Shown piece after piece: positions 1 through 32,000 of a DNA stretch of 32,000 bases. The stretch is taken from positions 413,966 to 445,965 of the forward strand of contig JAUYHT010000006.1 in the NCBI GenBank assembly GCA_030688545.1. The letters run 5' to 3'. This stretch comes from Candidatus Iainarchaeum sp. GTDB taxonomy: Archaea > Iainarchaeota > Iainarchaeia > Iainarchaeales > VGJJ01. Under the pieces are notes generated by a model. The model saw only the letters and a list, made by a program, of their open reading frames with translations, ran no database searches and was not told the origin of the DNA. Each line of letters begins with the position of its first letter. Position 1 is the stretch's first letter. The translations under genes were made by a program, and so were the position numbers.

Positions 1-771
1 TCGAGCGTGGATTACACTGATTTATGTTATGCCACCGTAGCTAAACAGACCAACCAGCCCCAACCCTGCTTGCGTATCCAGGAGGCGGGAGAAAAGGATT
101 CGTGCCTGCACGATGTGGGCATCGCCACCCAAAATGTCTCGACGTGCGGTTTCATTACTTCAAAATCCATCCTAAGCGCGTGCCTCGCGGCCGTTGGCGC
201 CAGTCAAGGGGATGCCTCGGCCTGCGCCTCCATTCCAGTGAAAGAAAGCAAGGATGCGTGTTACAAAGATCTGGCTATCCAACAGGATAATGCCGGGTTG
301 TGCGGGAACATATTGAATAATTTCACCCGGGATGCGTGTTATTCTCGAGTAGGGCGAGACACCTCCGATGTGGGGGTTTGCCTGCTCATCATTTCATCCA
401 CGCTGGAGGATGCCTGCGTGAGCGAGGTGGCCATTGCGCTATCCGATGCCACGTATTGCCAACACATAGGGACGAGTAACATCATCCTGCAGGACGATTG
501 CCTGGAGAAGGTGGCCCTGGCCCGCGCGGAATATTCCATCTGTGCCGGGCTTTCTAATGATACCAAGCGGGGGGTCTGCACGGGGAAGGTGGCCGTGCTG
601 ACGGGGAATGCCAACGCCTGCGGAGCGCTTCCTCTGGCGCCGGTGAAGGACAAAATTTTCCAATACAAAGCGCGGGACGCCTGCTGGAATCAAGTGGCGA
701 CCCAGGGAAAAGTCCCCGAGCTCTGCGCCAACATATATGATGATACCCTCCGGAGTGCGTGTGAACCATGA
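1..771 (+). CDS. Cysteine-pair repeat protein, hypothetical (probably 5'-truncated by the window edge)
   Basis: The track ORF is 7..771 (GTG), but the frame stays open back to nt 1. About nine tandem ~26-aa units each carry two Cys 13-14 residues apart, e.g. KDACYKDLAIQQDNAGLCGNI, RDACYSRVGRDTSDVGVCLLI, EDACVSEVAIALSDATYCQHI, RDACWNQVATQGKVPELCANI. The stop overlaps the next start (ATGA at 768-771). Confidence 0.6.
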   Translation, partial: SSVDYTDLCYATVAKQTNQPQPCLRIQEAGEKDSCLHDVGIATQNVSTCGFITSKSILSACLAAVGASQGDASACASIPVKESKDACYKDLAIQQDNAGLCGNILNNFTRDACYSRVGRDTSDVGVCLLIISSTLEDACVSEVAIALSDATYCQHIGTSNIILQDDCLEKVALARAEYSICAGLSNDTKRGVCTGKVAVLTGNANACGALPLAPVKDKIFQYKARDACWNQVATQGKVPELCANIYDDTLRSACEP

Positions 772-1076
772 GACGAAAAAAGTTGGGAACCAGAAGGACG
801 TGGGGCAATACTTCCATCGCCGAGGTATTAGGATATCATGTCAACCGTGTCCGGGGCGATCATCGCATCCTCTTTCTATGGGTGGTTGAAATATTGTTGG
901 CCGTTGGATTGGCCGCGAGCATGGCCATCTACTTGGACCCGGATATCAATGTGGTCCCTTTTCCATGGAATATTATCGCCTTCCTGATTATGTTGAGTAT
1001 TGGGATTTGGCTCCACACCTATACGCGGCCCTACCGGATGGCCCGGCGAGTAATGTATAAGCGTTCCCGCAGCTAA
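768..1076 (+). CDS. Small membrane protein, hypothetical (two hydrophobic helices, basic termini)
   Basis: 102-aa ORF whose start overlaps the upstream stop by 4 nt. Hydrophobic stretches are ILFLWVVEILLAVGLAASMAIY and NIIAFLIMLSIGIWL. No family recognised. Confidence 0.5.
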   Translation: MRRKKLGTRRTWGNTSIAEVLGYHVNRVRGDHRILFLWVVEILLAVGLAASMAIYLDPDINVVPFPWNIIAFLIMLSIGIWLHTYTRPYRMARRVMYKRSRS

Positions 1077-1133
1077 ACCATTCCTATCCTCTGATTGAAA
1101 AAAAAGAAATTTTGCATCCGTTCTAAAATCACC

Positions 1134-1310
1134 TATTTAGATCAACCCGAATCCAAAAATAGATACTTTTTTTGATCAAAATTTTTTTCTAGAAAAGAGC
1201 ACGTTTTTTGATCAAACTTTTTCCTAAAAAAAGTCCGTTTTTTGATCAAACTTTTTTCTAAAAAAAGTCGTTTTTTGATCAACCTTTTTCCTAAAAAGTT
1301 TGAAAAAAAG
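1134..1310. repeat. Tandem array (about 5 units of ~33 nt) of an AT-rich, palindrome-containing repeat; consensus CGTTTTTTGATCAAACTTTTTTCTAAAAAAAGT
   Basis: Units begin near 1134, 1166, 1202, 1236 and 1269. Each contains TTTGATCAAA (a GATC-centred palindrome) and CTTTTTTCTAAAAAAAG. An array of the same family in the same orientation lies at 18015-18180. Confidence 0.85.
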
Positions 1311-1331
1311 GAAAAGGCCGGGTAGCCGGCC
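1300..1331 (-). terminator. Hairpin plus oligo-T terminator downstream of the Arg-rich ORF
   Basis: Stem-loop GGCCGG-GTAG-CCGGCC at 1316-1331, 10 nt after the stop at 1341. On the minus strand it is followed by TTTTCCTTTTTTTCAA. Confidence 0.5.
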
Positions 1332-1340
1332 GTATTCCAT

Positions 1341-1526
1341 TTATGCTCGGCGCGCGCGGCGTCGCGCGGGGCGTCGGGCCGCGGGCTTTCGGGCCGTCGT
1401 ACGGCGTCGCGTAGTGCGGCGTCGGGCGGTGGTCGTTGTGGCCTTGCGGCGCACTCGGCGTCTTTTTGCCGGTCGGGCGGCGGATGCAGCAGCGCTGCGG
1501 CTTCTTGCTCTTCGTCTTACAGCCAT
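1341..1526 (-). CDS. Extremely arginine-rich small basic protein (61 aa; 25 Arg, 3 Lys, no Asp/Glu), protamine-like, hypothetical
   Basis: The ATG at 1526 is preceded by AAGGAGGT (1542-1535) with an 8-nt spacer. A hairpin plus T-run follows directly after the stop. A TATA-like element lies about 56 nt upstream. The local GC-rich island is explained by CGN Arg codons. Confidence 0.55.
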   Translation of the reverse strand: MAVRRRARSRSAAASAARPAKRRRVRRKATTTTARRRTTRRRTTARKPAARRPARRRARRA

Positions 1527-1581
1527 TTGGGTTTACCTCCTTATAGGCAACAGTTAATTATGTGCAAGCAACCAATCGCGG

Positions 1582-1589
1582 TATATAAA
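1582..1589. promoter_or_regulatory. TATA-box-like element (TATATAAA) in a divergent intergenic region
   Basis: It ends 22 nt upstream of the ribL ATG (1612), which fits a leaderless transcript. It is also correctly placed to give the minus-strand Arg-rich ORF an SD-containing leader. Confidence 0.4.
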
Positions 1590-1611
1590 TGTTTGCCAAT
1601 TTGTCATCGTA

Positions 1612-2097
1612 ATGCATACAAATACGCGTTTTACATCATCAAATGATCGTGCACCGCGCCAATGGGTGCGCGTCGTGGCCGCGGGAACATTTGATTGGGT
1701 GCACCCGGGACATGTGCATTTTCTTTCGGCGGCCAAGGCGCTGGGGGATCATCTCACCGTGATTGTAGCCCGGGATGCCACGGTGCGCCGCATCAAAGGG
1801 ACTTTCCCTATTACCCCCGAGGAGGGCCGAAAAGCCGTCATTTCGGCCGTGAGGGGGGTGGATGCAGCCGTTTTAGGGAACGAGGGGGATATTTTCCAAA
1901 AAATAGTTGAATTGAACCCGGATATCCTGGCGATGGGGTATGATCAACAGCCGGAGGATGAGGCATTACGGAAGGCTTTGGCGGAGCGGGGGCTTTCGTG
2001 CCAAGTCGTGCGCATCTCCTCCTGGCATCCGGAATCCAATAAAACATCGGTGCTCAAAAGGCGGTTGGGTATAGAAACAAATCGCCTCACCACGTGA
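1612..2097 (+). CDS. ribL: FAD synthase RibL-type nucleotidyltransferase (cytidylyltransferase-like family)
   Basis: GTFDWVHPGHVHFL carries the (H/T)xGH motif. VIVARDATVRRIKG..PITPEE..R..ISAVRGVDAAVLG matches the archaeal RibL pattern as I remember it. The size (~150-aa core) fits. Confidence 0.65.
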   Translation: MHTNTRFTSSNDRAPRQWVRVVAAGTFDWVHPGHVHFLSAAKALGDHLTVIVARDATVRRIKGTFPITPEEGRKAVISAVRGVDAAVLGNEGDIFQKIVELNPDILAMGYDQQPEDEALRKALAERGLSCQVVRISSWHPESNKTSVLKRRLGIETNRLTT

Positions 2098-3064
2098 TGG
2101 CCACCTGGTCGGTGCGGTAGCGCTGGTTGACGGTCGTTTCGTTGATGATTTGTTTCCGTCCAGAGGCGTGTTCGATCCACGCTTGCCAGGCAATCATGGC
2201 CCCATTGTCCATCGCATAGGGAGTGGGGACTATGTGAAGGGCGGCTCCGCGTTCTGCGCAGAGGGTGCGGAGCATATTTCCTAAGGCGCGGGAGGCGGCT
2301 ACTCCTCCAGTGACGAGCACTTCTTTCTTTTCAGTATGCGCGAGCGCCCGTTCGGTGACTTCACTAATCATGGCGAAGGCGGTGTGCATGAATGAATAGC
2401 ACAAATCATTTTCGTCGGTTTTTCCTATTTTTTTTTGAGCCTCCGTGAGCAGCCCAGCGAACACCAGATCCATCCCTTTCACCGAATAAGGGAGAGGAAT
2501 CAGGTTTTTTCCTTTGGTATAGTTTTGGTCAATCACCGGCCCCCCCGGGAAACCATATCCCATTTTCCTCCCAAATTGGTCGAGGGCGTTCCCCACCCCC
2601 ATATCTAATGTTTCCCCCAGGATGCGGTAGCGTCCATTTTCTTCCGCGATAATCTGGGTGTTGGCCCCCGAAGCATACACCACTACCGGGTCCCCCGCCC
2701 CTGTCTTTTTTTTCCCTATTTCGATGTGGGCGACGCAGTGGTTAACCCCCAAGAGGGGGATGGCATATTTTTGGGAGAGGAATCGGGAGGCGATAGCCCC
2801 CGTGCGGAGGCAGGGACCTAACCCTGGTCCTTGGGCAAAGCCGAGGAGTGATATATCCTTCATTCCCAATCCGGCGTGTGTAAGTGCGTCCCGGATGATG
2901 CGCGGACCGTTTGCGAGATGGTGTTCGGCCGCGAGGCGGGGATGAATGCCCGCGTCGGAATGGGTGTAGGATGATTTGGTATTGGCGAGCACATCCCCTT
3001 TCTCATCCACGATTCCCGCGCCGAAGGTGTGGGCGGTGCTCTCGAGGCCGAGGGTGTAGGGCAT
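2087..3064 (-). CDS. kae1: tRNA N6-adenosine threonylcarbamoyltransferase Kae1 (TsaD/OSGEP family)
   Basis: The N-terminus LGLESTAHTFGAGIV, plus HP..AAEHH, GVNHCVAHIE and the C-terminal DNGAMIAW, are typical of Kae1. No fused Bud32 domain is present. Confidence 0.9.
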   Translation of the reverse strand: MPYTLGLESTAHTFGAGIVDEKGDVLANTKSSYTHSDAGIHPRLAAEHHLANGPRIIRDALTHAGLGMKDISLLGFAQGPGLGPCLRTGAIASRFLSQKYAIPLLGVNHCVAHIEIGKKKTGAGDPVVVYASGANTQIIAEENGRYRILGETLDMGVGNALDQFGRKMGYGFPGGPVIDQNYTKGKNLIPLPYSVKGMDLVFAGLLTEAQKKIGKTDENDLCYSFMHTAFAMISEVTERALAHTEKKEVLVTGGVAASRALGNMLRTLCAERGAALHIVPTPYAMDNGAMIAWQAWIEHASGRKQIINETTVNQRYRTDQVAITW

Positions 3065-3070
3065 AGGGAG

Positions 3071-3601
3071 TTACACCCAAATGAAAATTATAAAGAGATT
3101 GAAGGCCACGTGAGCAATGAAACCAGGGAGGATGGATTGCCCTTCCTTCCTTGAATAGTTGAGGATGAGGGCGGCGAGGAATGTTCCCAAAACCTCGAGA
3201 ATTGACCCATACCCCAGATGAAAGGCGGCAAAGAAGAGGGCGGAGGGAATGTTTCCAAATACGGTGTAGGCGAATCCCCTGAAAAACATCTCTTCGGCGA
3301 GCGCGACGAATATCACATAGAGCAGAGTAATGAGGGGAACCACCGCCAATGTTTGAGCGTAGGCCACCACGCCTTGGGTATCATCCACTCCCCCCAAAGA
3401 TCCGAGGAGGTGAATCCCCAAGTTGAGGAAAACCAGGGCGAGAATGGTGATGAGAATAAGGGGAAGGTGTTTGGTGTTTAGTTTTTTCCCGAAGAAATCA
3501 TACCGCGCGAACAAGGGAATTTTGGATAGGAGGAGGGAGGCGAGGAAGAAGAAGAGGGGGAGGGCTAGCGGATAAGTTTGGATCAGATGGTCGATTTCCA
3601 T
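3071..3601 (-). CDS. CPBP-family intramembrane metalloprotease (CAAX protease / Abi-like)
   Basis: Polytopic membrane protein with the three CPBP motifs: EEMFFRG, FAAFH and HVAFN. Confidence 0.75.
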   Translation of the reverse strand: MEIDHLIQTYPLALPLFFFLASLLLSKIPLFARYDFFGKKLNTKHLPLILITILALVFLNLGIHLLGSLGGVDDTQGVVAYAQTLAVVPLITLLYVIFVALAEEMFFRGFAYTVFGNIPSALFFAAFHLGYGSILEVLGTFLAALILNYSRKEGQSILPGFIAHVAFNLFIIFIWV

Positions 3602-3777
3602 TCGCTATACCCACAGTTCCCGCATGATTCACGATTGGTATGCATCGCCAGAAATACTCCAGGCCCGCATTTGGGGCAGAATTTCCCTTTTCGCGCGATG
3701 GCATCCGTTTTAGTTTCATACCGCGTGGATTTGCTCGTCTTTTTGGTTTTGGGGGCGGGTTTTCCTTTGTCGGCCAT
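3583..3777 (-). CDS. rps27ae: 30S ribosomal protein S27ae (eS31)
   Basis: Zinc-ribbon CPKCGPGVFLAMHTNRESCGNCG with a basic N-terminus. It sits in the conserved position after rps24e. Confidence 0.9.
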   Translation of the reverse strand: MADKGKPAPKTKKTSKSTRYETKTDAIARKGKFCPKCGPGVFLAMHTNRESCGNCGYSEWKSTI

Positions 3778-3794
3778 AGGGCTTATTCACCTCG

Positions 3795-4178
3795 TCACTC
3801 GGTCTCCGGTTTGGTTTCGGATTTGGTTTCAGCGGGCGGGGAATCTTTTGTTTCAGTCCCCCCACTGGGTGTATCCTTTGGGGACGTTTCTTTTTCCCCG
3901 GTGCTAATTCCATGGCGCTTGCGCGCGTATTCGGGTTCAATTCTAAGCAGGTCTTCCATCGAATCGTATTTTTTGGCAAACCCCACTACGCGGGAGGTGC
4001 CGAAAGTGTGGTCGATGTTCTCGATAATAACTAACTGTTCATCCACCCCCAATTGGGCCGCCAGGCGGGTGCGCAATGTTTTCCGGTCGGGAATGGTTTT
4101 CACATCCAATAGCTCGAAATTGAGTTCTTCCCGGTGCAAGAGGGGGTTCTTGTGGCGTCCTTCGATCTCTATTTCCAT
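3795..4178 (-). CDS. rps24e: 30S ribosomal protein S24e (eS24)
   Basis: NPLLHREELNFEL....PDRKTLR..LAAQLGVDEQLVII....TFG......GFAKKYDS is a typical eS24 pattern. It lies in the spt4-rps24e-rps27ae order. Confidence 0.9.
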   Translation of the reverse strand: MEIEIEGRHKNPLLHREELNFELLDVKTIPDRKTLRTRLAAQLGVDEQLVIIENIDHTFGTSRVVGFAKKYDSMEDLLRIEPEYARKRHGISTGEKETSPKDTPSGGTETKDSPPAETKSETKPETE

Positions 4179-4188
4179 GTTTTCACCC

Positions 4189-4380
4189 TCATCGGCTCAG
4201 GCGCAGGGCATATTTGCCCTGGCCCTTGATTCCCATCTTCTGGGCGACTTCGCTTTTTTCAGGATTCACGAAATACACGAGGCCCGACCAGAAGGTCGTG
4301 GATTCGGTGCTGTGGCAGACCGGGCACTCCTTCTCATCCTCGTACAGTTTATTGCAGGAGCGGCACGCCTTCTCTTTCAT
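4189..4380 (-). CDS. spt4: Transcription elongation factor Spt4 (RpoE'')
   Basis: 63 aa with the zinc motif CRSC...CPVC followed by W.G.V...NPEKSEVAQKMG. Its start overlaps the rpoE' stop. Confidence 0.85.
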   Translation of the reverse strand: MKEKACRSCNKLYEDEKECPVCHSTESTTFWSGLVYFVNPEKSEVAQKMGIKGQGKYALRLSR

Positions 4381-4970
4381 GCGACATCCCCTCCCTTGGG
4401 GGGCGCTTTGCCCTTGGGTTTAGCGACGCGGGCGGGTTTGATCTTGGCCCATTCCTTCTTCCCCAACCCGGGTTGGCGCATGGTCAACCCTATTTTTGAA
4501 TCGGGCACTGAATTCTTCATGCTCACGCTCACGATGCGGGCGATGACATTATCCCCCACCTTCAAGGTGCGCTTGCTATCCCGTCCAATGAATCCAGGGA
4601 GTTTAGCGTCGAAGCTCACGAAGTCATCGGCAATTTGGGACACATGAATCAACCCCTCAATGGGGCCGGTGCGGAGGAACGCCCCGAACTCCGTGGCCTC
4701 GGAGATGTTTCCTTCCACGACTTCATTCACTTGGGGTTTGTATGAAATGAATGTGATCTGGGAATCGAAATAGGCCGCGGGGTCTCCGGGAACAATTTTC
4801 CCTTCCCCTAACCGTTTGGCGTCCACGATGGCCACCACCACCCCCGTATCGGGATCCACGAGCCCCTCCACGTCCTCGCGCACGATTTCTAAAACCGCAT
4901 GGTCCAGATGGCCCGAGAATTTGGTGGGGGGCACCCGGATGGTATCACGAATGGTAATGAGCGCGTACAT
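4377..4970 (-). CDS. rpoE: DNA-directed RNA polymerase subunit E' (Rpo7), S1-domain
   Basis: MYALITIRDTIRVPP N-terminus and a C-terminal S1-like segment (GLIHVSQIADDFVSFD...VGDNVIARIVSVS). It precedes spt4 in the conserved order. Confidence 0.9.
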   Translation of the reverse strand: MYALITIRDTIRVPPTKFSGHLDHAVLEIVREDVEGLVDPDTGVVVAIVDAKRLGEGKIVPGDPAAYFDSQITFISYKPQVNEVVEGNISEATEFGAFLRTGPIEGLIHVSQIADDFVSFDAKLPGFIGRDSKRTLKVGDNVIARIVSVSMKNSVPDSKIGLTMRQPGLGKKEWAKIKPARVAKPKGKAPPKGGDVA

Positions 4971-4979
4971 GGAAAAACC

Positions 4980-5423
4980 CTATTGCCAATCCAGGTATTT
5001 GGACTGGCGCACGACTATAGCCCGCTGGGGAGCGTTTTTAAGGCTTTGTCTCAGGGCCTTGTCGTTGGTGGCCACGATCATTCCTTTGGTGGCCAATTGG
5101 CGTAAGGCGTCATCTCCATTGGCGGCCGTGACCGAAATGATTTCCACTCCAAAACGGGGAAGCGCATCCAGCGCCACGCGAGCCGCTGTCCCTGTTTTCC
5201 CGCGTTCAATGGAGAGGGATTGAAGCTCCTGCTTCACCTGGATGGGAATGACAAGCGCACAAGGGCCCACCAAATCCTTAATCTGCGTGAAGATGTCGAT
5301 CTTCAACCGGGTCATGTCGAGGAGGAGATTAGTATCCAGGGCCACGTGCGGGAGGGAAATAGCATCACCTGATACGGGAATAGCGGGGGATGGTTTATAT
5401 AGAGCGGCCTCCGATTCTGACAT
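4980..5423 (-). CDS. PIN-domain protein, Fcf1/Utp24-like
   Basis: Acidic PIN residues are present (VALDTNLLLD, VKQEL, VATNDKALRQ). It sits between eif2g and rpoE', the position where this PIN family is conserved in archaea. Confidence 0.7.
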   Translation of the reverse strand: MSESEAALYKPSPAIPVSGDAISLPHVALDTNLLLDMTRLKIDIFTQIKDLVGPCALVIPIQVKQELQSLSIERGKTGTAARVALDALPRFGVEIISVTAANGDDALRQLATKGMIVATNDKALRQSLKNAPQRAIVVRQSKYLDWQ

Positions 5424-5443
5424 AGGATAGGAGGGGTTAGCTG

Positions 5444-6076
5444 ATGGATATTGTTGGATTTTTTGATGTAATCACTAAGCCGGAGGCAACCCTGACACGT
5501 CTACGGAAGAATGCGAATACTGGGGAAGCGGTTAAATTGTATGCCATTGCCGGAGGGATTTTTGGTCTGTTGCTCGCACTCATGGTGGTGACAGTGAGCG
5601 GTATCATTGGTCTAACGGCACTCACTGGAAACCAGACTGGCATGATGGGAATGTTAGGTGGTTTAGGGTTATTGTCGCTCATCGTACTCCCTATTCTGGG
5701 AGCACTTTTTTTCATCCTCATTTTTGGTTTCCAAAGCGGATTGTATTTCCTAGTGGCGTCATTACTTGGGGGAAAAGGGACTTTTGCTCATAACATTTTC
5801 CTAAATTCACGATTTTTTTGGCCGGTGTTTGTGGTGAACATCATCACGGCGGTATTGAGTGTTATTCCCATCCTAGGACTGCTTATCCAGTTGGGTTGGT
5901 GGATTTATGCGATTTACTTGACGGTCATTTGGATATCCATAGCAAATGGAATCAGCAAGCTGAGAGCGTTCGTCGTATGGTTAATCCCATCCATCGTCAT
6001 TCTGGGAATCCTGTTCCTTATCTTCGGGGCCGTTCTACTGGCAACCATCGGGGCGGCGGGGGCAAATCTCGGTTGA
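5444..6076 (+). CDS. Yip1-domain-like polytopic membrane protein
   Basis: 210 aa with about five hydrophobic helices. The N-terminal FFDVITKPEATL segment resembles the Yip1/DUF1282 family opening. Recognition by eye only. Confidence 0.45.
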   Translation: MDIVGFFDVITKPEATLTRLRKNANTGEAVKLYAIAGGIFGLLLALMVVTVSGIIGLTALTGNQTGMMGMLGGLGLLSLIVLPILGALFFILIFGFQSGLYFLVASLLGGKGTFAHNIFLNSRFFWPVFVVNIITAVLSVIPILGLLIQLGWWIYAIYLTVIWISIANGISKLRAFVVWLIPSIVILGILFLIFGAVLLATIGAAGANLG

Positions 6077-6101
6077 TTTGAAAATGGGATAGGAATTTTA
6101 T

Positions 6102-7403
6102 TTAGTGTACGATTCCCCATCCCCCCAGCCGCCACGCGGCTTTGTCGCGGCGGGAGATGGCGATCTTTTGCCCTTCCTCCACGGGCATCTTTCCTTTCAG
6201 CTTGAGGTGAAAGGTATTTTTCTTGATTGACACGATTTCCCCTACTTGAGTATGGGTGCCGATGGTGAGAACCAACAATTCATGCACATGGGGAAAGGGC
6301 AGTTTTTCCCCGAGAAGGCGGGGCAGTTCGTGCCACTCCATGGTAAATGTCTCCGTGGGAGCGGGCATCGATCCCGGGGCGGAGAGGATCTGGCCTTTGA
6401 ACTTGTCCATACTGGTTATCCCCGGGTCTAGGAGCGTGCCAACCGCAATCAACCCTCCCGGGTGCGCAGTCTTCAGTTCCCCTTCCGCGATGTGGATGGA
6501 GTCCACGTGGATACGGAAAGGTTTTCCATCGATGCCGGGGGTGATTTCCACTTCCTGTCCTTTGGAAAGGAGTCCTTGCACGATGCTTCCTCCTAAAACC
6601 CCTCCTTTGATTTGAGAAATTTCCGTTCCCGGACGATTCACATCGAATGAGCGGGAGATATACATTCGGAATGGTTTTTTCTCGTCGACCGGGGGCGTTG
6701 GAATGTAGGTCTCGATGGCTTCGATCAGCGCATCGATGTTGACATTGAATGTCGCCGAGATGGGGATGATTGGCACGTTTTCATAGCCATAGTCTTTCAA
6801 GAACTGCACTATTTCGGCGTGACTTTCTTGGGCCCGCTCGGGGGGCACGAGGTCCACTTTATTTTGTACTACGACGATGTGGGTGATGCCCCCGATCTGG
6901 AGGGCCAGGAGGTGTTCCGCGGTCCGGGGTTGGGGGCATTTTTCATTGGCAGCCACGACGAGCAACGCGCCTTGCATGAGGGCGGCGCCCGAGAGCATCG
7001 TAGTCATGAGCGTCTCGTGCCCGGGGGCATCGATGAAAGAGACCTTGCGCCTGATTTTTCCTTTTACCCCATCCTTCTCGGGGGCGACACCATATTTGGC
7101 GACTCCTTCAATGCCCGGGTATTCATAGAAAGTGGTGTCCGCGTAACCCAGGCGGATGGATATGCCCCGTTTCAGTTCTTCGGAATGGGTGTCGGTCCAT
7201 TTACCGGACAAGGCCTGTGTTAAACTGGTTTTTCCATGGTCCACGTGGCCTATCAATCCGATGTTTATTTCCGCTTGGTGGGGGCCGGGCGCGTTCTTTT
7301 CTTTTGAGGTTTTGGTCGTGGGTTTCATGTCATGGATTGAAGACTCGGCGGGTTGGATGTCCAGGGCTGCGGCGGCGGATATTTCTTTCTTTTTGCGAGG
7401 CAT
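6102..7403 (-). CDS. eif2g: Translation initiation factor aIF2 subunit gamma
   Basis: The GTPase motifs GHVDHGKTSL, DAPGHE and NKVD are present, and domains II/III are colinear with aIF2-gamma. It has a ~45-aa low-complexity N-terminal extension, so an alternative internal start is possible. Confidence 0.92.
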   Translation of the reverse strand: MPRKKKEISAAAALDIQPAESSIHDMKPTTKTSKEKNAPGPHQAEINIGLIGHVDHGKTSLTQALSGKWTDTHSEELKRGISIRLGYADTTFYEYPGIEGVAKYGVAPEKDGVKGKIRRKVSFIDAPGHETLMTTMLSGAALMQGALLVVAANEKCPQPRTAEHLLALQIGGITHIVVVQNKVDLVPPERAQESHAEIVQFLKDYGYENVPIIPISATFNVNIDALIEAIETYIPTPPVDEKKPFRMYISRSFDVNRPGTEISQIKGGVLGGSIVQGLLSKGQEVEITPGIDGKPFRIHVDSIHIAEGELKTAHPGGLIAVGTLLDPGITSMDKFKGQILSAPGSMPAPTETFTMEWHELPRLLGEKLPFPHVHELLVLTIGTHTQVGEIVSIKKNTFHLKLKGKMPVEEGQKIAISRRDKAAWRLGGWGIVH

Positions 7404-7434
7404 ATTTGGAAGAGGGTGGGGAACAGGATTTAAG

Positions 7435-7824
7435 CTATTCCTTCGCCTCCGTTTTTTCCTCTTTCTTGCCCCACAATTCGTCCAATGAAGGTGAACCGGA
7501 TTGGGTCACCTTGATGTTGACCTGGTGGATATCCTCCGCGATGGTGTTGCCGCGCAATGGACGTTTGCGCCGTTCGCCTTTCTCGCCTTTCCGAAATCCC
7601 ACTCCCGGAAATATCAATAATTTTTTTCTTCCAGTCCCAGGAAATCGGCTAATCATGGGGGTGCCTGTCTTGTCCGAGCCCCCGGTAATGAGCCCTTTAT
7701 ATCCGTCGAGACCGATGGGGGATAAATCCACTTCATCCCCTATCTTTTTCCCCACGAAGGGGGTTTGCTCCAATTTCTTGGTGTAGGCTTTCCGTGCCTG
7801 CGGGTCTGAGACCACGATATTCAT
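7435..7824 (-). CDS. rps6e: 30S ribosomal protein S6e (eS6)
   Basis: GDEVDLSPIGLDGYKGLITGGSDKTGTPM....GFRKGEKGERRKRPLRGNTI is a typical eS6 pattern. Its start overlaps the infB stop by 4 nt. Confidence 0.88.
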   Translation of the reverse strand: MNIVVSDPQARKAYTKKLEQTPFVGKKIGDEVDLSPIGLDGYKGLITGGSDKTGTPMISRFPGTGRKKLLIFPGVGFRKGEKGERRKRPLRGNTIAEDIHQVNIKVTQSGSPSLDELWGKKEEKTEAKE

Positions 7825-9605
7825 TCGTATCCCTCCTCGGGTGGTGTTTCTGATACGCGTAAACGGTGAATGTCCTTGAGCAATTCTTTCTCTTCCGGAG
7901 TTATTTTATCTCCCAGTTTCATGAGTATCGCGTGCATGGCTGGAGCAATATATGAATAGAATACGTCATGCGGATTCACATTCTTCCCAATAACCCCTTG
8001 GTCGATGGAGATGGCGACATCCTTCCCGGTCTCCGCGATTTCGATTTCATCCTTCTCGGATTGGATGCCTACGACCCTCCCCACTTTTTCCCCGCGCGCA
8101 TTAAGGAGTTCCGTCCCCTTCTTCAGGCGCCCATTCAGGATGCGCACCCCCACTACGGCGGGTTTAGATTGACGAAAAACAAATCCGGGTAGGACTTGGA
8201 GTTTACAGGGGAAAATGACCTGTTGCATTAGACGAATATTTGACTGGCTCTTCTGCGTCTCCACCCAGGCCAGGTAGTCTTCCGTCAGGGAATAGATGAT
8301 GGTGCTCTCAAATAGTTTCACTTGTTCTTTTTCCGCGTCCCCGCGGGCGGCGTCATGCACGGAGGTGTTGAAAGCAAAGATAACCCCCAAATAGGGGTCT
8401 TTCGCCCGGATGGCCGCAGCCTCCATGACATCCCGGCGGGTCACCTGGCCCACATCCGCCCGTTTGATACGAATAGAATGGGTTTGGAGGAGTTTCACTA
8501 GGGCTTCGAGACTCCCAAGCGTATCCGTTTTGAGGATAACCCCCAGGTGGTCGTTCTCTATTTTGATTCGGTTCACTTCCTGCGTGATGTGCTGGGCTTC
8601 ATTTCCCGTATGCACCACCAGGAAAGGCGATCCGGCTAAGGCGTTGTCCAGGTCGGGGGCTGAAATCTTGACTCCGGCGGCCGCATATATTTCCTTCACC
8701 GAAATGAATGTTTCCGCCATACGGATATCCGTGAGAATATTGGGTCGCAACAGGGCGCGCACTTTGGATTGAATAACCCCATCCCTTCCCGCCACTACAA
8801 AGGCATCCCCCACCTTGATGTGGCCATCGTAGAGGATGACATCCAATGTCGTGCCCATTCCTTTTTCCTCGCGCACCTCGAGACACGTCCCTTTCCCCGG
8901 GGAATTGGAGACGACCCGCAGTTTGGTTTCCAAAAATTTTTGGGATATTCCCGCGAGGAACACCAGCATCTCAGGGATGCCTTCCCCCGTGGGGTTGCAG
9001 ATGGGGACGATGGCAATTTCTTTCGTGGTATCTTCCACCCGGTCAAATCGTTCACTGGCGAAACCCATCCCATGCAATTCCCCCACAAGAGTATAGAGGC
9101 GCTCGTCCAACCGCTTCTGTACCGCAGGAAGCTGGCGGGCGTGGTTCTCGAGGAATGAACCGGGGGCGCTGTCATACCCTTCAAGGAGGTCCAGTTTGTT
9201 CAACCCCACCACAAACGGCACTTTGTAGGCGCGGAGGATGGAGATGGCTTCCCTAGTTTGGGGTTGCAATCCCTTATTCACATCCACGAGCAACACCCCC
9301 AAATCCGCGATGCTGCTCCCCCTTTCGCGGAGGTTGGCAAAGGCTTCATGACCGGGGGTATCGATGAAGAGCAATCCCGGGATGGATAGCTTGAATCCGA
9401 ATTTTTGGATGAGGGGACCCGCGATATTTTGAATCGTGGAAAGGGGTATTTCCGTGGCCCCAATGTGCTGGGTGATAAACCCCGCTTCTTTCGCCGCGAC
9501 ATTCGTTGAGCGGACCTTGTCCAAAAACGTTGTTTTTCCACTGTCCACGTGACCCAAGACCGCGACAATGGGTGTGCGCAACGTGGTATATTTGTATTCT
9601 TCCAT
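7821..9605 (-). CDS. infB: Translation initiation factor aIF5B (IF-2 homologue)
   Basis: GHVDSGKTTFLD, DTPGHEAF and NKLD are present, and the domains are colinear with aIF5B. I place the start at the ATG at 9605 (MEEYKYTTLRTPIVAVLGH), which has GAGG about 9 nt upstream. The longer track ORF (to 9761) would overlap the upstream gene and add a non-conserved extension. Confidence 0.9.
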   Translation of the reverse strand: MEEYKYTTLRTPIVAVLGHVDSGKTTFLDKVRSTNVAAKEAGFITQHIGATEIPLSTIQNIAGPLIQKFGFKLSIPGLLFIDTPGHEAFANLRERGSSIADLGVLLVDVNKGLQPQTREAISILRAYKVPFVVGLNKLDLLEGYDSAPGSFLENHARQLPAVQKRLDERLYTLVGELHGMGFASERFDRVEDTTKEIAIVPICNPTGEGIPEMLVFLAGISQKFLETKLRVVSNSPGKGTCLEVREEKGMGTTLDVILYDGHIKVGDAFVVAGRDGVIQSKVRALLRPNILTDIRMAETFISVKEIYAAAGVKISAPDLDNALAGSPFLVVHTGNEAQHITQEVNRIKIENDHLGVILKTDTLGSLEALVKLLQTHSIRIKRADVGQVTRRDVMEAAAIRAKDPYLGVIFAFNTSVHDAARGDAEKEQVKLFESTIIYSLTEDYLAWVETQKSQSNIRLMQQVIFPCKLQVLPGFVFRQSKPAVVGVRILNGRLKKGTELLNARGEKVGRVVGIQSEKDEIEIAETGKDVAISIDQGVIGKNVNPHDVFYSYIAPAMHAILMKLGDKITPEEKELLKDIHRLRVSETPPEEGYE

Positions 9606-9726
9606 GCTATTTCCCTCATCACCAAATTTGACGCAGCCAGAGGAAGCTTTTGATGAAATTCGTCTCAAAAGTTCCCGGGATCCGGCGGCACGAGGAACTT
9701 CCCTTCCCAAGGGCTTAAAAAATGGC

Positions 9727-10752
9727 CTACTGCTGGCGATAGCGTTGGAGGGTATCCTCAATATATTCTAATTTTATTCCAGCGCTGGCGAGCATCGTCT
9801 CGCTTTCCGCCCCGTCATGGTATTTGCCTTGGCTTAAAACACGGGTAATGCCCACTCCGATGATGAGCATGGCGCACGTTCGGCAGGGGGTCATTTTGCA
9901 ATAGAGGGTGGTATCCTGGAGGGAGATACCTTGTCGGGCCGCCTGAAGAATGGCATTCTGTTCGGCATGCAGGGTGCGGACGCAATGCCAGCTCTCCCTC
10001 CCATCCTCATGGACCACCTTCTTCATCTGGTGCCCCACTTCATCGCAGTGTTTCATCCCGGGAGGGGATCCCACGTAACCTGTTGTGAGGATATGTTTCC
10101 CCCTCACGATCACGCAACCGCTTCGCCCCCGGTCACAGGTCGCGCGTTTGGCCACGACCCTAGTCATCTCCATGAAATACTCGTCCCAGGAGGGGCGGCG
10201 ATGGAAATAATTTAGCTTGTCTAGGAAGGATGAAATTTCCTGATAGAAGTCCTCAAATGTCCCATTATTGAGCACCACGAAATCGGCCATTTCCTTTACC
10301 GCCAGTAATTGTTGCCCGGCGCTGTCGGGGTTAGTATATTCCCGCTCTTCCATCTGCTTGAAATCATCGAAATTTTGTGGATCGTTTTCCCGGTTACGTA
10401 GGCGAGCCCTCTCAAAACGCGCCTGAATATCGGCGTCCACGAAGATGAGATAAAAATCCTTATTTTTTTTGAGCTCCTCCACTTCGGCCGGATTGCGGAT
10501 GGACGCAAAGGAATAGTTTCCACCCGGATCGATGTCGGCCAGCGCCCGTTTGGCGAGGACAGCGTTTCCCTCTTTCTGGCGCAGATCAGTTCCGAGGGTA
10601 ATCAGACCCTCCCGCGTGATGGGAATTCCCAAGACATTCGATTCCTTGCGCAATTCATCAGAGAGGGAACGGCGGACAAACCCTTTTCGTTCAAGAAACT
10701 CGGCGAGCGTATCCTTCCCCGCGGCATAAAATCCGGTGATGCCCATTAACAT
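9727..10752 (-). CDS. Fusion protein: N-terminal P-loop nucleotide kinase-like domain (UPF0200-like) plus C-terminal dCMP deaminase
   Basis: The N-terminus GITGFYAAGKDT is a P-loop variant followed by a kinase-like ~170 aa. The C-terminal half carries the cytidine/dCMP deaminase zinc motifs HAEQNAI and PCRTCA. Confidence 0.8.
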   Translation of the reverse strand: MLMGITGFYAAGKDTLAEFLERKGFVRRSLSDELRKESNVLGIPITREGLITLGTDLRQKEGNAVLAKRALADIDPGGNYSFASIRNPAEVEELKKNKDFYLIFVDADIQARFERARLRNRENDPQNFDDFKQMEEREYTNPDSAGQQLLAVKEMADFVVLNNGTFEDFYQEISSFLDKLNYFHRRPSWDEYFMEMTRVVAKRATCDRGRSGCVIVRGKHILTTGYVGSPPGMKHCDEVGHQMKKVVHEDGRESWHCVRTLHAEQNAILQAARQGISLQDTTLYCKMTPCRTCAMLIIGVGITRVLSQGKYHDGAESETMLASAGIKLEYIEDTLQRYRQQ

Positions 10753-10801
10753 GCGTTTCCCCCCACCCTTCCTTACGTCGAAAGAGACATAAAAACCATG
10801 C

Positions 10802-11227
10802 TCATTTTAGGCCCGTGCTCCCGAATCCCTTGTCCCCTCGGATGGTAGTATCCAATTGGGTGACTTCTTCAATCTCCGGGTGGGCGATGGGTTGGATGAG
10901 AAGTTGGGCGACTTTTTGGCCCTTTTCGAGGGTAATGGGTTCCTTTCCATGATTGATCACCACGATCTTTATTTCCCCCCGGTAGGTTTCGTCCAAAACT
11001 CCCCCCATGACGTGAAGCCCGTTCTTCAACGGGGGCCCCGATTTGTCCCAAATCAGCCCCACGTGACCTGGAGGGAGAGCCAAGGCAATGCCCGTGGAAA
11101 CAGCCATTCGTTCCCCGGGTTGGATAACGTATTCGTCATTCGCATACAGGTCCATCCCCGCGTCTCCGGGGATGGCATACTTGGGTAGGATGGCGTCGGG
11201 GTGGAGTTTCTTAATGCGCAGGTGCAT
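10802..11227 (-). CDS. dut: dUTP diphosphatase (trimeric dUTPase)
   Basis: dUTPase motifs are present: DAGMDLYA, GVLDETYRGEIKIVVINHG and RGDKGFGSTG. Confidence 0.9.
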   Translation of the reverse strand: MHLRIKKLHPDAILPKYAIPGDAGMDLYANDEYVIQPGERMAVSTGIALALPPGHVGLIWDKSGPPLKNGLHVMGGVLDETYRGEIKIVVINHGKEPITLEKGQKVAQLLIQPIAHPEIEEVTQLDTTIRGDKGFGSTGLK

Positions 11228-11268
11228 CCCAGGGCAAGGTTATTAATCAATAAAAACGTTCGGGTTAG

Positions 11269-11571
11269 ATGAAAAGAAATAATATGCCAAGAATTAGCCC
11301 TTTTCTTGGTGGAATAATAGTAAAAAGGCCTTATCAATATTCAGAATTGACAGTGAATGATAAACGAAGATTAGACACAATGTATGTTCGCGTAGGAAGA
11401 TATCGTAGAAAAGAATTAATAACTGATAAAGAGGCCGCTAACGTTTACACCTTTGCCAAAAACTACTATATTAAGCATGGAAAGATACCTACAATGGAAG
11501 AATTACGCGTGGTATTTCCATTCCTAAATAACGCTTGGCAAATAATTTTTCGCAAACGTGAAAAGATATAG
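11269..11571 (+). CDS. Small hypothetical protein with a possible LexA-N-terminal-like winged-helix segment, in an AT-rich island
   Basis: 100-aa ORF that is visibly much more AT-rich than its neighbours. ITDKEAANVYTFAKNYYIKHGKIPTMEELRVVFPF resembles the LT.rq..vl.fi..y....G.pPt..Ei pattern of LexA-type wHTH domains. Weak similarity, judged by eye. Confidence 0.4.
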   Translation: MKRNNMPRISPFLGGIIVKRPYQYSELTVNDKRRLDTMYVRVGRYRRKELITDKEAANVYTFAKNYYIKHGKIPTMEELRVVFPFLNNAWQIIFRKREKI

Positions 11572-11579
11572 TAAACTAC

Positions 11580-11612
11580 CCCCCAATCAATGGATAGCCA
11601 TTCAATTGGGGG
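11580..11612. terminator. Long imperfect hairpin between convergent genes (possible bidirectional terminator)
   Basis: CCCCCAAT(11580-11587)/ATTGGGGG(11605-11612) with an inner ATGG/CCAT stem. It lies between the 3' ends of 11269..11571 (+) and ndk (-). Confidence 0.4.
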
Positions 11613-11632
11613 ATAAAAGAAAGTAGGTTGCC

Positions 11633-12184
11633 CTATTTCCCCAACACATGTCGGTCGTGGACACTAGTATACGTGTGCACCTCTTCCGGGGTGAACCATA
11701 GGGGAATTTCGCGCTGGGCGTCTTCCTGGGAGGAGGAGGCGTGCACGAGGTTGCGAATGACCTGATCGTGGACGTCTGCGTACGCGAAACTTTGGTGCGT
11801 GAAGTCTCCTCGGATGGTTCCAGGGAGAGCGGATTTGGGTTCGGTGGGCCCGATCATTTTCCTCACTTGGTCGATGGCATGAATACCTTCCACCACGATT
11901 GCCAATACCGGTCCCTCCGTGAGAAAGCGCACGTTCTGGTCGAACACCTTTTCCCCGCGGCGCTGTGCCACGTCTGCGTAATGGGCGGCGGCGTGGTCCT
12001 TGTCCACCCACACCATTTTGCACCCTACTATCTTCAATCCCACATCCTCGAACCGGCATAGTATACGTCCCATGAGCCCGCGTTGAACGGTATCGGGTTT
12101 TAACAAAATGAGGGATCGTTCCAACACAGAATCAACTCGACACTTCTTCTTTCTTCTTGGCCTTTTCGTGCTGTCGTTGGGCAA
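11633..12184 (-). CDS. ndk: Nucleoside diphosphate kinase
   Basis: ERSLILLKPDTVQRGL, GPVLAIVVEG, IRGDF and NLVHASSS (catalytic His) are present. The start is uncertain: the ATG at 12184 overlaps rpl24e by 53 nt, whereas a GTG at 12127 lies just after the rpl24e stop. Confidence 0.88.
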   Translation of the reverse strand: MPNDSTKRPRRKKKCRVDSVLERSLILLKPDTVQRGLMGRILCRFEDVGLKIVGCKMVWVDKDHAAAHYADVAQRRGEKVFDQNVRFLTEGPVLAIVVEGIHAIDQVRKMIGPTEPKSALPGTIRGDFTHQSFAYADVHDQVIRNLVHASSSQEDAQREIPLWFTPEEVHTYTSVHDRHVLGK

Positions 12185-12365
12185 TGTTGGCGGCTTTGGT
12201 CTTGGCGAATTCTTTGGTCCACCGGGTTTTCCGGGGCTGGCGTTTTAGTTTAATCATGTTGGTCTCGCACTTCCGAGAGCAGAAGCTGAACACTTGGCCG
12301 GTTTTCTTCACGAATAAGAGGCCGGTTCCCTTGGCAATTTTGTTCCCGCAGAAAGTGCAATCCAT
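12132..12365 (-). CDS. rpl24e: 50S ribosomal protein L24e (eL24)
   Basis: CTFCGNKIAKGTGLLFVKKTGQVFSFCSRKC zinc-ribbon N-terminus typical of eL24. Confidence 0.9.
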   Translation of the reverse strand: MDCTFCGNKIAKGTGLLFVKKTGQVFSFCSRKCETNMIKLKRQPRKTRWTKEFAKTKAANIAQRQHEKAKKKEEVSS

Positions 12366-12380
12366 CCCCTTTCCCTTCCT

Positions 12381-12590
12381 TCACCGCGCGCGGATCTCCT
12401 TGGCCTCGCGCTCCGTATTCAACAATACCAACACGTCCCCTTTCTTGAGGTTGCCTTTCACATTTCTTCGTTTTACGCGCCCTTTTTCGGGGCCGTCCAA
12501 AATCTTGCATAGGACTTGAGTTATCTCGCCATGCACGCCCGTGCGTTTGACTATTTCCACGACTTCCGCGGGGGTTCCCATTTCACTCAT
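12381..12590 (-). CDS. rps28e: 30S ribosomal protein S28e (eS28)
   Basis: [60 protein letters not shown] is a typical eS28 pattern. Confidence 0.9.
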
Positions 12591-12600
12591 AAACCATCAC

Positions 12601-12963
12601 CTATTTGGCCAATTCCATCAGTTTTTTAGCAAGGGTTTCTAGTTCATTCTGCGCATCCCCGGGTTCCACCACCGCAACGGCAGCCGTCCCTACTCCCAAC
12701 CCTGATTTTTCTCCCAGCTCCTTCTTGGATCCCATGAAGGAATAGGGGATTTTTTTCTCCTTGCAGAGCAAGGGCAGATGCATCGTCAACTCTTTTGGAT
12801 TGACATCCTGGGCAATCACCACCAACTTTGCCTGGTCGCGCTCGATGGCCTTGGTGACTTCATTGACCCCGATGCGAAGCTTCCCATTCTTTTTCCGGAG
12901 TTCGGATAGGAATTCCCCCTGCTGTTCCTGCAGGGCCTTGGGGACGTCAAATACAGTACTCAT
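12601..12963 (-). CDS. rpl7ae: 50S ribosomal protein L7Ae (k-turn binding protein)
   Basis: NEVTKAIERDQAKLVVIAQDVNP.E....LP.LC.EK.IPY......K.ELG matches L7Ae. I place the start at the ATG at 12963 (MSTVFDVP), which has GGTGAGGTGG 6 nt upstream. The track start (GTG 12978) lies inside that SD. Confidence 0.9.
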   Translation of the reverse strand: MSTVFDVPKALQEQQGEFLSELRKKNGKLRIGVNEVTKAIERDQAKLVVIAQDVNPKELTMHLPLLCKEKKIPYSFMGSKKELGEKSGLGVGTAAVAVVEPGDAQNELETLAKKLMELAK

Positions 12964-12969
12964 GCTCAA

Positions 12970-12997
12970 CCACCTCACCCTCGCGGGTTCATCGGCG
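12970..12997 (-). promoter_or_regulatory. Candidate kink-turn (k-turn) RNA motif in the rpl7ae 5' leader, overlapping the Shine-Dalgarno sequence
   Basis: Minus-strand RNA is CGCC-GAU-GA-ACCC-GCGA-GGGU-GA-GGUG. This gives a C-stem CGCC/GGUG, a 3-nt bulge, tandem G.A/A.G pairs, and an NC stem ACCC/GGGU closed by a GNRA loop. The 3' strand GAGGUG is also the SD for the ATG at 12963. Confidence 0.45.
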
Positions 12998-13052
12998 AAA
13001 AAATCGCCTGTTTCTAACCTAAAGCCCCGGGAAAGGGCTTATAAATGGAGGC

Positions 13053-13970
13053 CTAGCGGCGGCGATGAGGCCATCGGGGAATGATCCTCCTAAAGCGTGA
13101 TGGGGGACGGACAGATTTTTTTTGGGTATTCTTTCCGCGAGGATGGAGAGCCAAATCCACTAGAAACTGAGGGGATTGCCCGCGGACATATTCCACATCC
13201 CGGAGCTTAAATTTCTGTGAAATAAAAGAAGCCGGATCTTCGCCACGGCCTACCTTGACTAAAACACCTATCCCACACTTCCGGAGCAACTGCGGGTCGG
13301 CATCGCTGATGGCCATGGTTGTTTTGGGATTGAATGACCAGCCCTTTCGCCCGAAATGCGATTTGATGGCCGGGATTTTTTCGACGGCCGGAATAGATGT
13401 GTGCGTTTCGCCCACGAAATATTCCAATCCACTCACTTTCCCAGCGCGAGCCCCGCGATCGAACGTTTGTTTCGATCCGACAACGGCATCCACTCTCAAT
13501 CCGAACCGCCCACGAAGGTGGGCAGCTAATCGTTTCCCTAAAATGTCGGACGTTCCGGTGGTAAGGACGATTTTCACGCCTGGATTTTCCCTCTTGATCT
13601 GTTGAAGGGCGCCAATCACCCCCCAGTTGAATATACCTTCTCCGTAGGCACGATCAACTATTTCCTTCCAATCTCGTGCCGTCCATCCATGGCTCTTCTG
13701 AAGTTCATGCCCCCAATGTTTGACATCGGCAAAATTGGCTTTCCCAGATTTGACGCGCGCTTTCTGTTCAGCGTAAGCCTGCCGTGCCCCTTCGGGGCCA
13801 AGGATTTTTTCGAGCGCCCGATAAGGAGTTAGAACATCCAATAGAGTGTAATCAATATCCACTACAATGGTATCGATGCGCGGGGGGATTGAAGCTGTCT
13901 TCCTCTTCACGTAAAACAGGGCTGATTGAAGGGCATAGCTGCCCAATAGTTTAGCTTTCCCGAGTCCCAT
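13053..13970 (-). CDS. HAD-superfamily hydrolase-like protein
   Basis: HAD motif I is VVDIDYTLLDV (DxDxT). A later TTGTSD segment and a C-terminal ISDAD acidic motif are also present. The specific substrate is unknown. Confidence 0.55.
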   Translation of the reverse strand: MGLGKAKLLGSYALQSALFYVKRKTASIPPRIDTIVVDIDYTLLDVLTPYRALEKILGPEGARQAYAEQKARVKSGKANFADVKHWGHELQKSHGWTARDWKEIVDRAYGEGIFNWGVIGALQQIKRENPGVKIVLTTGTSDILGKRLAAHLRGRFGLRVDAVVGSKQTFDRGARAGKVSGLEYFVGETHTSIPAVEKIPAIKSHFGRKGWSFNPKTTMAISDADPQLLRKCGIGVLVKVGRGEDPASFISQKFKLRDVEYVRGQSPQFLVDLALHPRGKNTQKKSVRPPSRFRRIIPRWPHRRR

Positions 13971-13976
13971 GCACTT

Positions 13977-14885
13977 TCATCGTGTGCCCCTTTTTGTACT
14001 TTTCTGCATTTTCCATGTTCCTCCACCTTTTCTGCCCAAATATGAGCGGGCTTTCACTGCTGAGTAAAAAACAGGGGCTGCCCATAATGCCATTCTTTGT
14101 TTTGAGCTTAAGCTAGAATAGGCTGAAATTCCTCTTTGGAATGCTCGTAACACACTCGGATTCACGAATGCATTTACTCTTTTTCGACCAAACATTTTAC
14201 GTAATTGAAGAACCCCTTTCCATTGGCGAACCGCTTGTTTCCACGTTTCCCGGATTGAAGCAGGAGGGTGATAAACAACTCGAGCACTTGGAATTCGACG
14301 AACATTTTCAATACCTAATCGTAATGAAATAAACAAATCATCGTTTAGAATAGTAGATGGGATGTGGCCAATTTTAGGCACGGCTGATCCGCGCATCATC
14401 AAACACTTTCCGTCCAAATAGCGAAATCCGGCCACTTGATGGGGTATATCGGCTAAATTTTCAGATAGCTTCCTATTTCGCGATGCGTGTATAGAGGCAC
14501 CCACCCCCTCCAATCTAATATTCGTCTTTAATTCGTTATACAGCCTGGCGAGGGCATAAGTGGAAATAGTAACATCTCCTGTAATGAGTGCTAAGGCAAC
14601 CGATTTCGACGTCCATGCATGAGTTAAAATTGCATTTAGTGCCTCTGGTCGATTCGAAATGGATCGCTGTATAATAACAATATTTTCCTTCGGAATATTA
14701 AGTCGATGAATAGCTAAACGAATGGCTTCAACATTTTCTTTCAGCTTTTTTGAATTTGAATCATTGGCACAAACAATAATCCTTTTTTCTACTCCAACCA
14801 AATCAGCATTCCACACCGATGCAATAGTCTGCCCAATGAATTCTGGTTCACGATGCGTTGTAATCCCGATGACGAGCTGATGCAT
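13977..14885 (-). CDS. Glycosyltransferase family 2-like (GT-A fold) protein
   Basis: The N-terminal IGITTHREPEFIGQTIASV...RIIVCANDSNS and later LITGDV resemble the GT2 Rossmann-like core and a DxD-type motif. The gene is more AT-rich than its flanks. Recognition by eye only. Confidence 0.4.
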   Translation of the reverse strand: MHQLVIGITTHREPEFIGQTIASVWNADLVGVEKRIIVCANDSNSKKLKENVEAIRLAIHRLNIPKENIVIIQRSISNRPEALNAILTHAWTSKSVALALITGDVTISTYALARLYNELKTNIRLEGVGASIHASRNRKLSENLADIPHQVAGFRYLDGKCLMMRGSAVPKIGHIPSTILNDDLFISLRLGIENVRRIPSARVVYHPPASIRETWKQAVRQWKGVLQLRKMFGRKRVNAFVNPSVLRAFQRGISAYSSLSSKQRMALWAAPVFYSAVKARSYLGRKGGGTWKMQKSTKRGTR

Positions 14886-14919
14886 AACAGGAATTTAGTA
14901 TGGGCCCCTATTAATTCTC

Positions 14920-15399
14920 CTATTTTTGGGGGATAGATGCGAAATTCAATAGCCGCTGGGGCAATATTTTCCTCAAATCTGCCGTTCGGATGCGCACGCT
15001 TTCCGTGAGCAATCCGATGTTGAACTCCGCCCACTCGTGGTCGAACACACTTTCGTCGAGGTAGATGGGTAAAGGAGTGGAAAACCAAAAAGGAGGAACG
15101 GCCCCGGGCTCGCACCCCGTTTTTTCCAATACGATTTCCTTGGAGGCCAATTTCACCTTCTTGAATTCCAAAATTTCCCCGAACCGTTTCAAATCCATCT
15201 TTAGGTCCGCGGCCAGCAATGCCAAAACCACCCCCCGCTCGGTTTCAAGAACCATGGCTTTCACCCCATTGTGCAATTCTCCTTTCCGCGCGGCCATGGC
15301 CTGCTGGGAGGTGTACACCGGCTCGTGAGTGAAATGCTCGAATGGGATATTTTGTTCCTTAAAAGTGCGGAGGATGGCATCGCGTTCGGATTGGCCCAT
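14920..15399 (-). CDS. YbaK/ProX-type aminoacyl-tRNA trans-editing (deacylase) domain protein
   Basis: 159 aa. IPFEHFTHEPVYTSQQA....G....GVKAMVL......VLALLAAD.K.DLKR and GCEPGAVPPF are typical of the YbaK/ProX family. Confidence 0.7.
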   Translation of the reverse strand: MGQSERDAILRTFKEQNIPFEHFTHEPVYTSQQAMAARKGELHNGVKAMVLETERGVVLALLAADLKMDLKRFGEILEFKKVKLASKEIVLEKTGCEPGAVPPFWFSTPLPIYLDESVFDHEWAEFNIGLLTESVRIRTADLRKILPQRLLNFASIPQK

Positions 15400-15423
15400 A
15401 ATTAAAATGGAAGCGATCTGGTT

Positions 15424-15648
15424 TTATTTGGCGTGCTTGACCTGGTGTAACGATTGCCGCAGTCGCTTGTCGGTTTCCAATATCTGACGCGCGAGATGCG
15501 TGTTCAAATCCACGAGCTCGTTATGCTTGTCCTGCAATCCATGCAGACAGCGGGTTATTTGTTGGTTGGAATAGCGAATCAAGTATACTGCCACAATCAA
15601 GGACATGAGGAATAATCCCACCGAGACGAATAGCGTTCCGATGGCCAT
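15424..15648 (-). CDS. Small N-terminally anchored coiled-coil protein, paralogue A (hypothetical)
   Basis: One TM helix (LFVSVGLFLMSLIVAVYLIRYSNQQ) followed by a helical tail. It shares the VAVYLIRYSNQQ core with the adjacent ORF. Confidence 0.55.
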   Translation of the reverse strand: MAIGTLFVSVGLFLMSLIVAVYLIRYSNQQITRCLHGLQDKHNELVDLNTHLARQILETDKRLRQSLHQVKHAK

Positions 15649-15654
15649 AACAAG

Positions 15655-15927
15655 TCACTTCCGGATGGGGGCGGTTTGCCGCACCTCGGTCGACTCGCTC
15701 CCTTTTCGAACGTGTTTGATGGATTCGATTTCCCCGCGCAAGGACTTTTCATTCATGATAACTGTTTTGGTGAGACGGGCATTGAGTTTCATGAGCTCCA
15801 AATTCTTATCCCGGAGATGGGAGATGCTGCCCATGAGCTGTTGGTTGGAATACCGGATGAGATAGACAGCTACGATCAGCTGGACTATGAATAGGCCGAC
15901 GGCCATCACCATTTCAGTCGTTACCAT
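15655..15927 (-). CDS. Small N-terminally anchored coiled-coil protein, paralogue B (hypothetical)
   Basis: Contains MAVGLFIVQLIVAVYLIRYSNQQ and a helical tail colinear with paralogue A (L.DK..EL..LN..L). Its start overlaps the stop of the upstream 659-aa gene. Confidence 0.55.
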   Translation of the reverse strand: MVTTEMVMAVGLFIVQLIVAVYLIRYSNQQLMGSISHLRDKNLELMKLNARLTKTVIMNEKSLRGEIESIKHVRKGSESTEVRQTAPIRK

Positions 15928-17900
15928 GCTGGGGTTTCCCTCTCGATAAGGCCAAGAATTCGGCCTATTAAAACATTACCCCGTTTGGGGCGTTCCTGAG
16001 GGGGAATATAGCACCGGTTTACTTTCAGATAGGGGGCGATGAAGGGAATTTTGGGGAGAGGATTTGGAAGGGCGGAGGCCTGGTGGGTATAATGGTGTCG
16101 GAACCAGATGAGCAGGGCGAGGAGCAGAATAACCCCTAATATGAGGAGCATAGTAAGTCCCTCCCGGGAAAGGAGAGGGGATTGCTGTTCGAGGGTGGCG
16201 AGCAATGCTCCCAATCGGGAGAGTCGGGTGGAGATGTCGATGAGCAAAGGCCCCAATGTTTCAAAATCCCCAGCCAGCAATTTTCCTTTGGCCTGGGCGA
16301 GATCCGATTGGATAGCCAATAGTTGTGTCCGCGCGTCCGCGATGTCGAATCCCCGGCGCTGCATATCATCAATGGTTTTTTCCAATTGGTCCGCGCGCCA
16401 TTCCAAGTCCGCCAGAAGTTGAGCATAATATTCGTTGGGTGTTGTCACCCCAAAATGCACCGTTTTAGATTGAATGGTATTGTAAGCGTACACATTCACG
16501 TATACCGTATGGATCCCCACTCCCGCATGGAGGGGGATGAAGGGGGCATATTCCAGGGCACGGGTTTCCCCTGCGGAAAGGGATAGCGTCGTGGCCGAGC
16601 GACCATATTCCAATTGTTGCGCATCCACCACATACCAATCCACCCGCACGTTATCCTCCTGAAAATCCCCACTATTGAAAAGGTTGACCGTGAAGGGGTA
16701 GCTGAGGCCCAGGGCGCTCTTTTCCGAGGGGGCGGAAATGGTGAATGTCAGCGCGTGCTCGCCCCGCACGTCCATGTTCAAGTCATAGGTATCATACAGC
16801 ACGACCCCGCTCGCGGAGCGGAGCTCCATGCGCAGGTGATGCATCCCAAATTCGATGGGGGTAAAGGCTGGGTCGACGAGGAAGAGGGTGGATTGGAAGG
16901 GTGACAGGTCGGAAATGGGTTTTTCCCCGGTAATCACATAGGAAGAGGGGGTTGTGATGGTATACCGGAGCAGGTAATCCGTGAAAAGCGTGGTGAGGTT
17001 CTGCACGCGGGCGTACATCCCGGAAGGAGCGCCTTTGGCGAGTTCGGGTTGGAAAAAAACCTCCAGGATTTGTGCGCGTTTGGCCACACTCGCTCCCCCA
17101 CCACCTCCAGTGCCACCCCCACCGCCTCCACCGCTGCTCCCCCCGCTACCGCCCCCACTACTTCCCCCCCCGCCCCCCGAAGGAGATGCCAGCACCGTGA
17201 ATGTCCCCGTATTGTCCCAGACGAAACGGTTGCCGCACGTGAAAAGGGAGGCCACGGTATATTCCCCCGCCGGAGAGGGGCCGAAAAAGGTTTTGACAAA
17301 CTCCCCATTAGGTAATTGGGACATGCTCGCATTGGCATCCGCGATGGTTCCATCCGGGTAGTAGGTGGTGGTGTTGGCGTTGATGTCATAGACCGCATTT
17401 CCATCCGCATTGGTGATGGTGTTGCGGATGGTACCTAGCTCCCCAATGTTGAGGTCGAAGCCATTGTTGAGGAATGCGGTGGTCCAGGAGAGGGCACCCA
17501 AATAGACGTAGCCATTGATGTCCCCTTTGGCGCCCGATAGACCCTGGTACGCGGTGACTTGGAGAAAGTATTCCCCATTGAGATCAAAATTGAATGAATG
17601 GGTGTAGGTGCTGTCCCCGTTATTGGTGAAGTTCACATCCACGCTGGAGGCGTCGGGTTTTAGGATGGCGGCGAAGACATTGGCGTCTGAAACGGGGTGG
17701 CCGAATTGGATACCTTCTACCGAGGCGGTGATGAGGGTGTTTCCGGTGGCGGAAGGACACAAGGGGTAAGAGAGGGTGACAATGTATCCCGTTTCCAGGT
17801 TGGGAATCCACGTGACTCCCGTCGCGGCCCCGCTCACGGAGAGGGGAAGCATTAATCCCAAGAGGATCAGGAGGAGGAGATGGGTCAATCTCACATGCAT
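15921..17900 (-). CDS. Large cell-surface protein: signal peptide, beta-rich domains, 31-residue Gly/Ser linker, CARDB-like region, coiled-coil stalk, C-terminal TM anchor
   Basis: The signal peptide is MHVRLTHLLLLILLGLMLPLSVSGA. The linker is SGGGGGSSGGGSGGSSGGGGGGGTGGGGGAS. The helical stalk is YYAQLLADLEWRADQLEKTIDD..., and the TM helix LTMLLILGVILLLALLIWF lies near the C-terminus. A TATA-like TTAATTAAT (17922-17930) lies 22-30 nt upstream of the ATG. Confidence 0.7.
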   Translation of the reverse strand: MHVRLTHLLLLILLGLMLPLSVSGAATGVTWIPNLETGYIVTLSYPLCPSATGNTLITASVEGIQFGHPVSDANVFAAILKPDASSVDVNFTNNGDSTYTHSFNFDLNGEYFLQVTAYQGLSGAKGDINGYVYLGALSWTTAFLNNGFDLNIGELGTIRNTITNADGNAVYDINANTTTYYPDGTIADANASMSQLPNGEFVKTFFGPSPAGEYTVASLFTCGNRFVWDNTGTFTVLASPSGGGGGSSGGGSGGSSGGGGGGGTGGGGGASVAKRAQILEVFFQPELAKGAPSGMYARVQNLTTLFTDYLLRYTITTPSSYVITGEKPISDLSPFQSTLFLVDPAFTPIEFGMHHLRMELRSASGVVLYDTYDLNMDVRGEHALTFTISAPSEKSALGLSYPFTVNLFNSGDFQEDNVRVDWYVVDAQQLEYGRSATTLSLSAGETRALEYAPFIPLHAGVGIHTVYVNVYAYNTIQSKTVHFGVTTPNEYYAQLLADLEWRADQLEKTIDDMQRRGFDIADARTQLLAIQSDLAQAKGKLLAGDFETLGPLLIDISTRLSRLGALLATLEQQSPLLSREGLTMLLILGVILLLALLIWFRHHYTHQASALPNPLPKIPFIAPYLKVNRCYIPPQERPKRGNVLIGRILGLIERETPAW

Positions 17901-17921
17901 GCGTAGCGGAGCGGGTTGGCG

Positions 17922-17930
17922 TTAATTAAT
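17922..17930 (-). promoter_or_regulatory. TATA-like element upstream of the surface-protein gene (leaderless spacing)
   Basis: The minus strand reads ATTAATTAA, 22-30 nt upstream of the ATG at 17900. Confidence 0.35.
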
Positions 17931-18014
17931 GGTTTCCCCCTTGGGCGTGGGAAGGGTAGTCAATCCCACCCATTTGGCTCGCCCCAGAGCGGGCAGTATC
18001 TCTCCAAAAAGGGC

Positions 18015-18180
18015 CCGTTTTTAATCGGATTTATTTCCAAAAAATGTTCGTTTTTTTAATCAAGCCTTTTTTCTAAAAAAATTAAAAAAATTCGTTTTTT
18101 GATGAAACTTTTTTCTAAAAAGTTTCTTTTGATCAAACTTTTTACTAAAAAGGTTTCTGAAAAGTTTATTCTAAAAAAGC
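18015..18180. repeat. Second tandem array (about 5 units) of the CGTTTTTTGATCAAACTTTTTTCTAAAAA repeat family
   Basis: Units begin near 18015, 18049, 18093, 18126 and 18157, e.g. CGTTTTTTGATGAAACTTTTTTCTAAAAAGTTT and CTTTTGATCAAACTTTTTACTAAAAAGGTTT. The orientation matches the 1134-1310 array. It starts 8 nt after the stop of the minus-strand gene 18188..19228. Confidence 0.85.
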
Positions 18181-18187
18181 CGGTCCC

Positions 18188-19228
18188 TTAATCGGACACC
18201 GTGATGTTGAGGGTGACGTAGTTGTCCGCTGGGCGGAAGTATCCCATCGTGGCATACAACCCTTTGTGCTCATTGGACCATTTCGTGCTCAATTCACGAG
18301 GGGGGGCCGTGGGGTTGATCCCCACGACATACACTCCGGGTGGGGTGTCGTCTTTCACCGTGCCTTCAATAGTAACACGCGTCGCCCAGTCCTTGTCAAA
18401 AACAGGAAAAGTGGGTCCTAATAGGAAGTAGGGTTGCCCGGTCTTCTCCTCGCGGATGGTGATATCGAAATACTGGGCAGCGTCGCCATTGGGTACGAAT
18501 TGTACTCCTACATAGTTCTGGATGTTCCACCCATTCGTGGCGAAAACAATTGCGGAGAAGGTGCGGCGGCCGCTATGGGAAATAGTATCGTGCTGCGTGT
18601 CGGGATACGTCCTGAGAGCGGAGTCCCCCCAGTAATTGAGCGATGGGTTGATCCACCCGATGAAGGCATAGTATTGGTTCACCACCGCGAGTTCAGTCCC
18701 TTGAAAATGGAATTCAGGTTGACTGTAATACGCGTGCCCCAAATTCCCTAACTGAAAAATATTCCCAACTTGCAAATCATAAGCCACTTCGGGAAAATCA
18801 TAAGGAACGGGGGGCAATTGGGAGAAAATCTGTTCCTCGGAGGCGAGGTCGCAGCAGTCCAGGAAGAATTGTTTGGTTTCTTCCAAAGTTAGCCCCATAT
18901 TCGCGGCCGCCTTCTCATAAATATCATATTTGTCGCGGTCCACCTTGAACACTTCCTTCAGGTAGCGCGCCTTCGACAGGGTAGCGGGGTCCACGCGCGG
19001 GCCGATAACTGAATTAGGAGAGGCGAATGAGGAGGCAGGGGGCACATTATTCGTCCCGGATTCGATATCGGGAGAAATAGGTTCCGCAGCCCCGGTTACG
19101 AGACCGGTGAACAGGGAGGTGGAAGAGACGAGGTAGAGGCCGATGCCCAGTACCGCAAGGATAGCGACGCCCAACACCCAGGGATTGGAGGACGGTTTCT
19201 TTTTGGTGGCGGATGGTTTGGGGGCCAT
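18188..19228 (-). CDS. N-terminally membrane-anchored extracellular protein, hypothetical
   Basis: 346 aa with a basic N-terminus, then the TM helix NPWVLGVAILAVLGIGLYLV, then a Ser/Pro-rich spacer and a globular region. No family recognised. Confidence 0.6.
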   Translation of the reverse strand: MAPKPSATKKKPSSNPWVLGVAILAVLGIGLYLVSSTSLFTGLVTGAAEPISPDIESGTNNVPPASSFASPNSVIGPRVDPATLSKARYLKEVFKVDRDKYDIYEKAAANMGLTLEETKQFFLDCCDLASEEQIFSQLPPVPYDFPEVAYDLQVGNIFQLGNLGHAYYSQPEFHFQGTELAVVNQYYAFIGWINPSLNYWGDSALRTYPDTQHDTISHSGRRTFSAIVFATNGWNIQNYVGVQFVPNGDAAQYFDITIREEKTGQPYFLLGPTFPVFDKDWATRVTIEGTVKDDTPPGVYVVGINPTAPPRELSTKWSNEHKGLYATMGYFRPADNYVTLNITVSD

Positions 19229-19294
19229 AATGGGTTTTTCCTTGTTATTCGGAGTATGGGACTGAAATTAATAAACCCTTCCTCTTGGGGGGCA

Positions 19295-19924
19295 TCAGCT
19301 GAAGTCGCTTCCCAGTTGTTGGGAGGCGTTGTGGTCGCCGGAGGAGACAAAGCTGTTGAAGTCCCCGGAATAGCACAACTGGGTGCTCGCGAATGGATCC
19401 AAAGCAGTGATCACTCTGGATCCGGCCGTCCAATTGGAGGAATTGAAATTCTTGCAGGTGGTGGTGCCGGGAGCCACCGTCGTACTTGAAACGCTGCAGT
19501 CCTTCTCCCATCCCCCTAATCCGGCCGTGCCGCAGCCCGTGCTACCCTGCCAAACCTTGAGTACGAGGTTCACGTCCGCCCCCGCGAGCGCGGAGGCGAA
19601 ATTGGCGTCCACATTCAGGGCGCCGGTCCCCGTGTTGGAAACCGACATCGCAGCCTGGGAGGAGGACTGGCAATTAGCATCCGCCGCTCGGGTGCTTGAG
19701 GGCACGACGCGGGCCGCATTCCCATCCGCATCTGGATCGTGCTGGGCGTTGGCTTCCACAAAGAAGAATGCGGCCGAGGTGCAGGGCGACCCATAAGTGA
19801 CAGAGATGGATTTGGCCGTGGCCACAAACCAGGTCATTGTGGTGGTGACCACGTTGGCCGAGGCAATTGTTCCAAAGAGGATGAAACCCAATAGGAGGAG
19901 TGAAATAATGGATACGGATCGCAT
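19295..19924 (-). CDS. Secreted Cys-containing beta-rich protein, hypothetical
   Basis: I place the start at the ATG at 19924 (MRSVSIISLLLLGFILFGTIASA, a Sec-type signal peptide with an ASA site). GAGG lies about 9 nt upstream and a palindromic TATA (19961-19968) about 40 nt upstream. The track start at 19954 lies only 7 nt from that TATA. Confidence 0.6.
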   Translation of the reverse strand: MRSVSIISLLLLGFILFGTIASANVVTTTMTWFVATAKSISVTYGSPCTSAAFFFVEANAQHDPDADGNAARVVPSSTRAADANCQSSSQAAMSVSNTGTGALNVDANFASALAGADVNLVLKVWQGSTGCGTAGLGGWEKDCSVSSTTVAPGTTTCKNFNSSNWTAGSRVITALDPFASTQLCYSGDFNSFVSSGDHNASQQLGSDFS

Positions 19925-19960
19925 AACATGGCCTCGACGTGACCTGCCACGCATAAGTCC

Positions 19961-19968
19961 TTTATAAA
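19961..19968. promoter_or_regulatory. Palindromic TATA-like element TTTATAAA in a divergent intergenic region
   Basis: It reads the same on both strands and lies between the divergent genes 19295..19924 (-) and 20026..21213 (+). Confidence 0.35.
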
Positions 19969-20025
19969 TGTAATTGTGCGGCGCGCCCCGTTCCTTTAAG
20001 TCCTGGAAAAATATCTATTTCTGAT

Positions 20026-21213
20026 ATGCCTGGTTCATTCGGGGATTGGCTAGTGGGGGGAAAACAAACCGTATCTTGCACCCCGGAAGAGGCCGCCCGG
20101 CGGTTGGAAGCCATTTTGGGGGTGGATCGGACGAGAACCGCGGAAATAGTGGCCATGCGGGCCGCCGAGGTGAAACATACCCTCAGTCGGATGATTCCCA
20201 CAATGGATGAAAAGGGGGCCCAATGGCTGGAACGTTTGACTCCCCCCCGGAGTGAGGAGGCATTGTTGGCGTACGCGGTGGAAGCCCATCCCTATTTCGA
20301 GACGCAAGTAGGGCCCGCGATGCGACCAGGGGCAAACGAAAATTCATCCTCACATTGGTGGGGGGAATTGGAGGAGGCCTTGCTGGATATGCGCCGGGTG
20401 GCGGTGCAGAATCTATCCAAGCATCCCGCGCAGAAAGGATTGGGGTTATTGTCCCGCTGGCGAGAGTCCGTTGAGCGTGATGAGGAAGCCTCCCGTCGCG
20501 TGTATGGTTTGGAGCGGGAGTTAAGGAATACGTTGCGCGGGCAGAATGAGGTGGAAGATGAGGAGGCCGCCCTTTCGGGGGGGAAAGGGTATGATACGTA
20601 TTTTCGTTTGCGGGAGTCGCGTGATTCTCTTTTGCGTCGGAAGCAGGGGTTGGAATCCCAATGGATGCACGTGTGGGAAAAGGTGGCCCCGGTTTTGGAG
20701 AAATTGTATGCTGATACTCCTTCATTCGCCGCAATGGAGAACGCCCAATTGAGGTTGTTGCAATTATACCTCGCCCACCCCCAAAATGCGCGGGCGCGGG
20801 ACGTGCATGGCGCGGGATTGGTAATGGTATTGAGATTGGCGGTGGACGCATTGGAAGAGAAAGAGAATTCAAGTGACGAGGAGGCGGCGCGGGAAATAAT
20901 ATTAGGCGCCCTGGAGGAAAAAGTATTCACGGATTATTTCTGGTTGGCCAATGAACTGGAGGTGGCCTTGCAGGGGAACGCCAAAGAATTGCATTCCCAC
21001 CCCATCCACCGGAGGAAACAAAAATTAATGGTGCGGATGGCCCAACTCGAGAGGGATAAGGATCGTATTAAAGGAGAATTGGAGGAGGCTCGGGAAGCTT
21101 TGGATAAATCCGGGGTGGTGCGGCGGCGGGCCTGGCAGGAGGCCACTTCCTTCATCACCATGGAGTGGGGGTGGGAAATTGTTTTTGAAGAATCCCCATT
21201 TATGTCACCGTGA
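20026..21213 (+). CDS. Hypothetical cytoplasmic alpha-helical, Glu/Arg-rich protein (395 aa)
   Basis: This is the longest ORF at the locus and has a balanced composition. The antisense ORFs (20183..20872, 20292..20930) are Pro/Arg/Ser-biased. No family recognised. Its 3' end overlaps the convergent gene by 14 nt. Confidence 0.6.
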   Translation: MPGSFGDWLVGGKQTVSCTPEEAARRLEAILGVDRTRTAEIVAMRAAEVKHTLSRMIPTMDEKGAQWLERLTPPRSEEALLAYAVEAHPYFETQVGPAMRPGANENSSSHWWGELEEALLDMRRVAVQNLSKHPAQKGLGLLSRWRESVERDEEASRRVYGLERELRNTLRGQNEVEDEEAALSGGKGYDTYFRLRESRDSLLRRKQGLESQWMHVWEKVAPVLEKLYADTPSFAAMENAQLRLLQLYLAHPQNARARDVHGAGLVMVLRLAVDALEEKENSSDEEAAREIILGALEEKVFTDYFWLANELEVALQGNAKELHSHPIHRRKQKLMVRMAQLERDKDRIKGELEEAREALDKSGVVRRRAWQEATSFITMEWGWEIVFEESPFMSP

Positions 21214-22015
21214 TCACGCGATCGACGAATTGGGATAGGGTTTCAGTAACTGAATGTCCTTCATCCGTTTGGATGAGGATAAACAACCCAATCGTGTTGT
21301 CGCTCCGGTTCTTGGCGATGACGGTGTGGCAGAATTTTTCCACGGATTGGGGAGAATTGTAGACGAGCAAGGTGGAAACCGAGTCCAGGATGAGGAAGCG
21401 TTGGTTGGCCACCACCCCTTTCATTTTTTCGGAGATAGCCATGTTCATCTCCACCAAAGCTAAAGGAGAATCCAAATAGGTTACTTGCGCGGTGTTCTCC
21501 ACTTCCTTCCCCGTGAGGGGGGTAATGACGTCGATGAACATCACATTACTCGGGAGGGGGGTTATCTGCTTGGCGATGTCCATGAAAGGCTTGTTCACCG
21601 TGACGTAGACCCCGGGGATTTTTTGGGATTGGAAATAGGTGATGAGGGCATGGGGAATACGGGAATAGTCTTTCACATCCACGAGCAGGAGATTAGCACT
21701 CCCCAGGGGCAGCGATTCAAGGATCGTTTGGAGCTTAGCCTCAAACTCCTTGCCCGGCCTCAGCATCTCATTGAGTTGGGCGTCATCCAGCGCGCGGGGG
21801 GATGACGAATCGGAATTAGATTGAGTGGTAGAAGGGGATTCGGTTGGCACCGACTTTGATGGGGTGGGAGAAGAATTAGTCGAAGTGGGAAAAGGCTTTG
21901 TCGGAGCGGGAGAAATAGTAGGAGCAGCAGGGTCCGGCGCGGACGGTTTGGATGCGTCTCCGCGAATGAAAACAGAAACCCCTTTCCCGGGAGATGGAGA
22001 GTCGTCGAGGGCCAT
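21200..22015 (-). CDS. Degenerate KaiC/RecA-fold-like protein lacking a Walker A P-loop, with a Ser/Thr/Pro-rich N-terminal region
   Basis: The C-terminal ~190 aa is colinear with the KaiC-like fold: ANLLLVDVKDYSRIPHALITYF sits where GxxGxGKT is expected, and a Walker-B-like RFLILDSVSTLL is present. The STP-rich segment is KPSAPDPAAPTISPAPTKPFPTSTNSSPTPSKSVPTESPSTTQSNSDSSSP. I place the start at the ATG at 22015, because the pilin terminator and T-runs (22041-22097) lie inside the longer track ORF. Confidence 0.45.
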   Translation of the reverse strand: MALDDSPSPGKGVSVFIRGDASKPSAPDPAAPTISPAPTKPFPTSTNSSPTPSKSVPTESPSTTQSNSDSSSPRALDDAQLNEMLRPGKEFEAKLQTILESLPLGSANLLLVDVKDYSRIPHALITYFQSQKIPGVYVTVNKPFMDIAKQITPLPSNVMFIDVITPLTGKEVENTAQVTYLDSPLALVEMNMAISEKMKGVVANQRFLILDSVSTLLVYNSPQSVEKFCHTVIAKNRSDNTIGLFILIQTDEGHSVTETLSQFVDRVITVT

Positions 22016-22064
22016 ACGAGCAAGAGCGGGATTGCGTAATAAAAAAAGGATGGGCACTCCCCCC

Positions 22065-22097
22065 AAAAAAGGAGGAGTGGGGCACCGGGTGGTGCCC
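22065..22097 (-). terminator. Hairpin plus oligo-T terminator after the pilin gene
   Basis: Stem GGGCACC/GGTGCCC at 22080-22097. On the minus strand it is followed by a T6 run (22065-22070) and a T7 run (22041-22047). Confidence 0.45.
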
Positions 22098-22112
22098 AAG
22101 AAAGTTATGCTA

Positions 22113-22586
22113 TTAGATGGTTCCGCGGCAACCGCCGCCAGCTGCCAATCCTGTTAATTGGCCAGCGTCATACGTAAAAGAATATACCAGGTCGTAAGAA
22201 CCAGAAGCCAAATTAGGATCCTGATCGAGGGTTACAATCTTCGACTCATTCGGCGCTAGTGAACCGGGCCCTATGCCTAATATCAATTGAGCTGTTTGAG
22301 CATAGGTCGTGCCACCACCATGTCTACCAGTGATGTCGAGTGTCTGCAATGTAACCCCTTGACCGGTCTGATTCACTAACACAAAATCGGTCGTATCTGC
22401 AGTTATATTACTCTGGGAAACCGTGAACTGCCCAAACCGGGAGTCACACTGGTTTCCTTGAATGGTGCTCGGGTTTATTAGGACCACGAGCGCGGCGACC
22501 GCGATTACGATGACGACCAGGGCCCAGCCGTAGGTCATCAGGTATTCGAGCGCCGATTGTCCTTTTTGGTTTATTCTGAATTTCAT
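22113..22586 (-). CDS. Archaeal type IV pilin-like protein with a class III signal peptide (DUF361-type QSALEYL motif)
   Basis: The ATG at 22586 gives MKFRINQKGQSALEYLMTYGWALVVIVIAVAALVVLI. AAGGAGGAG lies 9 nt upstream, and TTTATATAAG (22654-22645) lies further upstream. The longer track ORF (to 22772) is not needed. Confidence 0.8.
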   Translation of the reverse strand: MKFRINQKGQSALEYLMTYGWALVVIVIAVAALVVLINPSTIQGNQCDSRFGQFTVSQSNITADTTDFVLVNQTGQGVTLQTLDITGRHGGGTTYAQTAQLILGIGPGSLAPNESKIVTLDQDPNLASGSYDLVYSFTYDAGQLTGLAAGGGCRGTI

Positions 22587-22646
22587 GTTGTTGCTCTCCT
22601 CCTTTGCAAAGAAAGGCAATTGGCTGGAGGTCACACCAATTCGTCT

Positions 22647-22654
22647 TATATAAA
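22647..22654 (-). promoter_or_regulatory. TATA-box-like element upstream of the pilin gene
   Basis: The minus strand reads TTTATATA, about 60 nt upstream of the pilin ATG, giving an SD-containing leader. Confidence 0.35.
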
Positions 22655-22923
22655 CCTTGGCGTCTTCCGGGCACGCTCGGCAGGATAAACGTTGGCGATT
22701 GTTCGGTTTCTGCCGGATTCCGACCGATTTGGATAGTACGGATGAACAAAATGCGTCTTTTGGATGGGGCATTTGGGCCTACAAATATTACAATATAGTA
22801 GAAGAGTAGGAGAGGAGGGAAGCCGGGTAAACAAGGCGATGGGATAAAAGACTTGATAGAAAGGATTTGGTTTCCTCGGGCGGCACCCGCCCGCTTTTAA
22901 ACGGGCGAATCCTCTTGGGGAGA

Positions 22924-23628
22924 ATGGTCGCATTAAGTATAGTGGAGCGCACCCCCACGGAAGTGATGGGATTGGACGAGTTAATCCAGGGGGGCATTCC
23001 CAAGGGGAATCTCGTCGTGTTGACTGGGGACCCGGGCTCGGGAAAAACCATTTTCTGCCTGCAATATCTTTACCATGGCGCCATCAAGCATGGGGAGGTG
23101 GGGGTGTTTATTTCCCTGGAGGAGAAACCGGAGGAGCTCTTGGAGACCGCGGGGATATTTGGATGGGATTTCAAACCATTAATCAAGAGCGGGAAGATCA
23201 TTTTTCAGACCGTGGAATTGTACGATTTTGATAAGCTGAAGGACAGCATTGAGGATTTGGTAACCAAACATGAGGCCAAGCGCCTGGTCATCGACCCAGG
23301 AGTTATCTTCCACTTGTATTTCGAGAAGGAATTGGATGCGCGCAAACGCATCCTGTCCTTGGGAAAAATGCTCAAGAAGCTGAATATCACCTCCCTCATC
23401 ACCAATGAAAACAGCACCCTCCACGCGGGATTGTATGGGTTGGAGGAGTACGTGGCGGATGGGGTCATATTGTTGTACCACACCCGCGTGGAAAACCGGT
23501 TCGTGCGAAGTATAGGAATTTTGAAGATGCGCGACACCAAGATCACGGATAAGCTGCGGCCTGTCCGCATCACCACGGAAGGGGTGGAAGTGCTTCCCAA
23601 AGAAGAATTGTTCTCGGAAGTGTTGTGA
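22924..23628 (+). CDS. Single-domain KaiC/RadA-like ATPase (intact Walker A and B)
   Basis: GLDELIQGGIPKGNLVVLTGDPGSGKTIFCLQYL contains the Walker A motif. RLVIDPG is Walker-B-like, and GVILLYH...R.IGILKMRDT is the typical KaiC-family C-terminus. I place the start at the ATG at 22924 (the track gives TTG 22867). Confidence 0.8.
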   Translation: MVALSIVERTPTEVMGLDELIQGGIPKGNLVVLTGDPGSGKTIFCLQYLYHGAIKHGEVGVFISLEEKPEELLETAGIFGWDFKPLIKSGKIIFQTVELYDFDKLKDSIEDLVTKHEAKRLVIDPGVIFHLYFEKELDARKRILSLGKMLKKLNITSLITNENSTLHAGLYGLEEYVADGVILLYHTRVENRFVRSIGILKMRDTKITDKLRPVRITTEGVEVLPKEELFSEVL

Positions 23629-23745
23629 GTCTAGTTTCGGGGAGGCACTTATAGTGTCAATGGGGGAATTAACCAGTCACCACTTTGATAGACCCAACGG
23701 GGTAAACAGGAACCCATCACCCGGCAAGGATGACGGCCAATAAGA

Positions 23746-23773
23746 TATAAATAGTATCACCATGGTAATACTA
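23746..23773 (+). promoter_or_regulatory. TATA-like element plus a 22-nt near-perfect palindrome (candidate antitoxin operator)
   Basis: TATAAATA lies at 23746-23753. The palindrome TAGTATCACCA|TGGTAATACTA at 23752-23773 has 11-nt arms with 1 mismatch and ends 5 nt before the GTG start of the RHH gene. Confidence 0.45.
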
Positions 23774-23778
23774 TTGAG

Positions 23779-23976
23779 GTGATTGTCTTGGAAACGATTC
23801 CGGCCAAAGTCACAAGCAAGTTAGTCGGGGAAATAGACGAATTGATTAAGGAAGGGTGGTATGCCAACCGCAGTGAGGTAGTGCGCGATGCGATTCGCGA
23901 TTTGGTGAAAAAACTACGCGCCGAAAAACTGGAACAGGCCATCAAAGAAGATGTAAATTGGGGATTGCATGGCTAA
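23779..23976 (+). CDS. Ribbon-helix-helix (CopG-like) antitoxin
   Basis: 65 aa. IPAKVTSKLVGEIDELIKEG.YANRSEVVRDAIRDLV is a typical RHH pattern. It overlaps the downstream PIN-like gene by 8 nt. Confidence 0.65.
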   Translation: MIVLETIPAKVTSKLVGEIDELIKEGWYANRSEVVRDAIRDLVKKLRAEKLEQAIKEDVNWGLHG

Positions 23977-24445
23977 AAAACGTATAGCCGTGTTGGATGC
24001 CGGGCCCTACATTCACTTGAAAGAAATCGGGGCACTGAAGGCACTCACGATTTTTGAATTAAATGTCCCCTTGGAAGTTCTGGACGAGGTAAAATCCCTG
24101 GATGGCATTTCCTGCACCCATCCCCCGGTCAAAAACAAATCCATGATAGGCATCCTCAGCACCCAATATGAATTAGGTTTGGGAGAATCCGCAGCGATAG
24201 CGCTATGCAAAGAAAAGAATATTGACTTGCTTCTCACCGATGATTTAGACGCCCGAACAGTCGCCCAAAAATTGGATCTACAACCTCACGGAACAATCGG
24301 AATACTATTACGCGCATACCGAGAAAAAGTATTCACCAAAAAAGAAACAATGGTATTCGTGAGGAAACTGAAAACGGACTCAACCATCTACATCACCAAC
24401 AACCTCATCGAATATATATTGAAAGAAATCGACGAGAGCAAATAG
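23969..24445 (+). CDS. PIN-like nucleic-acid-binding protein (DUF3368 / COG2405-type), putative toxin
   Basis: GLGESAAIALCKEKNIDLLLTDDLDARTVAQKLDLQPHGTIGILLRAYREKV matches the characteristic DUF3368 core as I remember it. The size (158 aa) fits. Confidence 0.65.
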   Translation: MAKKRIAVLDAGPYIHLKEIGALKALTIFELNVPLEVLDEVKSLDGISCTHPPVKNKSMIGILSTQYELGLGESAAIALCKEKNIDLLLTDDLDARTVAQKLDLQPHGTIGILLRAYREKVFTKKETMVFVRKLKTDSTIYITNNLIEYILKEIDESK

Positions 24446-24655
24446 GAATAACATTCCCTCACCGGCCTGAACCAGTTGCCCGGGAACCCTTGGTTGGCAC
24501 CGGCTCGTGAAGAAAAAAGCTGTGAATTACGGGGCACTGAAGTGCCCCGCGTCCGTTGGAACGACGAATTAGAAGGAATAAGCCGAAAGATCAATGGCGG
24601 GATTCATCTGCCTGCTGAAGCAGGCAGGGTTCTTCCGAAAACGGCTCTAAAATAT

Positions 24656-24726
24656 TGTGGGATGGTTTAATGGTAAGACGCGACCTTGCCAAGGTAGTAG
24701 CCCGGGTTCGATTCCCGGTCGCTGCA
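24656..24726 (+). tRNA. tRNA-Gly(GCC)-like sequence; the 5' acceptor strand does not pair, so it is a possible 5'-truncated copy or att site rather than a functional gene
   Basis: Hand fold: U8-G9; D arm GTTT/AATGGTA/AGAC; anticodon arm CGACC-TTGCCAA-GGTAG (one G.A mismatch, anticodon GCC at 24688-24690); variable loop TAGC; T arm CCGGG-TTCGATT-CCCGG; 3' acceptor TCGCTGC plus discriminator A (24719-24726). The expected 5' strand GCAGCGA is absent: the sequence is TGTGGGA, only 3/7 pairs, and no match occurs within 215 nt upstream. Confidence 0.55.
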
Positions 24727-24743
24727 TCTAACTGCCAGTTAGA
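24727..24743. promoter_or_regulatory. Perfect 8-bp inverted repeat immediately 3' of the tRNA-like sequence
   Basis: TCTAACTG-C-CAGTTAGA, followed by a T5 run at 24755-24759. It could be a recombinase-binding or att-flanking site, or part of a tRNA terminator. Confidence 0.35.
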
Positions 24744-24762
24744 GTGCCGTATGTCTTTTTGA

Positions 24763-26058
24763 ATGTTGGAAAAGGCAGGCACTACTATGCGAACCGAAAA
24801 AAGCTTTCATGACTACCCACGCATGCTCAAACGCTTGTGCGAAAGAATATGGCCAGAAGAGTACCCAGGGGAACTAAGAGAGGGACAAAAGTCATTCCAA
24901 TTGAACCCCCGAAACAAACAGATCCTCAAAGACCTGCTCTCCCATTTGGAACGCGAAAATTATAGCAGCGCGCGAATCATCCGCCTGGTAAGTTTCGTAG
25001 CCCTCCTGGGAGAAATGTTAGGAAAGGATTTTGACAAAGCCACCAAAGAAGACATTCAGGGAACCGATGGAATTGTGTCTAAAATCCTAAAGAAGTGGTC
25101 CAACGACACCACGCGCGAGATGGGAATACAATCCACCAAACAGTTCTACAAATGGCTGCTGGGAGAAAACGAAGAATATCCAGACATCGTTCGAAAAATA
25201 AAATTCCGACGAAAATACAAGGAAGAATATCTGAAGGAGATTCTAACAAAAGAAGAGGTGGCGAAAGTCATTGATACAGCCGACCATCCAATGAAGAAAG
25301 CCTTAATTGGGACGCTATATTCGGCAGGGCCGCGCATTAGTGAATTGGGCCTATTAAGCGTGAAGGATGTGGAGTTCCAAGATGACGAAGCAGTCATTAG
25401 TATTACCGAATCAAAGACCAGGAGACGCCGCGTTATTATCGTTAACTCCACCGTCAAACTCTTGCATGATTGGTTTGCCATCCACCCAAATCGAAACAAA
25501 CCAGACTTTCGGGAAACACCATTATTTGTCAGTGTATCACACCAAAAATATGGAAGAAGAATGGAATATGCATCTATTTGCAAAATGCTGAAAGTAACAA
25601 CCGCACTCGCGGGTATTCAAAAACCATGTAACCCGCATCACTGGCGCCATAGTTTCGCGACTCACTTGGCGCAAGATGGATACAGCGAATATCAAATCAA
25701 AATTATTCTCGGCCACTCCATGACCTCTAAGTCAACAGCCAGATACATCCACATGGCAGGGCAAGGAGTATTCGATGTAGTCCGAAAGAAAAATGGTAAA
25801 AAAATCATGGATGAAGGAGCCCAAAAACCCGCTTTGGAATACAAAAAATGTGATACATGTGGATATGGGGAGAACACATTTAATCAACTTGTCTGCAACA
25901 AGTGCATGCGCCCCCTTGGGATAGCTGAAAGACTCCAATACAAAGATCAACTATCAGAAATTCGAGGCAAAATGGAGAATATGGAGAAAGCCTATCACCT
26001 ACTGCTCAAGGCCCACCTGGAAACAATCGAATCAGAAAAGAGCAAACAAGCATTGTAG
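24763..26058 (+). CDS. int: Tyrosine recombinase / phage-type integrase with a C-terminal CxxC...CxxC zinc-ribbon extension
   Basis: Catalytic pattern: AGPRISEL (Arg), HHWRHSFATHL (HxxR), LGH, and ARYIHM (Tyr). The C-terminal extension is CDTCGYGENTFNQLVCNKC. An alternative start is the ATG at 24787. Confidence 0.88.
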   Translation: MLEKAGTTMRTEKSFHDYPRMLKRLCERIWPEEYPGELREGQKSFQLNPRNKQILKDLLSHLERENYSSARIIRLVSFVALLGEMLGKDFDKATKEDIQGTDGIVSKILKKWSNDTTREMGIQSTKQFYKWLLGENEEYPDIVRKIKFRRKYKEEYLKEILTKEEVAKVIDTADHPMKKALIGTLYSAGPRISELGLLSVKDVEFQDDEAVISITESKTRRRRVIIVNSTVKLLHDWFAIHPNRNKPDFRETPLFVSVSHQKYGRRMEYASICKMLKVTTALAGIQKPCNPHHWRHSFATHLAQDGYSEYQIKIILGHSMTSKSTARYIHMAGQGVFDVVRKKNGKKIMDEGAQKPALEYKKCDTCGYGENTFNQLVCNKCMRPLGIAERLQYKDQLSEIRGKMENMEKAYHLLLKAHLETIESEKSKQAL

Positions 26059-26088
26059 GCAATTTGGCACCTTTTGATGCCACAATGC

Positions 26089-26095
26089 TTTATAA
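26089..26095 (+). promoter_or_regulatory. TATA-like element upstream of the HTH gene (leaderless spacing)
   Basis: TTTATAA ends 21 nt before the ATG at 26117. Confidence 0.35.
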
Positions 26096-26116
26096 CCTAA
26101 AGATTGAGTCTTGGAT

Positions 26117-26896
26117 ATGGTTAAAGGAAAACCTGCTCAGAAACCCAAAGCGGTCGCTACCCACCGATTTAACAAGTTTTCAGTCGGGCGAGCAGCGGTG
26201 CTCTATAAACGTGGAATGTCCCGCGCGCTCGTATTAGAACACTTCTTCCGCACCTACGCCAAATCCTGGGGCATCCGGGATTACTTCGAAATGTATCAAT
26301 ACCTATTCGAAAAGGGCCCCGGACGAAGACCTAATCTCGCAAAGATGTTCGAGGGCAAGTCGGAGGGCCAGATCAGAGACGCATTTTTCGAGTGGCGACA
26401 AAAGAATATGAAGAGTTCTGGAAGACAGTCAGAACGAATGAGAAAACTCCATCAAGACCCAGAATTCCAAAAGAGACACAAAGCACAAGCGTCAGAACGA
26501 ATGAGAAAACTCTGGAAAGATCCGGAATGGCGCACTCGCCAGACTGAACTTATACGCGTAGCACTACAGCGACATTGGGATATCATACACAATGACCTAT
26601 TAGCGGAATTCAGGGGTCGGGGGCTAATTCAAACATATGATTTTCGCACCGAGGAGAGAGTCGCAGGAACAACCAAAACACCTCAGTCGGAAGCCATAGA
26701 AAGAGAGCGAAAAACACAAGTAGAAAAAGGAATCGCAAAACTTCAACCAGAAGAATCAGAAGCAATTACATCCACCTTTTTTGAAGGAAACGACTACCCA
26801 ACCACTGCCGAAAATATGGCAATAACGCTACCAGAATTAAATGAAATTTTAGATAGGGCCTATCGAAAGCTCGCGAAAGAACTGCGCGACCTTTAA
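26117..26896 (+). CDS. DNA-binding protein: two tandem 21-aa SERMRKLxxDPE[FW] repeats plus a C-terminal sigma-70 region-4-like HTH
   Basis: A 22-nt perfect direct repeat GTCAGAACGAATGAGAAAACTC occurs at 26428-26449 and 26491-26512, 63 nt apart. The C-terminus ESEAITSTFFEGNDYPTTAENMAITLPELNEILDRAYRKLAKEL fits the sigma70_r4 / LuxR-type HTH pattern. I place the start at the ATG at 26117 (the track gives TTG 26111). Confidence 0.6.
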   Translation: MVKGKPAQKPKAVATHRFNKFSVGRAAVLYKRGMSRALVLEHFFRTYAKSWGIRDYFEMYQYLFEKGPGRRPNLAKMFEGKSEGQIRDAFFEWRQKNMKSSGRQSERMRKLHQDPEFQKRHKAQASERMRKLWKDPEWRTRQTELIRVALQRHWDIIHNDLLAEFRGRGLIQTYDFRTEERVAGTTKTPQSEAIERERKTQVEKGIAKLQPEESEAITSTFFEGNDYPTTAENMAITLPELNEILDRAYRKLAKELRDL

Positions 26897-26949
26897 TAAA
26901 AAAAATAATGCCGGATAAGCCATAAAATGCCTATCCGAACAAAGAAGTT

Positions 26950-27219
26950 TTATCGTCTTTCGAGCCAGGCTTTTGCGCCTTTGTATACGTTGTTTAGGAA
27001 CGTATAGGCTACGAATGAAAATCCCGTTGTTTCGAGCTCGTTCGTGTTTAATCCTGCGCCCGCGGCAATTAGTCCGAGGAAAGCACCCCATACCATTGCG
27101 GGTAAAAACTTTCGCCAGTCGAAAACTTCTCCTTGACCAACATTTTTGGCCGCACCGCTGAATCCAGCAATAGCTCCACCAAAAAGTCCGGCCAGCATTA
27201 TACTGATTAGGTCTTCCAT
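26950..27219 (-). CDS. Small membrane protein (2-3 TM helices), holin-like by position
   Basis: 89 aa with the Gly/Ala-rich helices ISIMLAGLFGGAIAGFSGAA and FLPAMVWGAFLGLIAAGAGL. It is the last gene of the minus-strand operon. Confidence 0.45.
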   Translation of the reverse strand: MEDLISIMLAGLFGGAIAGFSGAAKNVGQGEVFDWRKFLPAMVWGAFLGLIAAGAGLNTNELETTGFSFVAYTFLNNVYKGAKAWLERR

Positions 27220-27259
27220 AGAAGATTCCCCCTCTCCACTGTGTTGTAGAGTGTGATAG

Positions 27260-27559
27260 TCATAGAAAGTAGCTCACGGCTGCACTGACAATGATTGATG
27301 CTATGGCGGCCATGACTACGATTTGTCCTTTTTGCGTATTCACCCATGCTTCGAGAGTTCGAATGCGTTTATTGAAATCATCATGCCATTCCGCATCATC
27401 CGTTACGTGTCTCTTTTGTTCGTCCCGATCGCGCACTGCTACTTCACGAAGCGTATCCACATGTCCAGCAGTCTTTGCATGAGCCACTTTGAGTTCTGAT
27501 ACCGATTGGATTAGTTTGTCGATTTTGTCTTCCATCCGAAATAGTAATTCGGTTTCCAT
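27260..27559 (-). CDS. Tail-anchored coiled-coil membrane protein, hypothetical
   Basis: 99 aa with a helical charged N-terminal part and a C-terminal TM helix IVVMAAIASIIVSAAVSYFL. Its start codon (27559-27557) overlaps the upstream gene's stop codon (27561-27559) by 1 nt. Confidence 0.5.
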   Translation of the reverse strand: METELLFRMEDKIDKLIQSVSELKVAHAKTAGHVDTLREVAVRDRDEQKRHVTDDAEWHDDFNKRIRTLEAWVNTQKGQIVVMAAIASIIVSAAVSYFL

Positions 27560-28545
27560 TAGTTGTTCCCCCCGATTGGTTCAATGACTACTTTTGATCC
27601 GAGAAAAGACTGGAAGTCTGATTCGTCTTGTGGGGTAATGAATTTGTTCCACGCATTGCGTTGATTGAACGAGAACCACACACCCCAAATTCCAAAATCA
27701 TCTGTTTTATTTTTCGCATCAATTGTAGTGGGTAACTTTGTAATTTTGGAAGCATTTTCGAATCCACTTCCATACGTTGAATTGAAATGATGAAATTTTT
27801 CGGTCTCATCCGCATAGCCATAAAGTGTGGCATGTCCCCCCAGGTTACAATTTCCTATGGCAATTCTTCCCTTCCAATCCGGAATGCCAGCCGCATTCCA
27901 ATAGGTCTTTAGATAGACGGCCCAGCTGTCGCAGTCCGCCGCTTTCTGTTCTTTGATTCGGATGCGTTCATTAATTTCAAAGGGAAACTCCCACACCTCG
28001 GGAAAAGAAGGGCCGTAAAGATTCCAGTCGAAAGCGTATCCATACTTCTTTTTCTTTGCCCACTTGTAGATCTCCAGCATTATTTCGTCATGGTTTCCCT
28101 TTTCAGTTTGGAATCCTTCTTTCTTTACCTCTTCTTTTATGCGCCAGTCCTCAGGAGTGATCAACAACCGGGGATCAATGCTCATGAGCTTGTCAAACTT
28201 GGGAAGCGGTCGACAAGAATAGGAAATATTGGCTTTGGGATATTTTGCATTCCAGAATTTTGCATTTTCATCTTGCCCTTCCGCATCGATTTGCTGCGTA
28301 ACGAGCGCATTATATTTCTGCACCCATTCATCTGTTTTCTTTTGAACCTCCACTTTTTCATTCGCAATTTTGGTAACTTTCTTTTTTGTTTCTAACAGCT
28401 CTTCGGACTGTATCGCGTTGTCCGTTTGAGCATCGCGAAGTTCTTGTTGAGCATTCTTCAATTTCGCCAATTCTGTAGCACAAAGAACTTGACAAACCGC
28501 TCCACGAGCGCTATCCAATTTTTCTATCAAGCTCACTTTTAGCAC
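27559..28545 (-). CDS. Transglutaminase-like / papain-fold cysteine peptidase domain protein with an N-terminal coiled coil (putative lysin or virion-associated hydrolase)
   Basis: AADCDSWAVYLKTYWNAAGIPDWKGRIAIGNCNLGGHATLYGYADE fits the transglutaminase-core pattern: Cys nucleophile, a GIP segment, then His and Asp. Recognition by eye only. Confidence 0.45.
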   Translation of the reverse strand: MLKVSLIEKLDSARGAVCQVLCATELAKLKNAQQELRDAQTDNAIQSEELLETKKKVTKIANEKVEVQKKTDEWVQKYNALVTQQIDAEGQDENAKFWNAKYPKANISYSCRPLPKFDKLMSIDPRLLITPEDWRIKEEVKKEGFQTEKGNHDEIMLEIYKWAKKKKYGYAFDWNLYGPSFPEVWEFPFEINERIRIKEQKAADCDSWAVYLKTYWNAAGIPDWKGRIAIGNCNLGGHATLYGYADETEKFHHFNSTYGSGFENASKITKLPTTIDAKNKTDDFGIWGVWFSFNQRNAWNKFITPQDESDFQSFLGSKVVIEPIGGNN

Positions 28546-28784
28546 TCCTGCTTTAGCAATGTTGCTACGGCCTCAATGTTTCCCAATTCGAGCGCGTTCA
28601 CGAGTTCCATGCAGCGGTTTAATCCCCGCACATGGTTCCAAACCTGTTCCTGATGCCTCAATGCCTCTGCGTAACGCTTGTTTCGAATAGCGTTTTCGGT
28701 TTTCTCCAGCCACGTCGTCATTTCTTTTTTGTGAGCGAAATAGTGGGCCACAAGGTTTTCGATTTTTTGAGTGGTATAGTCCAT
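28539..28784 (-). CDS. Hypothetical small helical protein
   Basis: 81-aa ORF, co-oriented and overlapping the downstream gene by 7 nt. No family recognised. Confidence 0.45.
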   Translation of the reverse strand: MDYTTQKIENLVAHYFAHKKEMTTWLEKTENAIRNKRYAEALRHQEQVWNHVRGLNRCMELVNALELGNIEAVATLLKQEC

Positions 28785-28793
28785 TTTTTACAC

Positions 28794-29045
28794 CTACTGC
28801 AGTGGCGTTCCGGGCACAATCACCCATTGGTTCTGCGTTTTTTCTTCTGGGGTTAGGTCGTTTTGTCGAGTGACCGTAATGCGTTTTACGGCTCCTGCGT
28901 GAATGTAATAATCTTTTTTTTGTGCAGGATGGTCGAATATGCGGTATCCTGAGCACCCGGAATTGAAGTTGGCAGCGGGAATATCTGTCAATGTTTCGTT
29001 TGTTCCATCGGTGTACTCGATTTCGATTGTTAGCGTTTCAGACAT
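28794..29045 (-). CDS. Hypothetical small protein
   Basis: 83-aa ORF, tightly packed in the operon. GGAGGAAAAAAACT precedes the ATG on the minus strand. Confidence 0.45.
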   Translation of the reverse strand: MSETLTIEIEYTDGTNETLTDIPAANFNSGCSGYRIFDHPAQKKDYYIHAGAVKRITVTRQNDLTPEEKTQNQWVIVPGTPLQ

Positions 29046-29073
29046 AGTTTTTTTCCTCCAAGATTTATTTTTT

Positions 29074-29877
29074 TTAGTCGATTATTCTCCCAACGAAAAC
29101 CACATCGTAGAATAGCGGTTTGTTGTCCGTTGTCGAGAGCGACGCACTATTCAAAACAGATATTCCACTCGTGCAACACGAAAATCCAGGTTGATGGGGA
29201 ACAGATGAGGTGGTGCCCGTGCTGATGGATTGGGTATCGCTTCCACCTGTTCCGCCGGAAGTGCTATTTCCGCGGAGAAACTTATTTCCCCCATTCAAAT
29301 CTGGAAGTGTTTGTCCATTGTAGGGTGAGTCCGTATTGCTGACGGTTCCCCCACTTAATTCTTGAAAACCATACTTTAGTGCGGGAGTGTTGGTATAGGA
29401 TTTTAGCCACACTTTTACTTCGCCGATAAATCCATCGCGCCCCATGATGGGTCGAATGTCTCGGATTTGATCATTGGTAATCGCCGTGTCATTAGCTGGA
29501 ACAAGAATGTAGGCCAGTGGAATAGTAGGAGCACTGGAAGCCGGAATCGTTGGTCGTATAGGAGTAGCGGCAGGAGTTCCGGCCAGGTATCCTTTTGTAA
29601 CCGTTCCTGCGATCGTGTCCACGATTAAATAAATCGCATCGTAACGCGGATTGGTGGCATCGGCGGTATCAAGCGTTTGCGTGGTAGCCGTAAAGCTAAT
29701 CGGTACTCCGGCTACGTTTACGACCCCTGCTTTGAGGTCGACAACCATGTCCGAGGCACTGGATCCTTGATCGACTCGACAGCCGAATTCTACCCAACAA
29801 TTTAGACTTCGGTTTGCTTCGGAATCAAATCCCGGATCTCCATCGGTCTTAGGATACTGTCCTTCAGTGGCCGCCAT
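29074..29877 (-). CDS. Tail-fibre / receptor-binding-like protein with a tail-collar-like motif
   Basis: GQTLPDLNGGNKFLRGNSTSGGTGGSDT resembles the LPDLRGR..RG...G..GG signature of phage tail-collar (MdpB-like) domains. The N-terminal NPRYDAIYLIVD...LAYILVPANDTAITNDQIRDIRP resembles fibre N-terminal domains. Confidence 0.5.
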   Translation of the reverse strand: MAATEGQYPKTDGDPGFDSEANRSLNCWVEFGCRVDQGSSASDMVVDLKAGVVNVAGVPISFTATTQTLDTADATNPRYDAIYLIVDTIAGTVTKGYLAGTPAATPIRPTIPASSAPTIPLAYILVPANDTAITNDQIRDIRPIMGRDGFIGEVKVWLKSYTNTPALKYGFQELSGGTVSNTDSPYNGQTLPDLNGGNKFLRGNSTSGGTGGSDTQSISTGTTSSVPHQPGFSCCTSGISVLNSASLSTTDNKPLFYDVVFVGRIID

Positions 29878-29906
29878 AATCGGTCACCTCGAACTGTAAC
29901 CGATAT

Positions 29907-30392
29907 TTAATACTCCCTACGCACAATGCGCTGCTCTTTTTTTTCGCGTTGCGCCATACGTTTTACATCTTCTTGGGCCTGTGCAATGTGATCATCTATT
30001 TGGGCGGGAGTAACGTGTCCAATTTTTACTCCTCTCCGTCGAGCTATTGGTGAAAGTCCGGTTTCTTGCATGATGCGATCCTTGCGTTCGCGTGCCGCTT
30101 CATATCCTTTTTTTCCTGGATTATTTTGCGCGTGATGTCGTTTGAAGTGGATACAATACTCGCACCAAATTCCCTTTCCCATCTCACAATCCACTTGAAC
30201 CTTTTGGGCTATTCCCACACTGTTCTTGTAATCATAATACGGGTACGCGCAAGGCACAGTAATTTCTTTCTCATTATTTTTCATTCGTACCAGCCGCGCT
30301 TTTTCTATTGCGATGGATTTTCTTCGCTGTTCGGCCACTGCTAAAATAAATCCCTTATTAGCTTCGGCGAGTAGTTGTCCAGGTGTAGTCAT
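29907..30392 (-). CDS. Hypothetical Cys/His-containing protein
   Basis: 161-aa ORF. VPCAYPYYDY....VDCEMGKGIWCEYCIHFKRHH suggests a metal-binding cluster. No family recognised. Confidence 0.45.
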   Translation of the reverse strand: MTTPGQLLAEANKGFILAVAEQRRKSIAIEKARLVRMKNNEKEITVPCAYPYYDYKNSVGIAQKVQVDCEMGKGIWCEYCIHFKRHHAQNNPGKKGYEAARERKDRIMQETGLSPIARRRGVKIGHVTPAQIDDHIAQAQEDVKRMAQREKKEQRIVRREY

Positions 30393-30409
30393 TCGTTTTT
30401 CCTCCCATT

Positions 30410-30874
30410 TTATCCGCTGATGTACTCTATGGTGTAGGCCCAGTCCATTTCGACCGAGCTATCTTTGTCAATCGTTGAAAAAGTGGCGCGTGTAACCAAA
30501 ATGCCTGAAACTGCTGCGGTGAGTAATCCGACTTCCGAGAATGTTCCGGGTGTGTTTCCTTCTGTTTTGAGAATGGGCCATTCAAATCGTACTTTTCCAA
30601 TACCGATGCTTGCGTCTACGGTTACGGCTTTTCGTATGATCTCGGCTCCCAGCGTGGTGTCTCCAGAGGTGGGTGACGTTGTGCTGTTTCCTAATGCTGC
30701 GTGGGTAATTTTTGCGGAAGACAGGCCGGCGATTAGGTCGCGATGTAAATCAGCCCCATTATTCGTCATGAGATTGTACGTATCGACCACCTTGATTCGC
30801 GTTCCATTGGCAAATCTTTTCCATGCTTCAATGTGACCTCTAATTTTTGTTTTTTGTTCGATTTCGTATGTCAT
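30410..30874 (-). CDS. Hypothetical protein, probable virion structural protein by context
   Basis: 154-aa ORF whose start overlaps the upstream LamG gene stop (4 nt). It is beta-rich, with ALGNSTTSPTSGDTTLGAEI. No family recognised. Confidence 0.45.
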   Translation of the reverse strand: MTYEIEQKTKIRGHIEAWKRFANGTRIKVVDTYNLMTNNGADLHRDLIAGLSSAKITHAALGNSTTSPTSGDTTLGAEIIRKAVTVDASIGIGKVRFEWPILKTEGNTPGTFSEVGLLTAAVSGILVTRATFSTIDKDSSVEMDWAYTIEYISG

Positions 30875-32000
30875 GCGCTTGCCCCCGTAATTGCATTTAG
30901 TGTTTTAATTGTCCGTCGTGGTGAACCACGTCCTGCAACAGCGATAGTGTCATACGCTGAGATGGTCATGTAATCGAAGGTGATTGAATCCGCGCCGGAG
31001 ACGACCCATCTTTTTTGAATGAAATTTACGCTCGCCCAATTGATTGCTTTAGTGGCCCATGCAATATCGTCTAAATCGATCAGCAAATAGGTGGGTTGAT
31101 CGTTATCGAGTGCAAATGCTGAAACGTGTCCGGCCACTTTCCATGCGTATTGTTTTGCTTGATTTTCGCAATAGTTTGTTGAGGATGATCCAATTCGAAC
31201 GTCAAAGTCTGTTACATTTCCTCCATTGAGGATGTATCCCCATACTCCGAGCGTTCCGCGCCAAGGATAGAACCAGGTGTTGTCCCATATTGCGTTTGTG
31301 ATGCTTCCGTGATTTGCATTTGCACTGCTATCACTTGCTTGGGTTCCTGTTCCTATATTGAGTTTCCACCATCCAATAAGATTTGTCGTAGAAATTTGAG
31401 TAGGCTTATTGTATATGGCTGCGACTTCAACCGATCCAACTAATCGATTCCAGAATGCTGCATTAGCGATTCTTCCATTGAATTCAAATCCAGCCGTGAG
31501 ATCTCCGCGTGTTGCAATGGCGAGTGCAATGTTGTTGAGAATGCTTCCCGTAATCGAGGTCGTCGATGATCCGGATCCAATTTCTACTCCATTGACATAG
31601 GTTCGAATAATACGATTGGGGCCATCATTCGTAAACGTAAGCATGTCCCACTGTGCATCGGTTACGGAGCCAACCGGGGAGGTGGCCGTGTTTGTGCCAT
31701 CGAAGAGTTGGAGGGCAACTGTATTTCCTGCAGCACTGCATAGCGCGTGATAGCCGGCGCTGGCCGTATCTCCTGCTTTCGAAAATAGTCGCTTATTTCC
31801 GGTGCCCCCACTTGTTTTGTTGACCCATAGGTTAATGGTAAATGAGTCTGTTTTTTCGAGATCATAGGCACTAATCTCGGGTATGGCCACGTAGTCTCCG
31901 CTTCCATCAAAATTCAAGCAATAAGTTTTGAGGGTATTAACCAGGTTGAGTGTGCTTCCTCCATAATTTACGATTCCTGTTCCGGTGGAAACTGCCCACG
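30871..32000 (-). CDS. LamG / concanavalin-A-like lectin domain fibre protein (5' end lies beyond the window)
   Basis: FDGSGDYVAIPE...DSFTINLWVNK...WDMLTFTNDG...YVNGVEIGS...FNGRIANAAFWNRLVGSVEVAAIYN is a typical Laminin_G_3 pattern. A second LamG-like start follows (LIGWWKLNIGTGTQASDSSANANHG). The track start at 31917 is a TTG, and I read the frame as open from there to nt 32000. Confidence 0.7.
   Translation of the reverse strand, partial: WAVSTGTGIVNYGGSTLNLVNTLKTYCLNFDGSGDYVAIPEISAYDLEKTDSFTINLWVNKTSGGTGNKRLFSKAGDTASAGYHALCSAAGNTVALQLFDGTNTATSPVGSVTDAQWDMLTFTNDGPNRIIRTYVNGVEIGSGSSTTSITGSILNNIALAIATRGDLTAGFEFNGRIANAAFWNRLVGSVEVAAIYNKPTQISTTNLIGWWKLNIGTGTQASDSSANANHGSITNAIWDNTWFYPWRGTLGVWGYILNGGNVTDFDVRIGSSSTNYCENQAKQYAWKVAGHVSAFALDNDQPTYLLIDLDDIAWATKAINWASVNFIQKRWVVSGADSITFDYMTISAYDTIAVAGRGSPRRTIKTLNAITGASA

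Follow-up and report, generated by a model that had tools for sequence, protein, structure and literature searches.

Animal protamines, baculovirus P6.9 and adenovirus pVII-type core proteins measure approx. 30-65 aa, consist of 40-60% Arg with Ser or Thr between the basic clusters, contain no acidic residues and evolve fast while their charge is kept. For the archaea, surveys of chromatin list, to our knowledge, folded proteins only, namely histone, Alba, Cren7, Sul7, MC1 and HU-like proteins. Chlamydia Hc1 and Hc2 condense DNA, and Hc1 compacts the nucleoid of E. coli. Size differences of the DNA-condensing Hc2 between strains result from the number of in-frame repeats (PMC2848022). Here, we describe a short gene of Candidatus Iainarchaeum sp. 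whose product appears to represent an archaeal family of protamine/H1-like polycations not described so far; the likeness lies in its probable function, and it belongs to none of the families tested.

The polycations Hc2 (HctB, PF07382) and Hc1 likewise occur in prokaryotes, are poor in acidic residues and consist of short basic repeats, and their length varies by in-frame repeats as in the protein described here. However, Hc2 is a Lys/Ala-rich bacterial protein of 165-237 aa, whereas the archaeal polycations are Arg/Thr/Ala-rich and only 32-71 aa long. As judged from sequence comparison, this resemblance is compositional and not one of homology. With protamines, P6.9 and pVII the polycation shares size, Arg content, Ser/Thr spacing, the absence of acidic residues and a rapid sequence change at conserved charge. 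Protamines carry Arg runs of 4-7 residues and often Cys, whereas in the polycation an Arg doublet or triplet recurs every 4-5 residues. The polycation gave no Pfam match and nothing was found in viral contigs, the context here being cellular and archaeal. In the SPKK/(S/T)PXX motifs of histone H1 and sperm H2B tails a hydroxyl residue likewise stands two positions ahead of a basic doublet in repeated fashion, but in the polycation the proline is missing (position 2 is Ala, Thr or Ser) and a globular H1 domain is absent. eL41, bTHX and bS22 are similar in size, charge and the possession of a stand-alone, well-signalled gene; unlike the polycation, they have a conserved sequence and a constant length. 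The archaeal nucleoid proteins histone, Alba, Cren7, Sul7, MC1 and HTa are also small, basic and presumably abundant, and a lineage-restricted distribution is common to the polycation and to Cren7, Sul7 and MC1 (PMC7613761). These six are folded domains, whereas the polycation has no predicted fold and matches none of them.

The window, i.e. the whole stretch of 32,000 nucleotides that was analysed, corresponds to G000:C3:413966-445965 (source genome G000, contig C3) and belongs to a 1.13 Mb assembly of 9 contigs that is 96% complete. The polycation gene, its signals and its divergent neighbour are arranged as follows.

1341..1526, minus strand: polycation coding sequence (type 1) of 61 aa, from ORF translation; ATG at 1526-1524, stop codon TAA at 1343-1341

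1535..1542, minus strand: Shine-Dalgarno (SD) sequence AAGGAGGT, separated from the ATG by 8 nt

1555..1563, minus strand: ACATAATTA block between TATA box and SD sequence, near the predicted transcription start

1582..1596, minus strand: TATA box TTTATATA with BRE-like GCAAACA (BRE and TATA together: GCAAACATTTATATA), approx. 56-59 nt upstream of the ATG

1300..1331, minus strand: terminator 9 nt past the stop codon, consisting of the hairpin GGCCGG-CTAC-CCGGCC (1331-1316) and the T-run TTTTCCTTTTTTT (1315-1303)

1612..2097, plus strand: divergent neighbour of the cytidylyltransferase family (RibL/HldE-domain-like; Pfam PF01467, E 7e-16)

An earlier note on this DNA, made from the letters alone, had claimed a 61-aa ORF with 46% Arg+Lys and no acidic residues, lying in a GC-rich island caused by CGN Arg codons. 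Translation and a composition count bore this out. The protein consists of 25 R, 3 K, 16 A, 8 T, 3 S, 3 P, 2 V and 1 M (R+K 45.9%, D/E zero; approx. 6.9 kDa) and has a net charge of +28. The GC content reaches 0.77 across positions 1351-1500 compared with approx. 0.5 in the flanks, and 0.72 for the polycation gene compared with 0.53 for the locus, because the Arg codons are mostly CGC and CGA. The SD sequence 8 nt before the ATG, the TATA element and the hairpin with T-run were each located where the note had placed them. Genes near the ORF are archaeal and code for Kae1, rps27ae, rps24e, a CPBP protease and the cytidylyltransferase-family enzyme. Judged by Kae1, the closest named relatives are Candidatus Iainarchaeum records (57-60% identity), which points to a DPANN archaeon of the Iainarchaeota type. 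Immediately past the terminator, between convergent genes, approx. 4-5 tandem AT-rich units of 33-34 nt (TTTTTTGATCAAAC...CTAAAAAAAGT) occupy window positions 1134-1310. Elsewhere in the window, Rfam matched a tRNA at 24657-24726 on the plus strand (39.8 bits), which was not reported by ARAGORN.

Comparison with related genomes displayed an Arg/Thr/Ala/Ser-rich polycation ORF of 32-71 aa in 17/17 genomes of the genus, i.e. the source and 16 relatives. Cytidylyltransferase homologues are present in 16 of the 17, and next to 15 of them the polycation ORF fills the divergent slot. The homologue of G010 lies at a contig end, and the polycation gene of this genome was located via the promoter motif; in G012, in which no cytidylyltransferase homologue was found, it was located by profile search. 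The ORF always starts at ATG, and the N-terminus follows the pattern M-A-(A/R/V/T)-[RK][RK][RK], i.e. MA(A)RR. The family is composed of R (43%), A (19%), T (19%), S (9%) and K (6%), with an R+K fraction of 0.50 +/- 0.05 among orthologues and exchanges of the R<->K and T<->S<->A type. The length differences between 32 and 71 aa arise from in-frame tandem DNA repeats of 15 and 30 nt (5 and 10 codons).

The genus is deeply diverged: identity of the cytidylyltransferases is just 38-48%, and terminal branches of their tree mostly span 0.4-1.4 substitutions per site. Supported clades of this tree (G003+G001, G008+G015, G013+G010 and G004+(G009+G011)) coincide with polycation subtypes, which indicates that the polycation gene was inherited vertically. 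Frame-breaking indels in relatives, which according to the earlier note would have spoken against a gene, were not seen. Instead, the frame is kept in 17/17 genomes together with the ATG, the SD sequence, the N-terminus and the terminator, and the recurrence of the whole arrangement exceeds what chance would give and marks a genuine gene. A conserved start codon with ribosome binding site, a frame kept through indels, conservative exchanges and a terminator past the stop codon, as expected of a protein-coding sequence, are all observed here, and we are confident that the sense ORF is translated. Selection acts on charge, (S/T)-x-R-R spacing and the reading frame rather than on exact sequence or length.

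The expression signals are conserved as well. GGAGG precedes the ATG by 8-10 nt in all orthologues, and the 16S rRNA 3' end GGATCACCTCC was found in the genome. Only 24 of 768 long ORFs of the genome carry GGAGG at -20..-4, a census that took the first start codon of each ORF and is thus an approximation. In 16/16 orthologues folded, a hairpin built around a GGCC...GGCC core (-9 to -21 kcal/mol) begins 2-21 nt past the stop codon, and a T-run mostly follows. The GGCC..GGCC+T4 motif occurs at 28 sites genome-wide. Since both GGAGG and such hairpin/T-run sites are rare, the signal set of the polycation gene is unusual for this genome.

An alignment of the upstream regions showed that a 22-nt BRE/TATA block, GTAGCAAAC[C/A]TTTA[T/A]ATAGCAC, is near-invariant among the 17 orthologues. 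Sixteen of the 17 genus genomes contain the exact 15-mer GCAAACMTTTAWATA in a single copy; all inspected matches precede the polycation gene, and G005 has a one-base variant at this place. Across the order, the promoter motif yielded 52 matches in 48/196 genomes compared with 2 for a reversed control. In other families it stands upstream of genes for pilin-like proteins (class III signal peptides), secreted or surface-type proteins and membrane proteins, and we interpret it as the order's strong consensus promoter. As the TATA box lies approx. 55-60 nt before the ATG, a transcript leader of approx. 30-35 nt bearing the SD sequence is predicted from the putative transcription start. The TATA box is near-palindromic, and the ATG of the cytidylyltransferase gene follows approx. 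20-30 nt off its other side (23-30 nt at window 1582-1612). The BRE/TATA element is therefore probably bidirectional and serves both divergent genes, which suggests a leaderless cytidylyltransferase mRNA. Its conservation may in part be due to the fact that it also drives this neighbour.

A second polycation gene was found under the same promoter outside the window, and a further candidate in another family of the order.

G000:C3:267949-268140 (L082:1949-2140, outside the window), minus strand: second polycation gene of 63 aa, rich in R, K, T and V, with GTG start codon and the shared promoter

L191:1-93 (G022:C96), minus strand: Lys-rich polycation ORF MVTKKKAVKKKKPVKKKVVKKK... (MVTKKKAVKKKKPVKKKVVKKKVVKKKVVKK...) of G022, a member of another family of the order, with consensus promoter and AGGAGG

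The second gene shares with the first the TATA core (AAACATTTAAATA), the ACATAATTA block in an identical copy and GGAGGTAAACC, has a hairpin/T-run of its own and occurs in syntenic copies in G001, G002 and G003. The 13-nt promoter core is present only twice in 1.13 Mb, once at each polycation gene. Orthologues of the first gene have AT-rich equivalents of the ACATAATTA block at the same position. The Lys-rich ORF of G022 is incomplete and ends at the contig end.

Outside the genus, the polycation gene was missing from the syntenic slot in seven genomes of seven other families and from the slot next to Kae1 in Ca. Iainarchaeum records. Composition scans covering all of G017, 554 kb of G032 and 396 kb of G033 detected no comparable ORF. 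Weak matches in G032, G030 and G092 were discarded as false, as the inspected ones sit in alternative frames of ordinary genes. Back-translated pattern scans of genomes and viral contigs yielded nothing. A six-frame search of 196 genomes with a profile did not even recover the source genome's own copy, and six-frame searches with single proteins were likewise insensitive. As such searches miss known copies, a failure to find the gene outside the genus is weak evidence.

Protein databases gave a similar picture. The exact polycation, its antisense ORF and eight orthologue sequences (from six genomes, some with two alternative starts) are absent from a collection of 15 billion proteins, in which proteins of the neighbouring genes do occur. 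Searches of 5.8 billion proteins by phmmer and hmmsearch, using single sequences and a 14-sequence alignment, found nothing, and when hmmsearch was run on 1.84 billion representatives with a profile built from 14 orthologues, three translated microsatellites came back only, which are artefacts. For a protein of such composition, sequence searches proved too insensitive. A gene that is kept in 17/17 genomes with outstanding signals, while none of its looked-up products is in the 15-billion-protein collection, shows that gene calling can overlook short genes of low complexity.

The earlier note had found no likeness to any archaeal chromatin family known to it, and in agreement with this, searches of Pfam, NCBIfam and PDB sequences came back empty. 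The Pfam-A scan of the 61-aa protein (P0001) matched no family at E <= 0.1, including PF00260, PF05162, PF07382, PF00808 and PF01918. When three orthologues and the type-2 protein were scanned at E <= 10, a lone sub-threshold HC2 match appeared; the G003 orthologue scored 15.7 bits (E 0.016) against HC2 (PF07382), for which the cut-off is 40 bits. NCBIfam assigned no family, and the best hit of a profile search against PDB sequences, uS14 at E 0.7, was not significant. A language-model search provided weak leads only, among them an HC2-containing cluster with a score of 0.83. The gathering scores of protamine P1 (PF00260) and other Pfam polycation families were not reached. Assignment to Hc2/HctB (PF07382) fails in that P0001 has no match and that the repeats are Arg/Thr-based rather than Lys/Ala pentamers. 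The polycation does not qualify as eL41 (PF05162) either, which requires a motif of the RWKWKKKRMRR type and approx. 25-40 aa. For archaeal histone (PF00808) and Alba (PF01918) there was neither a Pfam match nor a predicted fold, and with regard to SPKK motifs, hydroxyl-x-basic-basic is enriched while Pro at position 2 is missing. In the literature, nothing relevant was found on protamine-like, H1-tail-like or arginine-rich proteins of archaea or DPANN.

Within the protein, basic doublets and triplets are spaced with a period of 4.6 residues (z 11 compared with shuffles). A 3.6-residue signal is absent, so that an amphipathic helix was rejected. The motif [ST]-x-[RK]-[RK] was observed 138 times compared with 60 +/- 6 expected, a 2.3-fold enrichment. 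Pro accounts for 0.3% of the family residues and is absent from motif position 2. AlphaFold2, supplied with the alignment, predicted a low-confidence single helix and no fold (pLDDT 63, pTM 0.23), which is consistent with a protein that is disordered or folds on binding.

Our leading candidate for the function, held with middling confidence, is that of an abundant, disordered nucleic-acid polycation with the chromosome or nucleoid as most likely partner. Consensus BRE/TATA, full SD sequence and terminator would provide strong expression of the 61-residue protein with its net charge of +28. The polycation would bind nucleic-acid phosphates electrostatically and independent of sequence, and together with the single histone it might neutralise and compact DNA in the manner of protamines, histone-H1 tails, Chlamydia Hc1/Hc2 and baculovirus P6.9. 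We infer that the polycation is abundant and disordered, and that it binds nucleic acid, mainly DNA and not RNA. Composition alone does not separate DNA binding from binding of RNA or the ribosome. DNA is favoured because the sequence turns over fast, its length is driven by repeats, and charge and spacing are under selection, which is characteristic of protamines, H1 tails and Hc2. The histone already encoded in the genome counts against a role in the nucleoid. The Thr and Ser residues might, as a speculation, allow control by phosphorylation. If the protein is indeed an abundant DNA-coating polycation, it bears on genome packing, charge balance and gene accessibility in ultra-small cells, and it would be an independent prokaryotic instance of the protamine solution.

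The other chromatin genes of the source genome were located on contig C4.

G000:C4:114443-114634: the single histone gene

G000:C4:216426-216958, minus strand: overlapping gene pair of 68 and 112 aa, antitoxin/toxin-like, which occupies the Alba slot

Alba was not found in the source genome at its 96% completeness. It was found in 86/121 genomes of the order (42/51 genera) but in 0/16 of those genomes of the polycation genus that reach >=85% completeness, and G009 (79% complete) yielded none either. The 71%-complete assembly of the sister genus G017 showed neither Alba nor the polycation gene. The ancestral Alba neighbourhood is conserved on C4, but Alba and two neighbours, as they exist in G033, are replaced by the gene pair. 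Lineage-specific basic nucleoid-associated proteins are described to arise in other archaea after loss of Alba or histone (PMC7613761). A replacement of Alba by the polycation in this genus may be taken as a lead, not as a result. A strict replacement was rejected, as G022 has Alba plus the Lys-rich polycation gene under the same promoter. The complementarity of Alba and polycation is a single evolutionary event and not a strict rule. More broadly, ultra-small DPANN archaea might use unannotated, fast-evolving, lineage-specific polycations of protamine type, transcribed from their strongest promoters, as major chromatin constituents, with the role of Alba taken over in this genus. With such proteins, a genome of a megabase would be fitted into a very small cell. 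We regard this generalisation as doubtful.

The small basic protein might instead be associated with the ribosome or RNA, as a lineage-specific counterpart of eL41, bTHX or bS22 seated in grooves of the rRNA or as a general RNA chaperone, which we consider possible though on the unlikely side. Its tiny size, hyper-basic composition and stand-alone gene with strong signals are typical of such proteins. Furthermore, rps27ae and rps24e lie 2 kb away, uS14 was the best, albeit insignificant, PDB sequence match (E 0.7), and Arg-rich peptides bind RNA well. However, ribosomal proteins fit fixed rRNA pockets, and a length that varies between 32 and 71 aa by repeat gain and loss, accompanied by very fast divergence inside one genus, is atypical for a fixed rRNA site. 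Neither the sister genus nor the scanned parts of two other families showed the polycation gene. It lies outside any ribosomal operon, and an eL41-like gene is already present elsewhere.

G000:C4:79718-79849, minus strand: eL41-like ORF (...RWKWKKKKMRREKRKKRYLRQRARQ) near the 16S rRNA gene, the only eL41-like match in the genome (C4:79730-79792)

Since this ORF occupies another locus of the same genome, the polycation gene was rejected as the eL41 gene. A similar ORF was observed in G032 (L062:4612-4761).

Very unlikely is a different partner altogether, the polycation being bound to polyphosphate granules in an AlgP-like manner, exported as a cell-penetrating peptide against a host cell, or used as a nitrogen store. 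Many DPANN archaea live attached to hosts and Arg-rich peptides cross membranes, but the 61-aa polycation has neither a signal peptide nor a hydrophobic segment, and secretion genes were not seen in the surrounding 4 kb. A precedent for polyphosphate is the H1-like AlgP of Pseudomonas, which spaces polyphosphate granules (PMC9239181). However, PPK1 and PPK2 were not found in the 96%-complete genome, which makes such a role unlikely.

That the polycation ORF is untranslated, being a GC-rich non-coding element or lying opposite the real gene (1300-1557, plus strand), is highly improbable despite an antisense frame, a2, that is open in 14/14 orthologues tested and is Arg-rich too. An antisense stop codon needs a sense TAN or CAN codon. 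As the protein contains no Tyr, His or Gln, such codons are missing from its codon set and the frame is forced open by arithmetic. Each antisense codon is built from the complements of three sense bases, namely positions 2 and 1 of one codon and position 3 of the codon before it. Because both frames thus share their wobble positions, codon-position and substitution counts do not split sense from antisense; the sole near-identical orthologue pair differs at 4 sites. Absence from the 15-billion-protein collection likewise applies to the looked-up proteins of both strands. However, the antisense frame has zero ATG in the 14 translated orthologues, a stop as first codon in three of them and no SD sequence, the hairpin/T-run would fall upstream of it, and the R<->K exchanges of the sense strand become R<->F/L when read antisense. 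The possibility raised by the earlier note that the opposite-strand ORF 1300..1557 is the only conserved frame thus did not hold, the antisense strand lacking ATG, SD sequence and terminator. A structured RNA was rejected as well, since Rfam gave no match within the ORF and the fold of the transcript does not surpass that of shuffled sequences (z -0.09).

Further small elements were observed in the source genome. Two Lys-rich mini-ORFs stand behind AAGGAG on the minus strand, one of 29 aa (MAKKKKATNKKKRQAAPTITGGKKAKKKK) at G000:C1:2594-2683 and one of 21 aa (MPKKKAKKVTPAKKGKRGKKR) at G000:C3:286208-286273. Moreover, an element of approx. 40 nt, CCAATTCCCC-TGGCAATCATTTAWATAGGTRATGGCCA, with a strong TATA box is present in two copies (G000:C3:321590-321640 and G000:C3:332855-332905) and may drive a small RNA.

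Follow-up and report, generated by a model that had tools for sequence, protein, structure and literature searches.

Does the low-GC DNA that follows a tRNA-Gly-like sequence in an archaeal chromosome belong to an integrated tailed virus and, if so, to which part of it? The window, as we call the whole 32,000-nt stretch of DNA that was analyzed, encodes proteins identical to NCBI entries MDP26668xx-9xx (locus tags Q8P05_05350-05400) on a 445,965-bp contig of a 'Ca. Diapherotrites archaeon' metagenome-assembled genome (MAG). The host is archaeal, a DPANN member from groundwater, and the host markers Kae1, RpoE', aIF2-gamma and aIF5B are located at 2-10 kb of the window. The interval 24657-32000 begins with a tRNA-Gly(GCC)-like sequence, followed by a tyrosine integrase that is intact, a DNA-binding gene and nine packed genes on the minus strand (Table 1). 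This right-hand ~7 kb carries genes of a head-tailed virus at a tRNA-Gly-like site: those for receptor binding and the tail tip, and probable lysis genes. We assign a probability of about 70% to the reading that a siphovirus-type (head-tailed) provirus has inserted into this DPANN chromosome and that ~24704-32000 is its left end, the one nearest the integrase. An initial annotation had described the region as the integrase-proximal fiber and lysis end of a tailed-virus-like element, and that description is upheld by five-gene synteny, by structure matches and by a related integrase beside an intact tRNA-Gly.

The GC content is 0.454 right of 24763 and 0.523 left of 23628, and the lower value of the element relative to the chromosome counts toward foreign DNA. 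The AT-richness noted initially is real, however, the compositional step falls at ~23.7 kb, left of the tRNA-like sequence and not at it, because an RHH-PIN gene pair is also low in GC. We treat this pair as flanking DNA outside the demonstrated element; it may have been left behind by an earlier insertion.

Table 1. Features of the window, with positions counted from its first nucleotide
Feature	Position	Strand	Evidence
RHH antitoxin-like gene	23779-23976	+	Pfam RHH_8 1.9e-8; GC 0.47
PIN/DUF3368 toxin-like gene	23969-24445	+	DUF3368 3e-4; GC 0.44; NCBI tag Q8P05_05350
Chimeric non-canonical tRNA-Gly(GCC)-like sequence, read as attL	24657-24726	+	Rfam tRNA 39.8 bits, anticodon GCC
Candidate att core and left element boundary, GGGTTCGATTCCCGGTCGCTGCATCTAA	24704-24731	+	Logan contig ends
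Tyrosine integrase	24763/24787-26058	+	PF00589 5.9e-25; phrog_1 1.9e-31
TATA-like box TTTATAA	26090-26096	+	24 nt ahead of regulator ATG
Putative DNA-binding regulator, 259 aa	26117-26896	+	Sigma70_r4 E=0.09; phrog_11138 0.0028 (weak)
Terminator-like hairpin with T-run, closing the minus-strand operon	26911-26938	-	3′ of last gene
p89, two-TM holin-like, last operon gene	26950-27219	-	Predicted TM 3-23, 38-57
p99, coiled coil with C-terminal TM anchor	27260-27559	-	TM segment 77-99 (predicted)
p328, N-terminal coiled coil and LapG/transglutaminase-like cysteine protease	27559-28545	-	Alignment, AlphaFold2, Foldseek
p81, small protein	28539-28784	-	Only sub-threshold family matches
p83, small protein	28794-29045	-	Only sub-threshold family matches
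p267, receptor-binding or tail-fiber-type	29074-29877	-	PHROG virion-structural/baseplate matches down to 1.7e-12
p161, basic, four Cys	29907-30392	-	Position between tail genes conserved
p154, tail- or baseplate-associated	30410-30874	-	phrog_5417 6.7e-17; tail-fiber phrog_4176 2e-7
Large tail-tip (Tal-like) protein, C-terminal 375 aa, LamG domain	30871-32000	-	PF13385 2.3e-16

Integrase, regulator and late genes

In the NCBI model (MDP2666895.1) the integrase starts at 24787 and is 423 aa long. The full R/HxxR/Y pattern ascribed to it at first sight is present, with the catalytic residues R191, K218, H292, R295 (HxxR), H318 and Y328 complete, and the C-terminus adds a zinc ribbon of the form CxxC...CxxC and a coiled-coil tail. 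The adjacent gene had been called a leaderless HTH gene. Its product has a C-terminal HTH-like region, to which the weak matches in Table 1 point, and a tandem SERMRKLxxDPE repeat, while the spacing between the TATA-like box and the ATG is consistent with a leaderless archaeal transcript without proving one. We speculate that this integrase-adjacent DNA-binding gene would be a lysogeny or early regulator, expressed leaderless from its own TATA box.

The nine minus-strand ORFs occupy 26950-32000 with intergenic gaps of -4 to +40 nt, packed as tightly as originally described. After induction, this late operon would be read leftwards from past nt 32000, stopping at the 26.9-kb hairpin. Five consecutive genes have orthologs, in the same order and at 38-61% amino acid identity, on a 19.6-kb metagenomic contig of an uncultured siphovirus-like element (Logan SRR14932495_79359, hereafter L003/L007): the Tal C-terminus (44%), p154 (46%, to a 152-aa protein), p161 (38%, to a 159-aa protein), p267 (47%) and p328 (61%), with the counterparts of p154 and p161 in equivalent positions. 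L003/L007 further encodes Phage_tube_2, a tape measure, a Neck1 protein and a major head protein (phrog_24667, 1.8e-45), which identifies the genes in the window as the far end of a late operon of siphovirus type. The gene order Tal(LamG)-p154-p161-p267-protease-small membrane protein is shared by L003/L007, L004, L006, L008 and L009, whose late operons end with the same cassette, and p328 homologs sit at the end of the tail module in every long locus examined. These relatives, found in archaeal MAG contigs, encode MCM, ERCC4 and NrdD, and GC within the group ranges from 0.28 to 0.59. They differ from the window in showing no integrase or tRNA and in lacking p81 and p83 (NCBI tags Q8P05_05380 and 05385), which are absent from the closest relative, L003/L007; the window integrase occurs in no late-operon relative examined.

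The LamG ORF has no stop up to nt 32000, in agreement with the initial description of it as open at that edge. Over its last 130 aa it shares 43-44% identity with the C-terminal ends of a 970-aa protein (L007) and a 701-aa protein (L004), both encoded after the tape measure, and by this alignment the ORF corresponds to the C-terminal portion of a tail-tip protein of 700-970 aa. p267 combines an N-terminal beta-sandwich with a C-terminal collar/Gp10_C-like domain. The collar motif attributed to it earlier stands by transitive homology only: p267 itself has no match in Pfam, however, its residues 151-265 share 49% identity with a protein matching PF07484 (Collar), and the ortholog in the closest relative matches both Collar and Gp10_C. 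Foldseek matched p267 to 'Receptor Binding Protein [Siphoviridae]' in BFVD at 2e-6 and below, and to the cyanophage A-1(L) tail fiber in the PDB at 7e-4. We hypothesize that the LamG tail-tip and collar-domain proteins bind glycosylated (S-layer) components of the host surface.

Surface-binding proteins could also belong to a non-viral integrative island, plasmid- or ICE-like, with LamG/collar adhesins and a secreted protease serving DPANN episymbiosis. PMC11310336 reads LamG/concanavalin proteins on DPANN-linked mobile DNA as cell-adhesion functions, and most of the ORFs have no curated family. We regard such an island as highly improbable: gene order is shared, gene for gene, with a contig that has a major head protein, a neck, a tube and a tape measure; p267 matches phage receptor-binding proteins in structure; and no conjugation or replication genes were seen in the window.

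A putative lysis cassette

The transglutaminase-fold peptidase of the initial annotation is corroborated by both alignment and structure prediction. D204-C205-D206, H238, H253 and N255 are invariant across the p328 family, and the AlphaFold2 model (pLDDT 82) has LapG as its top Foldseek matches (4.7e-6, prob 1.0). Two family members match Peptidase_C93 (PF06035) and one matches Transglut_core, while p328 itself has no match above the Pfam threshold. Its position and fold make p328 a candidate lysis or envelope-degrading enzyme.

Two small membrane proteins had been reported at the operon end, and both were recovered, p99 with one predicted C-terminal TM segment and p89 with two. Proteins with the p99 architecture follow the protease in L004 and L008, and a p89 homolog follows it in L006 (pairwise E=7e-7), so that the three-gene architecture of protease, tail-anchored protein and two-TM protein recurs in L004, L006, L007 and L008. 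Matches of p89 to holin families are sub-threshold (phrog_6384 holin, 0.0016; LydA holin, 0.042), and it is by position that p99 and p89 probably have a lytic role. We speculate that p89 permeabilizes the membrane, leading to progeny release, and that this would give the p328 cysteine protease access to a proteinaceous envelope, with p99 as an accessory or regulator of release. The element is real yet of a fairly ordinary kind, probably an archaeal/DPANN tailed provirus, and the conserved cassette of protease and membrane proteins is its most interesting lead.

The left junction and completeness of the element

The tRNA-Gly-like site named in the initial annotation has a recognizable D arm, anticodon arm and T arm. 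ARAGORN detects it only at the 80% threshold (ps80), and the PGAP/NCBI annotation has no tRNA or locus tag between Q8P05_05350 and the integrase, so the label "tRNA-like" is apt despite the Rfam match. The 5′ acceptor strand lacks one base, the anticodon stem contains a G.A mismatch, and UCGCUGC-A, which forms the 3′ acceptor strand, belongs to the element/tRNA-Gly(CCC) type. The last assignment comes from alignment with L053, a locus from another archaeon (GC 0.41) where an intact tRNA-Gly(CCC) is followed, 60 nt downstream, by an integrase of at least 90% identity. The acceptor stem of that tRNA is GCAGCGA/UCGCUGC, with its 3′ strand and trailer exactly as in the window. Because beside the L053 integrase the same strand and trailer belong to a tRNA-Gly(CCC) that is intact, we assign them to the element in the window, where the 5′ part is a decayed tRNA of GCC type. 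The site is a hybrid and not a tRNA gene, and we read it as a non-functional attL product, which refines the original claim. We hypothesize that the integrase recombined an element-borne tRNA-Gly 3′ end with a chromosomal tRNA-Gly(GCC)-like sequence, so that attL now carries a tRNA with mismatches and no function. For this integrase lineage the cognate target would be tRNA-Gly(CCC), and a hybrid of two glycine isoacceptors at attL therefore suggests integration at a secondary or pseudo site. The host would tolerate the broken tRNA, probably because the target was redundant or already a decayed copy.

An independent assembly, Logan SRR13727534, bears on whether the junction itself is genuine. 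It contains two contigs 100% identical to the window, one ending at 24731 and the other starting at 24704, and their only overlap is the 28 nt of 24704-24731, as is typical of a repeat or of a branch in the assembly graph. A split at exactly this point, with no bridge between chromosome and integrase, is what would be expected of an assembly or binning artefact, in which a free viral genome or foreign provirus with a tRNA-like attP was joined at a shared ~30-nt repeat; the GC of the element (0.45) is also nearer to that of the L053 host than to that of its own chromosome (0.52). However, the chromosome-side contig (L054) already holds the hybrid tRNA, with a 3′ acceptor strand of the element type followed by 5 nt of the trailer, so the chromosome was scarred by this element family, whatever follows downstream. 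Reads are longer than a repeat of 28-30 nt, which larger-k assemblers resolve, and the same integrase in L053 is chromosomally linked to the archaeal housekeeping genes RFC, ThrRS and SAM synthetase. We consider an artefact improbable.

Within the window we saw no second att copy and no capsid, portal, terminase, tube or tape-measure genes, and locus tags indicate that the MAG contig ends at most four genes past the LamG gene and nt 32000 (Q8P05_05430 sits on a different contig). No protein of the MAG matched the tube protein of the closest relative, a weak result since the L004 tube is likewise undetectable from L007; tube proteins within this group have diverged beyond recognition. Such gaps would be natural in a cryptic provirus, a defective remnant, or in a tail, adhesin or lysis module that was domesticated and makes no virion, as would the extra damage in the attL tRNA, which suggests age, and the clearly decayed state of the L053 copy, where an integrase adjoins a truncated HTH gene and the p89 gene is also truncated. 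This alternative is a possible but unlikely one: all eleven element genes are intact (the LamG ORF being open at the window end), the integrase keeps every catalytic residue, and the packed late genes retain order and 38-61% identity relative to a virus contig with a full head-tail module. Moreover, strain-variable or duplicated proviruses typically cause assembly breaks of this kind within the element, and a 92%-identical p89 paralogue is present on the next contig of the assembly. By analogy with related contigs of 33-47 kb, the proposed provirus would measure tens of kb.

Comparison with known systems

Thermococcaceae proviruses (PMC9897764) and a set of 38 head-tailed proviruses (PMC11705971) resemble the window in having a tyrosine integrase beside a tRNA-derived att, and in a tRNA-like sequence misjudged by automated tools. 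Where archaeal head-tailed proviruses sit at tRNA genes, one copy of the tRNA is complete and the other partial (PMC9897764, PMC11705971). In the window, unlike in those proviruses, the integrase-adjacent copy is the damaged one, and it is a two-isoacceptor glycine hybrid with a GCC-type 5′ end and a CCC-type 3′ strand.

The initial annotation also raised an undescribed archaeal virus group. The lineage is indeed almost absent from IMG/VR, however, tailed viruses and proviruses of DPANN archaea are already catalogued (PMC13573593; groundwater, PMC11310336; Hainich, PMC12960796; and the catalogue of Wu, Liu & Ni 2024 Nat Microbiol, as cited in PMC13573593). The window shares their host superphylum and groundwater habitat, and Hainich well H51 yielded a near-identical contig of 1.5 kb. 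These surveys put LamG proteins and a genome size of ~41 kb on record for DPANN viruses and describe the viruses as mostly virulent, whereas the element here is integrated.

For p328, LapG/Peptidase C93 (PF06035) is the best structural match, and the p328 family has an invariant set of the Cys-His-Asp/Asn type. LapG is a periplasmic bacterial adhesin-processing protease; p328 shares 13-14% sequence identity with it and differs in its N-terminal ~90-aa coiled coil, its viral late-operon context and the lack of an evident signal peptide. PeiP and PeiW, the pseudomurein endoisopeptidases of the Methanothermobacter viruses psiM2 and psiM100, are lysis enzymes of archaeal siphoviruses, cysteine peptidases of transglutaminase-like fold with genes near the end of the structural genes. 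Pseudomurein is not known from DPANN hosts, so the substrate of p328 would differ from theirs, and no sequence or Pfam match between p328 and the PeiP/PeiW family was obtained. In its transglutaminase-like cysteine-peptidase fold and its location near the end of the structural genes, however, p328 resembles PeiP and PeiW (discussed in PMC10791045).

The proposed integration site and integrase

The right end of the window is best read, with a probability of about 0.7, as the integrase-proximal end of a siphovirus-type DPANN provirus lying at a secondary tRNA-Gly-like site. The left 23.6 kb is archaeal chromosome, in which a housekeeping block (Kae1, RpoE′, aIF2-gamma and aIF5B, at 2-10 kb) is followed by surface and KaiC-like proteins. 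Proteins encoded from 23779 to 30874 are identical to NCBI MDP2666893-MDP2666904 (tags Q8P05_05350, the PIN gene, to Q8P05_05400), and these entries sit on a 445,965-bp contig labelled 'MAG: Candidatus Diapherotrites archaeon'. Logan sample SRR13727534 holds contigs 100% identical to the window, and a 1.5-kb contig from Hainich groundwater well H51 shares 87% nucleotide identity with it.

The initial annotation described the element as AT-rich, and its GC content is indeed 0.454 (24763-32000) against a mean of 0.523 for the left 23.6 kb. The step nevertheless falls at about 23.7 kb, to the left of the tRNA-like sequence, because an RHH-PIN pair also has low GC. This toxin-antitoxin-like pair, with its element-like composition, lies directly left of the tRNA-like attL. 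It could be what remains of a previous insertion at this site; if so, that would account for a dispensable target tRNA copy. Two hairpins occur in the spacer that separates the PIN gene from the tRNA-like sequence (Table); the idea of a noncoding RNA there was set aside, as no Rfam family matched. Three further features of the chromosomal part were recorded. Two intergenic arrays 17 kb apart consist of tandem AT-rich units with the palindrome TTGATCAA and could be origin-, promoter- or terminator-associated repeats. A lone gene of low GC amid chromosome of GC 0.52-0.56 forms a second compositional island, and a PRK08356-like N-terminal domain is fused to a dCMP/dCTP deaminase that matches the anti-phage dCTP deaminase model NF041025 at 1e-26, which is below that model's cutoff.

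Coordinates of features in the window and in two related contigs
Feature	Position (nt)	Detail
Tandem AT-rich arrays	1125-1306; 18006-18160	four copies each, units of 33-36 nt
Deaminase fusion	9727-10752	
Lone low-GC gene	13977-14885	GC 0.418
RHH-PIN pair	23779-24445	GC 0.47 and 0.44
Spacer, PIN gene to tRNA-like sequence	24446-24656	211 nt; fold z-score -2.5
Hairpins in spacer	24530-24549; 24608-24627	perfect, 8 bp, TGAA loops
tRNA-Gly-like sequence (attL)	24657-24726	Rfam tRNA match, 39.8 bits; anticodon GCC
Integrase start codon (ATG)	24763	
Zinc-ribbon-like motif of integrase	25849-25905	aa 363-381; CxxC...CxxC
Tandem repeat of putative regulator	26428-26528	21 aa
LamG ORF	30871-32000	minus strand; open at window end
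Genes noted in relative L021	11485-16062	on its own contig
Integrase and truncated copies, L053	9868-13040	on its own contig

A tRNA-Gly-like site had been proposed beside the integrase, and the Rfam tRNA model recovers it. It is not a normal tRNA gene. ARAGORN at default settings does not call it, and PGAP called no tRNA there, assigning no locus tag to the stretch from the PIN gene (05350) to the integrase (05355 by order). Its acceptor stem can form only if a bulge and two G.U pairs are allowed, and otherwise has four mismatches, and its anticodon stem contains a G.A mismatch. We considered a split, intron-bearing or permuted tRNA, but the missing 5′ strand GCAGCGA occurs at chance sites only, and a relaxed ARAGORN search allowing introns returned nothing credible. 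That idea was dropped in favour of a chimeric tRNA once L053 was found, a 16.6-kb Logan contig from another archaeon (host GC 0.41; flanking genes RFC, ThrRS and SAM synthetase). The L053 integrase falls in the same 90%-identity cluster as that of the window, with 87.7% nucleotide identity, and 60 nt upstream of it lies an intact tRNA-Gly(CCC) of 62.6 bits. The acceptor stem of this tRNA is GCAGCGA/UCGCUGC, with its 3′ strand and trailer exactly as in the window. L053 also carries a normal tRNA-Gly(GCC), which the D arm, anticodon arm and T loop of the window resemble (89% over 56 nt). Given the CCC-type 3′ strand and trailer and the GCC-like 5′ arms, the tRNA-like sequence is a hybrid: its 5′ two-thirds is GCC-type and partly decayed, and its 3′ acceptor strand and trailer are element-borne, with tRNA-Gly(CCC) ancestry. 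We therefore suggest that an integrase whose cognate target is tRNA-Gly(CCC) used a tRNA-Gly(GCC)-like site, an off-target glycine isoacceptor. Such a hybrid illustrates how tRNA-like pseudogenes may arise and mislead annotation.

The junction can be compared with the independent SRR13727534 assembly, where the chromosome-side contig (L054) stops at 24731 and the integrase-side contig begins at 24704, with only GGGTTCGATTCCCGGTCGCTGCATCTAA common to both. Either this 28-30-mer is repeated, as attL/attR would be, or what follows 24704 on the right has two different contexts in the sample. Under either situation 24704 marks the approximate left boundary of the element. An assembly chimera at the junction would also join element to chromosome; we hold this to be very improbable, since the chromosome-side contig already bears the element-type 3′ tRNA strand and L053 links the same integrase to archaeal housekeeping genes. 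The tRNA-like sequence is the one tRNA-derived copy in the window and stands at the integrase end; a second att copy was not found in the window, IMG/VR or the fetched loci. That it is simply the attR fragment of an element on the left was rejected on the lack of any tRNA in 1-24656 and on the essential genes at 2-10 kb.

As first noted, the adjacent gene encodes a tyrosine recombinase with a full catalytic pattern. It matches PF00589 at 5.9e-25 (88.5 bits, cutoff 27.1), and the R-K-H-R-H-Y set is complete (R191, K218, H292xxR295, H318 and Y328). A split integrase of the SSV type was ruled out by an in-frame TGA right before the ATG and by the full catalytic domain. No relatives of the integrase were found in IMG/VR. 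Beyond the catalytic Tyr the protein has a tail with a zinc-ribbon-like motif and a coiled coil of ~50 aa, and such a C-terminal extension is unusual among phage integrases. The next gene had been called a leaderless HTH gene. A TTTATAA box 24 nt ahead of its ATG fits a leaderless archaeal transcript; the HTH match is weak (Sigma70_r4, E=0.09). This putative regulator contains a tandem repeat, SERMRKLHQDPEF / SERMRKLWKDPEW, that recalls the modular DNA-binding repeats of homing-endonuclease-associated proteins.

Tail genes and related viruses

The annotation of at least nine packed minus-strand genes stands, with nine ORFs separated by gaps of -4 to +40 nt and a terminator-like hairpin after the last of them. 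The Logan contig SRR14932495_79359 (19.6 kb; L003/L007) is the closest relative and has five orthologs in the same order as the window, with amino acid identities of 44% for the C-terminus of the LamG protein, 46% for p154, 38% for p161, 47% for p267 and 61% for p328 (proteins are named by length). Upstream of these, the relative encodes a tape measure, a Phage_tube_2 tube, head-tail connectors, a Neck1-type protein and a major head protein (phrog_24667, 1.8e-45). A partial 356-aa protein and a 593-aa protein at the expected terminase and portal positions have no PHROG match. This synteny is the strongest evidence that the minus-strand genes of the window belong to a virus.

The LamG ORF that the first reading took for an open-ended fibre gene does contain a LamG domain (2.3e-16) and runs without a stop codon as far as nt 32000. 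It aligns to the C-terminus of a 970-aa protein located after the tape measure and a 174-aa protein in the closest relative, and therefore the product is more aptly called a tail-tip (Tal-like) protein than a free fibre. The collar-motif protein was upheld by transitive homology: residues 151-265 of p267 share 49% identity with a 150-aa protein carrying a PF07484 (Collar) match, and the p267 ortholog in L007 matches both Collar and Gp10_C. Against PHROG, p267 hits virion structural and baseplate profiles at 1.7e-12, and p154 hits phrog_5417 and tail-fibre families. The AlphaFold2 model of p267 (pLDDT 68 overall, 72-93 in its two domains) resembles numerous models named 'Receptor Binding Protein [Siphoviridae]' (2e-6 at best), as well as the tail fibre of cyanophage A-1(L) (7e-4) and SPP1 gp22. 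Thus, five-gene synteny, a receptor-binding fold, LamG and Collar indicate that distal tail and receptor-binding proteins are kept in conserved order. In other searches, p267 had no tblastn match in 50,697 phage records, PDB sequence searches with p328, p154 and p267 gave nothing useful (the sole match being a weak 'baseplate hub' for p154), and scans of IMG/VR and GTDB genomes based on LamG were negative.

Homologs of p328 occur on about 20 contigs, always at the end of the tail module where enough flank exists, and outside the window the lineage is seen at 41 loci in JGI/ENA metagenomes and at one in IMG/VR. As regards a phage tail-like particle (tailocin), no sheath gene was seen in any relative, and the tails of the relatives are siphovirus-type with tube and tape measure. 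Three members of the virus group (L021, L006 and L011) carry MCM helicase, anaerobic NrdD, ERCC4 nuclease, PAPS reductase and cytidylyltransferases, and another (L040) has a cluster of four tRNA genes. Two relatives are located in archaeal MAG contigs; with MCM, ERCC4 and NrdD, this placement fits a putative archaeal virus group.

A predicted protease and small membrane proteins

The transglutaminase-fold peptidase of the initial annotation is p328. Its model (pLDDT 82) has a two-helix coiled coil at the N-terminus next to a globular domain, and the best PDB matches of the latter are LapG proteases (4.7e-6, Foldseek prob 1.0), followed by a transglutaminase and then the CPR-C4 protease. In a 19-member family alignment, D204-C205-D206, H238, H253 and N255 are invariant. 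The model thus predicts a papain-like core with a conserved Cys-His-Asp(Asn) triad, of the transglutaminase-like/BTLCP superfamily. By itself p328 has no Pfam match at E<=0.1, PF01841 and PF06035 included; across the family 3 of 19 members match (two Peptidase_C93, one Transglut_core). A profile search of the protein library returned 710 clusters at 50% identity, 101 of them below 1e-30.

Both small membrane proteins expected at the operon end are present directly downstream of the protease: p99, with a coiled coil and a C-terminal TM, and p89, with two predicted TM. Matches of p89 to holin families are sub-threshold (E 0.0016 and 0.042). In L004, L006, L007 and L008 the late operon likewise ends with this trio, a protease, a tail-anchored coiled-coil protein and a small 2-TM protein, and the L006 2-TM protein is a detectable p89 homolog (pairwise E=7e-7). 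A small TM protein beside a putative degrading enzyme at the end of the late genes corresponds to the holin-endolysin layout. Tentatively, and with the balance against it, we speculate that the trio could be the lysis system of a widespread archaeal tailed-virus group, in which the protease would cleave S-layer or other envelope proteins and not a glycan wall. Lysogeny, adsorption and the lysis mechanism are predicted here from fold, position and conservation. According to a 2024 review, an S-layer-degrading enzyme had not been identified in archaeal viruses and holins were elusive (PMC10791045), so that the cassette offers a concrete candidate. If the proposal is true, this would be the first candidate pair of S-layer-degrading enzyme and holin for archaeal viruses, and in any case it is a candidate, open to testing, for the way in which tailed archaeal viruses get through an envelope made of protein only.

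Extent of the element and known archaeal proviruses

No gene for an HK97-fold major capsid protein, a terminase large subunit or a portal, and no other head, packaging or tail-core gene, lies within the 32,000-nt window. A p89 paralogue, 92% identical, is Q8P05_05430 on another contig (155,887 bp) of the same MAG. The LamG gene is 05405 by order, five locus tags earlier, so at most four more genes can follow it on the window's contig. The window therefore reaches the end of its contig or comes close to it, and the break in the assembly falls within the element. The paralogue points to another related element, or to a split provirus; the break may have arisen because the bin contains a second related element. 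With the tube protein of the closest relative as query, no protein of the window's MAG was found. The same query misses the tube of L004, although the L007 and L004 proteases are 55% identical. Tube proteins in this virus group appear to diverge very fast, and we accordingly place little weight on the missing match in the MAG.

The main rival explanation is that only a remnant of the provirus survives, which we consider improbable, if much less so than an artefact of assembly. L053 provides a relevant case, as its integrase beside the intact tRNA-Gly(CCC) is followed by an unrelated HxlR gene together with shortened versions of the HTH gene and p89; hence element copies decay in place. This decayed copy in a host of different composition (GC 0.41) points to a probable recent horizontal spread.

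Under the favoured reading of an integrated provirus, the physical insertion ties an uncultured siphovirus lineage, otherwise known only from anonymous metagenomic contigs, unambiguously to its host, a 'Ca. Diapherotrites' DPANN archaeon. Surveys describe DPANN viruses as mostly virulent (PMC13573593, PMC11310336, PMC12960796), which makes it useful to have a temperate one whose integrase and att can be recognised. Archaea commonly carry tailed proviruses at tRNA genes, and the incomplete tRNA copies that border them are known to mislead annotation (PMC9897764). DPANN viruses and proviruses, including those of Hainich groundwater, have already been catalogued, and LamG-encoding DPANN viruses about 41 kb in size are on record (PMC11310336, PMC12960796, PMC13573593). 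The element consequently belongs to an already known kind, and what goes beyond the routine is the hybrid tRNA and the cassette of protease, tail-anchored and 2-TM proteins.
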